From IMG/VR virus record IMGVR_UViG_3300013314_000001, positions 1 to 64,000 of that record: a stretch of DNA of 64,000 nt; one strand, given 5' to 3'. Made by a program: the position numbers and the translations under genes. The notes beneath the pieces were generated by a model that saw nothing but the letters and a program-made list of their open reading frames with translations, was not told the origin of the DNA and did no database searches. This DNA is from a virus. The first letter of the stretch is position 1. Each line of letters begins with the position of its first letter. Below, piece by piece: positions 1 to 64,000 of the stretch.

Positions 1-5
1 AAGGA

Positions 6-1067
6 ATGAAACTTATAGAATCTGGTAAGATTTTAGATGATAAAGATAATCCAGGTGATTACAAGATATTAAGTAATAACGCACCTAAAGGATATTGGAA
101 TGTGAAAAAGCAAACTCCTACACCTCCATTAACACCACCGTCTCCATTAACACCATTAACAGAAATTACTGTAAAAATAAGAACTAGTTATTTTTATCAA
201 GGTATTCATGATGTTTCTATTGGTGGTAATAATAGTGGTGGATTAGGTGGGACTACTTCTGATGATGGTCCAGTTATACCAAAAACTGTAGAATCAACTT
301 TTTTATTATCTGAAGAATTATACTATGTAGGTATTAAACCACCTCAAACACCATATGGAACGATTCGAGTACCTTTTCCTTTTAATAATACTACTGACCA
401 TGTAGATGTTCAATTAAAAGATTATTCAGGTGTTCTATCTAAGCAAGATTTAGATGGTACTGGAACTCCAATCGGAACAATGATAATTATTTCTAGTGCA
501 GGTCAAGATTATTCATTTGAAATTAATACTTCTTTTGTACCTACATATAGCATACTAGAAACAAATCTTAATCAACTTTATAATATTATTAGTGGAAATA
601 ATGGAAGATTTGGACTATGGCCAGTTAATGTTCATTATGCAATACGATATACAACTCCTATTATTTGTAATAGTGAAATATTAGAAATTAACTATAGCAA
701 TAACGATAGTGTTGGAACTGGCGGAAGTGGGAACAATCATGATTATAAATGTCCTTGTCCAGATGCCACGAAAGAAAAATACCTCTCACCCACAGACACT
801 TCAGGCAATCAGCCACCTTATAAAGAATGGAAAAACAGCGATGCTGGCGCTAAAGATGGAGCTTGTAAACACGTTTGGGGGTTAAGAATTTTAAATAAAT
901 TGGTAGGGACTGACATAGGGCAGTTTCCAATCCCAACTGATATGCCCATTGAGATTTCAGAGTCTACAAGGTTTCCTGGCGAACATAGCCCACAAGTTGC
1001 AAATCCTGGTGGTGGCGGGTTTAAAAACTGGCGCATGAATAAAACAACTCGCGGTGATAAATTCTAG
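6..1067 (+). CDS. structural-module protein, putative tail fibre / host-recognition protein (possibly 5'-truncated by window edge)
   Basis: 353-aa ORF whose frame stays open to nt 1. Has a Pro/Thr linker PTPPLTPPSPLTPLTE and a Gly/Asn-rich body. Tightly packed and co-oriented with the esterase-bearing fibre-like ORF 1483..3108. No catalytic motif recognised; function is by context only. Confidence 0.4.
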   Translation: MKLIESGKILDDKDNPGDYKILSNNAPKGYWNVKKQTPTPPLTPPSPLTPLTEITVKIRTSYFYQGIHDVSIGGNNSGGLGGTTSDDGPVIPKTVESTFLLSEELYYVGIKPPQTPYGTIRVPFPFNNTTDHVDVQLKDYSGVLSKQDLDGTGTPIGTMIIISSAGQDYSFEINTSFVPTYSILETNLNQLYNIISGNNGRFGLWPVNVHYAIRYTTPIICNSEILEINYSNNDSVGTGGSGNNHDYKCPCPDATKEKYLSPTDTSGNQPPYKEWKNSDAGAKDGACKHVWGLRILNKLVGTDIGQFPIPTDMPIEISESTRFPGEHSPQVANPGGGGFKNWRMNKTTRGDKF

Positions 1068-1097
1068 GAATCCTAGCGCATATACACATTAACAAAT

Positions 1098-1478
1098 ATG
1101 CGCTATGACGAGGTAAGCATTTACGGTGTAGATGCTAATGGAAATAGAAAAGTAATTAAAGTTGCATCTGATGGAACTTTAATTATTTCAGTTAGTCCCA
1201 ATAATACCTACACAGTACAGAACTTCAGCATTACAACAAATACAGTTGGAACATCCTTTGCCATTTTTTCTGATATTTTTTGTAAACAAATAGTAATAGC
1301 AAACACTACAAATACTGATATCGAATATCAGCGCAATGCTGCGGGTGTAGCTTTCCCAATCCCTGCTCAATCAGCAAAAACAATAATTGGAATTACCAAC
1401 TCTAATCAAATTGGAATTAGGCGAATTGACCAAAATAATACTCAGATAACTTTATTTGCAGAAATAATTAACTACTAA
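1098..1478 (+). CDS. hypothetical protein (tail-fibre cluster)
   Basis: 126-aa ORF, 30 nt after the preceding stop and 4 nt before the next start. No motif recognised. Confidence 0.5.
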   Translation: MRYDEVSIYGVDANGNRKVIKVASDGTLIISVSPNNTYTVQNFSITTNTVGTSFAIFSDIFCKQIVIANTTNTDIEYQRNAAGVAFPIPAQSAKTIIGITNSNQIGIRRIDQNNTQITLFAEIINY

Positions 1479-1482
1479 ATTT

Positions 1483-3108
1483 ATGAGTTTTTCTTTAAAT
1501 AAATCTTATGTAATTGCTGGTACTTCTGGGAATGTAATTACCCTAATAGGTGTAGGTACTTCTTGGCTTTCAACTAATCCCATTTTTACTTTAACTGGTG
1601 GAACTGGAAATATAATTACAGCACAAAATATTACCACCAATACAAGTGCTACTATTACTATTTCCGTTGGTTTTATAAGCTCTGAATTAACTATTACAGA
1701 TCCCTCTACTTCCAATACCCAAAGTTTGTATGTTGCTGTCAATGTTGCTTTAGCAGGAATAGCTTCAGCTAGTGAAGTTTATGCTGATGGCTATTCTGCA
1801 AATAAAGCAATAGACGACAACTTCAACACTTTTTGGAGTGGCACTACTGACACTAATAGGTCTACTTGGCAGGTTGATTTAAGAGCTAACGTTTTAGTTT
1901 TTGAAACTAGATTCTATTCTATCTCCAATACGTATGATGGCAGAATAAAAAACGCGGATGTTTATTGGAGTCAAAATTCAGATTTATCATCTCCTATTGT
2001 TTCACAAAACATAGGAGGAACGTTATTATCAGATAGTAATGGGAATTATGGAATTGTTTTTAATAATAGTGGAGTAAATGCTAGATATATTCAATTTAAA
2101 GTAGCATTAGGAGAAGCTGGAAGTATTGCTGAATGTCGGGTATATGCTTATCAACCACCTCCACCCCCAACAACATATAATTTATCTGCAAATGTTAGTA
2201 GCATTAGTATTGGGTCAGCTATAAATTTAACTTTATCGCTACCTAACAATACTAAGTTAGCTAGCGTTGTTACTTTTACTCTTTCCGATAATGGCAATGG
2301 CGGGACTTTTAGCAGCAATAATGTTCAGTTAACTCCATTAATTTCTTCAGCAACAGTAACTTACACTCCAAATAGCTCAGGAACCAAGGTAATTTCTTGT
2401 ATTAATAGTGGGGGATTAACAAATCCCTCATCGATTTTTATTACTGCCTTTGCTCCTTCTGTTACTTTAAATGTTGTGTTCGATGGTAATTCTTTGACTG
2501 CGGGGCTTGGCGGTTCTCGACCCTATTCTGTAAATTGTATTCAATCACTTGTCAATGCTCAATATAGTGTAATTTCATCCAACTTCAGTGTATCTGGGCA
2601 AACTACTACCCAAATGATTTCAGATGCAAATTCACAAATTGACGGAGCTTATGATTCCTCAAAAAATTATAATATTGTAGTTTGTTGGGAAGGGATAAAT
2701 GATTTATATTTTGGTGTAACAATTACCCAAGCTTATAATAATATTGTAAATTATTGCTTAGGAAGAAAAGCCAAGGGATTTAAGGTTGTAGTTGTTACTT
2801 TAACACCTCGCCAAAATGTGGGAACTCCAGCTAATCAAGAAGTAAATAGATTAGCTGTAAATGCTTTGATTTTACAAAACTGGAAAACTTTTGCAGATGC
2901 GTTGGCAGATATTGGTAATAATGTTCCTATGGGAGTATTTGAGACTTGTAATAACTCAATCTATTATGCTTCTACCGATTTAGTGCATTTTACAGATGTT
3001 GGATATAATATTTTAGCGGGTATTGTTACTAGTGCGATTTATTCAGCTATTAATAGCAATAGTGTATTAAAACAAAGTTTTAATAGATTTGATGTAGGTA
3101 AAAGCTAG
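1483..3108 (+). CDS. tail-associated protein with discoidin (F5/8 type C)-like domain and C-terminal SGNH/GDSL esterase domain
   Basis: NKAIDDNFNTFWSG...STWQVDL resembles the F5/8-type-C carbohydrate-binding fold. The C-terminus carries SGNH blocks FDGNSLTAG (block I), WEGINDL (block III GxND) and DLVHFTDVGY (block V DxxH). Confidence 0.7.
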   Translation: MSFSLNKSYVIAGTSGNVITLIGVGTSWLSTNPIFTLTGGTGNIITAQNITTNTSATITISVGFISSELTITDPSTSNTQSLYVAVNVALAGIASASEVYADGYSANKAIDDNFNTFWSGTTDTNRSTWQVDLRANVLVFETRFYSISNTYDGRIKNADVYWSQNSDLSSPIVSQNIGGTLLSDSNGNYGIVFNNSGVNARYIQFKVALGEAGSIAECRVYAYQPPPPPTTYNLSANVSSISIGSAINLTLSLPNNTKLASVVTFTLSDNGNGGTFSSNNVQLTPLISSATVTYTPNSSGTKVISCINSGGLTNPSSIFITAFAPSVTLNVVFDGNSLTAGLGGSRPYSVNCIQSLVNAQYSVISSNFSVSGQTTTQMISDANSQIDGAYDSSKNYNIVVCWEGINDLYFGVTITQAYNNIVNYCLGRKAKGFKVVVVTLTPRQNVGTPANQEVNRLAVNALILQNWKTFADALADIGNNVPMGVFETCNNSIYYASTDLVHFTDVGYNILAGIVTSAIYSAINSNSVLKQSFNRFDVGKS

Positions 3109-3164
3109 AGCATAATTTTTTAGCTGAATATTAGGAACTTTATTGGTACCTTCTCTGGTATAAT

Positions 3165-3482
3165 ATGGCTTTTCTAGATTCCTACAATTTATCAAACACC
3201 CCTGCATTTAAAGCTAGAGTAGAAGCCGCTATCGTAGCAGCTGCTATTGATATTAATGGAGAGGCAACAAGTGGGGATACTAATAAAGATACCAAACGTA
3301 AAACATTAGCACTTGCAATTATTAGCAAGACTAATGATTATGTAGCAATCTTTTCTCGCCTTGTAGCAGCTAATCCTACTATTAGTGCTACTTATGCAGC
3401 CACACCTGATCAATCATCTGTCAGTGATAGTAACATTGCTTTTGCAGTAGCTTCAGTATTTGACGATGCTGCTGGCGTGTAA
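3165..3482 (+). CDS. hypothetical protein
   Basis: 105-aa Ala-rich ORF, last gene of the fibre cluster. No motif recognised. Confidence 0.5.
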   Translation: MAFLDSYNLSNTPAFKARVEAAIVAAAIDINGEATSGDTNKDTKRKTLALAIISKTNDYVAIFSRLVAANPTISATYAATPDQSSVSDSNIAFAVASVFDDAAGV

Positions 3483-3805
3483 TACTTCCGACACTTTCGG
3501 TTTAGACTGGAAGTGTCACCGAAAGTATTGGAAACATGGACACAATAGACTCAGAACCAATTAGTATCAAAGATGCCATGCATCGCTACGGAATCAGCAG
3601 CCCTAGCACCTGGGCTGAATGGTTAGAAAAGGCTGGTATACAAAGCTTTAAGAAAGGAAGGGAGCGTTACATTTACACTTATCAGCTAGCCACCCTCGAT
3701 GCGATCGCTCGTGAACGTAACCGTCCCATAAATACTTCCACTCCCAAAAGTATCGAAAGTATCGTAACTGAATACTTCCAGGAACCGAAAGTATTGGAAG
3801 TGTCA
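3481..3805. repeat. cluster of short direct/inverted repeats (GGAAGTGTCA, CCGAAAGTATTGGAA, AATACTTCC)
   Basis: CCGAAAGTATTGGAA occurs at 3519-3533 and 3785-3799. GGAAGTGTCA occurs at 3509-3518 and 3796-3805. AATACTTCC (reverse complement of GGAAGTATT) occurs at 3481, 3731 and 3771. CGAAAGTAT is tandem at 3746-3764. Confidence 0.75.
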
Positions 3806-4048
3806 GACCTTGTAGCGATTATGACATCAATGCTCGGTGTTATGCAGTTTCATTCAGTGCCACCAGTTGACCCAGATGAGAGTTACAAAAGACTTGAACA
3901 GTATGCTGCATACAACTGGCGCATCAAATCAAAAGACCTTGCAGCATTGCTTGAACTAAAAAGTGTTCCAAAATCCCCTTACATGGCTAAAGGGTTTTGG
4001 TTCGAGCGACAGGGGCGTGAATGGAAAGTTTCAAAATTCAAGGAATAA
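3536..4048 (+). CDS. hypothetical protein, possible DNA-binding (HTH-like N-terminus)
   Basis: 170 aa. The N-terminal ISIKDAMHRYGISSPSTWAEWLEKAGI looks like a MerR/excisionase-type HTH. Its leader and coding sequence carry the repeat cluster 3481..3805. Confidence 0.4.
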   Translation: MDTIDSEPISIKDAMHRYGISSPSTWAEWLEKAGIQSFKKGRERYIYTYQLATLDAIARERNRPINTSTPKSIESIVTEYFQEPKVLEVSDLVAIMTSMLGVMQFHSVPPVDPDESYKRLEQYAAYNWRIKSKDLAALLELKSVPKSPYMAKGFWFERQGREWKVSKFKE

Positions 4049-4064
4049 TCAGCTGGCCATATAG

Positions 4065-5024
4065 GTGGTCAACATGGTTACTCAACAAGATTTAGATTTT
4101 ATTCTAGATTGTCAAGTCAAAGAGATTTATAACATTCTCGTTACAAGTTATTCTCTCTGCATTGATATTTATTCCCAAACTTTAATAATTAACGTGAGCA
4201 AATCTGTTTCTATACAAGAGCTTGAAGCACTTGAGAAAGAAATAGGAGTTGCTGCATATCTTAAACTGGGTTGCAAGAAAGTTTCTTTCTATTGTTGTCA
4301 AAATTGGTTATACGACTACAATTCAAATATAGTCGATGAATTAAATAACATGACAACAGCCACATTAACAAATCAAGTTGAAGACGAGTCTGAGTTTCAA
4401 CAACCTTTTCAACAACCACAAACAGACATAGCAGTTGACTGGATAAGCTTTGGTGGGATTGCCCAAAGCCTGGGATGTTCAACGGAAACTGTAAGTAATG
4501 AAGTTCAAGAATATAAAATCTTTGTAACGCTGCACCAAAATAATCTGGGACTATCGGGAGAAAACCTAGAGATATTCCTTAACCGTCGCCATACCGAAAT
4601 GGTGGAGAAGTTTCGGGCTTTACTTACCCGTAATGTTTCTACACCAGCAGCCCAACCATCTCGCGCTGCTGCTAAATTAAAAGCGGTTCCTGATAATAAA
4701 ACTAATGGCTTTGTGCCTACAGCAGAAGGGGGACTAACTTTGCCAGAAGACTTTGATATGATGGATGGGCGTAAGCGTCGCCCTGATATTATCACAGCTT
4801 TAAAGATTGCAATCGCTGCACTGCCTGATGGAGAAACTGAAGATATCAAAAAGATGTATGTGCGCCAAATAGCCATGCGCGAGAATGTAGAAAACTTTGT
4901 GGGAGCGTTAGCATCACAGTTTCAAGGGTCAGCGAAGTTTAAGAGTGTGGCTCAAACTTCCAAGGAGATTTATACAGCAGCCCGTCAACTTTGGGATGAG
5001 TATTTAGACTCTGCTCCAGCGTGA
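4065..5024 (+). CDS. hypothetical protein
   Basis: 319-aa ORF (alternative ATG at 4074), followed by a strong terminator. No motif recognised. Confidence 0.5.
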   Translation: MVNMVTQQDLDFILDCQVKEIYNILVTSYSLCIDIYSQTLIINVSKSVSIQELEALEKEIGVAAYLKLGCKKVSFYCCQNWLYDYNSNIVDELNNMTTATLTNQVEDESEFQQPFQQPQTDIAVDWISFGGIAQSLGCSTETVSNEVQEYKIFVTLHQNNLGLSGENLEIFLNRRHTEMVEKFRALLTRNVSTPAAQPSRAAAKLKAVPDNKTNGFVPTAEGGLTLPEDFDMMDGRKRRPDIITALKIAIAALPDGETEDIKKMYVRQIAMRENVENFVGALASQFQGSAKFKSVAQTSKEIYTAARQLWDEYLDSAPA

Positions 5025-5110
5025 TAAAATAAGCACATCTTCTCAGACCTTTCGTTTATGCGGCGGAGGCACGAGAAGTGCAAGGTACACGATTCTTTTT
5101 GTTGTAGATT

Positions 5111-5142
5111 TCCCGCTGACTTGAGGCTGCGGGATTTTTTTT
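5111..5142 (+). terminator. rho-independent terminator
   Basis: Stem TCCCGC(5111-5116)/GCGGGA(5129-5134) followed by T8. Confidence 0.8.
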
Positions 5143-5179
5143 GGTAGAATCAAGATGAACAAATTCAAAATGATACCCA

Positions 5180-5209
5180 CAGGCTAGTGGTTATTTGCTA
5201 GCCTGTTTT
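5180..5209 (+). terminator. second stem-loop terminator
   Basis: CAGGCTAG(5180-5187)/CTAGCCTG(5198-5205) followed by TTTT. Confidence 0.55.
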
Positions 5210-5238
5210 ACTGGGTTGTACTTGTATCAAATAAAATA

Positions 5239-5586
5239 ATGTGCAACTATCTGCTACAAGTACTAAGAAAAGTTAACAGGCAAAGAAAACTAAACAACCT
5301 GATAAAAACAGCACTTGGCAGAGATGCGCTTACAGCGCTAACTAATTCCCTGAAGATAGATGTTACTCAGGGATACAGACTACTAGTTGAGTTAGTTGAT
5401 TATGACGACAAGACTTTGAAAGTATTGCTAAAGTGCATATGTCAATGTAGCAGAAACGGATTCATTGGAAATGTTGCCTGTGAATTTAACGCTCGTTCCG
5501 CGTATTTGCGCTGTGCTGTTAATCCATCTGGGCCATGTCTCGGTTGTGAGTTTAGCACTGCGGCGACTGGTGTTGATTGGGGATAA
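5239..5586 (+). CDS. hypothetical Cys-rich protein (CAVNP motif)
   Basis: 115 aa. The C-terminal LRCAVNPSGPCLGC shares a CAVNP Cys motif with ORF 38387..38704 (LPCAVNPTFEVNC). Its 3' end overlaps the convergent ORF 5552..5866 by 35 nt. Confidence 0.35.
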   Translation: MCNYLLQVLRKVNRQRKLNNLIKTALGRDALTALTNSLKIDVTQGYRLLVELVDYDDKTLKVLLKCICQCSRNGFIGNVACEFNARSAYLRCAVNPSGPCLGCEFSTAATGVDWG

Positions 5587-5866
5587 GTTGGTGCAGCTTG
5601 TTTGTATCGACTACTTGCCAACCGTCGATTTTGGTTAGGAGCGATCGCAACATTTCATCTGAGGGTATGCAGTTATTTGCTGTTAGATAATCCCAATCGG
5701 TTGAGGAGACTGCACCCAGTTCTGTTGCCACGTTTAAGTAAAACTGTTGCAGCGTGATTACTTCCTCCACGCATAGGTCTATTTGGGCTTGGAGTTGCGA
5801 AGTTGTGGTAAAACTTCGCGCTCCTGGTTTATCAAGCTCCATTGCAATATCAATGTTATCAGTCAT
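5552..5866 (-). CDS. hypothetical protein
   Basis: 104-aa ORF, last gene of the minus-strand operon 6923->5552. Its start overlaps the upstream stop. Confidence 0.5.
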   Translation of the reverse strand: MTDNIDIAMELDKPGARSFTTTSQLQAQIDLCVEEVITLQQFYLNVATELGAVSSTDWDYLTANNCIPSDEMLRSLLTKIDGWQVVDTNKLHQLIPNQHQSPQC

Positions 5867-6077
5867 AAATTATAGAATCCACCATTGATTGAATATTTTC
5901 ACCATGATGGTCTTTATAAAAAGACCACAACTTACCGCCTGTAATTTGTTTTGCAATCAAAGCCTCAAAAATTAATTGCGTTTTCTGAGTAGTGTATTCG
6001 TTATAAATACGTGAGCAAATATCTATTGCGCCAAGGTTTCCTTCACTAACTTTTTGCATGGTGTCAATGTCTGTCAT
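5859..6077 (-). CDS. hypothetical protein
   Basis: 72-aa ORF. ATGA start/stop overlap with the upstream ORF 6074..6454 suggests translational coupling. Confidence 0.5.
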   Translation of the reverse strand: MTDIDTMQKVSEGNLGAIDICSRIYNEYTTQKTQLIFEALIAKQITGGKLWSFYKDHHGENIQSMVDSIIYD

Positions 6078-6454
6078 TGGTTTTGTGGTGGGGTGTATAC
6101 TGTGAACTCCGAATCTTTGAAAGCTTTCATAGCCTGTTGTCGCTGTTGTTCAAGTGCTTCTTGGTGCATTTGCATCTGAGTTTTACCATTAGCCTGAGAC
6201 TTCTTAGGCAAGGCTTGTTGAAATGCAGTGAAATTCTGGTAATAAACCTCCCAACGGTTCTGCCCCGCTTTGTTCTTGGAAGCTAACCAAGCCTCAATGT
6301 CATTCACTGGTTGGCTTAAATTTCTTGTCTTCTCCTCACAGAAATTTAAAAAATTCTCGCTCTCCGTTTCTGAGAGAGTCTTTTTAAATTCTGAATAAGT
6401 CTGAATAGCCTGAGAACTATTTGATATTGTGTACTTGTTTGTGACAATTATCAC
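6074..6454 (-). CDS. paralogue of the C-terminal domain of ORF 41243..42016
   Basis: SETESENFLNFCEEKTRNLSQPVNDIEAWLASKNKAGQNRWEVYY...MQMHQEALEQQRQQAM aligns with SEAESENFLTFCEEKTRNLNQPVNDIEAWLAHTTKAGQKRWEVYY...WQMHQEELEQQRQRAM. The DNA similarity is also visible. Confidence 0.65.
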   Translation of the reverse strand: MIIVTNKYTISNSSQAIQTYSEFKKTLSETESENFLNFCEEKTRNLSQPVNDIEAWLASKNKAGQNRWEVYYQNFTAFQQALPKKSQANGKTQMQMHQEALEQQRQQAMKAFKDSEFTVYTPPQNQ

Positions 6455-6923
6455 ATAAGGTAACTAAGTCATTTAAATGATTTAGTTCATCTTTGTGATG
6501 GTCATAAGTAAGATGATGTACCTGTAATTTCTTTGTTGAAGTACAGCTTTGACAATGCTTATCTCTTTCCAAAACAAGTTCTCTAACAGCTTTCCAGTAA
6601 TCGCTTTGCAAGAATCTTTGGTATTCTGGAGTGTGTAATTTTTCAGTTGTGAGATTTCTAAATCTATCTTCAACTTGAAACTCAAATAAATCAAGCTCTA
6701 ACAGTTTAGCTTTAGCACGATAAAAAGCAGTCTTACTTATTCCACATTCATCAAGGATAATGTCAACGTCAGGCATTTGAACGTAGCGATCGCCAAATGG
6801 ATCAAGAGTAACGAGGTAAGACCATAGCTTCCAGTCCGAAGCAGTTAAAGAACTTTCCCTCAACTTCTTTGTCATTGATGGACTAAGTTTAAAAAAGGGT
6901 TGATTATTTGATAGATTAGTCAT
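6417..6923 (-). CDS. winged-helix DNA-binding protein fused to an HNH endonuclease domain
   Basis: The N-terminus (ILDECGISKTAFYRAKAKLLELDLF) parallels the wHTH of ORF 41243..42016. The C-terminus has the HNH motif CQSCTSTKKLQVHHLTYDH...LVTLCDNCHKQVH. Confidence 0.7.
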   Translation of the reverse strand: MTNLSNNQPFFKLSPSMTKKLRESSLTASDWKLWSYLVTLDPFGDRYVQMPDVDIILDECGISKTAFYRAKAKLLELDLFEFQVEDRFRNLTTEKLHTPEYQRFLQSDYWKAVRELVLERDKHCQSCTSTKKLQVHHLTYDHHKDELNHLNDLVTLCDNCHKQVHNIK

Positions 6924-6947
6924 GTGTCGCTCCTTAACAGCGATAAT

Positions 6948-6991
6948 CCCAGTGGCAGATACGGTGTTGACAGCACCCCTGCACGACTGGG
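6948..6991 (-). promoter_or_regulatory. conserved 5'-leader hairpin downstream of a TAAAAT -10-like box (7010-7015)
   Basis: The CCCAGT/ACTGGG stem sits at the same anchored position as CCCGGC/GCCGGG in the paralogous leader 41185..41214. There are two compensatory pair changes. Confidence 0.5.
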
Positions 6992-7034
6992 CTTTAACTT
7001 ATACATACTATTTTACCATTGTTGCGATCGCAAA

Positions 7035-7289
7035 TTACTTCTCTTCATCTTGCGAGTAATAGTTTTCTTCTTCTAGCCACAGCTTCTCAAGTTCAGCAAC
7101 AGTAATGTTTTGGTCATTGGCAATATCAGACATCATCTCGCCAATGACACCAATATTAGACTCAACCCTTGCACCGATTATCTGAGCTGCATAAGTAGCT
7201 TTTGGTCTACCGTGAGCTTTAGCCCAGCAGATAAGCTTACGCATTTCAAACTCTGACAACTGGATCGTGAACTTATAAACTTTTGCCAT
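7035..7289 (-). CDS. ribbon-helix-helix (CopG/Arc-like) DNA-binding protein
   Basis: Start refined to ATG 7289 (MAKVYKF). FTIQLSEFEMRKLICWAKAHGRPKATYAAQIIGARV fits the beta-alpha-alpha RHH pattern. Divergent from the HTH gene at 7432. Confidence 0.6.
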   Translation of the reverse strand: MAKVYKFTIQLSEFEMRKLICWAKAHGRPKATYAAQIIGARVESNIGVIGEMMSDIANDQNITVAELEKLWLEEENYYSQDEEK

Positions 7290-7431
7290 AAGTATTTTAA
7301 CTCTGTTAATTATCTTTACGGTTGATGTGTTGCTAATCTCGTGGATTTGCATTATATTGCCTATGTTATCATCATTTATAAAAGAGCGTCCCCCAATGTG
7401 ACTAGACATTGAAGGACTTCCCCAACCACAG

Positions 7432-7698
7432 ATGACGCCTGTAGCAGAGGTACAAATCATTATGCTTCAAGAATTACTTCCTTTAATGCACCCAAGGGAG
7501 TTTCTTTGTGAATTTCCCCTAACTTATAAAGAACTGGCGCAGCAACTAGGCGTAACAACTTACGCTGTAGATAACTGGATGGGCAATCGCTGCAAGCCTT
7601 CCAGACAAACTCAGAGACAAGTTGCAGAGTTTGCAGCAAGACTTAAAGAAAACGCCCAGTTAAGAAGGTCTGTATTATCTACAGAAGATGATGAGTAG
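7432..7698 (+). CDS. HTH (Cro/CI-type) DNA-binding protein
   Basis: TYKELAQQLGVTTYAVDNWMGN is a classic HTH. Alternative start at ATG 7462. Followed by a terminator. Confidence 0.5.
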   Translation: MTPVAEVQIIMLQELLPLMHPREFLCEFPLTYKELAQQLGVTTYAVDNWMGNRCKPSRQTQRQVAEFAARLKENAQLRRSVLSTEDDE

Positions 7699-7736
7699 GA
7701 AATAATCATCTGTAGTAATTACAAGTTTTGCTATTG

Positions 7737-7757
7737 CCCAGGACTCCTGGGTTTTTT
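7737..7757 (+). terminator. rho-independent terminator
   Basis: CCCAGG(7737-7742)/CCTGGG(7746-7751) followed by T6. Confidence 0.8.
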
Positions 7758-7797
7758 AATATCTAAAGCATAGTCACAAGAGAGTTACAAAAAACCA

Positions 7798-8058
7798 ATG
7801 CCTACCGAGCGGCTACATCTTGACCCTACTGTGGACTGGCTACCCATGCCCCAGGCGGCTCAGATATTAGAAGTTAACCCTAGCCAAGTTAGACGCGATC
7901 GCGCAGTGTTAGAAGAGTTAGAACTGATTACTTACAACAACCGCAGCAACGGATTTAACCGACAAGTGTTTGAAGTGCTGTGGAGGTTTAGGCAATTGGT
8001 TAGGCAGAGGGGAAGGATTGAAGCGATCGCAGCAATTGTAAACCTAGAAGAAGGTTAA
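7798..8058 (+). CDS. hypothetical protein, excisionase/HTH-like
   Basis: 86 aa. LPMPQAAQILEVNPSQVRRDRAVL resembles MerR/Xis-type HTH. The assignment is weak. Confidence 0.4.
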   Translation: MPTERLHLDPTVDWLPMPQAAQILEVNPSQVRRDRAVLEELELITYNNRSNGFNRQVFEVLWRFRQLVRQRGRIEAIAAIVNLEEG

Positions 8059-8223
8059 TTCAACTGTCTATTAACCGCTAGTTATGAGTCATCTACCAAG
8101 CTACCCATTTGATAAGGACAAGGCAACAGAAAGAGTTAAAGAGTTTTTCGACAAGCTAAAAGTTAACTCTGAGACAACAACAACAGTAAAAACTTCAACA
8201 AGAAAAAGCGAGAGATAAGAGCC

Positions 8224-8601
8224 ATGAATGAGAAAGAACGTCAAGCAGTAGACGCAGTTAAGGCATCCCGACAGCCCGACAGCCGGACAGCCCGACAAAC
8301 AAAGCAAGGAGGTGGCAGGGCTAATGAGTCAGCGCAAGCGGCAGGGTCTAACTTACAGGAAAAACTAAACCTTGTCAGTGACCAGTTAACAAACAATATG
8401 AAACAGCAGATTTTTTCAAAGGCGATTGTCAAAGTGCTAGAAGACTTTGAAAATGGAGACTTTGGAGATTTGGCAGAACAAATGTTTTCAGAGTTAAACC
8501 AGGGTATCAATGCCCCTTTGGAAACAGAATACAGGGTTTTGCAAGCGTGGCAGGACTCCCCAAAGTACGCCTTGCCGTCCGCCGCCGACTTGAGTATATG
8601 A
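8224..8601 (+). CDS. hypothetical protein
   Basis: 125-aa ORF. The antisense ORFs 8101..8307, 8241..8510 and 8507..8692 are judged spurious. Confidence 0.5.
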   Translation: MNEKERQAVDAVKASRQPDSRTARQTKQGGGRANESAQAAGSNLQEKLNLVSDQLTNNMKQQIFSKAIVKVLEDFENGDFGDLAEQMFSELNQGINAPLETEYRVLQAWQDSPKYALPSAADLSI

Positions 8602-8636
8602 TTTTGCTTTCGTTAATCAAACGCAGGGAGGAAACT

Positions 8637-8801
8637 ATGATTATTGATGGAATGGCGGGAGTCTTAGGGCTTACCAGTTTGGTAGGCGGCATTGGGGGAG
8701 CAGCTTGTTTTTTAGCTGTAATGTTGCCTAGTGTAGGGCTTGCCGTAGGTGCGTTAGGAGTAGTGGCTGGGTTACATACATGGATTACAAGGAAAAAATA
8801 A
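8637..8801 (+). CDS. small membrane protein
   Basis: Start refined to ATG 8637, preceded by GGAGG. Hydrophobic Gly/Ala-rich sequence MIIDGMAGVLGLTSLVGGIGGAACFLAVMLPSVGLAVGALGVVAG. Confidence 0.45.
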   Translation: MIIDGMAGVLGLTSLVGGIGGAACFLAVMLPSVGLAVGALGVVAGLHTWITRKK

Positions 8802-8983
8802 CGCCAGAACTAACAGATAAGCAAACAACAACAATATTTGCCATTAACTGTGTTACTGGCATAAATAACGCATCTGATTACAAAGAATGTATTGCCAAGG
8901 CTAACAATTTATTAGCGCAAGGCAAAACCTTTCCTGATGTAGAAAAAGAAATTCGTGGATTTTTATTTTCCAAGTACCCATGA
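8780..8983 (+). CDS. hypothetical protein
   Basis: 67-aa ORF in a tightly packed plus-strand series. Confidence 0.45.
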   Translation: MDYKEKITPELTDKQTTTIFAINCVTGINNASDYKECIAKANNLLAQGKTFPDVEKEIRGFLFSKYP

Positions 8984-9180
8984 AACACGTTTACAGAGTT
9001 AGCTATGAAGATGATGAGGCAAATCCCACTCTAACGATGCAATCTTCTTATCCTCTAACAGTTCAAGATATGGAAGAAGCGATAACTGAACAGCTTAGAA
9101 GCCAGGGGATATTTGCTGGGGATGTTAAAGTCACCAAGTCCAAAGAAATCAAAAACCCCATTGCCAAGTTATTTCTATGA
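8980..9180 (+). CDS. hypothetical protein
   Basis: 66-aa ORF with a 4-nt start/stop overlap on both sides. Confidence 0.5.
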   Translation: MKHVYRVSYEDDEANPTLTMQSSYPLTVQDMEEAITEQLRSQGIFAGDVKVTKSKEIKNPIAKLFL

Positions 9181-9410
9181 AGAAAGAACAGCCCCATGCT
9201 ATTGAGGCTGAGTATTACCCAGACGGAACCCAGAAGCGATACTACAAAAGAGTAGAACAACCATACCCCCAAGTTTTTCAGTTAGTCATAGGTTTGTGTG
9301 CGATCGCAATCGCCATGTCTGGAATTGCGATTACCTTTTACTTATCCAAAAATCAGTGCAATGAAAATTACAATCAAGCTCCACAACCAAGACTATATAG
9401 AAGCGATTAG
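9177..9410 (+). CDS. small membrane protein
   Basis: 77 aa with one hydrophobic helix, VFQLVIGLCAIAIAMSGIAITFYL. Confidence 0.45.
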   Translation: MKKEQPHAIEAEYYPDGTQKRYYKRVEQPYPQVFQLVIGLCAIAIAMSGIAITFYLSKNQCNENYNQAPQPRLYRSD

Positions 9411-9669
9411 GAAACAAACAGGCATGGCGACTCACGCCGAAGCATTAAACCATTTGCTTACTGTACTAAAGACAGATGGTTTCTCACTAATCAAAGGTGA
9501 GAAATATATACCAGTCACAAGGGATGAAGAAGTCACACCGGCACCAAGGAAGGAGATAGTAGTTGAAAAAAAGTCCACAATGTTCAGAGATTATCAAATA
9601 GACGACGAGTACCAAATAGACCCGACAATCCAGAGGTTAATTAACGCTGGACTAGAGATGGAGTTTTAA
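9361..9669 (+). CDS. hypothetical protein, RHH-like N-terminus
   Basis: Start placed at ATG 9361 (MKITIKLHNQDYIEAIRKQTGMATHAEALNHLL, an RHH-like pattern). It overlaps the previous ORF by 50 nt, so the start is uncertain. Confidence 0.35.
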   Translation: MKITIKLHNQDYIEAIRKQTGMATHAEALNHLLTVLKTDGFSLIKGEKYIPVTRDEEVTPAPRKEIVVEKKSTMFRDYQIDDEYQIDPTIQRLINAGLEMEF

Positions 9670-9672
9670 ATA

Positions 9673-10197
9673 ATGCAAGATAGACAAGCAGGGAGTTTTC
9701 GCCCTTCAACAATCAGTGAAAATTTAGCAACAGCCGCTATTATAATCGGCGTGGGTTTTATGGCTGTTGATACTTTTTGTACAGTTAAGAAAGGCTTAGG
9801 AGTATTTAACTCAGGAGACTTTCTAGTAAATTTCGTTGCTGCATTTTTATGGGGCGGTTTTTGTGCAGTAGTTCAGAAGGCAGTCTTTAGCGTCTTGATT
9901 AATCCAGAGAGCAAGAGTACTTTTGACAAGATGTGGCACAGTGGAATTATTGGTAAGGCAGTACTATTTACCCTAACTTGCGTAGCTATAGCTGCAATTC
10001 ATTTCAGCTTTACCTCCACTAGCCAAACACTAGGAATTAATGCTAGTCGTTTGGGAATTAGTTTACCAGAGCAACAATCAACAGCAAGTCTAGGAATAGT
10101 TATTCAATTCTTGATTGGTGCATTTGTAGGCTTTATGGTAGCTTTCATTGACGAGATTTGTTTCTTATGCGCAAGGATTATTAAAGGAAATGGTTAG
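9673..10197 (+). CDS. integral membrane protein (about 4 TM helices)
   Basis: 174 aa with four long hydrophobic segments. Confidence 0.55.
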   Translation: MQDRQAGSFRPSTISENLATAAIIIGVGFMAVDTFCTVKKGLGVFNSGDFLVNFVAAFLWGGFCAVVQKAVFSVLINPESKSTFDKMWHSGIIGKAVLFTLTCVAIAAIHFSFTSTSQTLGINASRLGISLPEQQSTASLGIVIQFLIGAFVGFMVAFIDEICFLCARIIKGNG

Positions 10198-10475
10198 TTA
10201 CTTTTTTACGATTGTAATTGGCGCGGCACTTTTCATCATGATAGTGCGCTTACTTCCTAAAAATTTTAATGGAGAAGAATGGTTCAGAAAGTTATTGAAA
10301 AAGTAAAGTTTAGCTTTGTGACAGCAGGAATATTTGGTTTAGGTTTCCTGCTGTACTACTTGATTTGTTTAGGAAGTTATCAAAGTTATGCAGAATCATT
10401 ACCTGTACTACCAATTAAAAATAATCAAGTCTCACACTAAAACAGCAGTAATCGCTTTTATTATTGGCTGGTTAA

Positions 10476-11909
10476 TTGTCCCTTCCCCAATCTCCCTTAT
10501 ATTTCCCCGTGCAATTCGTGAAACACTACACAACGTTAGCTGCACCACAAACTCAGTCTACAAAACCTTTGGAATCGACTAAGGTAGGGGGGGATGGCAT
10601 ATTATTTGTACTTATGCTGGCTGCGGTTGCTGGCATATTTTTGTTTAAGGGTAAGAAAAGTAATCGTACTCATGATCACATTAATCCCTCAGAAATGGGA
10701 TCAGAAGTAGCACACGTAGAAAAAAACAAACCTCAGTCACATGACAGTGACACAAGGTTAATAACTAATGCCCAACACCCAACGTCCAATACCCAACCTC
10801 CAACACCCAACGACCAAGTAGGTCAACGCATTATTGAGGAGTTGGTCAGCACCAAACTCAGCACCCTATTAGCCGCTCCTTCTGGTGCGGGTAAGTCAGT
10901 CACTCAAGCTTACTGGCTGTCAAAACTTTATGAAAAATTCCCCGGTGCCGATGTCTATGTTATCGCCCGGAAAAACGACAGCTTTAATGGACTGCGGGAA
11001 CAGAGAAAGGTTTTCGTCTACGACACTGACAACCCCAAAGATGCGCTTCAGGCTTTGCAGACAGTCCATGATATTTTCAAAGTGCGATCGCAGTTTTCCG
11101 AAGACGAGCGATCGCAATTCGCAACTCAACCAGTGCGATTAATCTTGGCTGACTGGTACAGCATTCATAACAACCTAGTTAAGTCTCACGAGAAACTGTG
11201 GAAGTCAGAGATTCAAAGCAAGCTGGCGGATATCGTAACTGTAGCCAGAGAATTTAATGTGAGCTTGTTCGCCGATTCCCAGACTTTCAATCTTGCGTCG
11301 CTGGGATTGGCCGAAGATTCCAATATCCGCAATAACTTAAACATCATCAGCCAGGGGCTTATCAGCATTGATGAGGATGGCAATGAGCAGGGTGGATTTG
11401 AGGTTATCCAATCAATTATTAGAAATGCTTACGTTTTTCCTGGGGAAGAAGTGCGGCGGGTGATTAGCTTAGAAGTCGAAAAGTTAATCAAACTTTCTAA
11501 TGCCCAACGCACACCCATAATTTTATCAACGGCTGGGAAGCCCAAAGCAGGGTTACTCCCTAATTTGATGGAGTATAAGGGCAGAAATATTTTTAAGACA
11601 GATTCACCCATTCACCCCAAGACTGATTTAACTTCCCCTCTTGAAGGGGGGAAGTTGTGTGAGTTAACCGCATCATCTGTACTACCTGAGCCACTGCGTA
11701 CCATTTGGCGTGTAGCTCAAGAGAAAGATGACTGGTTGACTGCCCGTGATATTGCTAGAAAAGAATATGCCGTACTCAAGGGAATGAATACAGCAGCAGA
11801 AATTATTCAGTTTGTGCAGCAGCTTGAGAGAATAGAGCTAGTTGAGATTAGTTCTGAAGTTGGGCAAGCTATTAGGTTTCGGCAAGTTCAAAAAGTTAAA
11901 GGTGAGTAG
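10476..11909 (+). CDS. membrane-anchored P-loop NTPase
   Basis: Has an N-terminal TM segment (ILFVLMLAAVAGIFLF), Walker A LAAPSGAGKSVT, a Walker-B-like VRLILADW and a C-terminal wHTH-like tail. Start is uncertain (10476 or ATG 10614). Confidence 0.6.
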   Translation: MSLPQSPLYFPVQFVKHYTTLAAPQTQSTKPLESTKVGGDGILFVLMLAAVAGIFLFKGKKSNRTHDHINPSEMGSEVAHVEKNKPQSHDSDTRLITNAQHPTSNTQPPTPNDQVGQRIIEELVSTKLSTLLAAPSGAGKSVTQAYWLSKLYEKFPGADVYVIARKNDSFNGLREQRKVFVYDTDNPKDALQALQTVHDIFKVRSQFSEDERSQFATQPVRLILADWYSIHNNLVKSHEKLWKSEIQSKLADIVTVAREFNVSLFADSQTFNLASLGLAEDSNIRNNLNIISQGLISIDEDGNEQGGFEVIQSIIRNAYVFPGEEVRRVISLEVEKLIKLSNAQRTPIILSTAGKPKAGLLPNLMEYKGRNIFKTDSPIHPKTDLTSPLEGGKLCELTASSVLPEPLRTIWRVAQEKDDWLTARDIARKEYAVLKGMNTAAEIIQFVQQLERIELVEISSEVGQAIRFRQVQKVKGE

Positions 11910-11918
11910 GCGTTAGCC
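11908..11918 (-). promoter_or_regulatory. motif B copy 1 (GGCTAACGCCT on minus strand)
   Basis: Perfect AGGCGTTAGCC. On the minus strand it lies just after the bidirectional terminator at the distal end of the 17.7->11.9 kb block. It overlaps the TAG stop of the plus-strand gene 10476..11909. Confidence 0.85.
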
Positions 11919-11930
11919 TATAAAAAATAT

Positions 11931-11959
11931 CCCCCAAAGCGTGAGTGCTTGGGGGTTTT
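11931..11959. terminator. bidirectional rho-independent terminator
   Basis: CCCCCAAAG...CTTGGGGG stem flanked by an A-run upstream and a T-run downstream, between convergent genes. Confidence 0.8.
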
Positions 11960-11961
11960 GA

Positions 11962-12225
11962 TTATTGTTCTATGGGGTTGGGCTTTGTTCCTGGATGATA
12001 CTCCCACTCATGGTAAGAGCTACTTTGCCAATAGCCATCTTTAGCTAAAACTTGCTGCCCCACTTGTTCATATATTTCTGCTGGGCATCTGTCTTCTGGA
12101 TTGCTTTGGCGATCTACTTTTTCAGATAATCGCAAAGCATAATCAGACGGTTGTTCGCCATCGTTTGTTGAGAGATGGAACGTATCATGATAAGTTACAT
12201 AGTCTACATTTACTTGGTTTGTCAT
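11962..12225 (-). CDS. hypothetical protein
   Basis: 87-aa ORF, last gene of the minus block. Confidence 0.5.
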   Translation of the reverse strand: MTNQVNVDYVTYHDTFHLSTNDGEQPSDYALRLSEKVDRQSNPEDRCPAEIYEQVGQQVLAKDGYWQSSSYHEWEYHPGTKPNPIEQ

Positions 12226-12293
12226 TTTGTTTTTTGGCTGAATTGAATAAATTTTATCAAGACTAGTATTAGAGTTAGTATCAAAAAATGATG

Positions 12294-12662
12294 CTAACTA
12301 CGTTTATATAATTTAGAATCTGATTTCAAAATTTGTTTTTTTCTTTGTTGCTTTTTTATATCCTCTTCTTCATCTATAAATTTTTCTTCAACTCTAAAAC
12401 CTGACTCTTTAAGGAAAGCGGAAATAAAATCTTGAACTTCCCCTTTTCCTCGCAAAAACAGCAAGGGATTCTGCTTGTCTTCGTTTTTCAAAATATCTTC
12501 TAATTTAAGTTTGACTTTTTTCAACCGATAAGTTATAGCCTCCTTATCCCAATCTTCACTTGTTAGATTATCCAAACCAATAAAATCTTGGTCGAATAGA
12601 TTATTCGACTTTTTTATTTTTTCTGCGCTGTATGCTGTAAACTCGCCAAATACTATTTTCAT
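12294..12662 (-). CDS. hypothetical protein
   Basis: 122-aa Lys/Glu-rich ORF. Confidence 0.5.
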   Translation of the reverse strand: MKIVFGEFTAYSAEKIKKSNNLFDQDFIGLDNLTSEDWDKEAITYRLKKVKLKLEDILKNEDKQNPLLFLRGKGEVQDFISAFLKESGFRVEEKFIDEEEDIKKQQRKKQILKSDSKLYKRS

Positions 12663-12728
12663 AAACCCTCATCAGTACCAGCATTGAGCCATCTGGCAGA
12701 CTAACCAGGGGGTTAGTTTCGGATTGGT

Positions 12729-12926
12729 TTAGTTAATAGATAATCTCAAATTATTTTGAGAATCGACTACAAACTGACCATCAATTTTTACCTTATCCCA
12801 GTCTTGTTGCCAGAACTCTCCACCGCAGCCCATTCCGCCACAACTACCACCAATTCTTACGCATACATCGCAATAGTTTGGATGCTTTGCTTTTTGAACT
12901 AAATTCCAAAAGTTTGTTGATTGCAT
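12729..12926 (-). CDS. small Cys/Gly-rich protein
   Basis: Start refined to ATG 12926, preceded by GAAGGAG. Contains CDVCVRIGGSCGGMGCGG. Confidence 0.5.
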   Translation of the reverse strand: MQSTNFWNLVQKAKHPNYCDVCVRIGGSCGGMGCGGEFWQQDWDKVKIDGQFVVDSQNNLRLSIN

Positions 12927-12970
12927 AATCTTTTTCTCCTTCAATAAACAAAACAATTCACCAAGTTTTT

Positions 12971-12981
12971 AGGCGTTAGCC
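12971..12981 (-). promoter_or_regulatory. motif B copy 2
   Basis: Perfect 11-mer. Its internal TAA is the stop of ORF 12976..13989. It lies 45 nt upstream of the next start. Confidence 0.85.
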
Positions 12982-13989
12982 TATCTTCTTCAAAACAATA
13001 TCTACAACCTCAGTTACAGATAGTAGAGAAGGATTATTCCAAGAGCTACCGCCTACGGCTGCTCTGCCTCCCCACCCTTCAAATGCAGGGTTTTTATTTA
13101 CTTCTGCTGCTGTTAACGCTTCAAAAACTTTCTTGCTCGCGTAGTCTAATTTGTCTGCATTCGGATGAGCCGGGTTACTACCAAGTGTGTAGCGGATGCC
13201 ATCACGCTCTTTGCGCGGTTGCACTACCAAAGTCACGGGCGACAAATCATTTAAGTTTGCCACCTGGGGAATAGCCCGATAAAATGCGCGGGGATCAACA
13301 TAGCGTGTTACGTCTGAAAGCTGCGCGATCGCTACTCCCTTATATACGTCAATCCGCCCATCAGCCAACATTTGAATGTCAGCCTCTACTTGTTCCCAAT
13401 ACTCAGTAGCTTCTCCCTGTTCTCCTGGCCAGAGACACTCACCCTTCATTGCAGCAATTAACCATTCTGTGCCATTTTGGAAGGCAGCAGAATAAAATTC
13501 TTCACGCTGTTCATCCGTCCAATCATTTCTCTTAATTGGCAAACCTAATTGATTAGCTAAGTTGTTGCCTGTAGACTTCATTGCAGCTACCGCTTGCGCT
13601 GCAAAGTCTGCTAAATCAGACAAGTCTTCAGGTATGTAAAGGTAATCGCAATCGAATGCGATTGCCCTTAGCTTTCTAAAATTATCATCGGATATTAAAG
13701 CTTTTGGATCATAGCCATAACGCGGTTGATATTTACCCCAAAGAATCCAAGCTGCTGCTACGCAAGCGTCAGCATCAGTTTGAGTTGTTACTATGACAGC
13801 ATCATCTTTGATATCTTCATAGAACATAGAGTTAATTTCGTCCATCTGGATTTTGGAACCACCTGGGCGATGGTGGTCAAAATGTAAATCACCTGGCTTC
13901 TTTTCCCACTTGGGAACTGTGCCATCAAGCATGATAATTTGCTTGTCTGTGGGAAGTTGATCTATCTTGGTTGTGGTCAAAAACTGCAT
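12976..13989 (-). CDS. hypothetical protein (weak DHH/DHHA1-phosphoesterase-like motifs)
   Basis: 337 aa. HFDHHRPGG, TDADACVAAAW and C-terminal GWGGRAAVGGS loosely recall the DHH, DxD and GGGH motifs, but their order is atypical. Confidence 0.3.
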   Translation of the reverse strand: MQFLTTTKIDQLPTDKQIIMLDGTVPKWEKKPGDLHFDHHRPGGSKIQMDEINSMFYEDIKDDAVIVTTQTDADACVAAAWILWGKYQPRYGYDPKALISDDNFRKLRAIAFDCDYLYIPEDLSDLADFAAQAVAAMKSTGNNLANQLGLPIKRNDWTDEQREEFYSAAFQNGTEWLIAAMKGECLWPGEQGEATEYWEQVEADIQMLADGRIDVYKGVAIAQLSDVTRYVDPRAFYRAIPQVANLNDLSPVTLVVQPRKERDGIRYTLGSNPAHPNADKLDYASKKVFEALTAAEVNKNPAFEGWGGRAAVGGSSWNNPSLLSVTEVVDIVLKKIG

Positions 13990-14426
13990 AATAATTCACC
14001 AATCCTGTTTGTTACAAAATCACCAAAAGTTGCTTTTTCTGCCAAGAAAACTAATTCACCAGTTCCCTTAACAGTCTCTAAATCTTTCGCTTTTCCAATG
14101 TAATAATTACCGTTTAACAACTCATCCTCAAATAAGTGTGTGAGTTTCCACGGTTTTCTAGTTGTATCGAAATAATCAATATTGGGTATCCCGTCTCCAT
14201 AAAGGGATAAAACAATGGGGCAATCATCGCTTAGATGAACTTCGATAATCGCATCATCTACTTCTGTTGCCCAACATTCAGGAAGATAACTATAGGCAAA
14301 TCCTACTAGACCTCCCATAAATTCAGATAGTTTTTCTCTATCTGAGCCTAAGTATGCTTGTCCTTTTAGGGGAGTCTTGTCACCATATCTGCTATGAAAC
14401 ACTGTAATCATTTTTGTTAAGGGCAT
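13977..14426 (-). CDS. hypothetical protein
   Basis: 149-aa ORF overlapping the downstream start by 13 nt. Confidence 0.5.
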   Translation of the reverse strand: MPLTKMITVFHSRYGDKTPLKGQAYLGSDREKLSEFMGGLVGFAYSYLPECWATEVDDAIIEVHLSDDCPIVLSLYGDGIPNIDYFDTTRKPWKLTHLFEDELLNGNYYIGKAKDLETVKGTGELVFLAEKATFGDFVTNRIGELLCSF

Positions 14427-14446
14427 CTACTTGGATGCCCACTAAT

Positions 14447-14746
14447 TTAACCGCAATAACTCGAATTAACTGAACAGGAAGCCCAAGGTTCGCCGCTACC
14501 ACAATTGCAAGGGCGGGAATTAGCTTTATCATCTTCTATTTCCTGCAATCGAAGTGATAGATATTCATCTGTGTAACTTCCGTCATCCTGAAACCTGTCG
14601 GCATCAGGGATATAGTTATCTTGACCTTCTTCAACTAAATGGCAGTCGCAAGCAAAAGCACCGGAACCGCAAAAACATAAACCTTGTGTTCTCATTGTTT
14701 CTAGATTATACAGACGATCGGAAGAGGGGTATTCCAAACCCCTCAA
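14447..14746 (-). CDS. SEC-C-motif (CxCGSG) metal-binding protein
   Basis: Contains CFCGSGAFACDCH and CNCGSGEPWASC. The likely true start is ATG 14695 (MRTQGL), since the upstream part overlaps a hairpin. Confidence 0.5.
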   Translation of the reverse strand: MRGLEYPSSDRLYNLETMRTQGLCFCGSGAFACDCHLVEEGQDNYIPDADRFQDDGSYTDEYLSLRLQEIEDDKANSRPCNCGSGEPWASCSVNSSYCG

Positions 14747-14753
14747 TCTAATG

Positions 14754-14764
14754 AGGCGTTAGCC
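14754..14764 (-). promoter_or_regulatory. motif B copy 3
   Basis: Perfect 11-mer, 4 nt after the stop of ORF 14769..15317. Followed by the hairpin GAGGGGT..ACCCCTC and a TATAAT box. Confidence 0.85.
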
Positions 14765-14768
14765 TTCT

Positions 14769-15317
14769 TTACTTCCAACCAATCAAGGTTTTACCCTTCT
14801 CAGAAAACTTAGCAAAGCCAAGCTCTATTCCAACTCTAAGCGCATCTGCTATAGCAGTCTTACTAATCTCCCTAGCTTTAATAGGCTTAAGAAACCTTTC
14901 AGGAATTTCCTCAATGGGAAAGTTAGGGTCAACAATAACTGACGCTTGAGTTGCTTTTAGTTTAAGCTTAGGAAAATCCTTAGTTGGCAGTGTGCCACCT
15001 TTGGATTCAATGATGCGCTCAACAAACTTCTTGAGAGAACTTTGACGACGCTCTGTTGCCCGTGACAAACTTAAGAACCTTTCAGCTTGGTCATCATAGT
15101 ACTCAGTCTCTTTTTCAAGCCGTGCCAGATAATAGCAAGCACGAGAGATTTTATCCTTAAGTTGTTCTTCATTCGTAATAAACTGCTGGAAGAATTCTTC
15201 AATCTGCTGCTGCTGTTCCTCTGGAGTGAGTAATGAATCTTCCAAACCCTCAAGAAAGTCTTGAAGGTCTTGGGAAATTTGATATTCAGCTAGTTGGATT
15301 TGTGGAAGAGTAGGCAT
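14769..15317 (-). CDS. Siphovirus Gp157-like protein
   Basis: 182 aa. An acidic coiled-coil N-terminus and the C-terminal pattern ...VIVDPNFPIEEIPERFLKPIKAREISKTAIADALRVGIELGFAKF resemble the Gp157 family of phage replication modules. Confidence 0.45.
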   Translation of the reverse strand: MPTLPQIQLAEYQISQDLQDFLEGLEDSLLTPEEQQQQIEEFFQQFITNEEQLKDKISRACYYLARLEKETEYYDDQAERFLSLSRATERRQSSLKKFVERIIESKGGTLPTKDFPKLKLKATQASVIVDPNFPIEEIPERFLKPIKAREISKTAIADALRVGIELGFAKFSEKGKTLIGWK

Positions 15318-15460
15318 TAGATATAATCCTTGTGAATTAAAGTTACTTCTCTACGACCTTGACCACGATGCTTAGGTGCATCATCTGGGGCTTGTTCAGC
15401 TAATGCAGAAGAGATTTGTACAAAGACTAAAAGCAAAGCGAGTATAATTGTTTTCATCAT
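15317..15460 (-). CDS. small secreted peptide (signal-peptide-like), not in ORF track
   Basis: 47 aa, MMKTIILALLLVFVQISSALAEQAPDD... Its stop overlaps the next ATG (TAATG). Confidence 0.35.
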   Translation of the reverse strand: MMKTIILALLLVFVQISSALAEQAPDDAPKHRGQGRREVTLIHKDYI

Positions 15461-15531
15461 TTACGTGAGGTATAGTGGTGTATTGCGATCGCCACGCCAG
15501 GAAAGCAAACGATCGCAATTTCAAATCTTTT

Positions 15532-15542
15532 AGGCGTTAGCC
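15532..15542 (-). promoter_or_regulatory. motif B copy 4
   Basis: Perfect 11-mer, 13 nt after the stop of ORF 15556..16356. Confidence 0.85.
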
Positions 15543-15555
15543 TTCTAATCAGATG

Positions 15556-16356
15556 CTATTTAGCCTTGCCATTAGCTTTAGCTTCTGCAAGAATCTGCTC
15601 ACTGCCAGGGAAAGGCTTAAACTCTGGGAACTCTTCAGGCACGTAGCCTTCAGCAGCTTTAAGTGCAGCCTTTTCTACTACATCATTGAATAGTCGGTTG
15701 CTATACTGACTTGCAATAATATTTGCAATTTCCAAAAACTCTTTCTCTGTATCTGTAGCTGGTGGACGCATAGACCAGTCGAGATAAAAGTAAGACTTGA
15801 CTCCTTCACCTTTGCATACAGTAAAACTGTAGATAGAATTCTGGAGAGTTTCAGTCATGCGTATCTGAACATAATCTACAATGTTTGGATATTGCGCTTT
15901 AACTTCTGGGTTCAGTTGCCAAGAAATAAAAGCATCTTCTTCAATGGGCTGCAACAAATTGTTGAACTCTTCCATTGACTGTCCACGCATTAAGAAAGAA
16001 GAGAGAATACCAGGGCTCATCTGACCATCAATAAACTCACCCTTTTTTTTAGGATGTGCGATCGCAGATGAAACAGGTAGACACCAAACCTCACGGAAAA
16101 GTTCATTTACATAGAACTCACCCAAAGTTAGGTGACGCTCGGCAGAATAGTTAGGACGCTGGGGGAATACCAAAACTACATCAGCCTTATGAGCAACGAT
16201 GCTGTCTTGAAATTCCCCTGACTGCATAGCTTCCATCAAATCTGGGCCAAAGCCTTTGTCAACCAACGCGCCACCGTCTCCCCTAAAGAAATACTGGCGA
16301 ACCATAGACCCAATTAATGCAGAGGTCTTACCTGAAGCAGATGTGATTACTTTCAT
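15556..16356 (-). CDS. hypothetical protein (degenerate P-loop-like N-terminus)
   Basis: 266 aa. ITSASGKTSAL lacks the first Gly/Ala of Walker A, so an ATPase call is not supported. Confidence 0.45.
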   Translation of the reverse strand: MKVITSASGKTSALIGSMVRQYFFRGDGGALVDKGFGPDLMEAMQSGEFQDSIVAHKADVVLVFPQRPNYSAERHLTLGEFYVNELFREVWCLPVSSAIAHPKKKGEFIDGQMSPGILSSFLMRGQSMEEFNNLLQPIEEDAFISWQLNPEVKAQYPNIVDYVQIRMTETLQNSIYSFTVCKGEGVKSYFYLDWSMRPPATDTEKEFLEIANIIASQYSNRLFNDVVEKAALKAAEGYVPEEFPEFKPFPGSEQILAEAKANGKAK

Positions 16357-16413
16357 ATTTCTAAGTAGCGAGTAAATTTGTACTAGAGCTAGATTAAATC
16401 TAGCTCACAATTT

Positions 16414-16722
16414 TTAGGCGTTAGCCTTTACCAAATCAGTTACTAAAACTGAATTTTCTGAATAGTTGCTTTCCCATTCATAACCATACTGATTGACTAA
16501 ATAGTAGCTCCAGTATGGGTGACGAATACACTCAGTTGAATGCACTGAGAAAACTTCAAAATTAGCTTTGATTCCTGAGATGTAATATACATTAGTCTTA
16601 TTAGAGCCAATGCCCGACTCACTAAATCTTACAGCTTGAAATTGCACAAACGCTGGAGTTCCTAAAACTTCTGCAAGTGGTTGCCCTTTGTATGTAACGT
16701 TTTCCAGAGTATTCATTTTCAC
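16414..16722 (-). CDS. hypothetical protein
   Basis: 102-aa ORF. Confidence 0.5.
   Translation of the reverse strand: MKMNTLENVTYKGQPLAEVLGTPAFVQFQAVRFSESGIGSNKTNVYYISGIKANFEVFSVHSTECIRHPYWSYYLVNQYGYEWESNYSENSVLVTDLVKANA
16416..16426 (-). promoter_or_regulatory. motif B copy 5
   Basis: Perfect 11-mer. It is read in frame as A-N-A-stop at the end of ORF 16414..16722 and is followed by the hairpin GAGCTAGATTTAATCTAGCTC. Confidence 0.85.
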
Positions 16723-16745
16723 CTTATATAGTTCAGGTTTTGTAA

Positions 16746-16754
16746 ACGTTAGCC
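16746..16754 (-). promoter_or_regulatory. motif B, degenerate copy
   Basis: ACGTTAGCC (9 of 11), just after the stop of ORF 16757..16987. Confidence 0.5.
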
Positions 16755-16756
16755 TC

Positions 16757-16987
16757 TTAGTTTACAGAACCAAGTCTCTGCATTTTGCCCCAGCACTCAT
16801 TACAAGTTTCTGGGTAATCATCATTAGCCGTTCCCAAACACCAAGGCATTTCTCTTTTACACTGGTCACATTCCCAGGTATGCCCAGGCTCACACTGATT
16901 GCAGGTACAAAGCAGTGGAGCTTGGTTATTGTTCTGCCGGAGTAGCTGGTGCTTGTTAAATTCGTCAGTGTTTGCAAGTATAGTCAT
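16757..16987 (-). CDS. small Cys-rich (zinc-binding-like) protein
   Basis: CTCNQCEPGHTWECDQCKREMPWC...CNEC. The other-frame ORF 16762..16977 is judged spurious. Confidence 0.5.
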   Translation of the reverse strand: MTILANTDEFNKHQLLRQNNNQAPLLCTCNQCEPGHTWECDQCKREMPWCLGTANDDYPETCNECWGKMQRLGSVN

Positions 16988-17020
16988 AACTTCAAAGGGG
17001 AATAATCCCCCAACAATTAT

Positions 17021-17332
17021 CTAAGCTGCCCCTGGAGTCTGGTTAACATCTTTATTTAACACCAAAGTTCTACCACCAAAACTATCATGCAACCAACCAT
17101 TTACTAACCTTAGCCCTGGTTGTGGTAGTGGGTCTACAGTTATTGGTTGATTCAATAATTCATCCACTTCAGCCGACCATGCCCAGAATAATTTGCCCAT
17201 TGCAATCTCAGCTTGCTTAAGCTGCGAATTTAACCCCGGCAACAGCACCGCATCCTGGCACTGGCGTATCTGCTGTTCCAATATTTCATAGCTTACCTTA
17301 GCGTCAAGGTAAGTATCCTTTATCTGACTCAT
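17021..17332 (-). CDS. hypothetical protein
   Basis: Start refined to ATG 17332 (MSQIKD). Confidence 0.5.
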   Translation of the reverse strand: MSQIKDTYLDAKVSYEILEQQIRQCQDAVLLPGLNSQLKQAEIAMGKLFWAWSAEVDELLNQPITVDPLPQPGLRLVNGWLHDSFGGRTLVLNKDVNQTPGAA

Positions 17333-17402
17333 GGTACAATAACCTTTGTAATTTAAACACATTTTTCCTACCCAAGTCCTATCAATTGCCTTGGGTAGAT
17401 TT

Positions 17403-17702
17403 CTAAACCGTATAAACTATCTCAGCATCAATCTTTAATTGATGTGGAACCGAAACATTCGCAATAATGCCATCTTCAGTATTGAACGTTACCAAAATAA
17501 TTTCATACTCAAGTTTGAGTATAAGTTCGTCCGGTATGCAATCAAAGTGGTTATGAACATCACTTACAAAATTCTCCTCAGCTATTACAAGCTCTTTAGT
17601 CAAAGCTCGTAGACTCTCTCGCATCTGTTCTTGCTTACGCTTTAACTCAAGCATTTTTATTGCAGACTGCTCTATTGGTTTTAGAGGAATAATCGTATCC
17701 AT
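17403..17702 (-). CDS. hypothetical protein (first gene of minus block)
   Basis: Start refined to ATG 17702 (MDTIIP), preceded by AGGAG. Confidence 0.5.
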   Translation of the reverse strand: MDTIIPLKPIEQSAIKMLELKRKQEQMRESLRALTKELVIAEENFVSDVHNHFDCIPDELILKLEYEIILVTFNTEDGIIANVSVPHQLKIDAEIVYTV

Positions 17703-17739
17703 TGCTAATCTCAAACTCCTAATAAATCTCACAGACCCC

Positions 17740-17750
17740 AGGCGTTAGCC
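17740..17750 (-). promoter_or_regulatory. motif B copy 7 (head of minus-strand block)
   Basis: Perfect 11-mer in the divergent region, 38 nt upstream of ATG 17702. Confidence 0.85.
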
Positions 17751-17777
17751 TTCTTCAGCTATCTTAGTACTGACACT

Positions 17778-17795
17778 TATCAGCATATAACGATA
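17778..17795. promoter_or_regulatory. operator-like site O1 (TATCAGCATATAACGATA)
   Basis: The 13-nt core CAGCATATAACGA recurs inverted at 17835-17847 and directly at 30364-30376. Confidence 0.6.
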
Positions 17796-17834
17796 TTAAC
17801 CAAAGGTCAACCCCCTCTAGTATTTTTCTGATTG

Positions 17835-17848
17835 TCGTTATATGCTGA
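17835..17848. promoter_or_regulatory. operator-like site O2 (inverted copy)
   Basis: TCGTTATATGCTG is the exact reverse complement of the O1 core, 41 nt away. Confidence 0.6.
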
Positions 17849-17850
17849 AG

Positions 17851-17967
17851 AAAGGCAGAGGGCAGAGGGCAGAGGGCAGAAGGGAAGAGGTTATATAAGA
17901 CCTTAAGACTTCTGACACTATATTAAATCCATCCTTCTGCCTTCTGCCTTCTGCCCTCTGCCTTTCC
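17851..17967 (-). mobile_element. miniature hairpin element: inverted heptamer arrays (GGCAGAG/GGCAGAA)n without an ORF
   Basis: The left arm 17851-17890 and right arm 17933-17967 are reverse complements. The 42-nt loop contains GACACTATAT, matching (in reverse complement) ATATAGTGT next to the left arm of cassette 42966..43439. Confidence 0.65.
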
Positions 17968-17971
17968 TACT

Positions 17972-18415
17972 ATGACCCGTAGCACACATCAGAAAAAATT
18001 ATATTCAATGGAAGAGATTTTTGGCGAGAAGCCGAGCGAGTTCTTTTTTACGATCACGCCTACGTCTCAGAAAAAGTTATTACAGGCTGCAAAAAAATTA
18101 GAGATTACAGAATCCTTTTTAGTCGAGGCGATAATAAGAGTTGGTGCTGGAGCAGCGATCGAATACTACTTAGAAAAAGGTTTTAACACTAAAGAGAACA
18201 AAAGGTTTAAATCACTTAATCGTCATGGAGAGAACAAGAGTAAGCGACATAAATCTTTATCCCTCACTAACTATGCACACGAGGCATTGAGCAAGTACGC
18301 ATCATTACTCAATGAATCACGTTCCGAAGTATTAGAATGTGCTATTCGTTCAAAGACCGCAATAATTGAAGCTACAGAGTTTGTTAAATTCTTGATTCAA
18401 CAGCAGTTAACTTGA
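17972..18415 (+). CDS. tandem ribbon-helix-helix DNA-binding regulator
   Basis: Two RHH-like units: FFFTITPTSQKKLLQAAKKLEITESFLVEAIIRVG and KSLSLTNYAHEALSKYASLLNESRSEVLECAIRSK. It lies next to the operator-like sites. Confidence 0.5.
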   Translation: MTRSTHQKKLYSMEEIFGEKPSEFFFTITPTSQKKLLQAAKKLEITESFLVEAIIRVGAGAAIEYYLEKGFNTKENKRFKSLNRHGENKSKRHKSLSLTNYAHEALSKYASLLNESRSEVLECAIRSKTAIIEATEFVKFLIQQQLT

Positions 18416-18512
18416 CTTCTGCTTTGTTACTGACATCAATCTTTTATAAACATTGCGTATATATACACTGTACTTTCAAGATAAAAAATTTAATCATTAT
18501 ACAAAGCAAGGA

Positions 18513-18540
18513 ATCTTACCATAAAATCCTATGGTAAGAT
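18513..18540. promoter_or_regulatory. perfect 10-bp inverted repeat ATCTTACCAT-N8-ATGGTAAGAT
   Basis: Seen in the intergenic region upstream of ORF 18610..19749. Confidence 0.5.
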
Positions 18541-18609
18541 ACACTTACACAAAAAAAACCGAGGGCGCGAACCCAACGGTTTAAACATTTCAAATCAAAT
18601 AAGATCCTT

Positions 18610-19749
18610 ATGCTATATACATCTCAGACACAAGACAATAGTACATTCGATGATTGCCTAGAAAAATTATACAGCGAAGAGAAGTTTAATGCAATCGTTA
18701 GGTTTTTAAAAGTCCGAATCTCGCCTTACGCAAGGGCTGTAGGAGACACGCTGTTAGTAGCTGGACTTGAAAAAGATTTTGAAACTGACTTAACAATAAA
18801 CGAGATAGCTAGCAATAGTGGTGTTAGTCGCAGTATGACTATTCAATCTCTGAAGCTGCTGGTCGATTTACAGATTTTCCATAAGCAGGAGGAAATTAAT
18901 AAACCTTGTACGTATAAGTTCAATCCTGGGGAATGGCTCCAGTATAGTACACCTGAACCAAGAAAGAAAGTTGTGAGGATTTTTGGGGAAGATGCGGGGA
19001 GTAAGGAAGTTGGGGATAGGGGGGGAAGTGAGAATGATTCTTGCAGTCCACCAGATACACCCCAGGAACAGAGTATAAATGCTTATCCTGAACCGATGAA
19101 TGAGGGGGATGTGGTGCCGGCGTATGAACAGCCACATCTTGACTATGCGAGCGACCCGTTGTTTGCTCAGGCTCATACTGCGCGAATGGAAGCATTGAAG
19201 TCAAAGCCACAAAAGGTATTAAAGATAAAGGATGGTGACTGGTTCTGGGAAATGCCCTGCAACACTGATGTAGATTCAGGAAAGGTAATTGACCAGATTA
19301 TAGAAAAGGAAGGCATCACAGTTCAGAGAGCGGTCGCGCAGGTGGTAAAGCTGGCCAAGAAAGTTATGGATATCTTTGCAGAGTTAAAGATTCCCTTCAA
19401 GATTACCGAGTCACCGGAGGCTGCTTGTGAAAAGTTGTTGGCGGCGATCGCAAAAAAGCAACCTATTGTTCGTGATGAGTTTAAAGAGCGCCGCATTGGA
19501 AAAGTTGAAAAGCTTGAAGATTATTACCAAAAGCTTCAGAAGCTAGGTTATGCCAAACAAAGCGTTAAGCTTTCTGAATGCAATGGACAAATAAACTTAG
19601 TACCTATTGGTGGAGTGACACCGCAACCAGTAGCCATTGCAGACTTGATGAAAAATCACTCAGACCCAAGCGCAACCCTTAGATTGGAATACTACACTTT
19701 TGCTGAAGTAATTGAAAATTATGAGCGAGGCTCATTACGTACTATTTAA
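18610..19749 (+). CDS. winged-helix DNA-binding protein, possible replication/regulatory protein
   Basis: 379 aa. INEIASNSGVSRSMTIQSLKLLVDLQIFHKQ is MarR/wHTH-like. Function is by context only. Confidence 0.4.
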   Translation: MLYTSQTQDNSTFDDCLEKLYSEEKFNAIVRFLKVRISPYARAVGDTLLVAGLEKDFETDLTINEIASNSGVSRSMTIQSLKLLVDLQIFHKQEEINKPCTYKFNPGEWLQYSTPEPRKKVVRIFGEDAGSKEVGDRGGSENDSCSPPDTPQEQSINAYPEPMNEGDVVPAYEQPHLDYASDPLFAQAHTARMEALKSKPQKVLKIKDGDWFWEMPCNTDVDSGKVIDQIIEKEGITVQRAVAQVVKLAKKVMDIFAELKIPFKITESPEAACEKLLAAIAKKQPIVRDEFKERRIGKVEKLEDYYQKLQKLGYAKQSVKLSECNGQINLVPIGGVTPQPVAIADLMKNHSDPSATLRLEYYTFAEVIENYERGSLRTI

Positions 19750-19848
19750 AAAGGCAGACGGTGTAACCCATCTGCCCTAGCCGTTGTTGGAGTCGGCCAC
19801 TCCGCTTTTTGGTGAATCCTAATCTCGGCTCTGTGCCTGAGTGAAACC

Positions 19849-20289
19849 ATGTTAACACAGCTTCGACATTTTTATCTAGTGGGAGAAGAGGAAACCATTC
19901 CCTACTCCAAACGACTGCGACATTTTACTGGGAGCGTCGCCGCCACAATTCTAATGCAGAGGTTAGAATATCACTTTAGAAAATATCCTGATGGCTTTCA
20001 TAAATTCCTTACTAAAAGTAGCAAGACTACATTGCATAGAGCTACTTATAGTTGGGAAGAAGAACTAGGTTTTGGTAAGGAGGAATTTGTTAGAACCTTT
20101 AGTTATATTGGAGTGAAGCATACAACCAAAGACCAATACCAGAAAGCGATGCAGCCGTTCTTTAATAGTAGGAATGAAGAGAAGTATTACTGTAGTTACT
20201 CTGACCGAAACACGGGAATGACATGGTACTATCGTAACCATTTTTTAGTTGATGCGTTAGGTGAAAAGTTGTTAATTTATAAGGATTAA
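19849..20289 (+). CDS. hypothetical protein
   Basis: 146-aa ORF. Confidence 0.5.
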   Translation: MLTQLRHFYLVGEEETIPYSKRLRHFTGSVAATILMQRLEYHFRKYPDGFHKFLTKSSKTTLHRATYSWEEELGFGKEEFVRTFSYIGVKHTTKDQYQKAMQPFFNSRNEEKYYCSYSDRNTGMTWYYRNHFLVDALGEKLLIYKD

Positions 20290-20290
20290 T

Positions 20291-21304
20291 ATGATTGCAG
20301 ATTTAGTTAAGGTATGGGATAATAAAGAGAATGCCCCCGCGTTGTTAGAAGCAACCGAGAGCGTGACATCCTATAATGCAGGACATAATATGATTTTAAC
20401 TGAAGATGTACTTCAGCGCTACCGTGCTAACCAAGGTTACGTTTATTTAATCCATGCGATTGGAACAGACCGATACAAGATAGGTCGCAGTGTAAGCCCC
20501 CCAGTAAGGCTGGAAACGCTCAAGAAGCAATCACCATACCCGCTACAGATGACGGATGTCATTGGCATTTGGAAAAAGTATCTTGACCAACATCTAGACG
20601 ATGACCAATTTTCTACAGCTGTGGACAAGGCAATTCTGTCTACTCCGTTCATGCCGGTGCCAGAGAAGCTAATCGAATTTGCCAGTGGCAGTCTACAAAC
20701 CAAAGCTATGGAAGAATGGCGCGTCTGTGTTCTACGTTGGGCTGCATCAAGCGTAGAGAACCAAGAAAAGATATGGCCATCACTTTCCCCCCGGTGTCGC
20801 GCAGCTGTGCAAATCATTGGTGGTTTTTATCCAGTGGGCATTGCTGAGTATGGGGAACTGCGCCAACTTGAGCAACAGTTCATCGCAGCTTACTGCCAAT
20901 GTGCGCCGAATGCCAAAGCTTTGCCCCCAGGTAAAATCCCACCCATAAGTTTTGAAGGTGAAGAGAAAGTTACAGAGCGTTCAGCTTCAGTGTCAGAACC
21001 AATTGCTGAAGTGTTAGAAATTATTGAGGAGCGCATTGGGGGGAAAAAAGCAACAGACGAACAGGCAGCCGCAAATATGTTCAGGTTTAAATACGGCTGG
21101 ACAATTGACACTGGACGGTTAGCCCATTACCTTGAATTGGATTTAGTTGGCAAGCAGCGCTTTATCAGCAGGTTTGGTTTTCTGATGCGGAACCGTCCAG
21201 ACTGGAAATCTGCGGTTAGCCAATTTGACAAAGCAACTGGTTATCAAGCACCACCCCCAGAAATTGATTCACGAGCGATTGCAAAACAATGGCTACAAAA
21301 CTAA
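20291..21304 (+). CDS. protein with N-terminal T5orf172 (GIY-YIG-related)-like segment
   Basis: GYVYLIHAIGTDRYKIGRSVSPPVRLETLKKQSPYPL matches the start of the T5orf172/MUG113 pattern. The rest is unrecognised. Confidence 0.4.
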   Translation: MIADLVKVWDNKENAPALLEATESVTSYNAGHNMILTEDVLQRYRANQGYVYLIHAIGTDRYKIGRSVSPPVRLETLKKQSPYPLQMTDVIGIWKKYLDQHLDDDQFSTAVDKAILSTPFMPVPEKLIEFASGSLQTKAMEEWRVCVLRWAASSVENQEKIWPSLSPRCRAAVQIIGGFYPVGIAEYGELRQLEQQFIAAYCQCAPNAKALPPGKIPPISFEGEEKVTERSASVSEPIAEVLEIIEERIGGKKATDEQAAANMFRFKYGWTIDTGRLAHYLELDLVGKQRFISRFGFLMRNRPDWKSAVSQFDKATGYQAPPPEIDSRAIAKQWLQN

Positions 21305-21585
21305 CCATCCGTGCGCGTCGTCGCCAACGACAACGTAGAAAAAATGACTTGGATATTTTGAACTTGAAAAGGATTAGGGAAAATTTTCTTTGGTCTATGG
21401 CTACCTGGAATGGTACACGCTGCGGTAGCTGTGGGAAAAAAGTTCGCGCTCATTGGCTAGAGAACCATAGCGGGTCATTTCTTGGGGGATGGATAACTGC
21501 TTTTGGTTCTGCATGCCACAAGACTAAATGCCCTGGTGAAAACCCTAACTGGGAAATTCAAATTAAGGAACACGAGATATGTTAA
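21289..21585 (+). CDS. small basic Cys-rich protein
   Basis: 98 aa with RARRRQRQRRKN and CGSCGKK...CHKTKC. Confidence 0.4.
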   Translation: MATKLTIRARRRQRQRRKNDLDILNLKRIRENFLWSMATWNGTRCGSCGKKVRAHWLENHSGSFLGGWITAFGSACHKTKCPGENPNWEIQIKEHEIC

Positions 21586-21950
21586 ATGCAATGTTTGGTG
21601 AGAGTGAATTTGATTCTAGCAATTCAGAGATTAAATCCCCGGTAATCGAACCAGTAGTGATAAAGGTCTTTGACATTATTGGGGAGAATGGAATATTTAT
21701 AAAGGATGGACAGCAGCTTTACTCAGTAGCTAAAACAGTTTTGGAAATTGATGGTGAAGTTGTACTTGATTTTGATGGTGTACTTCACGTAGACACTGCT
21801 TTCTTTAGCTATTCAGTTGGACACTTGATTAAAGATTACGGTCGCAATCAAATTAAGATAACTGGGCTTTCCCCACTTCAGCAACAGTTGGTAGAAAAAG
21901 TTATCCAGAACGCTGAGACTTACTATCAAAAGCAGGAACATCAACAGTAG
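21579..21950 (+). CDS. STAS-like DUF4325-type protein
   Basis: IKDGQQLYSVAKTVLEIDGEVVLDFDGVLHVDTAFFSYSVGHLIKDYG matches the DUF4325 pattern (..v.lDF.gv..vts.Fl....g.l). Confidence 0.5.
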   Translation: MLNAMFGESEFDSSNSEIKSPVIEPVVIKVFDIIGENGIFIKDGQQLYSVAKTVLEIDGEVVLDFDGVLHVDTAFFSYSVGHLIKDYGRNQIKITGLSPLQQQLVEKVIQNAETYYQKQEHQQ

Positions 21951-23178
21951 TCCAGCCCACATTCTTGTTAATGACTTTTTTCTCTAAACTTTTGATATGT
22001 GTAAAAGCAATATGGTGTAAGTTATGCCAATGCTCTAAATTCCCTAGCAGATTACGCAATGGGCTTTTAGAATTTAATGCTACCCACCTATGCAATTCTT
22101 CCTTGTGCGCCACCCATAATTTCTTGAGCAATGGCTTGTAGTACTTTTCCTCCCAAGGTATAATCCAGTTCCAGCACTCAGCTTTTTTGTCATATTCAAT
22201 CAAGACACGAAACGCACTAATAGCTGGGAAAAGGGTACTACGTGGGGCGTGAATACCTGGAACAATATATTCTGGGTTGCAGTGCATTACTTCAAATTCA
22301 CTACCAGTTTTAACTGTGGGTATACCTGATAGTAAATTATCTCTATCATCTCTAACTATCAGCCAGAATAAATATTCAAGATAACCAATGTCCTCAATCA
22401 AGTTTCCTATTAGCTGTGCATTCTCCAGCATAGAATCGTAGTAGCCGCTAAGATTGCTTATGTAAGTAATTGGGAATCTACCTGACCCAGAGTTAAGCCA
22501 ATAGAAACGGGGGGCTATCATACCAGCAACTTGCAGAACATGGTCAACACTGCAACGTGGATCGAGAGAGGTATCTGCTTGATTTTGATGATAAGCTACC
22601 TTCCAAGTTCCTGGTATATAAGTTTTTAACGTGTCAAATTTCCCCTCAGAATCGTAACGAGTTTTTTTGTCATGCCGATAAACTATCTGCCGATGTGAAG
22701 CAATGCGTCTATCATCCTTTGTGGGCTGTGCCAGCTTGATTGTCAATGGCACTCGCACTAAACTTAGGTCAACACCTTTCAAGGAAAAGTCATGTAGTGC
22801 CAGCATAGTATGCCTACCATCGGCGTGACCCTGCTGAATTTCGTTTTTACAGGTTCCAGGATTAAATATTAGAGTTACGGCTTTTATGCCGTCCTCTAAC
22901 TCTTCTACATGGTTAATATTGGCATAAAGGTATACACCCATATTTAACTCATGAAAGCGTTCTGGTTCATCTATTAAGCTTTGAACTATCATCTTGTAGA
23001 CAGTTTGCTTAGTGTTTGCTTTCCGTGGGTTAGGTGCATCAGGAATGTGCTGCTCATGCGGAAAGTACTTACCCAGTGCTAAACATCTAATCTCGGTGTG
23101 AGTTTCCCAATCACTAGGAAAATTGACTACTTGAAATGTTACTGTAGGTGCTAGGGTATTAGTTGGTAGTATTTTCAT
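21901..23178 (-). CDS. AIPR/DGQHR (ParB-fold)-like protein, candidate abortive-infection / exclusion gene
   Basis: 425 aa. NPRKANTKQTVYKMIVQSLIDEPERFHELNMGVYLYAN...IQQGHADGRHTMLAL parallels the AIPR pattern N.R....vn..I..tL..eP..F...NNGiti...i.NG.QT. It converges on and overlaps ORF 21579..21950 by 50 nt. Confidence 0.4.
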   Translation of the reverse strand: MKILPTNTLAPTVTFQVVNFPSDWETHTEIRCLALGKYFPHEQHIPDAPNPRKANTKQTVYKMIVQSLIDEPERFHELNMGVYLYANINHVEELEDGIKAVTLIFNPGTCKNEIQQGHADGRHTMLALHDFSLKGVDLSLVRVPLTIKLAQPTKDDRRIASHRQIVYRHDKKTRYDSEGKFDTLKTYIPGTWKVAYHQNQADTSLDPRCSVDHVLQVAGMIAPRFYWLNSGSGRFPITYISNLSGYYDSMLENAQLIGNLIEDIGYLEYLFWLIVRDDRDNLLSGIPTVKTGSEFEVMHCNPEYIVPGIHAPRSTLFPAISAFRVLIEYDKKAECWNWIIPWEEKYYKPLLKKLWVAHKEELHRWVALNSKSPLRNLLGNLEHWHNLHHIAFTHIKSLEKKVINKNVGWTTVDVPAFDSKSQRSG

Positions 23179-23229
23179 AGGGGAGCGGCTATGGTGTATT
23201 AGATACCATCATAGCCGTTTATTTTATTA

Positions 23230-23436
23230 TTAATACTTGTCCATTACAATCATACAAGTTTGGATTCCACAAGGTACATCACTATCTTTAAAACCATCAT
23301 CTGGCATTTTAGTAATGCGTGATTGACCTCCTAACCAATCAGTAAACTGTTGAAACACTCTGCCTCTTTTGCTATCAAATCCCCGTGGGGCGATCGCAAC
23401 TAATCTTCCCCCAGGTACAAGGCAAGCGTAAGCTAC
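23230..23436 (-). pseudogene. 3' remnant of a class I SAM-dependent methyltransferase gene
   Basis: An open frame without a start codon reads (V)AYACLVPGGRLVAIAPRGFDSKRGRVFQQFTDWLGGQSRITKMPDDGFKDSDVPCGIQTCMIVMDKY. L.PGGRLV.I is the typical motif-III region near an MTase C-terminus. Confidence 0.4.
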
Positions 23437-23723
23437 TTATTCACCTTATCAAGTTCCGCTTCTGTCACCCAACCCCACTCACGCCACCATTCATCGTCTC
23501 TGTGGTAATAGTAAATCTGGTACTCACAGCCTCTAGTAACCCATGTACGCTGACCTTCGACTAAATCATAATCGTTAAGGTAACGAATAGATTTGATAAT
23601 AGTAGGAAGGTTGCAGTTTGGTACTACTACTACTTGATTGACTTTGTATTTGAACTGAATAGTTGACTCAATATCAACTATCGTATTTTCAACTTTCACG
23701 TTATTATCTCCAAAACAATTCAT
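23433..23723 (-). CDS. hypothetical protein
   Basis: 96-aa ORF. Its ATG lies 8 nt after motif B copy 8. Confidence 0.5.
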   Translation of the reverse strand: MNCFGDNNVKVENTIVDIESTIQFKYKVNQVVVVPNCNLPTIIKSIRYLNDYDLVEGQRTWVTRGCEYQIYYYHRDDEWWREWGWVTEAELDKVNK

Positions 23724-23730
23724 ACTTTTT

Positions 23731-23741
23731 AGGCGTTAGCC
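23731..23741 (-). promoter_or_regulatory. motif B copy 8
   Basis: Perfect 11-mer. Its internal TAA is the stop of ORF 23736..23930. Confidence 0.85.
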
Positions 23742-23930
23742 TCTACCAATTAATTTTCTAGTGTTCCGTGAATACTTCCTAAGAATAGTCCTGCGCTGCT
23801 TGTGGCAGAACTCGATAACAGAGCTATAGAAGAGATTGTCACCCTCCTCTAATAGTTTTCTGCATCGGTGTTCGTGACTGGCTAGGATGCGTAGAAAATC
23901 TATGTTATGGCATCCAGTGTTATGTTTCAC
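23736..23930 (-). CDS. small basic protein (RKYSRNT family, paralogue of 24297..24506)
   Basis: The C-terminus RRTILRKYSRNTRKLIGRG compares with KERKLIIRKYSRNTLRIIK. Confidence 0.5.
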   Translation of the reverse strand: MKHNTGCHNIDFLRILASHEHRCRKLLEEGDNLFYSSVIEFCHKQRRTILRKYSRNTRKLIGRG

Positions 23931-24045
23931 TTGAGTAGCAATGCTTCCTTGTGTTGCTCACTCAATATACTATTGTTAGTGATTAACTCAGGATTAGCAG
24001 AATAGTAAAGGTATGAGTAAGCGAGTAACCCAGTCCAGGGTTTAA

Positions 24046-24300
24046 TTACTTTGACTGTTGACCTATCAAAATATCCCTCAGCATGCCCTCACTAATCTCA
24101 GCAGACATAAATCTATTCGGTGAGTCTAGCCCATTGCTTAATGCTAAATCAAAGATGATTGTACCATTAAAACCCTTAAGGATTCGTTCAATCTCGTTAA
24201 GGGAAACATGACTTATGTTACTCTCAGGGGAATTAGAGAAAGCAACATAAGTACTGGGAACCCACAAGCGTAATCTAAAATGTGTTGTGTGAATGCTCAT
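24046..24300 (-). CDS. hypothetical protein
   Basis: 84-aa ORF with a 4-nt overlap with the upstream gene. Confidence 0.5.
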   Translation of the reverse strand: MSIHTTHFRLRLWVPSTYVAFSNSPESNISHVSLNEIERILKGFNGTIIFDLALSNGLDSPNRFMSAEISEGMLRDILIGQQSK

Positions 24301-24506
24301 TTGATTATTCTTAAGGTATTGCGTGAGTATTTGCGAATGATAAGCTTACGCTCTTTTTTTATTTGCTTAACCCAGTCACAGTTAAATTTAGTATTACCCT
24401 CTGACGTATGAGAGAGCCTGATTGCATCTGTCTGAAGCCATCCTAAACTTTTGAAATAGAGTAATTTATGTACCCTATTAAGCGGATATCTAAATCTGTT
24501 TATCAT
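24297..24506 (-). CDS. small basic protein (RKYSRNT family)
   Basis: Start placed at ATG 24506 (the ORF track starts at TTG 24512). Confidence 0.5.
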   Translation of the reverse strand: MINRFRYPLNRVHKLLYFKSLGWLQTDAIRLSHTSEGNTKFNCDWVKQIKKERKLIIRKYSRNTLRIIK

Positions 24507-24628
24507 AAGCAAACCTCAACAAACTCAGTTTTTCTTGGCTTACCAATTTCTGGCGGTTGTTTTTTCCCTGCCATTGCAGCAGGAATTAACAACACAAACA
24601 GCAACATTGTGACAATAAAATATTTCAT
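24503..24628 (-). CDS. small signal-peptide-bearing peptide, not in ORF track
   Basis: 41 aa, MKYFIVTMLLFVLLIPAAMAGKKQPPEIGKPRK... Has an ATGA overlap with the next gene. Confidence 0.35.
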   Translation of the reverse strand: MKYFIVTMLLFVLLIPAAMAGKKQPPEIGKPRKTEFVEVCL

Positions 24629-24636
24629 GTTGGTCA

Positions 24637-24662
24637 ATAAAAACCCCCAGATAAACTAGGGG
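24637..24662 (-). terminator. rho-independent terminator after the helicase gene
   Basis: Minus strand reads CCCCTAG-TTTAT-CTGGGGG followed by TTTTTATT. Confidence 0.7.
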
Positions 24663-24681
24663 TAAAAAGTTCACCAACACT

Positions 24682-24692
24682 AGGCGTTAGCC
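24682..24692 (-). promoter_or_regulatory. motif B copy 9
   Basis: Perfect 11-mer between the helicase stop and the terminator. Confidence 0.85.
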
Positions 24693-24770
24693 TGAATTAG
24701 ACATGGTATAATTTCCTTAGAATTATTGAGTGTGTAGTCCGTGAGATTGCAACCTTACGGACTATGTTTT

Positions 24771-26324
24771 TTAGAAATCGTCGTCGATCTCACCAATCTC
24801 AAATCTAGAAACTGAGTTAGAAACAGAACTAGATGGTTTGTCGCACTGCCTAACCATAAACAAAGTTTTCTTTGCTCTTGTGTGCGCTACAAAGCAAATA
24901 TTATATTCTTGATCCAACTCGGAAGGTTTTTGATTCTTCCAAGTCAAAGGAAGCTTTTCAGGATAGAGAATAAACACGGTGTCATTTTCCAAACCTTTTG
25001 ACCTGTGGATTGTAGACAAGATTACGCAATCCTCCGAGTTGCGATCGCTGAACAATCTATCAATGTCCTGACATAACCAATCAATAGTCCTACTCTTAAA
25101 CCACTGGTAGCAATAGCGCACACCGTCAACCTTATCCAAAAATGCGGTGAGTATTAAAGTTGAGTCTTCATTAACTGACAGCTTCATAGCTTTATCCCTA
25201 GAGTAATCCTCTAAGAATTTCTCAAACAGCCTGTAGTCAAACCCTGGCATCTTTGCCACATCATTAATTACATCAATCAACTGCTTGGCTACATCCACTC
25301 CCTTCACCTGGGCTGGAACTTGTTTGGCTATGAGTTCAAGGCAAACTCTAATTAGTGGCGCAGTCATCCGGCACAGTACTAAATCCCCAACCTCAACAGA
25401 GTTAGCCAGTTCAAGCTCACTGATATACTTGACTTCTCCTTCAATCGCTCCTGGCGCGGGTTCAATATTTGGTGAGAATTCTTTTGCTAACTTAATGTGA
25501 GATGTTGGGCATCTATAGCAAATCGACAATGGCAAAGTCTTGGCATTAGTACGCTCAATGATTCTATCCATGCTGTCAGAATTGCTACCAGCAAACGCCA
25601 TAATAGCCTGAAAACGATCACCGACGAAGACTTTACGACCTCTGCCGTTGCAGCATTTAATTACAAGTTCAAGCTGTGCAGAATTCAAATCCTGGGCCTC
25701 GTCTACAAGCACCACAGGATAAGCACTGGGATTCAGCTTAAAACTATGAGGCAACCAGAGCATATCAGTAAAATCAATCTCACCTCTAGTTTTGGCCAGT
25801 AAATCACCATCAGCAATTACTTGACCAATAATAGGCAATATTAATTCTTGCTCTGTTACTTCTAAAGCAAACTGCCCAATCATTCTTTTTAGGTCATCAA
25901 CACTATTAGGGTCAGTCAAAGTAAGTCGAGCAAACCGACTAACGTTATTAATCTCCTTGGCAATTTTGAAAGGTTCTAGCTGAAAATTATTAGCTTTTTG
26001 GATAACTTGATTTGCGTAAGCTTTGCTAATCTCACGGTACTTATTATCGTTAGGGCTTTGCAGTCCTCTTATGAACTCACGCACACAACCATAGCCAACT
26101 GCATGAATGGTTTTAACTGTAATGTTTCTCGCAACTTTAGGCTGAATTGCTTGCACAATATGCTTATTAAAGGCAAGCAATAATCCCCTAGTCTGAATGC
26201 GCTTGGTTACTTCTACTAAAGTAGTGGATTTCCCAGACCCCGCAGTTGCCTCAACTACGATATCAGTATTACCATTCTCAACTTCATTGAATACTGCAAG
26301 TTGATATTTAGATGGTGTAAACAT
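24771..26324 (-). CDS. UvrD/Rep/PcrA-like SF1 DNA helicase
   Basis: Walker A EATAGSGKST, Walker B VLVDEAQDL and motif VI TIHRSKGLE, with order and spacing typical of SF1A helicases. Confidence 0.85.
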   Translation of the reverse strand: MFTPSKYQLAVFNEVENGNTDIVVEATAGSGKSTTLVEVTKRIQTRGLLLAFNKHIVQAIQPKVARNITVKTIHAVGYGCVREFIRGLQSPNDNKYREISKAYANQVIQKANNFQLEPFKIAKEINNVSRFARLTLTDPNSVDDLKRMIGQFALEVTEQELILPIIGQVIADGDLLAKTRGEIDFTDMLWLPHSFKLNPSAYPVVLVDEAQDLNSAQLELVIKCCNGRGRKVFVGDRFQAIMAFAGSNSDSMDRIIERTNAKTLPLSICYRCPTSHIKLAKEFSPNIEPAPGAIEGEVKYISELELANSVEVGDLVLCRMTAPLIRVCLELIAKQVPAQVKGVDVAKQLIDVINDVAKMPGFDYRLFEKFLEDYSRDKAMKLSVNEDSTLILTAFLDKVDGVRYCYQWFKSRTIDWLCQDIDRLFSDRNSEDCVILSTIHRSKGLENDTVFILYPEKLPLTWKNQKPSELDQEYNICFVAHTRAKKTLFMVRQCDKPSSSVSNSVSRFEIGEIDDDF

Positions 26325-26390
26325 AATCTTCCCCCATGATTTAATATTGTAATATCTAGCATGCTACCATTTTACATACTAGATAAATCT

Positions 26391-26996
26391 TTAAACAAGT
26401 GCAGGTTTCAAACCTAGTAACTCTATGCGATTAGCTACTACAAAAAGCTTTTGCTTTTGTTGATAGTCCTGTTCCCACTGACTGATGGATAGCCTACCGT
26501 CAACCCCTAAGAACTGACCTTTAACACCCCAATCCTGAAGGACTTCAGCCTGTCTATCCCAACAATCAACCTTGAAGAAGTAGGGTTCATTCTCCCTACG
26601 GTTGAGAGCTAAACTGGTAGTAGAAACCCTTTGACCCCCCTGCAAGAACTTGTGGTCTGGTTCAATTGTCTGACGACCGACAAGGGAAATCATATTGATT
26701 TGTTCCCCCATATAGCCTAAGATTAAATGATTGACCTCAAGCCATACTACTTTACCAATCCATAACTTACCTATTGTTAGGATGAGTTCACCTTGCTGAA
26801 GTGCTAGTAGGTTTCTAGCATTGTTTTTGTAGGCGTGAAGGTAAATGATTTGCTCACCTACTTGACCACGCCTACCGTCAAGGATAAGGCAACACTCAGC
26901 AATAACTAAGTCTGACTCGTCAACGTAAGCAGCACTGATGAACGCTAGAGAGAGGATGCAGATATTCATAGAGATTAGAATTAACATCACCCTCAT
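26391..26996 (-). CDS. ssb: single-stranded DNA-binding protein with two OB-fold-like halves
   Basis: The C-terminal half MISLVGRQTIEPDHKFLQGGQRVSTTSLALNRRENEPYFFKVDCWDRQAEVLQDWGVKGQFLGVDGRLSISQWE fits the bacterial SSB pattern. The N-terminal half repeats a similar pattern. Start is uncertain (26996 or ATG 26969). Confidence 0.65.
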   Translation of the reverse strand: MRVMLILISMNICILSLAFISAAYVDESDLVIAECCLILDGRRGQVGEQIIYLHAYKNNARNLLALQQGELILTIGKLWIGKVVWLEVNHLILGYMGEQINMISLVGRQTIEPDHKFLQGGQRVSTTSLALNRRENEPYFFKVDCWDRQAEVLQDWGVKGQFLGVDGRLSISQWEQDYQQKQKLFVVANRIELLGLKPALV

Positions 26997-26997
26997 T

Positions 26998-27008
26998 AGG
27001 CGTTAGCC
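26998..27008 (-). promoter_or_regulatory. motif B copy 10
   Basis: Perfect 11-mer. Its internal TAA is the stop of the ArdC-like gene, and the motif ends in TAATG overlapping the SSB ORF start. Confidence 0.85.
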
Positions 27009-27911
27009 CTCAGTCTCCTCGTACTCTTCTTTAATCCCCGCATTCTCAAGCAGGTAGCGACACGCCTTTTGAGCGAGAGACGCTGCTTTCATAAACGCTT
27101 TGTTATCATCTTTAAGAACTGATATCCAGTTATTCAGATAGTTAGCATGGTTCTGCAACTCGTAGTCCATGCCCAAAGCATTGGTCACAAACACCGAACC
27201 CAACTCAGCAACCAACTCCTCAAACGCATACTTGGGAGTTCCAAACCTGCCATGTTCCCGTGCTAACCGTTTCTCATGCCCAGTCCAGTGAACGTGTTCA
27301 TGTGCCAGGGTTGAGTAATACTCGTTAGCACTGGTGAAGTTTTCAAACTCTGGCATAAGAATAGTATCCTCACTTGGGATATAACAAGGTTGGTCGCCCA
27401 TGTGCTTGAGTTGCGATCGCTGGGCTTTGATAAACTCCTCAATGGTAATGATGCGCTTATCTGGGTTCATACCCTGAGCAACTTTCTTTTTAGCAAGCCA
27501 GTCAGCGATCGTAATCTTTCCGTTGGAATCATCAAACTGGTGGATGCTGAAAAGGTTGTACCACTTGGCAGTACGGTAAAACTCCTTCTCGCCAGTATCC
27601 TTGTTTTCCTTGCAGCCGGTGCCACCCCAATATAACCAAACACTCTTAGAGCCTCGTGTCACTTGCCAACCAACCTCACTAGCTTGTTTAAATGTGAGAA
27701 AGTAAGGATGCTCCCAATCATTAATCAACATCTCAATGGAACAAAGCAATGGGTTAACGCCCCGGTAGACATGACCAGTAATCGCATTCTGACAAGGGTT
27801 GCCATGCCATGACTTAACCCAAGGTTTCTTTCCTTGCTCCATTAAAGTTATCAACTTGGTAGTGAGTAGTTCATACTTGTCAATAGCTGGGTGTTTAACT
27901 TTAGTAGCCAT
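27003..27911 (-). CDS. ArdC-like protein (N-terminal ssDNA-binding domain plus zincin HExxH domain)
   Basis: ITGHVYRGVNPLLC...YFLTFKQASEVGWQVTRGSKS matches the ArdC/DUF1738 N-domain. LAHEHVHWTGH...YAFEELVAELGSVF matches the metalloprotease domain. Confidence 0.8.
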   Translation of the reverse strand: MATKVKHPAIDKYELLTTKLITLMEQGKKPWVKSWHGNPCQNAITGHVYRGVNPLLCSIEMLINDWEHPYFLTFKQASEVGWQVTRGSKSVWLYWGGTGCKENKDTGEKEFYRTAKWYNLFSIHQFDDSNGKITIADWLAKKKVAQGMNPDKRIITIEEFIKAQRSQLKHMGDQPCYIPSEDTILMPEFENFTSANEYYSTLAHEHVHWTGHEKRLAREHGRFGTPKYAFEELVAELGSVFVTNALGMDYELQNHANYLNNWISVLKDDNKAFMKAASLAQKACRYLLENAGIKEEYEETEG

Positions 27912-27941
27912 GAGAGTTAGTCCGAAAACTTCATAGCTACT

Positions 27942-27952
27942 AGGCGTTAGCC
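27942..27952 (-). promoter_or_regulatory. motif B copy 11
   Basis: Perfect 11-mer. Its internal TAA is the stop of ORF 27947..28366, 31 nt upstream of ATG 27911. Confidence 0.85.
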
Positions 27953-28366
27953 TACTTCATAAAAAGTACATTTCTCAGCTATCAAATCTAAATCATGCTC
28001 AGTTGTTATCTCCTCATAATTTAATTCAACAGAAGGATGATTGCAATAAAATAATAGTTGTGGTTCTGCTTCTGGATTTTGTGGAACATCCCATGAATGC
28101 TCATGATATTTACACTCTAAACAAGTTAATGTAACATCTGTTGATTTCATGAATCGATTGGCTGCTTCTTTGTAAATATATCCAGCAGTAACATCTAACC
28201 ACCTACCAGTATAACCACCGTAAAATTGTACGCTTGTTTTGCAAAGCTTAGATTCTAAATCAAAATCTCCTTGTTCATCAAAAATGTTGCACTCTTTAAC
28301 TGCTTGACATAATTCTTCATCACCCCAAGTTTTAAGTAAATCTGCTAAATCATCAATAATAGTCAT
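27947..28366 (-). CDS. hypothetical protein
   Basis: 139-aa ORF. Confidence 0.5.
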   Translation of the reverse strand: MTIIDDLADLLKTWGDEELCQAVKECNIFDEQGDFDLESKLCKTSVQFYGGYTGRWLDVTAGYIYKEAANRFMKSTDVTLTCLECKYHEHSWDVPQNPEAEPQLLFYCNHPSVELNYEEITTEHDLDLIAEKCTFYEVG

Positions 28367-28755
28367 CCCATTAACCTCAGTTGTCTACAATAAATTTGAT
28401 GCCCATTCTCTTTAGTCATTGACGCATAAACTAAAGCAAAAGAAATGTTAACTTCCTTCCACCATTTTGCTAATGGATGCCCTTGTTCATCCATTAACCC
28501 AGCGTACTTGTCAAGATAATCAGCAGCAGTCAGAAAGTGAGTAAAGCAATCAAATGCAAGGTCATGCAATCGCTCTCTCACGTTACGTTTAACTGATGCC
28601 CTAGACCCATTCCAGTAAATAGAATGCCAAGTTTTAGTATAGTTATCGGCGCACTCAATAGCTATAGTCAAATGTTCCTTGGCAGATATTAAATATTGAT
28701 GGGTGCTAGGTATTTGATTTTCAGCAGAAGCCAAGCAAGCCCAGGTGCTAATCAC
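28363..28755 (-). CDS. hypothetical protein
   Basis: 130-aa ORF with a 4-nt overlap with the downstream gene. Confidence 0.5.
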   Translation of the reverse strand: MISTWACLASAENQIPSTHQYLISAKEHLTIAIECADNYTKTWHSIYWNGSRASVKRNVRERLHDLAFDCFTHFLTAADYLDKYAGLMDEQGHPLAKWWKEVNISFALVYASMTKENGHQIYCRQLRLMG

Positions 28756-28785
28756 TATTTAAGTAATACGTCTATCACTCAAATT

Positions 28786-28796
28786 AAGCGTTAGCT
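28786..28796 (-). promoter_or_regulatory. motif B, degenerate copy
   Basis: AAGCGTTAGCT (9 of 11), immediately after the stop of ORF 28797..29441. Confidence 0.5.
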
Positions 28797-29441
28797 TTAT
28801 GCAATTTCATAAGAAGCACAAAGTCCAGGATTAAAAAGCTGTCCGTCAAGACATAGTTTTTTACCAGATGCAACATCTAAATAATCTATTAATTCTTGAG
28901 TGCGCCTTGGGTGACGAAACCAGCCCGTACCATCAACTGACTCAGCACCCGAATTATGGCAAACCCAAAGCCAGCGCAAAGTATTGATTCTTGCTATGTG
29001 AACACGAGGAAAACCAGCACAAAAATATTTAATATTGCTACGCTTCCAATCAGTAGAACCTCCAACAAAAACTACATCAGCCTTATCAGGAACATCATTC
29101 AAGGTATGACCATTTTGAACGGCAAAAGCACAAGTAAAGCCAAACTCATACTTGATTATTGGATACCATTCTTTCCATAATTTAGAAGTAGTTGCAGCAT
29201 CTCCGACAGCATCAGGGACAACAACCCAACGAGGCTGATATCCTAAGGATTTAATTTTTGTTAACAAAGTAATAAAAGGATTTTGCTGAAACTCTAGCCC
29301 TTTACGCCACAAAGCGTAAACCCCATTATCAGCAGCGAAATCACAGTGAGCATTCCACCAACCACCAGGGCTAATAAGCATGGCTAAATTGCTATAGCCA
29401 AGTTTAATAACCATACTGTTATTCCCAGGCATGACTATCAT
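28797..29441 (-). CDS. hypothetical protein, possibly DpdA/TGT-like DNA-guanine transglycosylase
   Basis: 214 aa. FAADNGVYALW, VVVPDAVGD, VVFVGGSTDWK and AESVDGTGWFR recall, from memory, conserved blocks of phage DpdA-type transglycosylases. This is unverified. Confidence 0.3.
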   Translation of the reverse strand: MIVMPGNNSMVIKLGYSNLAMLISPGGWWNAHCDFAADNGVYALWRKGLEFQQNPFITLLTKIKSLGYQPRWVVVPDAVGDAATTSKLWKEWYPIIKYEFGFTCAFAVQNGHTLNDVPDKADVVFVGGSTDWKRSNIKYFCAGFPRVHIARINTLRWLWVCHNSGAESVDGTGWFRHPRRTQELIDYLDVASGKKLCLDGQLFNPGLCASYEIA

Positions 29442-30287
29442 CTAAAACTTAACCTCCACTTTTCCATTAACAACTTCCAACCCCCGACGCTTGGCAAACT
29501 CTACCATCGCATTCTCAGCTTTACCCCCTCTGTTGCAGTCGTACATTTTCTGACAAATCTTAAGCCACTGTTCAATAGTCACCTCATCTTCTGCTACAAG
29601 TTGCTCTTTCTTGAAAGTTGCTTTGCCTGGAGAACCATCTATTTCAGCAAAGACGTAACTACCCTTATCCGTAGTAACCTTCCCACTACTACCAACCCAC
29701 CCGTCTGGGTTATCTACTACAACAAACCTATCTCCAACTGCTACGTTGGATACTGCAATAGGCTTTGTTGTCTGGTCTTTAGTGAGTAACTTCATCAGCG
29801 TATCTTTATCAATTTCCCATACCTTTACTTCATACTCAAACCCATAAGGCTTAAGTCTATCAGCTTTACGAATAGAGCTTAAAGTACAAACACCTTTAAC
29901 ACCTAAGTACTTCTGGAACCGATTAGCATTCTGCAACGCTGTACCATCGACACTCTTATTCATCCCAAAATAGTAAACGTGCGCTTCACCATCACAAAGC
30001 ATAGCAAAAATACGTTGTGTTAACTGGCGCAAATCAAACTTACCTTTGGGCGCTGCAAGTTGTAGTGAACGTACCCACCAGATAGCATCTGTTAACTCTT
30101 TCTTTTTCATGTTGGACATACACTTGCCGAATGTTGCCTTACAAATAATCTGCCCCAGTTCATGATTCATCTTAGAAGCGATCGCTTTCAATTGGCGAAT
30201 GGTAAAACTTTGAATATTCTCAATGAATCGAATGGAACTTAGATTAAAACTCTTGACCCAGTTGTAAGCTTCTTTAATGTATGACAT
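29442..30287 (-). CDS. hypothetical protein (HeH/SAP-like N-terminal motif)
   Basis: 281 aa. FTIRQLKAIASKM...KKKELTDAIW resembles the helix-extension-helix motif also seen in ORFs 54397 and 54866. Confidence 0.45.
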   Translation of the reverse strand: MSYIKEAYNWVKSFNLSSIRFIENIQSFTIRQLKAIASKMNHELGQIICKATFGKCMSNMKKKELTDAIWWVRSLQLAAPKGKFDLRQLTQRIFAMLCDGEAHVYYFGMNKSVDGTALQNANRFQKYLGVKGVCTLSSIRKADRLKPYGFEYEVKVWEIDKDTLMKLLTKDQTTKPIAVSNVAVGDRFVVVDNPDGWVGSSGKVTTDKGSYVFAEIDGSPGKATFKKEQLVAEDEVTIEQWLKICQKMYDCNRGGKAENAMVEFAKRRGLEVVNGKVEVKF

Positions 30288-30359
30288 AATAAACCTTATA
30301 CTTTTTGATGAACATTGATTATTTAGCTTCAGCCCCCTGAAGCTATTACCTTATCCTTA

Positions 30360-30379
30360 GTATCAGCATATAACGATAC
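30360..30379. promoter_or_regulatory. operator-like site O3 (GTATCAGCATATAACGATAC)
   Basis: Third copy of the O1 core, in the 145-nt intergenic region upstream of ORF 29442..30287. Flanked by the hairpins GAGGAAATTAATATTTCCTC and AGCTTCAGGGGGCTGAAGCT. Confidence 0.6.
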
Positions 30380-30422
30380 CTTGGAAAAAGCAAGAGGAAA
30401 TATTAATTTCCTCAAAGTTATT

Positions 30423-30433
30423 AGGCGTTAGCC
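30423..30433 (-). promoter_or_regulatory. motif B copy 13
   Basis: Perfect 11-mer abutting the TAG stop of ORF 30433..30825. Confidence 0.85.
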
Positions 30434-30825
30434 TACTTCTTATTCATTTCTAGTTTTGTTTTAAGCTCTTGAATTGAGTATCCTTGAAGCCAAAAAGATT
30501 CTGTGCTAATGCCTTCTAACAGTTCTGAGCTTACTAATTGATTTAAACTAGAAAGCCAATCACGATAAATGATTGAATTTTTAGTTTCTGGATGTCTAGG
30601 GCTAGACCCTCCTTTCATGCCATAAATGTTTAAACCCTGATTAGTCCAGGACTCTAATATTTTTTCCATCTCAGCAACTACCATTTCTGGGGTTTTGCCT
30701 TGGTCGTAAGCAGTACTAGCATCATATTGTATTTCTATAGTACTTAGCTTGTCTCCATGTTTTAGCTCACAAATCTCAGAAATTTTATCACTCCAATCTC
30801 GCCAACTCATTTGATAGTTATTCAT
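30433..30825 (-). CDS. hypothetical protein
   Basis: 130-aa ORF. Confidence 0.5.
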   Translation of the reverse strand: MNNYQMSWRDWSDKISEICELKHGDKLSTIEIQYDASTAYDQGKTPEMVVAEMEKILESWTNQGLNIYGMKGGSSPRHPETKNSIIYRDWLSSLNQLVSSELLEGISTESFWLQGYSIQELKTKLEMNKK

Positions 30826-30854
30826 CTTTTAACACAATAGCATTCTCTTATTTT

Positions 30855-30865
30855 AGGCGTTAGCC
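30855..30865 (-). promoter_or_regulatory. motif B copy 14
   Basis: Perfect 11-mer. Its internal TAA is the stop of the 1429-aa ORF. Confidence 0.85.
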
Positions 30866-33800
30866 TCCATAAAGTTTTTTTAGTCCTGCTTCGTCTTGTT
30901 GACGCTTCTGTTCTTGTTGACGTTGATATTCATTTATTCCCGCAGCTGCTAGGTAAACACCTCCTGCTGTGGGTAGCGCCCAATTAGGTATCTGGTATTG
31001 GGCGTTGGGTGTTGGAGATTGGGCATTAAAATTATCAGCAGTTACGTACTGGGGTTCTGGTAAGCCTGTAGGTGTTGGTGCTAATTGAGAGGGTATGTAC
31101 TGCTCTTTCTGTGGACTAGCATACTGAATACTACGTTGTGATGGTTGTACTGTGTAACTTTGATCGTAGTCTTGCTGGGTGGGTGGGCGTTGTGCTGGTT
31201 GAGAACTTAATAAACTGTTAACGTTAAAACTTCTACGGGCTGCGGTATCTGCTGGGGGAGTTTCTAGCAATTGGCTTAATGCCGCTTCACTGCTAGCTGG
31301 AATTAATAAAGGTTTGTCACGGTAAAAAGTAGGGTCAAATTTGTTGGAACTTTTAACTTCATAACCTGCATTATTAATTGCTGGGTCAGGACGAGTATCA
31401 ACAATTTTAATAGTGCCATCAGGTTGAACTACTTGTTTAAAATTGCTTAATAATTGGGCATTAGACTGTGGTTGAAGTAATCCAAGTGAGCCTCTGTAAG
31501 TATTCCCCATGTCAACAATTTGTTGAGTAGCCCTGCCTGTATCAACCATTGTTTGCACTTCAGGGTCAATCACTTCTTGAGAGTTATACTTTACAGGCAA
31601 GCTGACAGAGCGCTCTGAAGGTAAACCAATTGGTAATGAACCCGTGCCAACAGTAATACCTGGTTCAGACTCCTGTAAGTTTAACCCCGCTTGCTGCATC
31701 TGCTCTGCTAGATTAGCGGCGCGGCGCTTACCAGTGGTAGTAGTAATCTGAATCTCTGGCGCAGGTTCTATGCCCATCAGTTGAGAGTAAGCATTGGTTG
31801 CATTACCTATTTCACTTTGCAGGTGTTCCGCCCTCGCTTGAAGTTCGGCGGGGTTCATTCTTCTGGTGCTATCAAAAATATCTAATAAATCTTTTTGATT
31901 GACATAATCTACATCTTCCTCATGAGTTGTTCCATCAGCAGCCGTTATAGTTTTTCGCTTGTTAAAATAGTTTGCAGGAACTACTTGCTCAAGCCCAGCT
32001 TGGTTAGTATACTTTATAGTGCTACCAGTAAAGTTATTATCTTGGTAAACCGGACTATTAGCTGTAGGTGAAGTTTGGTAATTTGTCAACAGTGCATTAG
32101 TTCTGTTTAACTCTTGTTTTTTAGCTTCTATTGCAGAGACAATATCAGTAGGAGCAATGCTAGGGTCAGCATAGGCAGAAGCTAATCCTTTACCCGATTT
32201 CCTAATGTTGGTAATGTCATCCGCAGGGTTAAAGTTTAATTCTCCATCACGAGCGATCGCACCAAGTTCAGCGTCACTCGGTCCGTCTTGATTCCACCAC
32301 TGAACTTTGTCATCAAGTCCTACACGGGTTCTGCTATGCAGTTGAGTTTTTTCTGCTGAAAGTTGGTTAGTGCTTGGTAAATATTCGGTAGCAGTAGCTT
32401 CAGGGGTTAATGGATACTTTGCCCCATCTATGCCAACTCTAACATCAGCTAAATGTTGGTCAAGTAGAGTTTGCTTACTGTTGTCAACCGCAGGTGTAAG
32501 ATTTGTTGGTATACCTTTCTTTTGTAGTGACCTGCCTATCTCTCTTGCATAAGATAAGTCATCAGCATCTTTTGACTTAATCAAACTTTGATATTGTTGC
32601 AGTTCAGCAATTGTTTCTGGGTCTAAATATTTTGATGAATCCCCAGTAACAGTATCAAGTGGTGCTACAGATGGAGTGTATGGCATAAACTCTGGTTCAC
32701 TCATAACTCCCCCTGGTATTCTCTCTTCATGCATTACAGGGAGAGTCACACCCTGAATCTGACCACTGGGTATAACTGGCGCAATCTCATTACCAGTTTG
32801 AGTGATAGAATACTGCCGAGTGAACGGGTTTACTTGTGGCGGTTCTTGGTACTGCGCTGCTGCATCTCGCGCTACTTTATCAACTGCTTGCGATTCCAAA
32901 GTTAACGTGTCAGTGTCAGAACGCAGTCGTAAATAACTACCACCTTTGGGAGTTTCAATTTTAAGATAGCTAGGTTCTAGTGGATCGTAAAGCGTCTGGT
33001 CACGACTCTTGTATCTTGGACTTGGTTGTATCCCTCCACCCATCCATCGCCCACGGCTGCTAAGTTGTGTAGGGTCTAGTGTACCATTATTGCGCTGCAC
33101 TGAAAGAGATGCTATGCGCCTACCTTGATAATTGTCTGGATAGTGATAAGCATTGTCAGGATTGCCAGGATACTCAGCAACACCGTAGTCATTAACTGCG
33201 GCGAGGGTTAGGGGAGTTTCAGGAGTTGTTGGGAATCTTATAACGTCAGGACTATTAATTATGTTTTCCCTAACCTGATCGTAAGGAGCTATACTGTTTA
33301 ATGCTTGCTTTTGACTATGGTTATAATAATCTCCAAGGTTTGCTCTACGTGGTAAATTTAAAGCATTAACTCTGTCATTAAACAATTGTTCTTTAGCTTG
33401 TAAAAAACTTGCGTCAACTGAATCTAAATTAGAGATGATTTCATTACGTGCTTTGTTCTTAGTATAATATCTATCCTCATCATATTGACGCTTTAGTTTA
33501 TCAAAATTGTCTGCTTCTATATATGCACTTTGTTGTTGAATCTCTGCATCATTTGACCTGTCAATATTGCTGATAGTTCTTTGTGGTGTTGGTTCTAAAA
33601 ATTCAGATGCAGGTGTAAGGGCTGTTACTCCCTTGGGAACATAGTGGGTATTATCATTTAAACCATAATTAAACCCTGGATCTAAAACTATTCTATTTTG
33701 CCCTTTTTGAGTCAGTGTATTATTAACTGTTTCACTCAAAGCAAACAGAGGGTTAGCTGCTAGTAAATTTAGATTAATTTTGTTTCCATCTAAAAAGTTA

Positions 33801-35149
33801 CCGCGAAGTAAATTAACTTCGTCACTATCCATCCTTTCTAAATGCTGTCTTTTAACAACATTTCTTGGAACATCTACAGGATATCCCCCTTGAGAATAAG
33901 CCATGCGATCGCTGATAAAATCTTCTTGAGTTAAATCTGGTAGTGCTGCACTAGGTTGGTTTCTTCCCGATTGCCAAGTACCCCCTCGCGCTAAATCAGC
34001 AGCCGTCATACTAGCCCCTTGGCTTTGCTTGTTAGCACTAAAATAATTTAGGTATGGTTGCTGTCTATCCTCTACCCAAGTACCACTACCCCCAGCCCGT
34101 GCTACTGCGTCAATGGCATCTTTCCCTGGTTCATCAGGTGAACCCCAGTAAACAGGAATTGAATCGCTAGAACGATTTCTTAATGCTTCTTTCTGCAAGT
34201 CATCAATACTTTTTAGCTCCAGTCCTAATCCTTGTAATTCACCTCTATTAGGTAGAATAAATTCACCATCAGCTATAGTGTTACGTTTAACTAATTGATA
34301 TTTTCCTGTAGCATCTGTAGGTCTAATCTCATCATAGTTATTTAAGTTAGGGCTAGTTTTTAGAAACCTTTTATAAGTTCCCTCATTCATATACTGAGGA
34401 ACATTAACACCAGCCATTACATCTTGATACTGTTGCGGTGAAACAACTTCGCTTAAATGAACTTTAGCTGTGCTATTCTTATCAAAAATATAAGGTTGTA
34501 CTCCTTGATTATTTCTGCCTGCATTAACCCAGCGAATATCTCTATACTCACCATTAACTAAAACCTTATCAATCCCTGCCATTGTAGTATCTGAATACTG
34601 GGGATTCTTTAGGTTAGATTTAACAAAAGGTAAACTACCCCGTTGGTTGGGTACTGGTGAATCACCATAGCCAATAGCATTAGGGTTAAAAAATTGATTC
34701 TGTGCATCAGTCTTTTCATAACTATTATTTTTAGGATTAGTTTTACTTAATATAAAGGCTTGTTCTTGAGGCGTAAAAGAACTAAAGGGAATCGCTTCAG
34801 TTTCTAATGAACTAACCGGCAACCCATTTGTTGCAGTATCTCTGCCATATCCTTGTACCTTTGCATAGCGAACACCTGTTGGTTGCTTATCACCTGGATT
34901 AGTATAAACAACTCCTACCTTATCTTCAGGTTGTAAACGTCCTACCTGCGCTTTTGCAGAGTAGCTTTGAGTATCTACGCTCCCATCAAGCCCTGCTTTA
35001 AAAAAAGCTTTTGGTTGAGCCTGTGTATATTTTAATTCTGGATTAGCAGCAATATTAGCAGTCCGTGTCTGATTGTTTCTATTTACCATGTAAGCATCAA
35101 ACGCTTCTTTGGTTGCTAGTGATGCTTGTGAAAATGGATTAATAGCCAT
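30860..35149 (-). CDS. giant orphan protein (1429 aa, N/Q/P-rich, C-terminal hydrophobic segment)
   Basis: Longest ORF in the window, uninterrupted and immediately downstream of the polymerase-like gene. No catalytic motif recognised. The C-terminus WALPTAGGVYLAAAGI is followed by a Q/E/K-rich tail. Confidence 0.7.
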   Translation of the reverse strand: MAINPFSQASLATKEAFDAYMVNRNNQTRTANIAANPELKYTQAQPKAFFKAGLDGSVDTQSYSAKAQVGRLQPEDKVGVVYTNPGDKQPTGVRYAKVQGYGRDTATNGLPVSSLETEAIPFSSFTPQEQAFILSKTNPKNNSYEKTDAQNQFFNPNAIGYGDSPVPNQRGSLPFVKSNLKNPQYSDTTMAGIDKVLVNGEYRDIRWVNAGRNNQGVQPYIFDKNSTAKVHLSEVVSPQQYQDVMAGVNVPQYMNEGTYKRFLKTSPNLNNYDEIRPTDATGKYQLVKRNTIADGEFILPNRGELQGLGLELKSIDDLQKEALRNRSSDSIPVYWGSPDEPGKDAIDAVARAGGSGTWVEDRQQPYLNYFSANKQSQGASMTAADLARGGTWQSGRNQPSAALPDLTQEDFISDRMAYSQGGYPVDVPRNVVKRQHLERMDSDEVNLLRGNFLDGNKINLNLLAANPLFALSETVNNTLTQKGQNRIVLDPGFNYGLNDNTHYVPKGVTALTPASEFLEPTPQRTISNIDRSNDAEIQQQSAYIEADNFDKLKRQYDEDRYYTKNKARNEIISNLDSVDASFLQAKEQLFNDRVNALNLPRRANLGDYYNHSQKQALNSIAPYDQVRENIINSPDVIRFPTTPETPLTLAAVNDYGVAEYPGNPDNAYHYPDNYQGRRIASLSVQRNNGTLDPTQLSSRGRWMGGGIQPSPRYKSRDQTLYDPLEPSYLKIETPKGGSYLRLRSDTDTLTLESQAVDKVARDAAAQYQEPPQVNPFTRQYSITQTGNEIAPVIPSGQIQGVTLPVMHEERIPGGVMSEPEFMPYTPSVAPLDTVTGDSSKYLDPETIAELQQYQSLIKSKDADDLSYAREIGRSLQKKGIPTNLTPAVDNSKQTLLDQHLADVRVGIDGAKYPLTPEATATEYLPSTNQLSAEKTQLHSRTRVGLDDKVQWWNQDGPSDAELGAIARDGELNFNPADDITNIRKSGKGLASAYADPSIAPTDIVSAIEAKKQELNRTNALLTNYQTSPTANSPVYQDNNFTGSTIKYTNQAGLEQVVPANYFNKRKTITAADGTTHEEDVDYVNQKDLLDIFDSTRRMNPAELQARAEHLQSEIGNATNAYSQLMGIEPAPEIQITTTTGKRRAANLAEQMQQAGLNLQESEPGITVGTGSLPIGLPSERSVSLPVKYNSQEVIDPEVQTMVDTGRATQQIVDMGNTYRGSLGLLQPQSNAQLLSNFKQVVQPDGTIKIVDTRPDPAINNAGYEVKSSNKFDPTFYRDKPLLIPASSEAALSQLLETPPADTAARRSFNVNSLLSSQPAQRPPTQQDYDQSYTVQPSQRSIQYASPQKEQYIPSQLAPTPTGLPEPQYVTADNFNAQSPTPNAQYQIPNWALPTAGGVYLAAAGINEYQRQQEQKRQQDEAGLKKLYGG

Positions 35150-35244
35150 AGGATTTTTACTAATAATTTTTATTAGTTTTCCTTGGCTTGCCCTAAATAA
35201 AAAAATCTCCCACCCGAAAGTAGGAGAGTATATGCATCTCGGCT

Positions 35245-37563
35245 CTAGAAATTATCTAGAACCAACACCTCATTAAAGCCATTCTTGGTAGTTACTTGTC
35301 CTTCAAACCAAACATCTTTTAGCAATGTCGGTGAATCATTAACTGACAAGTAGCCTAAGTACTTACCATCCTCATCCTGTGCAAACAGATACCCATTAGT
35401 ATGAACAACCAAACGTAGGGGCATAACCTCACCCTGCCACTGATACCCAGGATAATCGCTGTGATTAGTCCCTGCTGCTGTCTCACAAACTTGGAGTTTA
35501 TTAATTCTCAATGTCTGCAAGCGTTCACAGATTTCCTCAAGCCCTACCAAAAAACAAATGAATGTGTTACTCTGGTCTATGCTATTGCTATGGTGCTTGG
35601 CGTACCAAAACGCGCCTACTGCATCAACGCGACTCTTCTTAGATGTGCAACCATCTAGAAGGGTTTTCCACTTTTTAACTACTGCCTTACGTTTCTCAAC
35701 GTAGGTTGTCACTGTGCTGCTATAAACAAACTCACCTTTTTGTACAGAGTCTATTTCTTCTTTTGAAACAGTTCTGATTGCCGCAGTGTACTCAGCACAC
35801 CGCAGTTTGGCTTTTTTCAGCCAATTGGCGTGAGGCTGGGGGAACAGTGGTTTAAACACACTGAACTTTGACTTACGCAGATTTGGCGCAACCCAGAGTT
35901 TATTCATCTCACGCACTAACCGAGAGATAGTATCACCGCGACCGTCATCTGTTACCAACTGAGTTAGATAACATTCCTTGTTCTTATTCTCGTTAAGCCA
36001 AGCGATATCTCCTTTCAGTTGTTTGGATATTTCGTTAAGCAGTTTTTTATCTGGTGGTGTCGCACCCTTGAGAGAGTCAACAGCCGCTTGCAACTGGGGA
36101 ACAAGCTTGTTAACTAAATCCTCTCTACCCATTGCCCAAGCCTTAGCAATTAACCAAGTAATAAGCCCAGTGTCATTAGCCATTGACTTAGTTGCTATTT
36201 CGCCAAGCGTTCCAACTACGGGCTGTTTCTTAGGTTTGATGTCGCCTTGATTCATGGGAGATTCACCAAAGTTCTTGACTGCGATCGCAACGTTAGGTAA
36301 CTTGTAAGTAGGTAGCCATTGAAGGTGGTCCCCATCAAAATCTCGACCTAATTTAAGTGCAGTAGCTTGATTAACTACTAACACGCCTTCGCAATCTTCC
36401 CAAGTTTCAAGGTGAACATTGCGCCAAACCTTGATGTCGTATTTCCAACGGCAAGGGTAAGGGAAAACTATTACCTCTTCTCCCTCTGGTAGCCCTGGAA
36501 TGTAGATGCAATCGTTAGGTAACGACTCATCGGGCATCACCATGCTGGAATTGAACTTGACCGAGCCAGCAGTTGCTAGAGTTATCCAACGACCACGGAA
36601 CATTTCAGTTACCTTGTCAACTACCCAAGGATGACTGGTTAGCTGACCATGAATATCAGCACCTACAAGCCGCGCTAGTGTAGACTTGTATTCATTCTCC
36701 TCTATTTCAGTATCGTAATCCTCACTACCCAGTAGACACTCTGCCAGTTTCCTCTGGTTAGTGAGTGTTTCATTTATGCCATTAGCAGCCTTGATGGTTG
36801 CTGGCAAGATATCTTTCTCAACAGCATCCCAAGGAAGATACTGAAGGACTGAGTAACTGAGACTGCAACGTCGCCAGTCTAAGCGCTTGGTAGCGTGCTT
36901 AATCTCAGGGGAGGCAAACACTAAACCAAGTGTTAATTCTGGTAAGTCATACTCACCGGGAGCTACCTTGTTGCCTTTGAAGCAACTCACTGGTAGCACT
37001 AAGTCATAGTCAGAGTTTTCAACCTTCTCACTGTAAGCAATAGTGCCTTTAGCAATCCAAGCTGGAAACTGGCTAGCAGCACGGAATTGGAACGGATTGT
37101 TTACCGATTCGGTTAATAAATATGAAAGTCGAAAACCTGTTTTTCCGTGGCAATCCCCTACATCGTACTCAGTATCATCATCAGCAACTACCAATAACTT
37201 AACTGCGATCGTAATTATCTCCTTACACTCAGTCGTTAAGTTACTACCATAGCTGATTGCATTGGCATTGCTTCCAAAGAACCGAGTGAAATAATCCCCG
37301 CCTCCCTTGGCAAATAAAACCCTACCATGCTTTCTAGCACCAGACGCACCGACTAAGTGGTAATCTTCAAAACCAGTGTCAAGGATTTTTGCGATCGCAG
37401 CATAGTTAGGTTTCTTCTCTGCTAGCATTGAGGAGACATCCCCAACTGCAAACTTAACATCTGGGTAAAGATGCCCTAGTAAGGTATTGCGATAGCTAAT
37501 CTCACAACCTTCAGGCAACCAAACCTTATCTACCAAATCAAAAATGGGAAGTATTAAACTCAC
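35245..37563 (-). CDS. two-barrel (double-psi beta-barrel) polymerase-like protein, cellular-RdRP / YonO-like
   Basis: GTG start preceded by AGGAG. EEVIVFPYPCRWKYDIKVW...VLVVNQATALKLGRDFDGDHLQW (DFDGD at nt 36328-36342) matches the catalytic barrel of RNAP beta-prime (NADFDGD) and RdRPs (NPCLHPGDVRV...DLDGD). PFQFRAASQFPAWIAKGTIAY (nt 37033-37095) matches the first RdRP barrel (FQIR..G.KG). Confidence 0.6.
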   Translation of the reverse strand: MSLILPIFDLVDKVWLPEGCEISYRNTLLGHLYPDVKFAVGDVSSMLAEKKPNYAAIAKILDTGFEDYHLVGASGARKHGRVLFAKGGGDYFTRFFGSNANAISYGSNLTTECKEIITIAVKLLVVADDDTEYDVGDCHGKTGFRLSYLLTESVNNPFQFRAASQFPAWIAKGTIAYSEKVENSDYDLVLPVSCFKGNKVAPGEYDLPELTLGLVFASPEIKHATKRLDWRRCSLSYSVLQYLPWDAVEKDILPATIKAANGINETLTNQRKLAECLLGSEDYDTEIEENEYKSTLARLVGADIHGQLTSHPWVVDKVTEMFRGRWITLATAGSVKFNSSMVMPDESLPNDCIYIPGLPEGEEVIVFPYPCRWKYDIKVWRNVHLETWEDCEGVLVVNQATALKLGRDFDGDHLQWLPTYKLPNVAIAVKNFGESPMNQGDIKPKKQPVVGTLGEIATKSMANDTGLITWLIAKAWAMGREDLVNKLVPQLQAAVDSLKGATPPDKKLLNEISKQLKGDIAWLNENKNKECYLTQLVTDDGRGDTISRLVREMNKLWVAPNLRKSKFSVFKPLFPQPHANWLKKAKLRCAEYTAAIRTVSKEEIDSVQKGEFVYSSTVTTYVEKRKAVVKKWKTLLDGCTSKKSRVDAVGAFWYAKHHSNSIDQSNTFICFLVGLEEICERLQTLRINKLQVCETAAGTNHSDYPGYQWQGEVMPLRLVVHTNGYLFAQDEDGKYLGYLSVNDSPTLLKDVWFEGQVTTKNGFNEVLVLDNF

Positions 37564-37626
37564 TGAGAACTCCTAGTAACTAGAAGCCCCAAGTAATTAA
37601 ATTACTCAGGGCAAATTAGCTACTAA

Positions 37627-37659
37627 CAGCGCGAAGCGTTTAAAAGAAAAATATTTCTT
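37627..37659 (-). promoter_or_regulatory. motif A copy 1 (promoter-like), upstream of the polymerase-like gene
   Basis: Minus strand AAGAAATATTTTTCTTTTAAACGCTTCGCGCTG, 63 nt before GTG 37563. A stem-loop lies in the leader. Confidence 0.75.
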
Positions 37660-37667
37660 TATTTGAT

Positions 37668-38174
37668 TTAGATATGCTTCCAAGAATGGCGATTAATTAT
37701 TCGTGATGCAGTAGATTGATTAATAGCGTATAACTTTGCTAATTCTTCAATATTCATTATCCCTTGAGAATGTATTTCTCTCATACGAATAACTTCTTTT
37801 TCTGTCAATTTACTGACAGGACTTTTGGAACCACACCTTAACTCAGACTTGGAATTCTGAATTACTTTTCCTCTCCCCTTAGCCCACATATCTTTAATAT
37901 TTTCTGACTGTGTACCTAATCGTAAGTGCTGAGGATTAACACAGGCTGGCACATCACATTCGTGTAATATCACCAAGCCTTTTGGCACATCTTTTTTATT
38001 TGCAATAATCCAGCTAATTCTGTGGGAAGGAACAGAAATGCCTAATATACTAAGGCAACCATACTTCATTGACGTAGTTGTTCCAGCCTTCCAAAGCCAA
38101 CAACCATCAGCCTTTTCAACTTTACTCCAAAATCTTTCTAACACATCAGGAGTAAGATGCTCTAATATATTCAT
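37668..38174 (-). CDS. free-standing HNH homing-type endonuclease
   Basis: GCWLWKAGTT...HRISWIIANKKDVPKGLVILHECDVPACVNPQHLRLGTQSENIKDM is the HNH_3 pattern, with a C-terminal HTH (INQSTASRIINR). Paralogue of the partial ORF 63835..64000. Confidence 0.8.
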   Translation of the reverse strand: MNILEHLTPDVLERFWSKVEKADGCWLWKAGTTTSMKYGCLSILGISVPSHRISWIIANKKDVPKGLVILHECDVPACVNPQHLRLGTQSENIKDMWAKGRGKVIQNSKSELRCGSKSPVSKLTEKEVIRMREIHSQGIMNIEELAKLYAINQSTASRIINRHSWKHI

Positions 38175-38296
38175 GTTGACGTACCGTAATTACGTTGACC
38201 GCTTGGGTGTGCGACTAACACACTCAGGCATATAACTATTATCCACTATTTTGGTAACAGCATCCGGGAACTCCCACAATTAGTACGAGTTCTTTT

Positions 38297-38324
38297 CAGC
38301 GCGAAGCGTTCAGAGAAAAATATT
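38297..38324 (-). promoter_or_regulatory. motif A copy 2 (variant), upstream of the HNH gene
   Basis: Minus strand AATATTTTTCTCTGAACGCTTCGCGCTG. Confidence 0.7.
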
Positions 38325-38381
38325 AAAGACTGTTCCACCCCAAGCGTATTGGAGTAGAACAGTCTTATATTCACAATCGTT

Positions 38382-38392
38382 AGGCGTTAGCC
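38382..38392 (-). promoter_or_regulatory. motif B copy 15
   Basis: Perfect 11-mer. Its internal TAA is the stop of ORF 38387..38704. Confidence 0.85.
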
Positions 38393-38704
38393 TTTCAAGT
38401 ACTTGTCAGCAGCATCTAGAAATAAAGTGATGTCAGGAAAAATCTCAGCACGTTCTTTAAGATAAGGTAATGCCCTATCATTCAAAGAAGTTGGTATCCA
38501 TGCAAACTCTAGTTTCCCATCAATTCGTTCTTCTAACAAAGGTTCATTGCAAGGTGACAAACAAAACAAATACGCAACGTTTGCTAGGTCTACTACTGAA
38601 TCTCTTACTTGTTCGTAGTCTCTGCAATTCACTTCAAATGTAGGATTGACAGCACAAGGAAGAATCTGACTACCGGAATAGTATTTACAGGTATAACAAA
38701 GCAT
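38387..38704 (-). CDS. hypothetical Cys-rich protein (CAVNP motif)
   Basis: MLCYTCKYYSGSQILPCAVNPTFEVNCRDYE shares a motif with ORF 5239..5586. Confidence 0.5.
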   Translation of the reverse strand: MLCYTCKYYSGSQILPCAVNPTFEVNCRDYEQVRDSVVDLANVAYLFCLSPCNEPLLEERIDGKLEFAWIPTSLNDRALPYLKERAEIFPDITLFLDAADKYLKG

Positions 38705-38735
38705 TTTTTAATTCCCAAAATCTACACTTCCTCCA

Positions 38736-38767
38736 CGACGCGAAGCGTTTCAAGAAAAATATTTCTT
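38736..38767 (-). promoter_or_regulatory. motif A copy 3
   Basis: Minus strand AAGAAATATTTTTCTTGAAACGCTTCGCGTCG, 31 nt before ATG 38704. Confidence 0.75.
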
Positions 38768-38874
38768 CCAGGGTCTATGTCACTCAGCGACAAATAAAAA
38801 ATCCCCCGACGCAAATCAGGAGATGAAGAGTTATATATTTATAAACATTAGTCTTTACAGTCTTAACACAAAAA

Positions 38875-39204
38875 TTATTCAGTAGCAGGTTCTCTAGATT
38901 CATAATCTTCTACCGCTTTACTGATAATTTCTTCTAATTCTGAAGGAAGATTAGAGCTACTAATTATACGGCCTCCTCTTGCTATAGCCATTCCAGACAT
39001 ACTAGGCATTGCAATCGCACCAGCTTGCGCCATGCAAGTGTGACGAGGCTCACCATAGCACTCACTTAAAATGCCCAATGTTTGTACCAAAGCACCTAGA
39101 GTATAATGTGTAGCGCCATACTCTATCAAGTCCTGCATTAACTTTCGAGTAGCTGTTTGATGTGCTGCGATCGCTTCTATAATCTTTTCGTTATCTGGTT
39201 GCAT
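38875..39204 (-). CDS. hypothetical protein
   Basis: 109-aa ORF. Confidence 0.5.
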   Translation of the reverse strand: MQPDNEKIIEAIAAHQTATRKLMQDLIEYGATHYTLGALVQTLGILSECYGEPRHTCMAQAGAIAMPSMSGMAIARGGRIISSSNLPSELEEIISKAVEDYESREPATE

Positions 39205-39238
39205 AGAATTTTAAATTACGTCAAATCTAGTGTACCCA

Positions 39239-39733
39239 CTACTTTGACAAAACGAACATCCCAGCCCCTAATCTTTTTGGTTCAGCTATCTGACGTAGAT
39301 ACTGCGCGAGTTCTGCCTGTGGTGGGAACCATTCAAAGGTGTTTCGTTTGGTGAGGTAGCCATCAGCAAATTTTACTTGACCACTGGTATGTTGAATCTG
39401 ATTGGCCACCACAAGCGATTGCTTTGTCAACTCCCAACATTTCTGCAAAACTTCCAGCCGCTCACCTGGGTTTTCAATCACACCCAGGACAAACGAGAGT
39501 TGCACCACATCAGCAGGGTCTAACTGGGTATCTGGAAAGTAGTAGGGGTCATACCCTACAGCCTCATATCCCGCTTGACCCAACAGACTTACATCGTCGC
39601 CATACCCACAGCCGTAGTCTAGAAAGGTTTGCCCAGGTTTGAGAATACCATTTGCGATCGCAGTCTCAAGAGGGCGAGAATACTTGGTGCGACGCATAGC
39701 TGCACGGTGGCGTTCGATAACTAGAGGGGTCAT
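39239..39733 (-). CDS. class I SAM-dependent methyltransferase (resembles N-domain of DNA-phosphorothioation-associated methyltransferases)
   Basis: Motif I FLDYGCGYGDD, and FVLGVIENPGERLEVLQKCWELTKQSLVVA. The RT.YSRP..A N-terminus is as I recall for that family. Confidence 0.6.
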   Translation of the reverse strand: MTPLVIERHRAAMRRTKYSRPLETAIANGILKPGQTFLDYGCGYGDDVSLLGQAGYEAVGYDPYYFPDTQLDPADVVQLSFVLGVIENPGERLEVLQKCWELTKQSLVVANQIQHTSGQVKFADGYLTKRNTFEWFPPQAELAQYLRQIAEPKRLGAGMFVLSK

Positions 39734-39775
39734 ACTTGCGTTATGTGAGTACGCAAGTATGGTTCCTATTGGTTT

Positions 39776-39922
39776 TTAATCATCAGGCAAGTCGATATCT
39801 TCCTTTTCTGTTTCTTCGTCATTATCATAATCAGTTAACGCTGACCACGCAGCGCTTGGGGTGTCTCCATCATCTTCATCATTATCCCATGATGGGCTGT
39901 AATCGCCTGGTGTGCTTGTCAT
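39776..39922 (-). CDS. small highly acidic protein, not in ORF track
   Basis: 48 aa, MTSTPGDYSPSWDNDEDDGDTPSAAWSALTDYDNDEETEKEDIDLPDD. The N-terminus is repeated at 41097 (MTSTPSDYS). Confidence 0.35.
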   Translation of the reverse strand: MTSTPGDYSPSWDNDEDDGDTPSAAWSALTDYDNDEETEKEDIDLPDD

Positions 39923-40152
39923 TTTTTTAGGTGTTCGTAAGGTATATGAACGTTATGCTCAACGCACTTTTGCTTTGCTTTCGTAAAGTGTAAATCTACA
40001 ACCACAGTACTGAAAGACAGTCTGGTTATAACCATTTCACACAAGGCATAAGGCATAAATCCAAGCTCGTTAATTACAACCCACTGCCCAACGCTAAAGT
40101 GAGAGGCTAGTGGATTGTATAGTGCTTGAGTCTCAAGAGAAATTTGCGGCAT
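39919..40152 (-). CDS. hypothetical protein
   Basis: 77-aa ORF. Confidence 0.45.
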   Translation of the reverse strand: MPQISLETQALYNPLASHFSVGQWVVINELGFMPYALCEMVITRLSFSTVVVDLHFTKAKQKCVEHNVHIPYEHLKK

Positions 40153-40164
40153 GGCTAACTACTA

Positions 40165-40584
40165 TCAAATTGAAAAGATATGCTTTAACTCTGGGTCTGA
40201 CTTAGCTAATTGAATTAACCAACTCAACAAAGCTTGCTGAGGTTTATCAAGCTTATCAACTCGAGCATTTGCTAGTAATGCAGCAGTTGTTAAACAAGTT
40301 GACCTTCGCTTAAGTCCATCCTTCATTGCAGCAAGTGCCGCCTCATGTCCATCTCCTTGCGCGTTCTGTTTTAACCCTGGATAGTTTTCTTCTAGAGCGT
40401 CGCCGTAAGTTCTCTCATCAAACGTAGGAGAGTTGCGACCCCCGTAATTTTTCCAGGTTCGATAAGATGCACCACCACGAAAAGAACAAATCAACTGCCA
40501 TCTGTCAGCACTAGAAAACTTAATCTTTGTTATCATCTGTTCCTTGTTCTGCATTATCGTCAATGCCCAGGACGTTGTAAGCAT
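40165..40584 (-). CDS. hypothetical protein
   Basis: 139-aa ORF. Alternative start at ATG 40554. Confidence 0.5.
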   Translation of the reverse strand: MLTTSWALTIMQNKEQMITKIKFSSADRWQLICSFRGGASYRTWKNYGGRNSPTFDERTYGDALEENYPGLKQNAQGDGHEAALAAMKDGLKRRSTCLTTAALLANARVDKLDKPQQALLSWLIQLAKSDPELKHIFSI

Positions 40585-40602
40585 CGCTGGGCAATTAAAG
40601 AA

Positions 40603-41046
40603 TTATTGGTAAGCTCTCTTCTCTGATTCAGCAAGTAACCTGGGTTGTTCCAATCCACTTACTGTTGACTTGCAGAACTTAATAAAATCTTCAGCACTTT
40701 TGTACCAGTCCCAAGGCAAAGGTCTGTTACTCTTTTCGGCAGATATCCGCAAGCGTTCGCTCTCAACAATTAGTGGTGAACCTAGCTGAGAAAACTTTTC
40801 ATTGTGATTATTGGTGCTGTACCAGTGTTCACAAATCACCCAGCCAATCTCATGCTTATCAACCACAATAAATTGAGGTTTCCATTTCCCCCAATAATTT
40901 AATAAATCAACGTGAGCATATAGCCCAATTTCAACTACCTGCTTTTCTTCCCCATCCTCTGTTAACGTCCTGCTTTGCGTCTTTTTCGTACTGCTTGGAT
41001 TTTTCTTGTTCTTCGCTTTTGTCTTCGTCTGCTTTAAGTCTTCCAT
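40603..41046 (-). CDS. hypothetical protein (Lys-rich N-terminus)
   Basis: 147-aa ORF. A 57-codon ORF in another frame starts upstream at 41097 (MTSTPSDYS...), so the 5' end is unresolved. Confidence 0.45.
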   Translation of the reverse strand: MEDLKQTKTKAKNKKNPSSTKKTQSRTLTEDGEEKQVVEIGLYAHVDLLNYWGKWKPQFIVVDKHEIGWVICEHWYSTNNHNEKFSQLGSPLIVESERLRISAEKSNRPLPWDWYKSAEDFIKFCKSTVSGLEQPRLLAESEKRAYQ

Positions 41047-41139
41047 CGTTAAGCCTATCCTTTTCTTGCTTGCTGTAATCGCTTGGTGTTGAAGTCATCT
41101 TTATGAATCGACATAGTTTTATTAGACATCACACACTCT

Positions 41140-41150
41140 AGGCGTTAGCC
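41140..41150 (-). promoter_or_regulatory. motif B copy 16 (head of the 41.1->21.9 kb minus block)
   Basis: Perfect 11-mer in the divergent intergenic region. Confidence 0.85.
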
Positions 41151-41184
41151 TTCTTCCGTTATGATAAAATAGTATAAGTTGAAA

Positions 41185-41214
41185 CCCGGCCATGTAGTGC
41201 CAACTACTGCCGGG
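41185..41214 (+). promoter_or_regulatory. conserved 5'-leader hairpin downstream of a TAAAAT box (41165-41170)
   Basis: CCCGGC(41185-41190)/GCCGGG(41209-41214). Paralogous to 6948..6991. Confidence 0.5.
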
Positions 41215-41242
41215 AGTATCGCTGTATAGGACAGCAACACAA

Positions 41243-42016
41243 ATGAACGTTAAATCTAATGCTAGTCTAGCAACAAATCAAGCTGAACACAAGCCACGAT
41301 TTTTTAAGATGACTGCTGAAAGAGCTAAAGCTGATTACAAGGAAAAACTTATTACCACCGAAGCATACATACTTTACTTACTAGATGCTCATCGGTCTAT
41401 CGGTTGGAAGTGGAAAGTTGAGCCTAAAGAATTCTGTAAAACCTGGGACATCCCCCGTAGCACATTCTATAAAGCAATATCAAAACTAAAAACTAAGGGC
41501 AAGCTCAACTGGGAACTTGAAGGCACAATAACTTTGTGGAGAGGTTCGGACATTGGGATGCAAGACAGTCTCATTGATGAGCCATCTAGTCCAACTCATG
41601 AGACTAATAGTCTCGTTGATGAGACTAATAGTCTCGTTGATGAGACTGTAGTCTCACTCACGCGCAAGCAGGGTACTCAAACCCTTACGCAGCAAGAGGT
41701 TGAAAACCCAATAGATATTAAACAGACTTATACAGATTTTATAAACTCTCTCTCAGAAGCGGAGAGCGAGAATTTTTTAACTTTCTGTGAGGAAAAAACA
41801 AGAAATTTAAACCAGCCAGTAAACGACATTGAGGCATGGTTAGCGCACACCACTAAAGCTGGACAGAAACGCTGGGAAGTTTATTACAATAAGTACAAAG
41901 CTTCTCAGCAGAGCAAACCTAAGAAGTCTCAGGCTAATGTTAAAACTCAATGGCAAATGCACCAAGAAGAACTTGAACAGCAACGCCAACGGGCTATGGC
42001 ACACCTAGAACTCTAG
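41243..42016 (+). CDS. winged-helix DNA-binding protein, candidate lambda-O-like replication initiator
   Basis: wHTH FCKTWDIPRSTFYKAISKLKTKGKL. The central coding region carries three 21-bp-spaced palindromes. The C-terminal domain is paralogous to ORF 6074..6454. Confidence 0.45.
   Translation: MNVKSNASLATNQAEHKPRFFKMTAERAKADYKEKLITTEAYILYLLDAHRSIGWKWKVEPKEFCKTWDIPRSTFYKAISKLKTKGKLNWELEGTITLWRGSDIGMQDSLIDEPSSPTHETNSLVDETNSLVDETVVSLTRKQGTQTLTQQEVENPIDIKQTYTDFINSLSEAESENFLTFCEEKTRNLNQPVNDIEAWLAHTTKAGQKRWEVYYNKYKASQQSKPKKSQANVKTQWQMHQEELEQQRQRAMAHLEL
41600..41655. repeat. three tandem palindromic iterons GAGACT-N2-3-AGTCTC with 21-bp period (ori-like)
   Basis: Copies at 41600-41614, 41621-41635 and 41642-41655. 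An AT-rich tract follows at about 41710-41746. Confidence 0.7.
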
Positions 42017-42925
42017 CAAGTCAACAGCTTTCAGCTTGGCATAGTCACCACGCCGATCATATTTTTGAGTCACATTTGCTGACGCATGGCCAGCTAATTT
42101 TTGAATGCTGCTGATATCCGCCCCAGCGTCAAACAAATCACTAATGAAGGTACGCCGAAAATCATGCGCTGTAAAATCCTGGGCAATGCCAGCAAGCAGC
42201 GCAAGTCTACGAACAATAATAGGCACGGCTTGGTCAGTTAACCGTTGAGTAAAGATGATGTTATCCCCCCGTGAAATAGCCATGAACAGAGGGGAGATAG
42301 GGGGAATGGCATTAAGCCAGGGAACAAGAACATCGACCCGTGATTTGGGGATAAATACCACCCTTGCTTTATTTCCTTTCCCTTTACGGATAGTTACGCT
42401 TCGTTCTGGGATGCTAATGTCACTCACGTTCAACGCAACTATCTCCGAACGCCTTAACCCAATCCGCAGCATAACCAGCATCGCGCTGTCTCTCAACCCT
42501 GCATTTGATGTATCATTAATACAAACTGAGAATAAACCTTTAACCTCGTCTTCACTCAAAGCCCTACCTTTGGGTGGGGATTCCCCTTTTACTTGCTTTA
42601 AATCTGTGGCGCGATCGCAATCGTCAACACTCATTAGTCCCAGGCGCTTGCACTCAATCAAAGTTTTCTTGAGAGCGGCCAGCATTTTATTAGCTGTGGC
42701 TGGTGCATATTTCTCAGCCAGGAGCGAACGCACAGCTTGAGTATGTTGGTAGCGTAAATCTTGCCAAGGAAAGCTAACTAAGGTTGCACCTTCCATAATC
42801 ATGCTGGCAATCATGTTAAGGGATTGCGTCATTGTGAGCCGACTACCTGGGGCAAGAGAGGCTAAGTAGATTATTGCAGGGCTTTGAATTAGTAGTTGAG
42901 ACTTCCCTTCTTTAAGGGTTAGCAT
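42005..42925 (-). CDS. int: tyrosine recombinase / phage integrase (XerC/D-like)
   Basis: GLRRSEIVAL (Arg I), HDFRRTFISDL (H-x-x-R) and LAGHASANVTQKYDRRG (catalytic Tyr region). Confidence 0.85.
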   Translation of the reverse strand: MLTLKEGKSQLLIQSPAIIYLASLAPGSRLTMTQSLNMIASMIMEGATLVSFPWQDLRYQHTQAVRSLLAEKYAPATANKMLAALKKTLIECKRLGLMSVDDCDRATDLKQVKGESPPKGRALSEDEVKGLFSVCINDTSNAGLRDSAMLVMLRIGLRRSEIVALNVSDISIPERSVTIRKGKGNKARVVFIPKSRVDVLVPWLNAIPPISPLFMAISRGDNIIFTQRLTDQAVPIIVRRLALLAGIAQDFTAHDFRRTFISDLFDAGADISSIQKLAGHASANVTQKYDRRGDYAKLKAVDLLEF

Positions 42926-42965
42926 AGCGGTTGTAGTTTTAGATATGGTTCCTAGTATGTCAGAA

Positions 42966-43439
42966 AAAGGCAGAAGGTAGAAGGCAGAAGGCAGAAGGTA
43001 AGAGGATTAGATATGATATAGTGTAAATACTTCAAACTTTTAGCCTTCAAACTTATGAGTTATAAGACTCAGTTCATTTGGAAAAGAGCAGTTCAGTTAT
43101 CAGTTAACTGCTATAAATTTACTGAAGACTTTCCTAAAACAGAAGCATACGGATTAGTTAGTCAAATTAGACGCGCATCTGTTTCTGTACCTAGCAACAT
43201 AGCTGAAGGATATGGACGAAAAACAACAGGTGAATATGTTCATTTTTTGCATATATCACTTGGTTCTTTGCGTGAACTAGATACACAATTAATAATTGCA
43301 AGAGAAGTTGGTTTAAAAAACAGGAATCTCTTTGAACAAATTTTGAATGAAGTAGAAGAAATGCAAAGCATATTAGTCTCTTCACTTAATAAAATTAAAT
43401 CCTAACCTTCTGCCCTCTGCCTTCCCCCTTCTGCCTTCT
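42966..43439 (+). mobile_element. hairpin-bounded cassette: inverted heptamer arrays flanking a four-helix-bundle gene
   Basis: The left arm 42966-43005 (GGCAGAAGG repeats) is the reverse complement of the right arm 43406-43439 (CCTTCTGCC repeats). A miniature ORF-less copy lies at 17851..17967. Confidence 0.6.
43055..43405 (+). CDS. four-helix-bundle protein (23S rRNA intervening-sequence protein / Avd-like family)
   Basis: WKRAVQLSVNCYKFTEDFPKTEAYGLVSQIRRASVSVPSNIAEGYGRKT..EYVHFLHISLGSLRELDTQL is the signature of this family. Confidence 0.8.
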   Translation: MSYKTQFIWKRAVQLSVNCYKFTEDFPKTEAYGLVSQIRRASVSVPSNIAEGYGRKTTGEYVHFLHISLGSLRELDTQLIIAREVGLKNRNLFEQILNEVEEMQSILVSSLNKIKS

Positions 43440-43549
43440 TTAGCGTTGGGAAGACCCCTTCTCAATGGTGACTTTTCAGAAGTTAAGTAATACTACTGAA
43501 CTAGGTGCGAGAAAGATAACGCACGATAGTAATTACTTGAAATATTCTG

Positions 43550-44497
43550 ATGCTAGCCATTAAGGAAAATTTTAAACTAATCAATGGACTAGGGGTTGCA
43601 ATTGTCTCTCGCAACCTAGAATTAATTCAGCAAATTATACAGGATTTAGGCTCAAGAAACAAGGGAGAAATTCAACGCCTTTGGATAAGTATTGAGTCTG
43701 ACTTATCTGAGGAGGATATTAAGTGGTTCTACGTAACAGTCAAAGAACTTTTCTCGACTGAATTAGAAGAATTACCTCCATTATCTCCTCAAGAAAACCA
43801 CATTAAAGCTGAGATTGAAAACCGACTCTCATTATTTTTGGCATCTTTTCTTGAGAGAGGAACAGACTTATCGGTTCTGAGAAGCGACAAATTATATCGT
43901 GAAGACTATCCTACCTGGGGAAGTTACTGCCGTTTTGCTCTTGGAATTCACCCTGCCTACGCTGACAGATTGATCCGGGCTGCTGATATTGTTAAGGATT
44001 TGAAGCCAATTGGCGTGAATAGTATTCTCCCTGGCAATGAACTTATTGTCAGAGAACTCAGCAGAATTGAGCCTGAGCTACGGCAAGTTGTATGGGAACA
44101 GGTGGTTAGGTCTGGGGATAAAATCACAGCTGACAACGTGCGTCGGGTTCATGATACCTACGAAGTTGTCAAACCCATTGAATTAATTGTTGGGGATTTT
44201 AAACCAGGACAAATAGTAGCAATCAATTCACCCGATACAAAACTATCTATTGGAAGAGTCATAAGTATTACTCCCAATAAAAGATATAAGATTAAATCTG
44301 GTATTGAAATATTTACTTTTGTCCCAAAAAGTATTGAGGCATTAGATTTTAGTCAGTATATATTTAGCAGAATTGAAAAGCTAACTACATCTGATAAATT
44401 GCAAGTTCAATTAATAGGTCAATCATTCTTTTACTGCAAAGTAATTGAAGATTGGCAAATTAAACTACTATCTTTTTTAGAGGAAATATGTCTTTAG
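43550..44497 (+). CDS. hypothetical DNA-binding protein (ParB/KorB-like HTH segment)
   Basis: LRSDKLYREDYPTWGSYCRFALGIHPAYADRLIRAADIVKDL resembles the HTH module of ParB-like phage proteins. The assignment is weak. Confidence 0.35.
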   Translation: MLAIKENFKLINGLGVAIVSRNLELIQQIIQDLGSRNKGEIQRLWISIESDLSEEDIKWFYVTVKELFSTELEELPPLSPQENHIKAEIENRLSLFLASFLERGTDLSVLRSDKLYREDYPTWGSYCRFALGIHPAYADRLIRAADIVKDLKPIGVNSILPGNELIVRELSRIEPELRQVVWEQVVRSGDKITADNVRRVHDTYEVVKPIELIVGDFKPGQIVAINSPDTKLSIGRVISITPNKRYKIKSGIEIFTFVPKSIEALDFSQYIFSRIEKLTTSDKLQVQLIGQSFFYCKVIEDWQIKLLSFLEEICL

Positions 44498-45138
44498 AAT
44501 TGTTTATTGCTTACGCTAATACTAGAGATATTCCTACTCGTAATATGCTAGTCAAGCTTAATCTAAACCTTGCACGAAAGGTAGCGCACTCTATAAAAAA
44601 GTTTTGTGCTGAACCCTATGAAGACTTAGAACAAGAGGCGGCGATTGGATTAGTAAGAAGTGTAGAGCATTTCGATCCACATCGCGGATTAAAGTTTAGT
44701 AGCTTTGCAGTGCCATATATTCATGGCAAACTCTTGCAGTATCTCAGGGACAAAGGGCATTCAATTAGGCTTACTCAAGCTATGCAAACCCTTAATAACA
44801 AAGGGAAAAAAGCAGCAGCATTGTTATCTCAAAAGCTAGGACGTACAGCGACACTCTCAGAGGTGGCAGCACATCTTGGATGTTGTGCTGATGAGTATAG
44901 AGCAGCAGTTCAGGCAAATATCATCTCTTCTAACTGTGAGCCTATTAATTTAGACTCAGAAGAAGTAATGAGAATTGAGAGTAATAACCAGTACATTTAT
45001 TACGCCCCTGAGATTAAGATTAATTGGGATTCTTTGACTCAGAGTGAACTAGGAACGCTAGAAAACAAAAGCGGTGAACGCCGGAGACTATGGCACAGCC
45101 TAGCGAAAATGAATGCCCCCTATAATAACGACGGCTAG
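44488..45138 (+). CDS. sigma-70 family RNA polymerase sigma factor
   Basis: Region 2: EDLEQEAAIGLVRSVEHFDPHRGLKFSSFAVPYIHGKLLQYLRD. Has a region 3/4-like HTH TLSEVAAHLGCCADEY. Confidence 0.8.
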   Translation: MSLELFIAYANTRDIPTRNMLVKLNLNLARKVAHSIKKFCAEPYEDLEQEAAIGLVRSVEHFDPHRGLKFSSFAVPYIHGKLLQYLRDKGHSIRLTQAMQTLNNKGKKAAALLSQKLGRTATLSEVAAHLGCCADEYRAAVQANIISSNCEPINLDSEEVMRIESNNQYIYYAPEIKINWDSLTQSELGTLENKSGERRRLWHSLAKMNAPYNNDG

Positions 45139-46636
45139 CGGTTTACCTGGAGGAGAAGGTAATCTTGGTAAATTCTATTCTCAAGCTTGGCACGATGAAC
45201 AAGCTCGTATATTTGCTGCGTCTAAGCAAGGTAGACGAGCGCAAATTGTCGTTGATAAATATTCTAATAATCCACAAGTAAATAATATAGTTGACAATAC
45301 TCATTTTGAACCTTGGACTAATTATGATGCTCAAACTGTTCAGCCTGTAAATAAATCAGCAGGGCGAGTGATTGCTGATAAAAATAATGATTTAAATATA
45401 GATGACCCTTGGACTACGCAAGAATCCACATTACCTGCATCAATTTTAGAAAGTAATATTTTTCCTGGGGCTAAAGCTGCTAGTCCAATTATCAATGACC
45501 CAATAGCAGGGCGTAGTCCTTGGTTACATGATGACTCAGCGCCTCAAATTCCCACGGGCTATCAATCTATTCCTATACAATCACACATCCCAGAGTTTGA
45601 AAAGTTTGACCAAAGCTACAGACAAGTAAGCAATAATCCACCTGACGCAATACCTACAGGCTATCAAAAAGAATCTACTCAACCCCATATCCCAGGCTTT
45701 GAAAAGTTTGACCAAAGCTATCGCAATGTATCTACTGCACCCGGACAGATCCCAACCACTTCACCTTACTATGTAGAACAAGCTGCATTGCCTTTGGAAA
45801 CTGGACATGAGCAAACAGAACTTCCTTTGTATTCTCAAACCTACGATCCAACTGCTCAAGTTCCCTACGAAGCTTTTATAAAACCTCAGTATGGTTTTTT
45901 TGATAGTATTCGCAAGGGCTTAAGTAGTGGGTTTGATTATAGCATTAACAGTGAAGAACATCCACACGCTAAATCAGTTGTCTTTGAGCGCGCTCCTAGT
46001 TATGAATATGATTACTTACCCCCATCTGGACAAGCCGCTTATTTTGCAGGAAGAATCGCCGGAGATGCAGCTGGATATGGAACTAAACATTTTCTCTGGA
46101 GAACTCAACCAGAAGATATTGCTGGCACATATTCAGGTAAAGGTATTAGAGAAGCTGGCGGCTCTCGATTTGCTAATGTAGTAGGTCCAGTTGCCGTTAC
46201 TTCAGCAATGGCACTAGGTTCTAACATTTATAATCCATTTAATTTAGCGCAAGGTGGTAGACCTTTAGGCTACGCTGCATCTTCCCCAGACCCTAACGAC
46301 CCAAGAGAATCGACAGCGCCAATCTATGATATGGCAATTGAGAAAGGATTTCTTGGGCATCGGGGACGGTTACTACCTTGGGAACAATTTAAACAAGAAC
46401 GCCCTGACGTAAGCTACCAACAATATTCTGATTATCAAAGTTATCTCAGTAATAAAGATGATAACTTTCTGCGTAATGCAACACTAGGCATAGTCAAAGG
46501 TGACATGAATGGTGTTAATGGCCCAGAGATTTCTATTGGTGGATACTCTGTTACTCCGATGGGGGCAGCTGCTGCACTGGGAACTTATGCGGCGATTCGT
46601 CATGGCATTGGTCGGGTTGGGATGTTGACTCGGTAA
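45113..46636 (+). CDS. hypothetical protein (507 aa), probable virion/morphogenesis-associated
   Basis: Contains an internal duplicated segment IPTGYQ..S.Q.HIP.FEKFDQSYR. Function is by context only. Confidence 0.45.
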   Translation: MPPIITTASGLPGGEGNLGKFYSQAWHDEQARIFAASKQGRRAQIVVDKYSNNPQVNNIVDNTHFEPWTNYDAQTVQPVNKSAGRVIADKNNDLNIDDPWTTQESTLPASILESNIFPGAKAASPIINDPIAGRSPWLHDDSAPQIPTGYQSIPIQSHIPEFEKFDQSYRQVSNNPPDAIPTGYQKESTQPHIPGFEKFDQSYRNVSTAPGQIPTTSPYYVEQAALPLETGHEQTELPLYSQTYDPTAQVPYEAFIKPQYGFFDSIRKGLSSGFDYSINSEEHPHAKSVVFERAPSYEYDYLPPSGQAAYFAGRIAGDAAGYGTKHFLWRTQPEDIAGTYSGKGIREAGGSRFANVVGPVAVTSAMALGSNIYNPFNLAQGGRPLGYAASSPDPNDPRESTAPIYDMAIEKGFLGHRGRLLPWEQFKQERPDVSYQQYSDYQSYLSNKDDNFLRNATLGIVKGDMNGVNGPEISIGGYSVTPMGAAAALGTYAAIRHGIGRVGMLTR

Positions 46637-46892
46637 ACTCTTTCTCTGCCAAGAATGCAATCACAACTGCAACCCTAGCAAGAATAAATTCATGGTCTAC
46701 ATTTTCTTCTTCTAAATGTCTTGCTACTTCTCTTAACAATTCCATACACCGATTGTTGTCAAGAGTTTTATAAAGTTCCCCAGGCTCAATCGGTAATTGA
46801 ATAGTCCAAGTCTCACCTTCAGCGCAACACTGTTCAATTTCCCCATTCTTAAGTTGACGTTTAACTAGCTCAATCTTATCGGCTTCTGTCAT
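46551..46892 (-). CDS. hypothetical protein (lone minus-strand ORF)
   Basis: 113 aa. It overlaps ORF 45113..46636 by 86 nt, and its start codon overlaps the divergent start of ORF 46891 (CATG). It may be spurious. Confidence 0.3.
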   Translation of the reverse strand: MTEADKIELVKRQLKNGEIEQCCAEGETWTIQLPIEPGELYKTLDNNRCMELLREVARHLEEENVDHEFILARVAVVIAFLAEKEFTESTSQPDQCHDESPHKFPVQQLPPSE

Positions 46893-47643
46893 GGTATTAC
46901 CCTACTTAACTCCTAAGATTAATCCACCACCAAGGTTTGCTAATATTGGCTTTGATACTCGTAACTATATTAACCCTAATATCCTTGAAAATGTTCATGC
47001 AATAAACGGTAAGTTCACAAAAGATGAACTACAATCTAATTACACTTCAGGTAATGCAAAATTAAAATCAGCACCCGCCTATGGTGTAACTCAAGCAGCA
47101 CAAATAATTATTGATGCTAATCCTAATATAGATGTTTACTCTGGAAGTATTGGTAATGAAATGCTTGCAGACGAATCTCCAACAATTAAGGGCGCTCATG
47201 GAAGAAGACTAAACCCTTTAGATGATGAAACTGATTACATTACTTTAATCCGTGATGATCTTAATAATTTAGGCGCATTGCAAACATTGAATCATGAGAC
47301 TGGGCATTACCGTATGGGACACAGTACACCACTAGGGTCTGTTGCTATGCCTGAATCTATCAATGGTCGAAACAATACCGATAAAGCACTGAAGGAAATA
47401 GAAGCTGAAAGCGTAGCGGCTGCTACGATGAATCGGTTGGGCTATGGGTATGCCCCTGGATTAGTTGATAGAAGCAGTTCATATATTGCTAGGTGGTATA
47501 ATGACTTACCGCGCCAATGGCAAACACCAGTTTTAACAGACAGAGTAAACAATAGAGCGAATGAATTGGCTACTCAACTTGTGCCAGAACCTATCAGAAG
47601 ATTCGGCCCCATTTCTACACGAATAGCTAACTTAGCTTTTTAG
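46891..47643 (+). CDS. HExxH zinc-metallopeptidase-like protein
   Basis: LNHETGHYRMGH followed by EIEAESVAAATMNRLGY, an ImmA/IrrE/ArdC-C-like pattern. Confidence 0.5.
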   Translation: MVLPYLTPKINPPPRFANIGFDTRNYINPNILENVHAINGKFTKDELQSNYTSGNAKLKSAPAYGVTQAAQIIIDANPNIDVYSGSIGNEMLADESPTIKGAHGRRLNPLDDETDYITLIRDDLNNLGALQTLNHETGHYRMGHSTPLGSVAMPESINGRNNTDKALKEIEAESVAAATMNRLGYGYAPGLVDRSSSYIARWYNDLPRQWQTPVLTDRVNNRANELATQLVPEPIRRFGPISTRIANLAF

Positions 47644-47672
47644 GAAAACTAACTTTAACAATTTATACTTTT

Positions 47673-48179
47673 ATGAACATAGGCAACCCATTAGAGGCAC
47701 TACCCCGTTATGCCAAAATTGTAGATGTAGGACTTAGAAACAAACCATTCTCAGCATATCAGCCCGGCATGAATGCTCCCGTAGGTAGAGCAGATTCAGC
47801 GCTTTATAATGCTGCTAACTGGGCGACTAATCACAGACCAATAGCTGCTGCTGGGGTAATTGGTGCGGTTGCTGCTAATCAAATGCTGGGCAATCCCGTT
47901 GGTGGTATTACAGATGCTTTAACTTTTGGGATGACAAACTTTCGCCCTGACACAGTAGTAGGTGCTGAACCAGTACAGCAAAGTATAATTATGCAACAGC
48001 CGGGAATGCCTACTTCAAATCAAGCTGGTGTACCAACTGTACCAATAAGTTTACCAGCTTTGAACGAGGAAGACCGGAAGCGGCAACTACAATATCTGCA
48101 ACGACAAATGGCTACTAGCCTAATTACAATGCAGGGATTACAGCAAGCGGGAGGTGGTGATAATGGCGGGAATTATTAA
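47673..48179 (+). CDS. hypothetical protein
   Basis: 168-aa ORF, Gly/Ala/Gln-rich. Confidence 0.5.
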   Translation: MNIGNPLEALPRYAKIVDVGLRNKPFSAYQPGMNAPVGRADSALYNAANWATNHRPIAAAGVIGAVAANQMLGNPVGGITDALTFGMTNFRPDTVVGAEPVQQSIIMQQPGMPTSNQAGVPTVPISLPALNEEDRKRQLQYLQRQMATSLITMQGLQQAGGGDNGGNY

Positions 48180-48369
48180 TTTTTTCTTTGAGCTTTATTC
48201 CTCACTAGAATTTTGGAAAGTCCTTGGAATTCTTTTTCTAGTTGATAATATTTTTGATTTACAAAGTCATCCATCTAATGTATATCCTGCGATTAGCTTA
48301 TTTGTAAATCTTGCGGCTGGAATTCTTTGTCATTTTGTTAAAAGGAGTATTGATAATGGGAATAGTTGA
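48154..48369 (+). CDS. small membrane protein
   Basis: 71 aa with two hydrophobic helices. Confidence 0.4.
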   Translation: MVIMAGIINFFFELYSSLEFWKVLGILFLVDNIFDLQSHPSNVYPAISLFVNLAAGILCHFVKRSIDNGNS

Positions 48370-48847
48370 TGCACTTAAACTAGGCTGGCGTAGTATAGGT
48401 GATGATGCTGCTCGTGTTGCACTTGGACATGATGTAGCAGGAGCAATCAAAACTGCCAGTATTAATGATGCTGTAAGCCGTGGTGTTAGTGGACAAGACT
48501 TAGCACAACTTTATCCCCAAATTCAAAGTAATGCTGAAGATTTTCTTACCAATTTTCATGCAGCATATAAACCACCGACTTTTGATTCAGTACCACAGAA
48601 TTTAGCTTATGGTGCTACTCGCAAAGTTGCTGGTGGTTTGAATGCGATTAATCAAGGACTAGAAGGTGTAGGTGGTATACCTGGGGCAGCATTACAAGCA
48701 GCCTTTGTTGCACCTATGTTTATGCAGGGAGGGGGTCAACAGCAAGCACAGCAAAATAGCTATACAAATGATGATGTTGATATGATGCGTCGCCAACAAG
48801 CAATGCAGCAGCAACAACAGCAACAACAAACACAATATTATGGGTAG
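48356..48847 (+). CDS. hypothetical Q-rich protein
   Basis: Start refined to ATG 48356, preceded by AAAGGAG. C-terminal QQAMQQQQQQQQTQYYG. Confidence 0.5.
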   Translation: MGIVDALKLGWRSIGDDAARVALGHDVAGAIKTASINDAVSRGVSGQDLAQLYPQIQSNAEDFLTNFHAAYKPPTFDSVPQNLAYGATRKVAGGLNAINQGLEGVGGIPGAALQAAFVAPMFMQGGGQQQAQQNSYTNDDVDMMRRQQAMQQQQQQQQTQYYG

Positions 48848-49901
48848 AATAGCTAGCTTACTTGGTAAAGCTGCTCCTGTCGTTGGTGGTTATATGGATT
48901 ATCAAACTAGCAAAAATGCGGGTTATGACGATATCCATTCAATCGCAAATGCCACCGGTTCAACTGCTGGTGGTTGGGCTGGTGCTGAAGCTGGAGGACT
49001 AGCTGGTGGTGCTATTGGTACTGCCATTTTACCAGGCATAGGGACTGCAATAGGTGCTGGCATTGGTGGGATTGGTGGAGCGATCGCTGGCTCTGGTATT
49101 GGCAGTTGGTTGACAGGTAGTACAGATGATTTAATAAGAGGAAAACAAATGCAACACTTTGATCGTAACGGTAATTATCTTGGTGATGATGGTGCTGCTG
49201 AACCTAGCGGTAGCAGTAGTAATAATTCTTTTAGTCAACAACCAGACTATGTGCATGCTGGGCTTAATACAGTTGCAGGTGCTACTCTTCTGGGTACAGG
49301 AATAGCAGCAGGTAAAAACTTATTGCAAAATGGTGTTAACCCTATAAGTAATTATCAAGTTGCTAGAGGTTTAGGTTCAAGCGCTCCACAAGCAGCCAAA
49401 GCTGTAGGAAATACACTTTTTAGTGATGCGGGTCGTGCTTTAACAAAACTTCCAGGATGGGGCAAACTATTAGGTGGCGCTGCACTAGCTTATGATGCTG
49501 ACCAACTTGCTGGGCAACCAATAGAAAAAGGAATTGATAGTTTAACTAATCAGCGTACTAATTTAGACAACGACCCCGTTAATAGACAGAAGCAGCAGCA
49601 GCTACAGCAGTTACAACAAGACCAACAAAATGGTATGGCTCAACAGACAAGTGATGCTCAGTTGCAGCAAATGAATGATGACCCTAAAAATAGATTTATT
49701 CAGCAGCAAACTGATCGAGCGCATGGAATACAACAGCAAGATTATTGGAACCAGTATAACCGTGTACAGCAAGACGCTCAAGAACAATCTCGTAATCAGT
49801 TATCAGCAAATCTTGGTATAGGTTTAATGAACAATTGGAATACTTCAGCCCAAAATGTTAACGCCGCTATGCAAACTATTGGAAAGGCAAGCTACTTATA
49901 A
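48840..49901 (+). CDS. glycine-zipper / Q-rich protein
   Basis: GGWAGAEAGGLAGGAIGTAILPGIGTAIGAGIGGIGGAIAGSGIGSW, and a Q-rich C-terminal half. Confidence 0.5.
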   Translation: MGRIASLLGKAAPVVGGYMDYQTSKNAGYDDIHSIANATGSTAGGWAGAEAGGLAGGAIGTAILPGIGTAIGAGIGGIGGAIAGSGIGSWLTGSTDDLIRGKQMQHFDRNGNYLGDDGAAEPSGSSSNNSFSQQPDYVHAGLNTVAGATLLGTGIAAGKNLLQNGVNPISNYQVARGLGSSAPQAAKAVGNTLFSDAGRALTKLPGWGKLLGGAALAYDADQLAGQPIEKGIDSLTNQRTNLDNDPVNRQKQQQLQQLQQDQQNGMAQQTSDAQLQQMNDDPKNRFIQQQTDRAHGIQQQDYWNQYNRVQQDAQEQSRNQLSANLGIGLMNNWNTSAQNVNAAMQTIGKASYL

Positions 49902-50578
49902 TGCCAGTATCAACACAGCAAGACGCTCTAGATATGTCAAAACAATGGCAGGGTTGGCAAGGTGTTAATAATAATAACAGCCAAAATTTTATTGACAATA
50001 GAGTTGGAAAAGCACAACAACAACAGAAAGCTGATTATAATCAACAGTATAATCAGCAGCTAACTGATATGACTAACTGGGCACAGAATGCTAACTCAAT
50101 AAAAACTAACACTGATATTATTGCAAGACAAAGACAAGATAATCAGCAAGCTGCACAATTACAACAAAGTACTTTAGATAGAGCAGATGCAAACAAAAAT
50201 AGTTACGGTGGTAGTTCATCTACTTCTTATGGTATGAATGCGGCTCCTCCGTCTGGCTATGGTACTAATGTTTATGGACAAAGAACTCCATATAATCCTG
50301 ATACCGTATCTGACTGGCAAGATAACCAAGATAGGGTTGCAACTAATAATGCTCGAATGAGTCAAGCAAATGCGGCAGGAGATATAGCCCGTACTCAAGC
50401 TCAAACTGATGCTCAGTCAAGACTAACAACACAGCAAGCTGGAATTGATGCAGCGAAACAATCTCAGCAGAATAATTTTAATTCTCAGCAAGCTGCTGCT
50501 GATAGAGCATCACAACTAAACTTAGCTACTTTACAAAGCTATTCAATCAATCCAGGTAGTTTTAAATATTGGGGATAA
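49901..50578 (+). CDS. Q/N-rich protein
   Basis: 225 aa, low-complexity Q/N-rich. Its start overlaps the previous stop. Confidence 0.5.
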   Translation: MPVSTQQDALDMSKQWQGWQGVNNNNSQNFIDNRVGKAQQQQKADYNQQYNQQLTDMTNWAQNANSIKTNTDIIARQRQDNQQAAQLQQSTLDRADANKNSYGGSSSTSYGMNAAPPSGYGTNVYGQRTPYNPDTVSDWQDNQDRVATNNARMSQANAAGDIARTQAQTDAQSRLTTQQAGIDAAKQSQQNNFNSQQAAADRASQLNLATLQSYSINPGSFKYWG

Positions 50579-50584
50579 AATATT

Positions 50585-51142
50585 ATGGGAAGTGTAACAT
50601 TAACTGGAATTTCTACACCATTTAGCACATCATATGGTACGTCTCAAAAACCTATTAATCAAATGACTGATGAAGAGTTTGCAGCTTATGCATCAGGGCA
50701 ACAGACAAATCAAAATAGAACTAATCAATTAAATACTATTGCTGGAAGTGGTGTTAGTGCTGTTCAATTGCAAGCTCAACAACAAGCTAAAGACTTAGCA
50801 CAGACTCAACTAGATAATTCTGACAAACAAATGGCTCTCTCAAGTAAGTATCGGTCAGCAGAGTCAGAACAGAATAATCAAATAACTCAACAGCAAAACA
50901 CACAAAAATATGGTATTCAAACTGGGTTAAATACTCAAGAAAATACGCAGCAAACTGCTATGCAGAATAATCAAAATACACAGCAAACTGCTATGCAGAA
51001 TAATCAGAATACACAGCAAACTAATATGTTTAATCTTCAAAATCAAGCCAAGCAACAAGATACTCAAAGCGCTCGTAATGCTGCTAGTAGTTTATATTTT
51101 GGTCGAGCTAGGAATGGTAGTGGATTCCAAGGGCGGGGTTAA
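50585..51142 (+). CDS. Q/N-rich protein with tandem 11-aa repeat
   Basis: NTQQTAMQNNQ x2.5, encoded by the 33-bp tandem repeat. Confidence 0.5.
   Translation: MGSVTLTGISTPFSTSYGTSQKPINQMTDEEFAAYASGQQTNQNRTNQLNTIAGSGVSAVQLQAQQQAKDLAQTQLDNSDKQMALSSKYRSAESEQNNQITQQQNTQKYGIQTGLNTQENTQQTAMQNNQNTQQTAMQNNQNTQQTNMFNLQNQAKQQDTQSARNAASSLYFGRARNGSGFQGRG
50942..51028 (+). repeat. 33-bp tandem repeat, about 2.6 copies
   Basis: AATACGCAGCAAACTGCTATGCAGAATAATCAA (50942-50974), a near-identical copy at 50975-51007 and a partial copy at 51008-51028. Confidence 0.85.
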
Positions 51143-51336
51143 TGTACAAAGCTGGTAGCTACTCTCAGAATGTTTCAAGTGTCGATAGCAAAACTGTCAA
51201 TGACTTTGGTGGTGATTGGCATAAGGGGAATCCTAACTTTAGTGATGATAATAGCACTCACCTCAAGGCTAAGGATATGGCACAGCAGCAGCTTGATAAA
51301 AGAAAGTTTAATAAAACTGTTATCCCAGAAACTTAA
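51142..51336 (+). CDS. hypothetical protein
   Basis: 64-aa ORF with TAATG coupling to the upstream gene. Confidence 0.45.
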   Translation: MYKAGSYSQNVSSVDSKTVNDFGGDWHKGNPNFSDDNSTHLKAKDMAQQQLDKRKFNKTVIPET

Positions 51337-51443
51337 TCACGTCTTGTAGCAGAAGATAATGAACCTAGACCATTAACAAGTTACTCTAACCCAGTGCCTC
51401 CACCAATCAATTAACCAACAACATCCAACAATATCCAGGAACT

Positions 51444-51479
51444 ATAAGGGAAAGTTAATATACTATCCCTTATATTTTT
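51444..51479 (+). terminator. rho-independent terminator
   Basis: ATAAGGGA(51444-51451)/TCCCTTAT(51466-51473) followed by ATTTTT. Confidence 0.75.
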
Positions 51480-52043
51480 GTGCGTAAACAAAGACCTACT
51501 CTTGTCGATGAATTCAGGCAAGGGTTATCAGAAGAATTAGATAGCGAACTATTACGAATAGCTGAACTACCTAACGTTGCAGTTCCAGAGATTTATAACT
51601 GGCTAATTGTTAATCACTTCAAAGGTAGTCTCAGCGCTACTTATACTTGGTTTAACAACCATAAAAAAACAGGAGCGATTGCTGAGAAGTTCAACCTACT
51701 CCTGAAAGATTACGATGGTGTAGCCACAGAAAGGGTGCTACAAAAGCTACTCGTAATTTTAACAGAACAGATTGATGTAGCTATTACTAATATTGGGAAT
51801 GCTGAAGAACCAATTAGTGCAACCGAATATTTAAGGGCATTGCCTAACCTTGGCCGCGAGATTCGTTCTGTTATCCAGGCTTGTAACTCCCTTCAAGCGG
51901 TGCGCGATCGCAGAAGTTTGGAAGTAGCGGGAGCCTACAGATTATCCCAAGAATTATTAGTCACCTTTAAAGATTCCCCATTTGCTGATGCGCTTGATGA
52001 AGCGGTGCGTTCAGCCATGATTCTGATTGAAGATGAGGGGTAA
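51480..52043 (+). CDS. terS: putative terminase small subunit
   Basis: 187 aa with a GTG start, immediately upstream of and abutting TerL. Has an N-terminal HTH-like segment. The call is positional. Confidence 0.45.
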   Translation: MRKQRPTLVDEFRQGLSEELDSELLRIAELPNVAVPEIYNWLIVNHFKGSLSATYTWFNNHKKTGAIAEKFNLLLKDYDGVATERVLQKLLVILTEQIDVAITNIGNAEEPISATEYLRALPNLGREIRSVIQACNSLQAVRDRRSLEVAGAYRLSQELLVTFKDSPFADALDEAVRSAMILIEDEG

Positions 52044-53549
52044 GTGGGGAGAGCCAGCCGCAGTAGAAGAGATGCCCATCGGACTAAGGCTAGAGAGTTA
52101 GCACGGGCAGCAGGGATTAATAAACCTTCTGCTGAATCTCTTAGGGCGCGGCATGATTTTAGCTTTTTCTGTTACTGGATTACAAGAAATTCTTCTGAAC
52201 CAGCAACACCAGCAGAACACCATAAAGAATGGCATAAACACTGGGTTACTGAGCAAGATAGTAAATACTTGCTTCGTATTGCAGGGGACAATGTAGATTT
52301 GCTGGCACCACGAGGTTCAGGAAAATCTACATCGCTGGGTTTATTTGTGGCATGGGCGATTGGCTACCATACCATGCACAAAAAATTATTGCAGATATTG
52401 TACATATCCTACTCATTATCTGCGGCTCGCGGTAAATCAAAAACCATCAGAAGCATTATCGAATCTCCCGAATATGCTGAGATATTTCCGATGGTTGCGC
52501 CTGGACTTGAATGGTCAAACGATAACTGGAGCATAGACTTTAAACTTGCTGGCATTAAATCAACTGGTGCTGAAAGATTCACGATGATATGCGCTGGTGC
52601 AGCAGGAAGTATTACGTCAAAACGTGCGATGCTAATTATCCTGGATGATATTATCAAAAGCGCTGAACAAATAGCCAATCCAAGTGTTAGAGAAAAGATT
52701 GAGCGTAACTTTGTTAGTGTTATCCGTCCAACACTATTAGAAGGCGGAAGGATAATAGGACTAGGCACAAGGTTCAGACCAGATGATATTCACGTTACTA
52801 GATTTAATTCTAAAAAAGGCTGGATACAAATAGAACAGCAAGCAATCCTTGTTGATGAGTATGGAATTGAGCGTTCATACTGGGAAAGTTTCTGGTCATT
52901 AGCATATTTAAAACAGTTACAAAAAGATGATCCTTTATCTTTCAGCTACCAATTTCAAAACAAAATTGTACCACTTGATGAGATGGGTTTACATCCATCT
53001 TGGATACACTTTGAAGATATTCCAGAATCATTTGATTGCTACGCTGTGGGGATTGACTTAGCATCATCACTAAAACAAAAAGCCGATTTCACAGTTATGA
53101 CTTTAATCGGCAAGCTTAATGATAAATATTATGTGCTTGACTATCGGCGTGGTAAATGGAATGGGAACTTAGAAAAGTGTCAGCAGTTAGTTGAGCTATA
53201 CGAAGAATGGATAGAGCCAGGTATACCATTCACTGTGTTCTGCGAAGATACAAGTTACCAAAGTTCATTCCAAGGTGACTTCACAAACTATGTTGTTAAT
53301 GACTTAAAAATTTATGATATGCAGTGCAGGGGAGCAAGAATGAAAGGAGACAAATTAGCTCACTTGTTAAGTATCTCAGGCATCTTTGCCAATGGTGCAG
53401 TTGCCTACAATAGATTCAGATTTCATATAGAAGATGACATGATAAAAGAGCTTACACAATTTGGTGCAATGCCTCACGATGATGCGCTTGATAGCCTTGT
53501 ACTTGCTTTACAAGGATTAGGCTCTAGACGAAAGTTGCTTGCAGTGTGA
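52044..53549 (+). CDS. terL: terminase large subunit
   Basis: Walker A LLAPRGSGKST, Walker B MLIILDD, and nuclease-domain acidic motifs VGIDLA and PHDDALDSL. Confidence 0.9.
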   Translation: MGRASRSRRDAHRTKARELARAAGINKPSAESLRARHDFSFFCYWITRNSSEPATPAEHHKEWHKHWVTEQDSKYLLRIAGDNVDLLAPRGSGKSTSLGLFVAWAIGYHTMHKKLLQILYISYSLSAARGKSKTIRSIIESPEYAEIFPMVAPGLEWSNDNWSIDFKLAGIKSTGAERFTMICAGAAGSITSKRAMLIILDDIIKSAEQIANPSVREKIERNFVSVIRPTLLEGGRIIGLGTRFRPDDIHVTRFNSKKGWIQIEQQAILVDEYGIERSYWESFWSLAYLKQLQKDDPLSFSYQFQNKIVPLDEMGLHPSWIHFEDIPESFDCYAVGIDLASSLKQKADFTVMTLIGKLNDKYYVLDYRRGKWNGNLEKCQQLVELYEEWIEPGIPFTVFCEDTSYQSSFQGDFTNYVVNDLKIYDMQCRGARMKGDKLAHLLSISGIFANGAVAYNRFRFHIEDDMIKELTQFGAMPHDDALDSLVLALQGLGSRRKLLAV

Positions 53550-53550
53550 G

Positions 53551-53598
53551 ATAATAATAGAAAGCCCAGCGTTCTTTCTTGGCGGTCAGAACCTGAGC
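53551..53598 (+). repeat. 48-nt repeat, copy 1 (partner at 58400..58448)
   Basis: ATAATAGAAAGCCCAGCGTTCTTTCTTGGCGGTCAGAACCTGAG versus ATAATAGTTAAAGCCCAGCGTTCTTTTACTTGGCAGTTGAGAACCTGGG. Confidence 0.75.
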
Positions 53599-53766
53599 CC
53601 CCCGATTGCATTGTCTGTCTACCTGGGTGGGAGGAAAACCCACGCTATGATGTTGAAATGATTAAAGAAACATTTAAACTAATGGGCTATGACCTTGACA
53701 AAGGTTTGCAGGTTGATTGGGTAAAAGCTAAAGTTGTAAGTTGCGATCGCCCACACACCCGCACAT

Positions 53767-54159
53767 ATGAGACAACAGATAGTCAAACTATTACTTAAGC
53801 TAGCAATCTACTTCAGCCGCAGAAGATGGCGATTCATGCGTGACTGGACAGTGCGATTAAAGTTGTTTGTTGATGGTACATATTTCTGGCAACAATACAC
53901 AGTTAAGTTATGGAATCCTGCCACTGGTGAAACTAATCTAATCCCTGAGATTTCACCAAGCGATAAAACAATGCTTGAGACTTGGACTGTTGGTGATATG
54001 TCAAATAATCTCTATCGCTCAATCTACTTGAATGGTGGAGATAAAGATGATGACAAAATTTTAGTGACTATCCTTAATAAAAAAGGCTATATTATCTTAG
54101 ATGAAATCGCGTCAGCCACCAAAAAAAAAAGACAAATAGCCTTATCATTCTCAGCTTAG
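53767..54159 (+). CDS. hypothetical protein
   Basis: 130-aa ORF. Start is uncertain, and it competes with a frameshifted MAVENL-type reading frame upstream. Confidence 0.4.
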   Translation: MRQQIVKLLLKLAIYFSRRRWRFMRDWTVRLKLFVDGTYFWQQYTVKLWNPATGETNLIPEISPSDKTMLETWTVGDMSNNLYRSIYLNGGDKDDDKILVTILNKKGYIILDEIASATKKKRQIALSFSA

Positions 54160-54275
54160 GACTTCTTGTAGTTAATCTCTACTCATTCTTAATAGACCGT
54201 AGTTTCAATTCCATTCTACTAAGTTTGCTAAACTTAGTATCTTTGCTAGTAGCTGTAAATACAAAAATAAAATAT

Positions 54276-54286
54276 GAGCGTTAGCC
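54276..54286 (-). promoter_or_regulatory. motif B, degenerate copy at the distal end of the accessory island
   Basis: GAGCGTTAGCC (10 of 11). On the minus strand it directly follows the terminator hairpin ACCCCAG..CTGGGGT plus a T-rich run. Confidence 0.55.
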
Positions 54287-54295
54287 ACCAAAAGA

Positions 54296-54330
54296 AAATA
54301 GACCCCAGACATAATGCCTGGGGTGTACTG
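54296..54330 (-). terminator. terminator of the minus-strand island
   Basis: ACCCCAGGCATTATGTCTGGGGT followed by CTATTTTCTTTT on the minus strand. Coordinates are approximate. Confidence 0.6.
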
Positions 54331-54396
54331 ATGAAATAGACCCCACCTCTGTAAGCAGGGTCTATGGGTATCAATTTAGTTGATACCATTCTATCA

Positions 54397-54789
54397 TCAG
54401 CAAAGCGCTGCAATGAGTTCAGCCTTTCTCATATTGCTGTAACCTTTCAGCTTGCGATCGCTCGCCAACTTCTTAAGTTCTCTGATACCCAACCCCGCAA
54501 TATTTAGCCGAGGCATACGAGCCTTAGCCATTTGCACAATGTCAGGCATCTCATTGACTGCCTCCTCTGTATCAGGGACTTGATGAACCCACTCAAGGGT
54601 TGCATAAACAACTGGTTCAGTAACTGGAATAATTGGACTCTGAACTACTAAAGCGACTGATTCAATTGAGCTTTCAACTATTGCGTTGACCTGGGGTGTA
54701 TGGAGTAAACCCCGAATGAATAGACCAACAAATAATGTAACTGAACTGACAAGAATGATAACGAATAAATGTGTTAAAATGACTTGCAT
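54397..54789 (-). CDS. membrane-anchored protein with C-terminal HeH/SAP (Rho-N-like) motif
   Basis: N-terminal TM LFVIILVSSVTLFVGLFI. C-terminal IRELKKLASDRKLKGYSNMRKAELIAAL. Confidence 0.5.
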   Translation of the reverse strand: MQVILTHLFVIILVSSVTLFVGLFIRGLLHTPQVNAIVESSIESVALVVQSPIIPVTEPVVYATLEWVHQVPDTEEAVNEMPDIVQMAKARMPRLNIAGLGIRELKKLASDRKLKGYSNMRKAELIAALC

Positions 54790-54865
54790 GATAAGCTCCT
54801 AAGTATTGGTAAGTTGTTAATTATGTTGCGAGAACTCCGTAAGATATACTACGGAGTTCTTTCTA

Positions 54866-55453
54866 TTAATGAGATTGAATCTTGGCGATGATTTCAGCTT
54901 TAGTGCCATCAGCCTTAAAGCCAAGTTTCTTAGCAATGACTTTCAACTGCTTGACTGTACAAGCCCAAAGTTCTTCGGTTGTCCAATCGCTAGCAAAGAT
55001 TGCAGGTGCAACTTCAGCCCAATCATCAAAGTTATTACCAGAAGTAATACCTGGAAATAATTTAACAACGCTGATGGACATATCCCACTCATCACGAATG
55101 ATAGGACGTACAGCCGCAGGTGCAGCTAGACACTTCTCAAGTAACTTGAAAGTATTAATACGGTTAGAGGGAAGATTAGATTTACCGCATGACTTGTAGA
55201 GTGTGCTGTAAACTTCGGGAGTAGCCAAAAACTCGATAGCACGGCACTTACGATTAGCTGAGTAAGGCGCACCGGACTGCCATGAATCCTTGATGATTGT
55301 ACCCTTGAATGAACCAGTAACTTCGCATGCTTCCGAGAAGTACAAGCGACCGTAAACTGTACCGACTTTAACTAGAATACCAGATGCAGAGATAAAGTCA
55401 AGTCCAGCTACGATAAGTTGGAATTCAGGGCGAACGATTGTAGATGTAGACAT
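54866..55453 (-). CDS. protein with C-terminal HeH/SAP motif
   Basis: Start refined to ATG 55453, preceded by AGGAG. C-terminal TVKQLKVIAKKLGFKADGTKAEIIAKI. Confidence 0.5.
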   Translation of the reverse strand: MSTSTIVRPEFQLIVAGLDFISASGILVKVGTVYGRLYFSEACEVTGSFKGTIIKDSWQSGAPYSANRKCRAIEFLATPEVYSTLYKSCGKSNLPSNRINTFKLLEKCLAAPAAVRPIIRDEWDMSISVVKLFPGITSGNNFDDWAEVAPAIFASDWTTEELWACTVKQLKVIAKKLGFKADGTKAEIIAKIQSH

Positions 55454-55499
55454 GATTGAAACTCCTAAAAAATATGAAACTGATTTACAACAAAACATC

Positions 55500-55530
55500 C
55501 ACGCGAAGCGTTTAAAGAAAAATATTTCTT
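55500..55530 (-). promoter_or_regulatory. motif A copy 4
   Basis: Minus strand AAGAAATATTTTTCTTTAAACGCTTCGCGTG, 46 nt before ATG 55453. Confidence 0.75.
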
Positions 55531-55601
55531 ATGAGTGGATGTAGTACAAAGAAGAAGGCTATTGCGGTGCAATCGCCTTCTGTCCGAGTACAATTGATTG
55601 A

Positions 55602-56054
55602 TTAGGCGTAGACTTTTAACGCATCAAGTGCATCGTTATATTGAGAGTTGAGTAATGCAAAGTCTTCAGCGTTGCCACCAGCGTCGGGGTGCATAGTCTT
55701 AGCAGCGTTACGATATTCGGCTTTAACTTCAGCGATTGTAGAAAAGTTGCTAAAGCGAGTACGAGGTCTTAACCAACCACGTAAGAACTGCTCAAACTCA
55801 TTCTCGTCGTCATTGTAGTTATCATCGCAGCCGTAATCTTCCCACTCAGTAGAAGGAAATTTAGAGTACAAAGCATCAATTACTGAGTCAGATGCTTTGA
55901 TAATTTCAATCAAGATATAGCGACTGAATGAAGTTAAGTTGAAGCGAACGCCGAACTTCTGCAACCAAGCAACTGTTACATCAAACTTGGAACCGTCTAT
56001 CTTAAGTTCGTATTGGCTGTAGTCAAAGTTGTAGTTGAATGTGGTGTTAAACAT
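55602..56054 (-). CDS. J-domain (DnaJ-like) protein
   Basis: C-terminal AEVKAEYRNAAKTMHPDAGGNAEDFALLNSQYNDAL with the HPD tripeptide. Confidence 0.7.
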   Translation of the reverse strand: MFNTTFNYNFDYSQYELKIDGSKFDVTVAWLQKFGVRFNLTSFSRYILIEIIKASDSVIDALYSKFPSTEWEDYGCDDNYNDDENEFEQFLRGWLRPRTRFSNFSTIAEVKAEYRNAAKTMHPDAGGNAEDFALLNSQYNDALDALKVYA

Positions 56055-56088
56055 GATTGAATCCTTGAGATGATTGACACCACATCAA

Positions 56089-56116
56089 CAGCGCGAAGCG
56101 TTTAAAGAAAAATATT
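56089..56116 (-). promoter_or_regulatory. motif A copy 5
   Basis: Minus strand AATATTTTTCTTTAAACGCTTCGCGCTG, 34 nt before ATG 56054. Confidence 0.75.
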
Positions 56117-56146
56117 CTCCCTGGCGTTGTACCAGAGAGAAGCGCA

Positions 56147-56632
56147 TCATAAGCCTTTGTATTTAACCCAAGACTTCCAAACATTATCAGTCGGGACATC
56201 TTTGCGAATGGCATAATTAACACAATTGCCAGTGCCACCACTAGAGCCATCATGTAATGCAAGAAGGCGATCGCAATGGTCAACCATCCAAGCATTACGA
56301 ACCATCATCTTAGATGCAGAGTAGCCACCATCGGAAACAATCACAATCTCAGATGCAACAGAAAGAATGTAATTGAAACGCTCACGGTCAGGTAATTGCC
56401 AGCGAGACTCTTGACCCTTGAAAGGAACAGCAGCAATCAAAGGGATATGCAATTTAATAGCAGCCAAAGCAATCGCAGTATCCCAACCCAATGCCATGCC
56501 AGAGATGACCTTTGTAGGATTGCGAGATGATAAATAAGCAGCAGCCAAGTCAGTCAAACGCTCACGCACTGTATTAGAATAACCGCCCAATTTCTCAGGA
56601 CGATGACCAGTACCAGCAATTATTAAAGTCAT
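56147..56632 (-). CDS. SLOG-superfamily protein (DUF1273/YpsA-like)
   Basis: LIIAGTGHRPEKLGGY...VISGMALGWDTAIALAA...IAAVPFKGQESRW...VRNAWMVDHCDRLLALHDG matches the DUF1273 pattern. The overlapping ORF 56047..56295 is judged spurious. Confidence 0.6.
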   Translation of the reverse strand: MTLIIAGTGHRPEKLGGYSNTVRERLTDLAAAYLSSRNPTKVISGMALGWDTAIALAAIKLHIPLIAAVPFKGQESRWQLPDRERFNYILSVASEIVIVSDGGYSASKMMVRNAWMVDHCDRLLALHDGSSGGTGNCVNYAIRKDVPTDNVWKSWVKYKGL

Positions 56633-56662
56633 AATGAACCCTCATTAATTACACCTCCTTAT

Positions 56663-56690
56663 CAGCGCGAAGCGTTTAAAGAAAAATATT
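56663..56690 (-). promoter_or_regulatory. motif A copy 6
   Basis: Identical 28-nt core, 30 nt before ATG 56632. Its upstream flank is also shared with copy 7. Confidence 0.75.
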
Positions 56691-56721
56691 CCCTGAACTA
56701 TTTAGCTCAAGGAAAAACTTT

Positions 56722-57048
56722 CTACACTTGCTCACTTGCAATTAACCAGTTAACCGCACTCACAATAATATCTGCATGACAGGCGAGGGGCTTGCACCAA
56801 CACACAAGCCTAATGCTCTCACCAGCTTTTACTCTACGAGCGATCGCAAACAACTCCGCACGAGCCTTAGAGCTTTCGTTCTTAATCTCAGCCCATAGCC
56901 AAATACGATAAGCAGCAACTACAGTTTCTCTGTCTGCTTCACTTTTCATAGCAAATGGATTGCCTAGTGGAAAAGGTCTACCCACATAAACATCAGACCA
57001 GCCTAGCTCACTACTTAAGTTCCGTTTGCTAACAACTTTGATATTCAT
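56722..57048 (-). CDS. DUF4326-family protein
   Basis: VYVGRPFPLGNPF...VAAYRIWLW...IRLVCWCKPLACHADII matches the DUF4326 pattern. Confidence 0.65.
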   Translation of the reverse strand: MNIKVVSKRNLSSELGWSDVYVGRPFPLGNPFAMKSEADRETVVAAYRIWLWAEIKNESSKARAELFAIARRVKAGESIRLVCWCKPLACHADIIVSAVNWLIASEQV

Positions 57049-57079
57049 AATTGAACTCCTACTGATTACACTTCCCCTT

Positions 57080-57107
57080 CAGCGCGAAGCGTTTAAAGAA
57101 AAATATT
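57080..57107 (-). promoter_or_regulatory. motif A copy 7
   Basis: Identical 28-nt core, 31 nt before ATG 57048. Confidence 0.75.
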
Positions 57108-57295
57108 CACGCTTGACTAATTAGCTCAAGCAAAAACTCACCACCCATATTTACCCATGCGTAGTTCTATTTCTGAGTTGTACTCATCATCATAAAAAGC
57201 ATCCATGAATATTTGACATAGTGAATTGAGTAGCAGTAGTCTCATGGTGGTCAATTCGTAGTTGAGGATTCACGCCAATTGGCATCACATTATTC

Positions 57296-57306
57296 AGGCG
57301 TTAGCC
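57296..57306 (-). promoter_or_regulatory. motif B copy 18 (head of the accessory island)
   Basis: Perfect 11-mer in the divergent region next to plus-strand ORF 57360. Confidence 0.85.
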
Positions 57307-57359
57307 TCTTTCCCCAACAGCTAGGAACACTCAACGCGTAGTACGTTAAAGCTTAAACC

Positions 57360-57842
57360 ATGAGTGTAATTGAGAACCAAGAACATTTAATCGCTCAAAC
57401 CCAACAGTTGTATGGTGATTTGTTGAATGCTGGTAAGTATGCTGAGGCGATCGCAATCGGTAAACTGATTCTGGATTTGTCAGTTGCCTACAAAGAACTA
57501 GGCACTGTTTATCCATCAATTGCTAAGTCTAGTGAAACTGGCTGGATAAAGAGTGAACCATTTGGTACAGCTTTTGGTCAGACAAACTTCGCAAGTATTA
57601 GTCCTATCAGCCAAAGAATTAAGAGAATTAGTAATCACCCATCTCCAGAAATTATGGAGGAATTATATAAACAAAAAATAAATAATAGTCAACCATACCA
57701 ACCTGCTCAGTATGCGTGGGCTGATGGTTTTGAGGGAGTAACAGTACCTCCACGAGAAACTGAGGCACCCAATTTACCAAATCCCAATGGCATCTCATCA
57801 CAGCCTAGACCCGACTACTGGGAAGATAATCGTCGCCAATGA
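57360..57842 (+). CDS. hypothetical protein
   Basis: 160-aa ORF. Confidence 0.5.
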   Translation: MSVIENQEHLIAQTQQLYGDLLNAGKYAEAIAIGKLILDLSVAYKELGTVYPSIAKSSETGWIKSEPFGTAFGQTNFASISPISQRIKRISNHPSPEIMEELYKQKINNSQPYQPAQYAWADGFEGVTVPPRETEAPNLPNPNGISSQPRPDYWEDNRRQ

Positions 57843-58270
57843 CACAACCCGTAGAGAATACAAGTCGATACACAAGTGTTACAACGTCTACGCAACCAGA
57901 GGGGATTGTTTTAACCTTTCAGAATATCTCTGTGTTCTTGGGTATCTTGGTTAGCTTAAGCGTTTTATCCACGATTGTTATTAGACTTATTACCAGTCAG
58001 AATAAAGTATCGACTGCAATTGACCAAATAGAAAAAGCGCTTAAAGAATATGCTGCAAACTTTGACAAGCTTCGTGAAGTTGAAAGAACTCTAGACTTTC
58101 ACGTTAGAGATTACACGAATCAAAATAAAATACTTCAGTTGGTACTTGAACAAACAAATCAAAAGTCAGAAGATAAGATTCAGCGATTACAGTTAGAAGT
58201 GAAAGAGATGCAGTCGTTTCTAAAGCGTGATTTGAAATTTGTTATTCGTAATAAGAATGAAGCTGAGTAA
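57839..58270 (+). CDS. membrane-anchored coiled-coil protein
   Basis: TM segment ISVFLGILVSLSVLSTIVIRLI followed by heptad-like repeats. Confidence 0.5.
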   Translation: MTQPVENTSRYTSVTTSTQPEGIVLTFQNISVFLGILVSLSVLSTIVIRLITSQNKVSTAIDQIEKALKEYAANFDKLREVERTLDFHVRDYTNQNKILQLVLEQTNQKSEDKIQRLQLEVKEMQSFLKRDLKFVIRNKNEAE

Positions 58271-58399
58271 TAAAGCAAGACAATCTTTAAGCACAGTTAG
58301 GCAATTACGCCAAGCTAAAAAGTATTTGGGTGTTGATGCAATATATTTGTTTGTCTCAGATGTTGATAGTGATTGGTTAAAAAGGTGGGTTGATGTGGG

Positions 58400-58448
58400 A
58401 TAATAGTTAAAGCCCAGCGTTCTTTTACTTGGCAGTTGAGAACCTGGG
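58400..58448 (+). repeat. 48-nt repeat, copy 2
   Basis: See 53551..53598. Contains the TTG start of ORF 58429. Confidence 0.75.
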
Positions 58449-58665
58449 GATGGTACACCTAATTACGGTAGGCGACATGAATCATTATAACTCCGATGTG
58501 CATATTCTTGATGTGCTTTGCAAGAATGGACATGACTGGAATAACACTGGTAAAAGTTTAAGGTATAAGGTTAATGGACTTTGCATAGGTTGTCAGCAAG
58601 CCAGAAGGTTAGCTAATCGTTGCCATTGTTTTAATAGGAACTATAGCCATGATGTTAAGTATTAA
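58429..58665 (+). CDS. small Cys-rich protein (MAVENL family)
   Basis: 78 aa with a TTG start. Contains C..GH...C.GC. Its 5' end is duplicated after terminase, where it is frameshifted. Confidence 0.4.
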   Translation: MAVENLGMVHLITVGDMNHYNSDVHILDVLCKNGHDWNNTGKSLRYKVNGLCIGCQQARRLANRCHCFNRNYSHDVKY

Positions 58666-58670
58666 CTTTC

Positions 58671-60791
58671 ATGGCTCATGGCATCCTCGACCAAATAATT
58701 GAATCAATACTTGACCCTACGAGTAAGGGGATGTCAGGCAATACACTAATTGTTGCAAATCATTTGCAGCAAATGAAATTATTCTCACTAAGAGGCGGGG
58801 TTGAAATTCTTCCTACACAAGACGATGATTATGATTCGAGGAAGAAGTTCATTGACAACATCTGGAAACAAAATCAGCTTGACCTTTACTTAGATAAAAT
58901 CTGGGACTTCACATTACTCAAAGGTCAAATTCTTTTATACCTCAGACCAACTAAAGATGGAACATATAAAATATATTTCTATCCCAAAGACAGCTTCCGT
59001 GCCTACTATAACAGCGACGGTGATTTGGCTGAGGTGGTCATCCGATACAACTTTAAAGTACGTGGACAATTTGACAACGCTCAGAACTTGCACTGGATTA
59101 AACTCAGAATCACCTCAGAAACAGTAGAGCAAACCGAGACTGACCAGCAGCCTAGTTTTGATGGCGAGTATCTAACTAGCATGAATGCAAAAACCTATAC
59201 CAACACACTCAAGTTTATACCTTGTGTAGTAGTTAGAAATGCACCAACTGGACCAGGTGAAGATGGGGTGTGCGAGTTTGAACATTTGCGATCGCAGATT
59301 GAGACCCATGACAAATTGATGGGTGCTATCAATGCAAACTTAGCATTCTTTGGTAATCCCTCACTGGTAACTACTCGTTCTCCAACAGAGATTATGGAGG
59401 CGATAGAGGATGACACACCAGCACTTAATAAAAGTCGTACTCTTTCAAGCGCTGGCGGCTGGTATGGGGATACTACAAATAGCAGTCGCAAACAAGACCC
59501 CTTTGCTTATCGTGCAGGACAAGAAGGCATTAGGGTTAAGCGTGTAGTCGGTAACGTGTCGAATGATGAGCGATTTGGTTACATTGCACCTGACCCTATA
59601 TCACCTGACCATACCCAACACGTTAGGGAAATGCGAGAAGCAATTCACTTTGCACTAGGGGGAATTGATGAACGGGGGATGACGGCAACCGCTACAGCTT
59701 ACGAGATGAAAAGTATCTACGGTCGAGTTGCTGCAACTGCTATTAAAAAGTGCAGGGCTATTTACGATCATGGACTATGTAAGTTATTTGAAATGGCGTT
59801 AGCTGCTGAAGAAGATTTATTCAAGCAATCTCTAGCAGTTGCACTTAAGAAAACTCCTGAAGAAATGACAGAGGGTTTTATTCAAGACTTAACAAACAAA
59901 GGAAAGATTCCACCTAATGTATTTGGACTACCACCAATAGGTAATCGTCAAATCAAATGGCGTTGGACTGGGCCAGTGTTTGAACCCAGCCCAACAGACA
60001 TGAGAGATAAGACAATTGCAGCTCGTAACTATCAAGAACTTGGTGTGCGATCGCTCGAAAGTCTCAAGACTATTTTTGATAATAAAACTGATAAAGAATT
60101 AGAAGGAATGCTAAAAGGTGGATATCCTTTTAGATACATGAGTAGCGTTGGTAATACGACTTCTCAGTTCTTAGGATTATATCAACAAATGCTTAACTTA
60201 CCTAATGGACAAGGACAGTCATTAGCCCAAACAGTACAGATGCCTCCACTAATTAGTAGAAGTATTGATACCCTTTATAAGGAACTAAACTATGACCCAA
60301 GATTCGACGCAGTACAACCAGGGGACATCCCCGACTATCGAGTCGGCGCAAGCTCCTACAGTAATTTCCTTTCCCCAGGTGGCGGCGCAATACCAGGGGC
60401 AGCAGGTAGCACAACCCCAGCAGGGACAAGTAGTACAATTCCCGGTATATCAAACGCCCCAAGTCCTCTCGCAGCCTCCGGTATCCTCCCCTTCCCAGTC
60501 CAAACCTTCGGAGGACAACCCATGGAAACAGGCGTTCGAGTCGGTAACATCCTTCCTGAGTACGCCGCTGACCTCCCCATATCAGGGTCAACAGTCACAA
60601 TCCCAAACACGCCAATTGCCGGGGGCTTACAACCCAACCAATCCATACTCAGCAGCCAATTACCGCCAGGGTCAGCAATCCCCCCAGACCTCGCAGTCGG
60701 CGCAGAACAACCAGGCTCAATCTGGAGTCAGCTATTCCCCACAGTCGCAGCAGCAACAAGTAAGCTACGCAAACATACCTCAAAGAAGTAG
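58671..60791 (+). CDS. portal protein (putative) with P/G/S-rich C-terminal extension
   Basis: 706-aa ORF in the canonical position between terminase and the scaffold/capsid genes. No exact motif recognised. The last ~165 codons overlap ORF 60292..61242. Confidence 0.55.
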   Translation: MAHGILDQIIESILDPTSKGMSGNTLIVANHLQQMKLFSLRGGVEILPTQDDDYDSRKKFIDNIWKQNQLDLYLDKIWDFTLLKGQILLYLRPTKDGTYKIYFYPKDSFRAYYNSDGDLAEVVIRYNFKVRGQFDNAQNLHWIKLRITSETVEQTETDQQPSFDGEYLTSMNAKTYTNTLKFIPCVVVRNAPTGPGEDGVCEFEHLRSQIETHDKLMGAINANLAFFGNPSLVTTRSPTEIMEAIEDDTPALNKSRTLSSAGGWYGDTTNSSRKQDPFAYRAGQEGIRVKRVVGNVSNDERFGYIAPDPISPDHTQHVREMREAIHFALGGIDERGMTATATAYEMKSIYGRVAATAIKKCRAIYDHGLCKLFEMALAAEEDLFKQSLAVALKKTPEEMTEGFIQDLTNKGKIPPNVFGLPPIGNRQIKWRWTGPVFEPSPTDMRDKTIAARNYQELGVRSLESLKTIFDNKTDKELEGMLKGGYPFRYMSSVGNTTSQFLGLYQQMLNLPNGQGQSLAQTVQMPPLISRSIDTLYKELNYDPRFDAVQPGDIPDYRVGASSYSNFLSPGGGAIPGAAGSTTPAGTSSTIPGISNAPSPLAASGILPFPVQTFGGQPMETGVRVGNILPEYAADLPISGSTVTIPNTPIAGGLQPNQSILSSQLPPGSAIPPDLAVGAEQPGSIWSQLFPTVAAATSKLRKHTSKK

Positions 60792-61242
60792 TACAGCATT
60801 TGCTAGTACAGAAGAACTAATCGGTCAACTTGGCCCACGGGCTGCTGAGATTTTAAACGAGTCTCATTGTAAAACTGAAGACCAGTTACAGTTAGTTACT
60901 CAACAAGCGCAGATATTACATCGTTTTGCATTAGAGTCTGTACAGACAATGCAACAGCTTGCACCGCACATTGAGCGTTACGCTCGGATGGAAAGTTTGT
61001 TAACTGACCCAGATAGATTAGCTGCTTACACAGTTGACTATTTTACTTATATTAAACCACTTCCTGAAAGACCTAATGCAGCCGCTTCTCTAGTACGCCC
61101 CGACTTTCCTTCTATGCCTACTAATTCTGGAGGCAACGGACAAATGCGATTAGCTAATGTGCGGCCTGACCAGCGATGGATGGTTGCTGACAGGATGGAA
61201 GCACAAGGGCTGATGAATGGTAAAACTATTATTGTGCAGTAA
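60292..61242 (+). CDS. Q/P-rich protein with helical C-terminal domain, scaffold-like
   Basis: 316 aa. An AGGA box lies 8 nt upstream of the ATG. Its Q-rich composition matches other proteins of this phage. Positioned between portal and capsid genes. Confidence 0.45.
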   Translation: MTQDSTQYNQGTSPTIESAQAPTVISFPQVAAQYQGQQVAQPQQGQVVQFPVYQTPQVLSQPPVSSPSQSKPSEDNPWKQAFESVTSFLSTPLTSPYQGQQSQSQTRQLPGAYNPTNPYSAANYRQGQQSPQTSQSAQNNQAQSGVSYSPQSQQQQVSYANIPQRSSTAFASTEELIGQLGPRAAEILNESHCKTEDQLQLVTQQAQILHRFALESVQTMQQLAPHIERYARMESLLTDPDRLAAYTVDYFTYIKPLPERPNAAASLVRPDFPSMPTNSGGNGQMRLANVRPDQRWMVADRMEAQGLMNGKTIIVQ

Positions 61243-61421
61243 TGGATAATAAATCTCGTCTAAGTTTATCAATTGATTATCTCAATCAAATTGATAAAGA
61301 GCTTAACCAAGAACAAAAAGAAAATGGTTCTCGTGAAGTTGCTATCGCTATAACTCATTTACAAACAGCCATTCTTTGGCTTCAGAAATCTGAGTTTATT
61401 GTAAGTGAGGTTGTGAAGTAA
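61242..61421 (+). CDS. small protein, not in ORF track
   Basis: 59 aa, MDNKSRLSLSIDYLNQIDKELNQEQKENGSREVAIAITHLQTAILWLQKSEFIVSEVVK. TAATG coupling at both ends. Confidence 0.4.
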   Translation: MDNKSRLSLSIDYLNQIDKELNQEQKENGSREVAIAITHLQTAILWLQKSEFIVSEVVK

Positions 61422-61939
61422 TGACCCCACAAGAATATTTAAGAATGCAGCAGATAGACCAAATGCAAGCTGCACAAGAAGCTGCACGACGACAACCCCA
61501 ACCTAATAGATTAGTTCAAGCTTTACCCTATGCTGCTGCTGCAATTCCTGTAGCTGCTGGTTTATATGGTGCTAATGCTTTAGCCTCTGATGGTAATGAA
61601 ACTTGGCAGCGCACTGCTGAGAACACCGCAGGTAACTTAGCTGGTGGTTTAGCTGGTGCTTACGCTGGTTCTAGGTTTGGTCTTCCTGGCGCTGTAGTTG
61701 GTGGGATAGCTGGTGCTTTGGGCGGTGGTTATGTGAGCGATCGCATTGCTGACCAGTTCGACCCAAACGACGGACAAGCAATGAGTTTACTTGATGCACA
61801 CTTACAAGCTCAACCGGGAAATCCCTATGAGCAAGAGGCACAGCTGCGTCAACAGATACAACAAGTGCAAATGGCTCAACGTCAGCAACAAGCCGCAATG
61901 AGACAACAAGCGATGCAACAGTATCAAGGACAGCAGTAA
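61421..61939 (+). CDS. glycine-zipper / Q-rich protein
   Basis: GGLAGAYAGSRFGLPGAVVGGIAGALGGGYV, and a C-terminal QQIQQVQMAQRQQQAAMRQQAMQQYQGQQ. Confidence 0.5.
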   Translation: MTPQEYLRMQQIDQMQAAQEAARRQPQPNRLVQALPYAAAAIPVAAGLYGANALASDGNETWQRTAENTAGNLAGGLAGAYAGSRFGLPGAVVGGIAGALGGGYVSDRIADQFDPNDGQAMSLLDAHLQAQPGNPYEQEAQLRQQIQQVQMAQRQQQAAMRQQAMQQYQGQQ

Positions 61940-62082
61940 TGGAACTTTTAATTAAGCAACAAACCGATTTACTTTTAGCACTTCAGCTAATAAGACCATC
62001 TCATTGTGAAGAAGCTGAACAGTTAGCTAATGCTATTCATACAGCTTACGGAATTTTAATCAGATTGAAAACTGCTAATTAA
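61939..62082 (+). CDS. small protein, not in ORF track
   Basis: 47 aa, MELLIKQQTDLLLALQLIRPSHCEEAEQLANAIHTAYGILIRLKTAN. TAATG coupling with the upstream gene. Confidence 0.3.
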   Translation: MELLIKQQTDLLLALQLIRPSHCEEAEQLANAIHTAYGILIRLKTAN

Positions 62083-62091
62083 TAATAAATT

Positions 62092-62121
62092 CCCCCTAGA
62101 TTAACCACAGGTACTAGGGGG
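62092..62121 (+). promoter_or_regulatory. hairpin enclosing the capsid-gene Shine-Dalgarno sequence
   Basis: CCCCCTAG(62092-62099)/CTAGGGGG(62114-62121). The 3' arm is the SD, 2 nt before ATG 62124. Confidence 0.5.
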
Positions 62122-62123
62122 AA

Positions 62124-62315
62124 ATGTCAAACCAATCATGTCTGCCTTTAACATTCCTTATAAGAGGTAGACAATTGTTTATTGATCCAGATTTTCCAAT
62201 CTTACTTGGACAAGAACTTTACCGTCCTGATGCCAAGTACATTCTCAAGTATGTTACCCGCCCTCGTGTTAAACATGAGTTCTTTAAGGGACCGGGTGAC
62301 AACGTTCAACTCGAT
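62124..62315 (+). CDS. major capsid protein, exon 1
   Basis: 64 codons ending ...GPGDNVQLD. The TAA that closes the ORF is the first triplet of a group I intron. The last exon bases ACTCGAT pair with GTCGAGT (62323-62329) to form P1 with a terminal U.G. Confidence 0.65.
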
Positions 62316-62687
62316 TAAATTTGGTCGAGTATAAACGGGATGAATTGCTGGAACCCCACGTAACCAAAGGGCAATCAGCAGCCAAGCTTAACCAGGAATG
62401 GTTTTGAAGGTTCAGAGACTAACAGCCGAGTCTAGAACAGACAGTAATGTTGACACGAGCCTCCCGGTACTAAAGTTAAAGGAAGAAGGAGAGAATCGAA
62501 CTCCCTGCATCAGGGTATTGAATATTTGGCTTCACCCCTATGTCTAGCCAATTACAGCCTTACAGATTCGGCATCAATCACTAACCATTACTGATTGCTT
62601 CTTCCACGCTTAGTATATGATATAGTCCCAGCCTTCAGCGATCGCAAAGCTGGAGTTACAGGATAAAGAGCCTGTATATAAGGAATG
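62316..62687 (+). ncRNA. group I self-splicing intron (no internal ORF)
   Basis: The core elements occur in canonical order: P AATTGCTGGAA (62343-62353), Q AATCAGCAGCC (62373-62383), R GGTTCAGAGACTAACA (62409-62424) and S GATATAGTCC (62619-62628). P4 pairs TTGCTG/CAGCAG and P7 pairs GACTA/TAGTC. P9-like hairpins lie at 62628-62653 and 62658-62675. The 3' boundary (G62687 or G62702) is inferred. Confidence 0.7.
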
Positions 62688-63698
62688 CGTTACAAATTTT
62701 GGGGTACCGGCGATGACGGTTACACCAAAGCATCACGAGAACGGTCTGATACTCAGACCATCGGCGTAAGCAGTTCTCGACGGATTGAGAAAGATAAAAT
62801 CATTCTGACGCTTAAGGAATATACGGGTCCAGCCGACGAGAATGATCCAAATTCTCCTTCCACTTTCCAAATTCCCCTGCGTGTAATCTTAACTGCTCAA
62901 CGCGCACTCTGGGAGTATGGCCAAAAAGCGTTTCATGATTCTATTGGAAGTTCAAATTTATTACAAGACTTCCGCCGTTGGGAAGATAGACTTTATTGCA
63001 ATGAGTTATTAAAGACTAGCTTCACCTATAACCCACGGGGTTTTGCTGATGGTGCAACTGTTAATCTAACTGCTGCTGATACTAATTTTAAAGGACAGCC
63101 ACCTAAGTTTAACGTTGATGACTTAGAGCAAGTAGTTGCGGATATGACGACTAGGAATTGCCCTTCGTTCGAGGACGGCAATTACGTTTGTGTTTGCGAC
63201 CCATACTTCCTCAAAGACCTTCGCGCTGATAGCAAGTTCTTAGAAGTAAGTCGTTACCCGACGATGGTTCCCATTGGCGCGATGACTCCCGGTGCTGGTA
63301 GTATGTCACCTCCGCAAGTACCCTTTAACTCACCTTGGGCACAAGGGTTAATGGCTGGACAAGCCGTTGATGTGCAGGGTCAAACAATGATGCCTTCGGG
63401 CTTTTGCTTCGATGGTGTGCGGTTCTTCGTAAGCACTAATCTACCTAAAGCACAAGTCACAGTCAACTATACTAATCCAGTAAGCGCGGTCGCTGGCAGT
63501 GCTACTCGCGTTGGTAACTTAGGCATCTTCTTTGGTGCTGAAGCGATTGGCGTTGGTCTGGGTGGGGCTGGGCCAGAAATACTTCTCAACAACAATGACG
63601 ATTTTCAGAGGTTCGTGATTGCTATTTGGAGACTCTACGGAAGTTGGGAACTCCTTGATGAACGGTTCGTCTCGGTTTGTAGGTCTTATACAACCTAG
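62688..63698 (+). CDS. major capsid protein, exon 2 (HK97-fold-like)
   Basis: 336 codons. Placed last in the portal-scaffold-capsid order and followed by a strong terminator. The in-frame junction ...GDNVQLD|RYKFWGTGDD is predicted. An in-frame TAA at 62679-62681 blocks any earlier junction. Confidence 0.65.
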   Translation, partial: RYKFWGTGDDGYTKASRERSDTQTIGVSSSRRIEKDKIILTLKEYTGPADENDPNSPSTFQIPLRVILTAQRALWEYGQKAFHDSIGSSNLLQDFRRWEDRLYCNELLKTSFTYNPRGFADGATVNLTAADTNFKGQPPKFNVDDLEQVVADMTTRNCPSFEDGNYVCVCDPYFLKDLRADSKFLEVSRYPTMVPIGAMTPGAGSMSPPQVPFNSPWAQGLMAGQAVDVQGQTMMPSGFCFDGVRFFVSTNLPKAQVTVNYTNPVSAVAGSATRVGNLGIFFGAEAIGVGLGGAGPEILLNNNDDFQRFVIAIWRLYGSWELLDERFVSVCRSYTT

Positions 63699-63783
63699 TA
63701 TAGAGCTTTTAAAGCTAGTTGCTCAAGTTATGAAAAAGATTATTTGAGCATTGTATTTGAGATGATGCCATGATAATATAAAG

Positions 63784-63812
63784 AAAGCCCGGTGAGTTAG
63801 ACCGGGCTTTTA
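63784..63812 (+). terminator. rho-independent terminator after the capsid gene
   Basis: AAAGCCCGGT(63784-63793)/ACCGGGCTTT(63801-63810) plus a T-run. Confidence 0.85.
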
Positions 63813-63834
63813 ATTAATTACTGGATTTAATCTC

Positions 63835-64000
63835 ATGCTAGTTGATCAAGAAACTCTGCGACGCTTTTGGTCTAAGGTAGATGTCAAAGGTGAAGATGAC
63901 TGTTGGCTATGGACTGCTGCAACTTCTACAGTCGGTAAATCTGTAATGGGTAAGTGGTCGCCACCCCGATACACAGACTTAAGCTTTCAAGCAGTAAGAG
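63835..64000 (+). CDS. HNH homing-type endonuclease, 5' part (truncated by window end)
   Basis: MLVDQETLRRFWSKVDVKGEDDCWLWTAATST... parallels the N-terminus of ORF 37668..38174 (LTPDVLERFWSKVEKADGCWLWKAGTTT). Confidence 0.6.
   Translation, partial: MLVDQETLRRFWSKVDVKGEDDCWLWTAATSTVGKSVMGKWSPPRYTDLSFQAVR

Follow-up and report, generated by a model that had tools for sequence, protein, structure and literature searches.

A group I intron, identified by computation, in the major capsid protein gene of a phage related to S-EIVl

Introns in phage capsid genes were known before the one described here. In the Cluster J mycobacteriophage LittleE, the major capsid subunit gene holds an intron of 819 bp with a LAGLIDADG ORF on its bottom strand, and its splicing was established by RT-PCR together with N-terminal protein sequencing; the authors could not assign the intron type with certainty (Pope et al. 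2013, PMC3706429). For orf142 of Staphylococcus phage Twort three group I introns have been described (Landthaler & Shub 1999, as cited in PMC6669764), and group I introns of the S-PM2 type in cyanophage psbA are mentioned in PMC8557907. Our literature search found no description of introns in cyanophage capsid genes.

Here we analyze 64,000 nucleotides of an uncultured cyanobacterial virus (IMG/VR record IMGVR_UViG_3300013314_000001, positions 1 to 64,000; hereafter the window), in which a computationally assigned group I intron of 372 nt without an ORF occupies 62316..62687 on the + strand and splits the capsid gene between the codons for D47 and R48. As in LittleE, U is the last base of exon 1 and G that of the intron, and related phages are uninterrupted; the two cases differ in that here the group I type is firm by computation and splicing is predicted, and the capsid families are unrelated in sequence. 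The likeness to Twort orf142 is confined to metagenomic relatives with multi-intron capsid genes, the window gene having a single intron. With the psbA introns the window intron shares its class and its location in a protein-coding cyanophage gene, whereas psbA has an auxiliary role in photosynthesis and belongs to T4-like cyanomyoviruses, and the window gene is structural and essential in a phage related to S-EIVl.

The core also resembles introns of crAss-like and Bacillus phages, with identities of about 76-80% over the P3-P7.1 core. Annotated introns of crAss-like phages, such as the one in the dUTPase gene of Carjivirus communis (KP06_gp34, with the intron HNH gene gp35), show ~78% core identity to window positions 62333-62459, and Bacillus thuringiensis phages (Hakuna, OmnioDeoPrimus and others) contain sequence with ~80% identity within split DNA-polymerase genes. 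These introns have the same P, Q and R elements and likewise lie in protein-coding phage genes; moreover, the crAss-like intron carries the L9.1 motif GGATAAARAGCC, which is found in the window intron and in other capsid-gene introns. They differ in that their host genes serve nucleotide metabolism or replication instead of the capsid, and the window intron is set apart by the absence of an endonuclease gene, by an expanded P8, and by its occurrence in another phage lineage and host phylum.

The interrupted gene and its homologues

The gene is organized as follows:
62162..62167, + strand: AAGAGG resembling a Shine-Dalgarno site, 7 nt ahead of the probable start, read from the sequence
62175..62315, + strand: probable exon 1, 47 codons with a TTG start, MFIDPDFP...GDNVQLD, from homologue starts
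62687, + strand: omega G (terminal guanosine), the last intron base, as in 13 of 13 delimited introns of the family
62688..63698, + strand: exon 2, RYKFWG... to the stop TAG at 63696-98, from homologues and PHROG 1357
63784..63810, strand not assigned: G+C-rich hairpin GCCCGGT...ACCGGGC, then TTTT on the + strand, read from the sequence

The capsid ORF matches PHROG 1357 'major head protein' (E 1.3e-15); a Pfam search of the protein gave no match. A closely related protein (P0001, 91% identical to the window protein) was modelled by AlphaFold2 with a pLDDT of 78, and the top-scoring Foldseek matches of this model are the cryo-EM phage capsid proteins 8i4l, 9vye and 9jwb (E 6e-12 to 1e-10, probability 1.00). 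The gene is placed after terminase and portal-like genes, and these three lines support an HK97-fold major capsid protein as its product. The downstream hairpin is probably an intrinsic terminator; a scan placed it on the - strand. ORF 51480-52040, which closely precedes the terminase ORF in the same frame, may mark a second interruption; it has no PHROG match.

The sequence-only reading had an ORF of 64 codons, 62124..62315, preceding the interruption. Its end holds, at 62315 with TAA at 62316-62318 as the first intron triplet, just as had been proposed, and its start has to be moved. The N-termini of homologues P0001-P0005 and S-EIVl align with TTG 62175, and two related contigs (L003 and L004) have in-frame stops immediately before the corresponding start, so exon 1 most likely begins at TTG 62175 rather than ATG 62124 and would have 47 codons, for a protein of 383 aa. 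The Shine-Dalgarno-like site has an equivalent, AGAGG, in L004. Relatives do not keep the frame open as far back as ATG 62124, and ORF 62124-62315 is a mechanical ORF; likewise, the ATG at 62685-87 that opens a mechanical ORF of 337 aa belongs to the intron.

The boundaries of the interruption were set by alignment with uninterrupted homologues. The site is continuous in 100 of the 112 related loci checked, and the nearest relatives read VQLD/RYKFWG, which is the predicted spliced junction; the closest of them, P0001, has the uninterrupted GDVVQLDRYKFWGTGD, and the intron-less site of L004 reads GTGCAGCTCGACCGATATAAA. D47 and R48 are invariant in alignments of 19 and of 56 sequences. The D47 codon is GAT in all six intron-bearing alleles, as against 53 GAT and 47 GAC in intron-less ones, which fits the need for U at position -1. 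Splicing after G62687, as proposed earlier, would keep the frame and yield exactly the junction of these homologues: CGT TAC AAA follows directly 3' of G62687, the predicted ligated sequence is ...CAACTCGAT/CGTTACAAA... (...GAT/CGT... at the codon level), and the junction-spanning peptide would be GPGDNVQLDRYK. A further in-frame candidate for the 3' splice site, after G62702, was rejected because RYKFW is kept in all homologues.

The same element occupies this site in five independent assemblies. Within the capsid family 13 introns could be delimited; U ends the 5' exon in all of them, and the rules of a U(-1).G pair and a terminal G are kept throughout. Automatic search gave 12 of the 13 a guide sequence that matches the intron's own exon; in L010A its match was spurious, and the guide there (GCCG) was set by eye. 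A scan of the collection with the 14-mer GGTCGAGTATAAAC gave 109 loci, chance matches except two; a 30-nt intron pattern matched only L045 and the contig of L010 among viral_contigs and had no match in metagenome_contigs.

These observations bear on annotation. Gene callers split the window capsid gene into an ORF of 47-64 aa and a truncated one of 337 aa, and the same error is public in relatives: P0006, P0014 and P0017-P0031 are listed in protein collections in truncated form, and in GenBank the isolated relative S-EIVl has a mis-called capsid gene as well. For phylogenies, marker-gene surveys and structure predictions that involve these capsid proteins, the predicted spliced sequence is the one to take.

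Structure of the intervening sequence

The window matches the Rfam family RF00028 (Intron_gpI) with 47.6 bits over the full model span 1-253, at E 5.7e-11 on 701 nt and E 5.2e-9 for the whole 64-kb window, both strands and all 4227 families; no other Rfam family had a significant match in the window scan. The curated gathering score of 50 bits is missed by 2.4 bits, so that a default Rfam scan comes back empty and the match is seen in E-value mode. This shortfall coincides with long insertions relative to the model, the largest of them in P8. Introns elsewhere in the same capsid family reach 53-74 bits, and the same-site orthologue on a related contig (L003 2771-3003, 233 nt) scores 61.6 bits, above the gathering score. 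Apart from P8 its core is almost identical to that of the window intron, and the main difference is a window insertion of ~138 nt. The Rfam match, the orthologue, the covariation described below and the uninterrupted homologues together bear out the earlier assignment of a 372-nt group I intron in the capsid gene.

The structural elements, all on the + strand, are:
62309..62330: P1 hairpin, with exon ACUCGAU at 62309-15, L1 UAAAUUUG at 62316-23 and internal guide GUCGAGU at 62324-30
62336..62342: P3 5' strand CGGGAUG, pairing with CCUCCCG at 62460-62466 with one U-C mismatch
62343-62353: P element AATTGCTGGAA, located in the sequence
62345..62381: P4 (62345-51/62375-81) enclosing P5 (62355-57/62369-71); holds P and Q
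62373-62383: Q element AATCAGCAGCC, located in the sequence
62382..62410: P6 (CC 62382-83/GG 62409-10) and P6a hairpin 62390-62403 with a GGAA tetraloop
62409-62424: R element GGTTCAGAGACTAACA, located in the sequence
62415..62421: P7 5' strand G[A]GACUA, within R, pairing with UAGUCC at 62623-62628, within S
62421..62459: P7.1-type hairpin between P7 and P3', outer stem AACA/UGUU, inner GUCU-AGAAC-AGAC
62467..62616: expanded P8, from the L003 alignment and the minimum-free-energy fold
62619-62628: S element GATATAGTCC, located in the sequence
62633..62655: P9 hairpin CUUCAGC/GCUGGAG, from the fold and RNAalifold
62658..62675: P9.1 hairpin ACAGG-AUAAAGAG-CCUGU, loop conserved, four of six pairs covarying

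The core thus has P, Q, R and S in order, each recovered as the sequence-only reading had it, together with a P3/P7 pseudoknot. The P1 helix ACTCGAT/GTCGAGT (62309-62315/62324-62330) and its wobble pair, also foreseen, are present, and U62315.G62324 marks the 5' splice site; in two related loci (L223 and L224) one CG pair of P1 has become GC (ACUGGAU/GUCCAGU). P3 shows double changes in five of seven pairs among the same-site introns, and RNAalifold finds this helix also when the window is left out. The P4 and P7 pairings proposed earlier both form. P4 pairs TTGCTGG with TCAGCAG, and in L007 both partners differ in five of its six pairs without loss of pairing. P7 extends beyond the core GACTA/TAGTC to G62415[A62416]G62417-A62421 with U62623-C62628, and the predicted guanosine-binding G-C pair lies next to the bulged A62416; three of its pairs covary in relatives (ACGACUA/UAGUCU and GAGCAUA/UAUGCC). 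In relatives P6a is capped by GNRA loops and its stem covaries, and the base of P6a in the window copy contains two U.U mismatches.

An extra helix between P7 and P3' (P7.1/P7.2) is the hallmark of the IA subgroup of group I introns. The P7.1 hairpin of the window (62421-62454) is followed by a conserved CACGAG junction to P3', and RNAalifold predicts it at columns 193-197/236-240 with four of five pairs covarying; its inner stem varies to UACU/AGUA in L003 and GUCC/GGAC in L010A. By this predicted hairpin the window intron is of the IA type. Further downstream, differences in P9 between the window and L003 are compensated, and a cyanobacterial HIP1 octamer, GCGATCGC, at 62638-45 extends over the final two bases of the P9 stem and its loop. 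P10 is weak in the window, with just a C-G and a G.U pair adjoining the splice site, and can form 5-6 bp in L010, L223 and L224; a P2 helix is absent from the window structure.

Covariation was also assessed for the structure as a whole, and every helix shows compensatory changes. From eight relatives without the window, RNAalifold predicts P1, P3, P4, P5, P6, P7.1, P8, P9 and P9.1, with compensatory changes in 37 of 52 pairs. The hand-drawn structure, which includes P7, gives 92.7% paired cells in six same-site introns vs 80% in shuffles, a value that drops to 28-42% when the helix partner is slid, and its 23 pairs with double changes were reached by none of 500 shuffles. The unconstrained minimum-free-energy fold of the window recovers P1, P3, P4, P5, P6a, P8, P9 and P9.1; its z-score is modest (-1.87).

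The most distinctive part of the window copy is P8. That the R-S interval is long and carries a large insertion had been read from the sequence, and the comparison with L003 agrees: the interval measures 194 nt as against 56 nt, the excess being the ~138-nt P8 insertion. The L003 P8 is a compact CACC-GCAA-GGUG, and the window P8 has an outer stem GUACUAA/UUAGUAU (62467-73/62610-16) and an inner stem GGAAGAAG/CUUCUUCC (62481-88/62598-605). No second copy of the insertion was found in the window or in 224 loci, an exact 22-mer from it had no match in IMG/VR, and a phage-database search had no match outside the intron core. By blastx it holds no endonuclease remnant; ARAGORN found no tRNA or tmRNA in it, and there was no Rfam tRNA match at E <= 10. 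Its minus strand reads like a T-arm.

Predicted splicing and rival explanations

Taken together, the data suggest that the capsid gene would be transcribed into one pre-mRNA, in which the 372-nt intervening sequence would fold into a group I ribozyme. In P1 the last seven exon bases would pair with the internal guide, setting U62315 opposite G62324, and the core would consist of P3-P8 and P4-P6 held by the P3/P7 pseudoknot, with P7 providing the guanosine-binding site. An external guanosine would attack after U62315, and the freed 3'-OH of exon 1 would then attack after G62687. Ligation would give the mRNA for a 383-aa HK97-fold capsid protein, MFIDPDF...NVQLD-RYKFWG.... We assign this reading, in which catalysis and splicing in vivo are deduced from sequence and comparison, a probability of about 0.93. 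Since TAA is the first intron triplet, unspliced RNA would yield only a peptide of 47 residues and capsid synthesis would need splicing. The most abundant virion protein would then depend on an RNA-catalysed step, and splicing efficiency could limit burst size.

The interruption might instead separate two genes that are never joined, ORF 62124-62315 and a shorter capsid gene from ATG 62685, with a relic or an unrelated structure as the spacer. Gene callers split relatives in just this way (P0006 has 338 aa from MRYKFWG, with a 47-aa ORF upstream in L003), and in the window an ATG falls exactly at the 3' splice site and is preceded by AAGGA. However, this AAGGA abuts the ATG with zero spacer, and of the five other same-site introns four lack the ATG, ending instead in ...AAGTAG, ...CAGTTG (twice) and ...GCACTG. 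Neither capsid homologues starting at a Met equivalent to 62685 nor independent homologues of exon 1 were found; the upstream 47 residues recur as a conserved N-terminus in every uninterrupted homologue, D47 and R48 are invariant, and the nearest relatives have VQLDRYKFWG continuous across the predicted junction. Unlike a relic, moreover, the spacer holds a complete and covarying ribozyme core, and we regard two unspliced genes as very improbable. Still harder to credit are other kinds of interruption (a group II intron, an intein, translational bypassing, an insertion or an assembly artefact), for which the interrupted ORF itself is the sole support. An intein is ruled out because a stop codon opens the interruption and no frame runs through it, the gap of 372 nt is far above known cases of bypassing, no Rfam family except RF00028 is significant, and an artefact would have to put one element at one site in five independent assemblies.

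A closer alternative accepts a true group I intron that depends on a phage or host protein cofactor, or that splices inefficiently. Many natural group I introns need protein helpers. The mismatches in P3 and P6a, the ~138-nt expansion of P8 compared with the compact L003 form, and a P10 of just 2 bp adjoining the splice site point in this direction. Against this, the capsid protein is essential and needed in abundance, which implies strong selection for efficient splicing, the junction and core sequences are all intact, and the P9 changes relative to L003 are compensated. On balance we consider such a dependence or inefficiency unlikely.

Endonuclease genes and intron sites in the capsid family

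The window intron has no ORF of at least 50 aa that avoids the core helices, and thus no endonuclease of its own, and blastx found no remnant in it of the endonucleases of its relatives. The same-site introns of L010 and L045 carry homologous ORFs of 263-280 aa, that of L010 matching LAGLIDADG_2 (E 7e-11), and in the relatives this gene sits in the P7.1 loop. A shorter, degenerate-looking ORF is present in the L223-1 intron. The window intron probably descends from a mobile intron through loss of the endonuclease gene, and it has the ~138-nt P8 extension instead of the LAGLIDADG gene.

With this site included, introns of the same subclass occur in the capsid family after F36, G41, D47, G53, Y92, G134, P219, P283 and R362, nine sites in all. 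Two to four group I introns share one capsid gene in L010, L014, L223 and L224, two contigs have at least three per gene, and in two cases adjacent introns leave mini-exons of 18 nt. The hosts of the clade appear to be filamentous cyanobacteria. A tentative reading, to which we give well under even odds, is that the capsid gene of this clade is an intron hotspot in which one lineage moved between sites, through reverse splicing or through a change of target of its LAGLIDADG endonuclease, and in which ORF-less copies were kept as protection, an occupied site shielding the capsid gene from the endonucleases of co-infecting relatives. Core identity among introns at different sites is 0.74-0.96, vs 0.82 for the crAss-like outgroup, and these values do not separate sites from outgroup, so that movement within the capsid gene stays hypothetical. 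With nine sites in a single gene, the relatives offer a compact natural set in which to follow site gain by introns and endonucleases, ORF loss and coexistence. The endonuclease genes in the introns of the family are forward-strand, reverse-strand, degenerate or absent.

Predicted splice junction and capsid reading frame

The 372 nt at 62316-62687 (+) are best read as a group I intron with splice sites at U62315 and G62687 (probability about 0.93), which splits the major capsid protein gene between D47 and R48. The family match, same-site orthologues, covariation and uninterrupted homologues all agree with this assignment, originally made from sequence alone, and a direct check found every motif quoted at that stage in its place.

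62175-62315 (+): exon 1, most likely extent
62309-62315 (+): P1 exon strand, ACTCGAT
62316-62687 (+): intron
62324-62330 (+): P1 internal guide, GTCGAGT
62343-62353 (+): P element, AATTGCTGGAA
62373-62383 (+): Q element, AATCAGCAGCC
62409-62424 (+): R element, GGTTCAGAGACTAACA
62619-62628 (+): S element, GATATAGTCC
62688-63698 (+): exon 2

The ORF listing gives a frame open from ATG 62124 to 62315, closed by TAA 62316-62318, which is, as proposed, the first intron triplet, and a second ORF of 337 aa from ATG 62685 to TAG 63698. After G62687 the frame continues with CGT TAC AAA. Using the hypothetical spliced protein (400 aa) as a tblastn query against phage genomes, we hit, in Synechococcus phage S-EIVl, one continuous ORF of 383 codons, 45% identical over query residues 17-398, which reads ...GQTVQLDRYKFWGNPG... 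across the predicted junction. Among 688 relatives in a large protein collection the closest, P0001 (91% identical, 383 aa), carries an uninterrupted ...GPGDVVQLDRYKFWGTGD... there. The junction-flanking D47 and R48 are invariant in alignments of 19 and 56 sequences, and the motif is uninterrupted in 100 of 112 related loci from IMG/VR, metagenomes and GTDB genomes. The sole other in-frame acceptor nearby, after G62702, was rejected because it would delete the conserved RYKFW. The D47 codon is GAT in all six intron-bearing alleles, compared with 53 GAT and 47 GAC in uninterrupted ones, which fits the requirement for U at position -1.

Exon 1 had been proposed as the ORF 62124-62315. Its end stands, and its start most likely moves to TTG 62175 (MFIDPDF), preceded by AAGAGG: homologues start at this position, and two related loci, L003 and L004, have an in-frame stop just upstream of the equivalent start, so the 17 codons between ATG 62124 and TTG 62175 are probably untranslated. 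With this correction the sequence-only reading is confirmed in its observation and supported in its interpretation.

The identity of the interrupted gene also holds. Pfam gave no match for its product; PHROG 1357, "major head protein", matched with E 1.3e-15. An AlphaFold2 model of P0001 (56-sequence alignment, mean pLDDT 78, pTM 0.75) was compared with the PDB, and the best-scoring matches are cryo-EM capsid proteins (probability 1.00), among them those of cyanophage P-SCSP1u (8i4l, E 6e-12), Pan3 (9vye), A4 (9jwb) and many others. Upstream of the gene, 52044-53546 encodes a large terminase subunit and 58671-60788 a portal-like virion protein.

Core structure and competing explanations

When the window was scanned with Rfam at its default gathering thresholds, no match was returned. 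The suggested search for Intron_gpI (RF00028) succeeded in E-value mode, where the full-length model (1-253) covers 62271-62655 with 47.6 bits, 2.4 bits under the curated gathering score (E 5.7e-11 in a 701-nt search; E 5.2e-9 for the 64-kb window, both strands and 4227 families). The alignment accounts for the shortfall: to fit the sequence, the model must accommodate long insertions in P8 and between P7 and P3'. In the phage collection, blastn found no match for the capsid exons, and 62333-62459 is 76-80% identical to two kinds of phage sequence: annotated introns of crAss-like phages (in Carjivirus communis, for instance, that of the dUTPase gene, which is labelled "contains intron insertion" and whose intron encodes an HNH protein), and split DNA-polymerase genes of Bacillus thuringiensis phages.

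Comparative folding points to the same architecture. RNAalifold, run on eight relatives with the window left out, recovered P1, P3, P4, P5, P6/P6a, a P7.1 hairpin, P8, P9 and P9.1, and 37 of the 52 pairs show at least one compensatory double change. In a hand-drawn structure including the P7 pseudoknot, applied to the six same-site introns including the window's, 92.7% of cells are standard pairs versus 80.0% in shuffles, falling to 28-42% when the 3' partner is slid by 1-3 columns; 23 pairs changed on both sides (shuffle mean 11.4), a number reached in 0 of 500 shuffles. Five of seven P3 pairs covary in these introns (window CGGGAUG/CCUCCCG; L045 CCCUGUG/UGCAGGG; L010 CUCCGUG/CGCGGAG; L224 UUGGGUG/CGCCCAA), P7 occurs as G[A]GACUA/UAGUCC, A[C]GACUA/UAGUCU and G[A]GCAUA/UAUGCC, and P1 changes from ACUCGAU/GUCGAGU to ACUGGAU/GUCCAGU when the Leu codon is CTG. 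All 13 delimited introns of the capsid family follow a 5' exon ending in U and themselves end in G; the guide G opposite the exon-terminal U was located automatically in 12, and in L010A the guide was assigned by eye. The unconstrained minimum-free-energy fold of the window sequence contains P1, P3, P4, P5, P6a, a long P8 arm, P9 and P9.1 (z = -1.87). A hairpin between P7 and P3' is present, a mark of subgroup IA, the usual phage type. P2 is absent from the intron.

Ordinary group I splicing is the best-supported reading, with catalysis and splicing in vivo inferred. P1 would present U62315 as the 5' splice site, an external guanosine bound in P7 would attack there, and exon 1 would then attack after the terminal G62687, producing the mRNA for a 383-aa capsid protein. 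Unspliced RNA would yield a 47-residue peptide only, given the TAA that opens the intron.

Two separate genes without splicing are very improbable. The ATG at 62685-62687 makes exon 2 resemble an independent gene, but among the six same-site introns only those of the window and L003 have it; because the other four end in ...AAGTAG, ...CAGTTG (twice) and ...GCACTG, this ATG is, on sequence comparison, incidental, and capsid homologues begin at the position of TTG 62175 rather than at a Met equivalent to 62685. Other kinds of interruption are less probable still. A real intron that splices poorly or depends on a protein is unlikely, though less so than either, and would refine group I splicing rather than contradict it; the P8 expansion speaks for it, as do mismatches in the window copy, namely a U-C in P3 and two U.U at the base of P6a. 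P10 has just two pairs beside the splice site, whereas L010, L223 and L224 can form 5-6.

Same-site relatives and the intron-rich capsid family

At exactly the D47/R48 codon boundary, an intron is also present in five other assemblies.

Introns at the D47/R48 boundary in related loci
L003: 233 nt, JGI contig
L010, intron B: 1066 nt
L045: 1070 nt
L223, intron 1: 553 nt, contig binned in a Leptolyngbya MAG
L224, intron 1: 278 nt, contig binned in a Nostocaceae MAG

The L003 intron exceeds the gathering score (61.6 bits) and has a nearly identical core with a minimal P8 (CACC-GCAA-GGUG), so that the window's intron is in effect the L003 intron plus ~138 nt within P8, bearing out the large peripheral insertion noted earlier. 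This insertion (62474-62609) has no ORF, and the searches turned up neither a relative nor an origin for it. Its minus strand holds a tRNA T-arm-like motif (62489-62505, GGGAGTTCGATTCTCTC) flanked by an 8-bp acceptor-like stem, GGAAGAAG/CTTCTTCC; a tRNA was rejected, as ARAGORN and Rfam found none.

L010-B and L045 contain homologous ORFs of 263-280 aa in the P7.1 loop, that of L010 matching Pfam LAGLIDADG_2 (E 7e-11), and in L223-1 this position holds a shorter ORF that looks degenerate. The introns of the window, L003 and L224-1 lack an endonuclease ORF; the window's intron gave no blastx match to any of the family's endonuclease ORFs. Since same-site relatives hold endonuclease genes, the usual cycle of gain, degeneration and loss of such genes suggests arrival of the element by homing and a later loss of the ORF from the window's copy.

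Judged from Rfam hits above gathering combined with boundaries checked by hand, introns of the same subclass occur at nine positions of the capsid family.

Intron positions in the capsid family (window numbering)
After F36: L219 (2608-2855)
After G41: L010-A, L014-1
After D47: window, L003, L010-B, L045, L223-1, L224-1
After G53: L223-2
After Y92: L223-3
After G134: L224-2
After P219: L224, last intron, cut by contig end
After P283: L014-2; proteins P0017, P0021, P0029 and P0030 truncated there
After R362: L007 (4112-4376), L124; protein P0010
Intron-bearing regions: L010 1586-3000; L014 1776-4901; L223 915-2922 and ~4690; L224 290-2645

Three introns are confirmed in L223, and the L9.1 motif occurs there a fourth time, which suggests a further intron; 2.6 kb of L224 contain at least three. 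Mini-exons of 18 nt, GATACTATCCAACTCGAT and CGATACTCCTATTGGGGT, separate adjacent introns in L010 and L223. Several introns of the family contain LAGLIDADG ORFs, in either orientation, with LAGLIDADG_3 ORFs on the opposite strand in L014. The introns concentrate in the sub-clade nearest the window; metagenome and GTDB loci, mostly S-EIVl-like and ~45-50% identical to the window's protein, are nearly all uninterrupted. Core identities between introns, compared as a test for a single lineage moving within the gene, are 0.74-0.96, a range that overlaps the crAss-like outgroup value (0.82).

A major capsid gene intron was verified in mycobacteriophage LittleE by RT-PCR and N-terminal sequencing (PMC3706429), Twort has several group I introns in one gene (cited in a passage of PMC6669764), and cyanophage psbA introns are described (in a passage of PMC8557907). 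A literature search of incomplete coverage turned up no account of introns in the capsid genes of cyanophages. The window's intron is therefore a well-supported instance of a known phenomenon. Its practical value is a repaired capsid gene annotation, with the intron density of the family an added point of moderate interest.

Host and neighbouring features

No close match to the window was found among deposited phage genomes. The host is very probably a cyanobacterium, because the HIP1 octamer GCGATCGC occurs 35 times versus 0.22 expected from shuffles. One copy (62638-62645) lies in the intron's P9 hairpin, a location shared by a copy in L003.

An ORF at 63835-64000 (+), cut by the window end with 55 codons visible, follows immediately on the terminator of the capsid gene and matches HNH endonuclease families (PHROG 3593, E 7e-7); L003 and L004 have a free-standing HNH_3 gene at the equivalent place on the opposite strand. 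A possible link to the intron would be collaborative homing. Just upstream of the capsid gene start, a hairpin without a T-run (62092-62121, CCCCCTAG ... CTAGGGGG) could serve in mRNA processing or stability, or mark where the upstream transcript ends. Similar hairpins with altered stems also lie just before the gene in L003 (~2545-2575) and L004 (~2909-2945, CCCCCTGG/CCAGGGGG).

An ORF of 316 aa with a high content of Q, S and P (60292-61242, +) shares the final 500 nt of the portal-like gene (58671-60791, +) in a different frame, and translation probably begins further downstream; its location between portal and capsid genes suggests a scaffold-like protein. The GenBank record of the isolated phage S-EIVl carries no annotation for the 383-codon capsid ORF (L001 3004-4155, KJ410740 60859-62010): a minus-strand 'hypothetical protein' (AHV82227) covers the ORF's 5' part, and a short CDS on the plus strand (AHV82228) covers its 3' part.

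At 17847-17969, a near-perfect inverted repeat of ~120 nt, built of tandem heptamers with (GGCAGAG)n in one arm and (CTCTGCC/CTTCTGC)n in the other, gives spurious Rfam matches to plant microRNA precursor models on both strands. The repeat is similar to the short tandem heptamer repeats that filamentous cyanobacteria carry.
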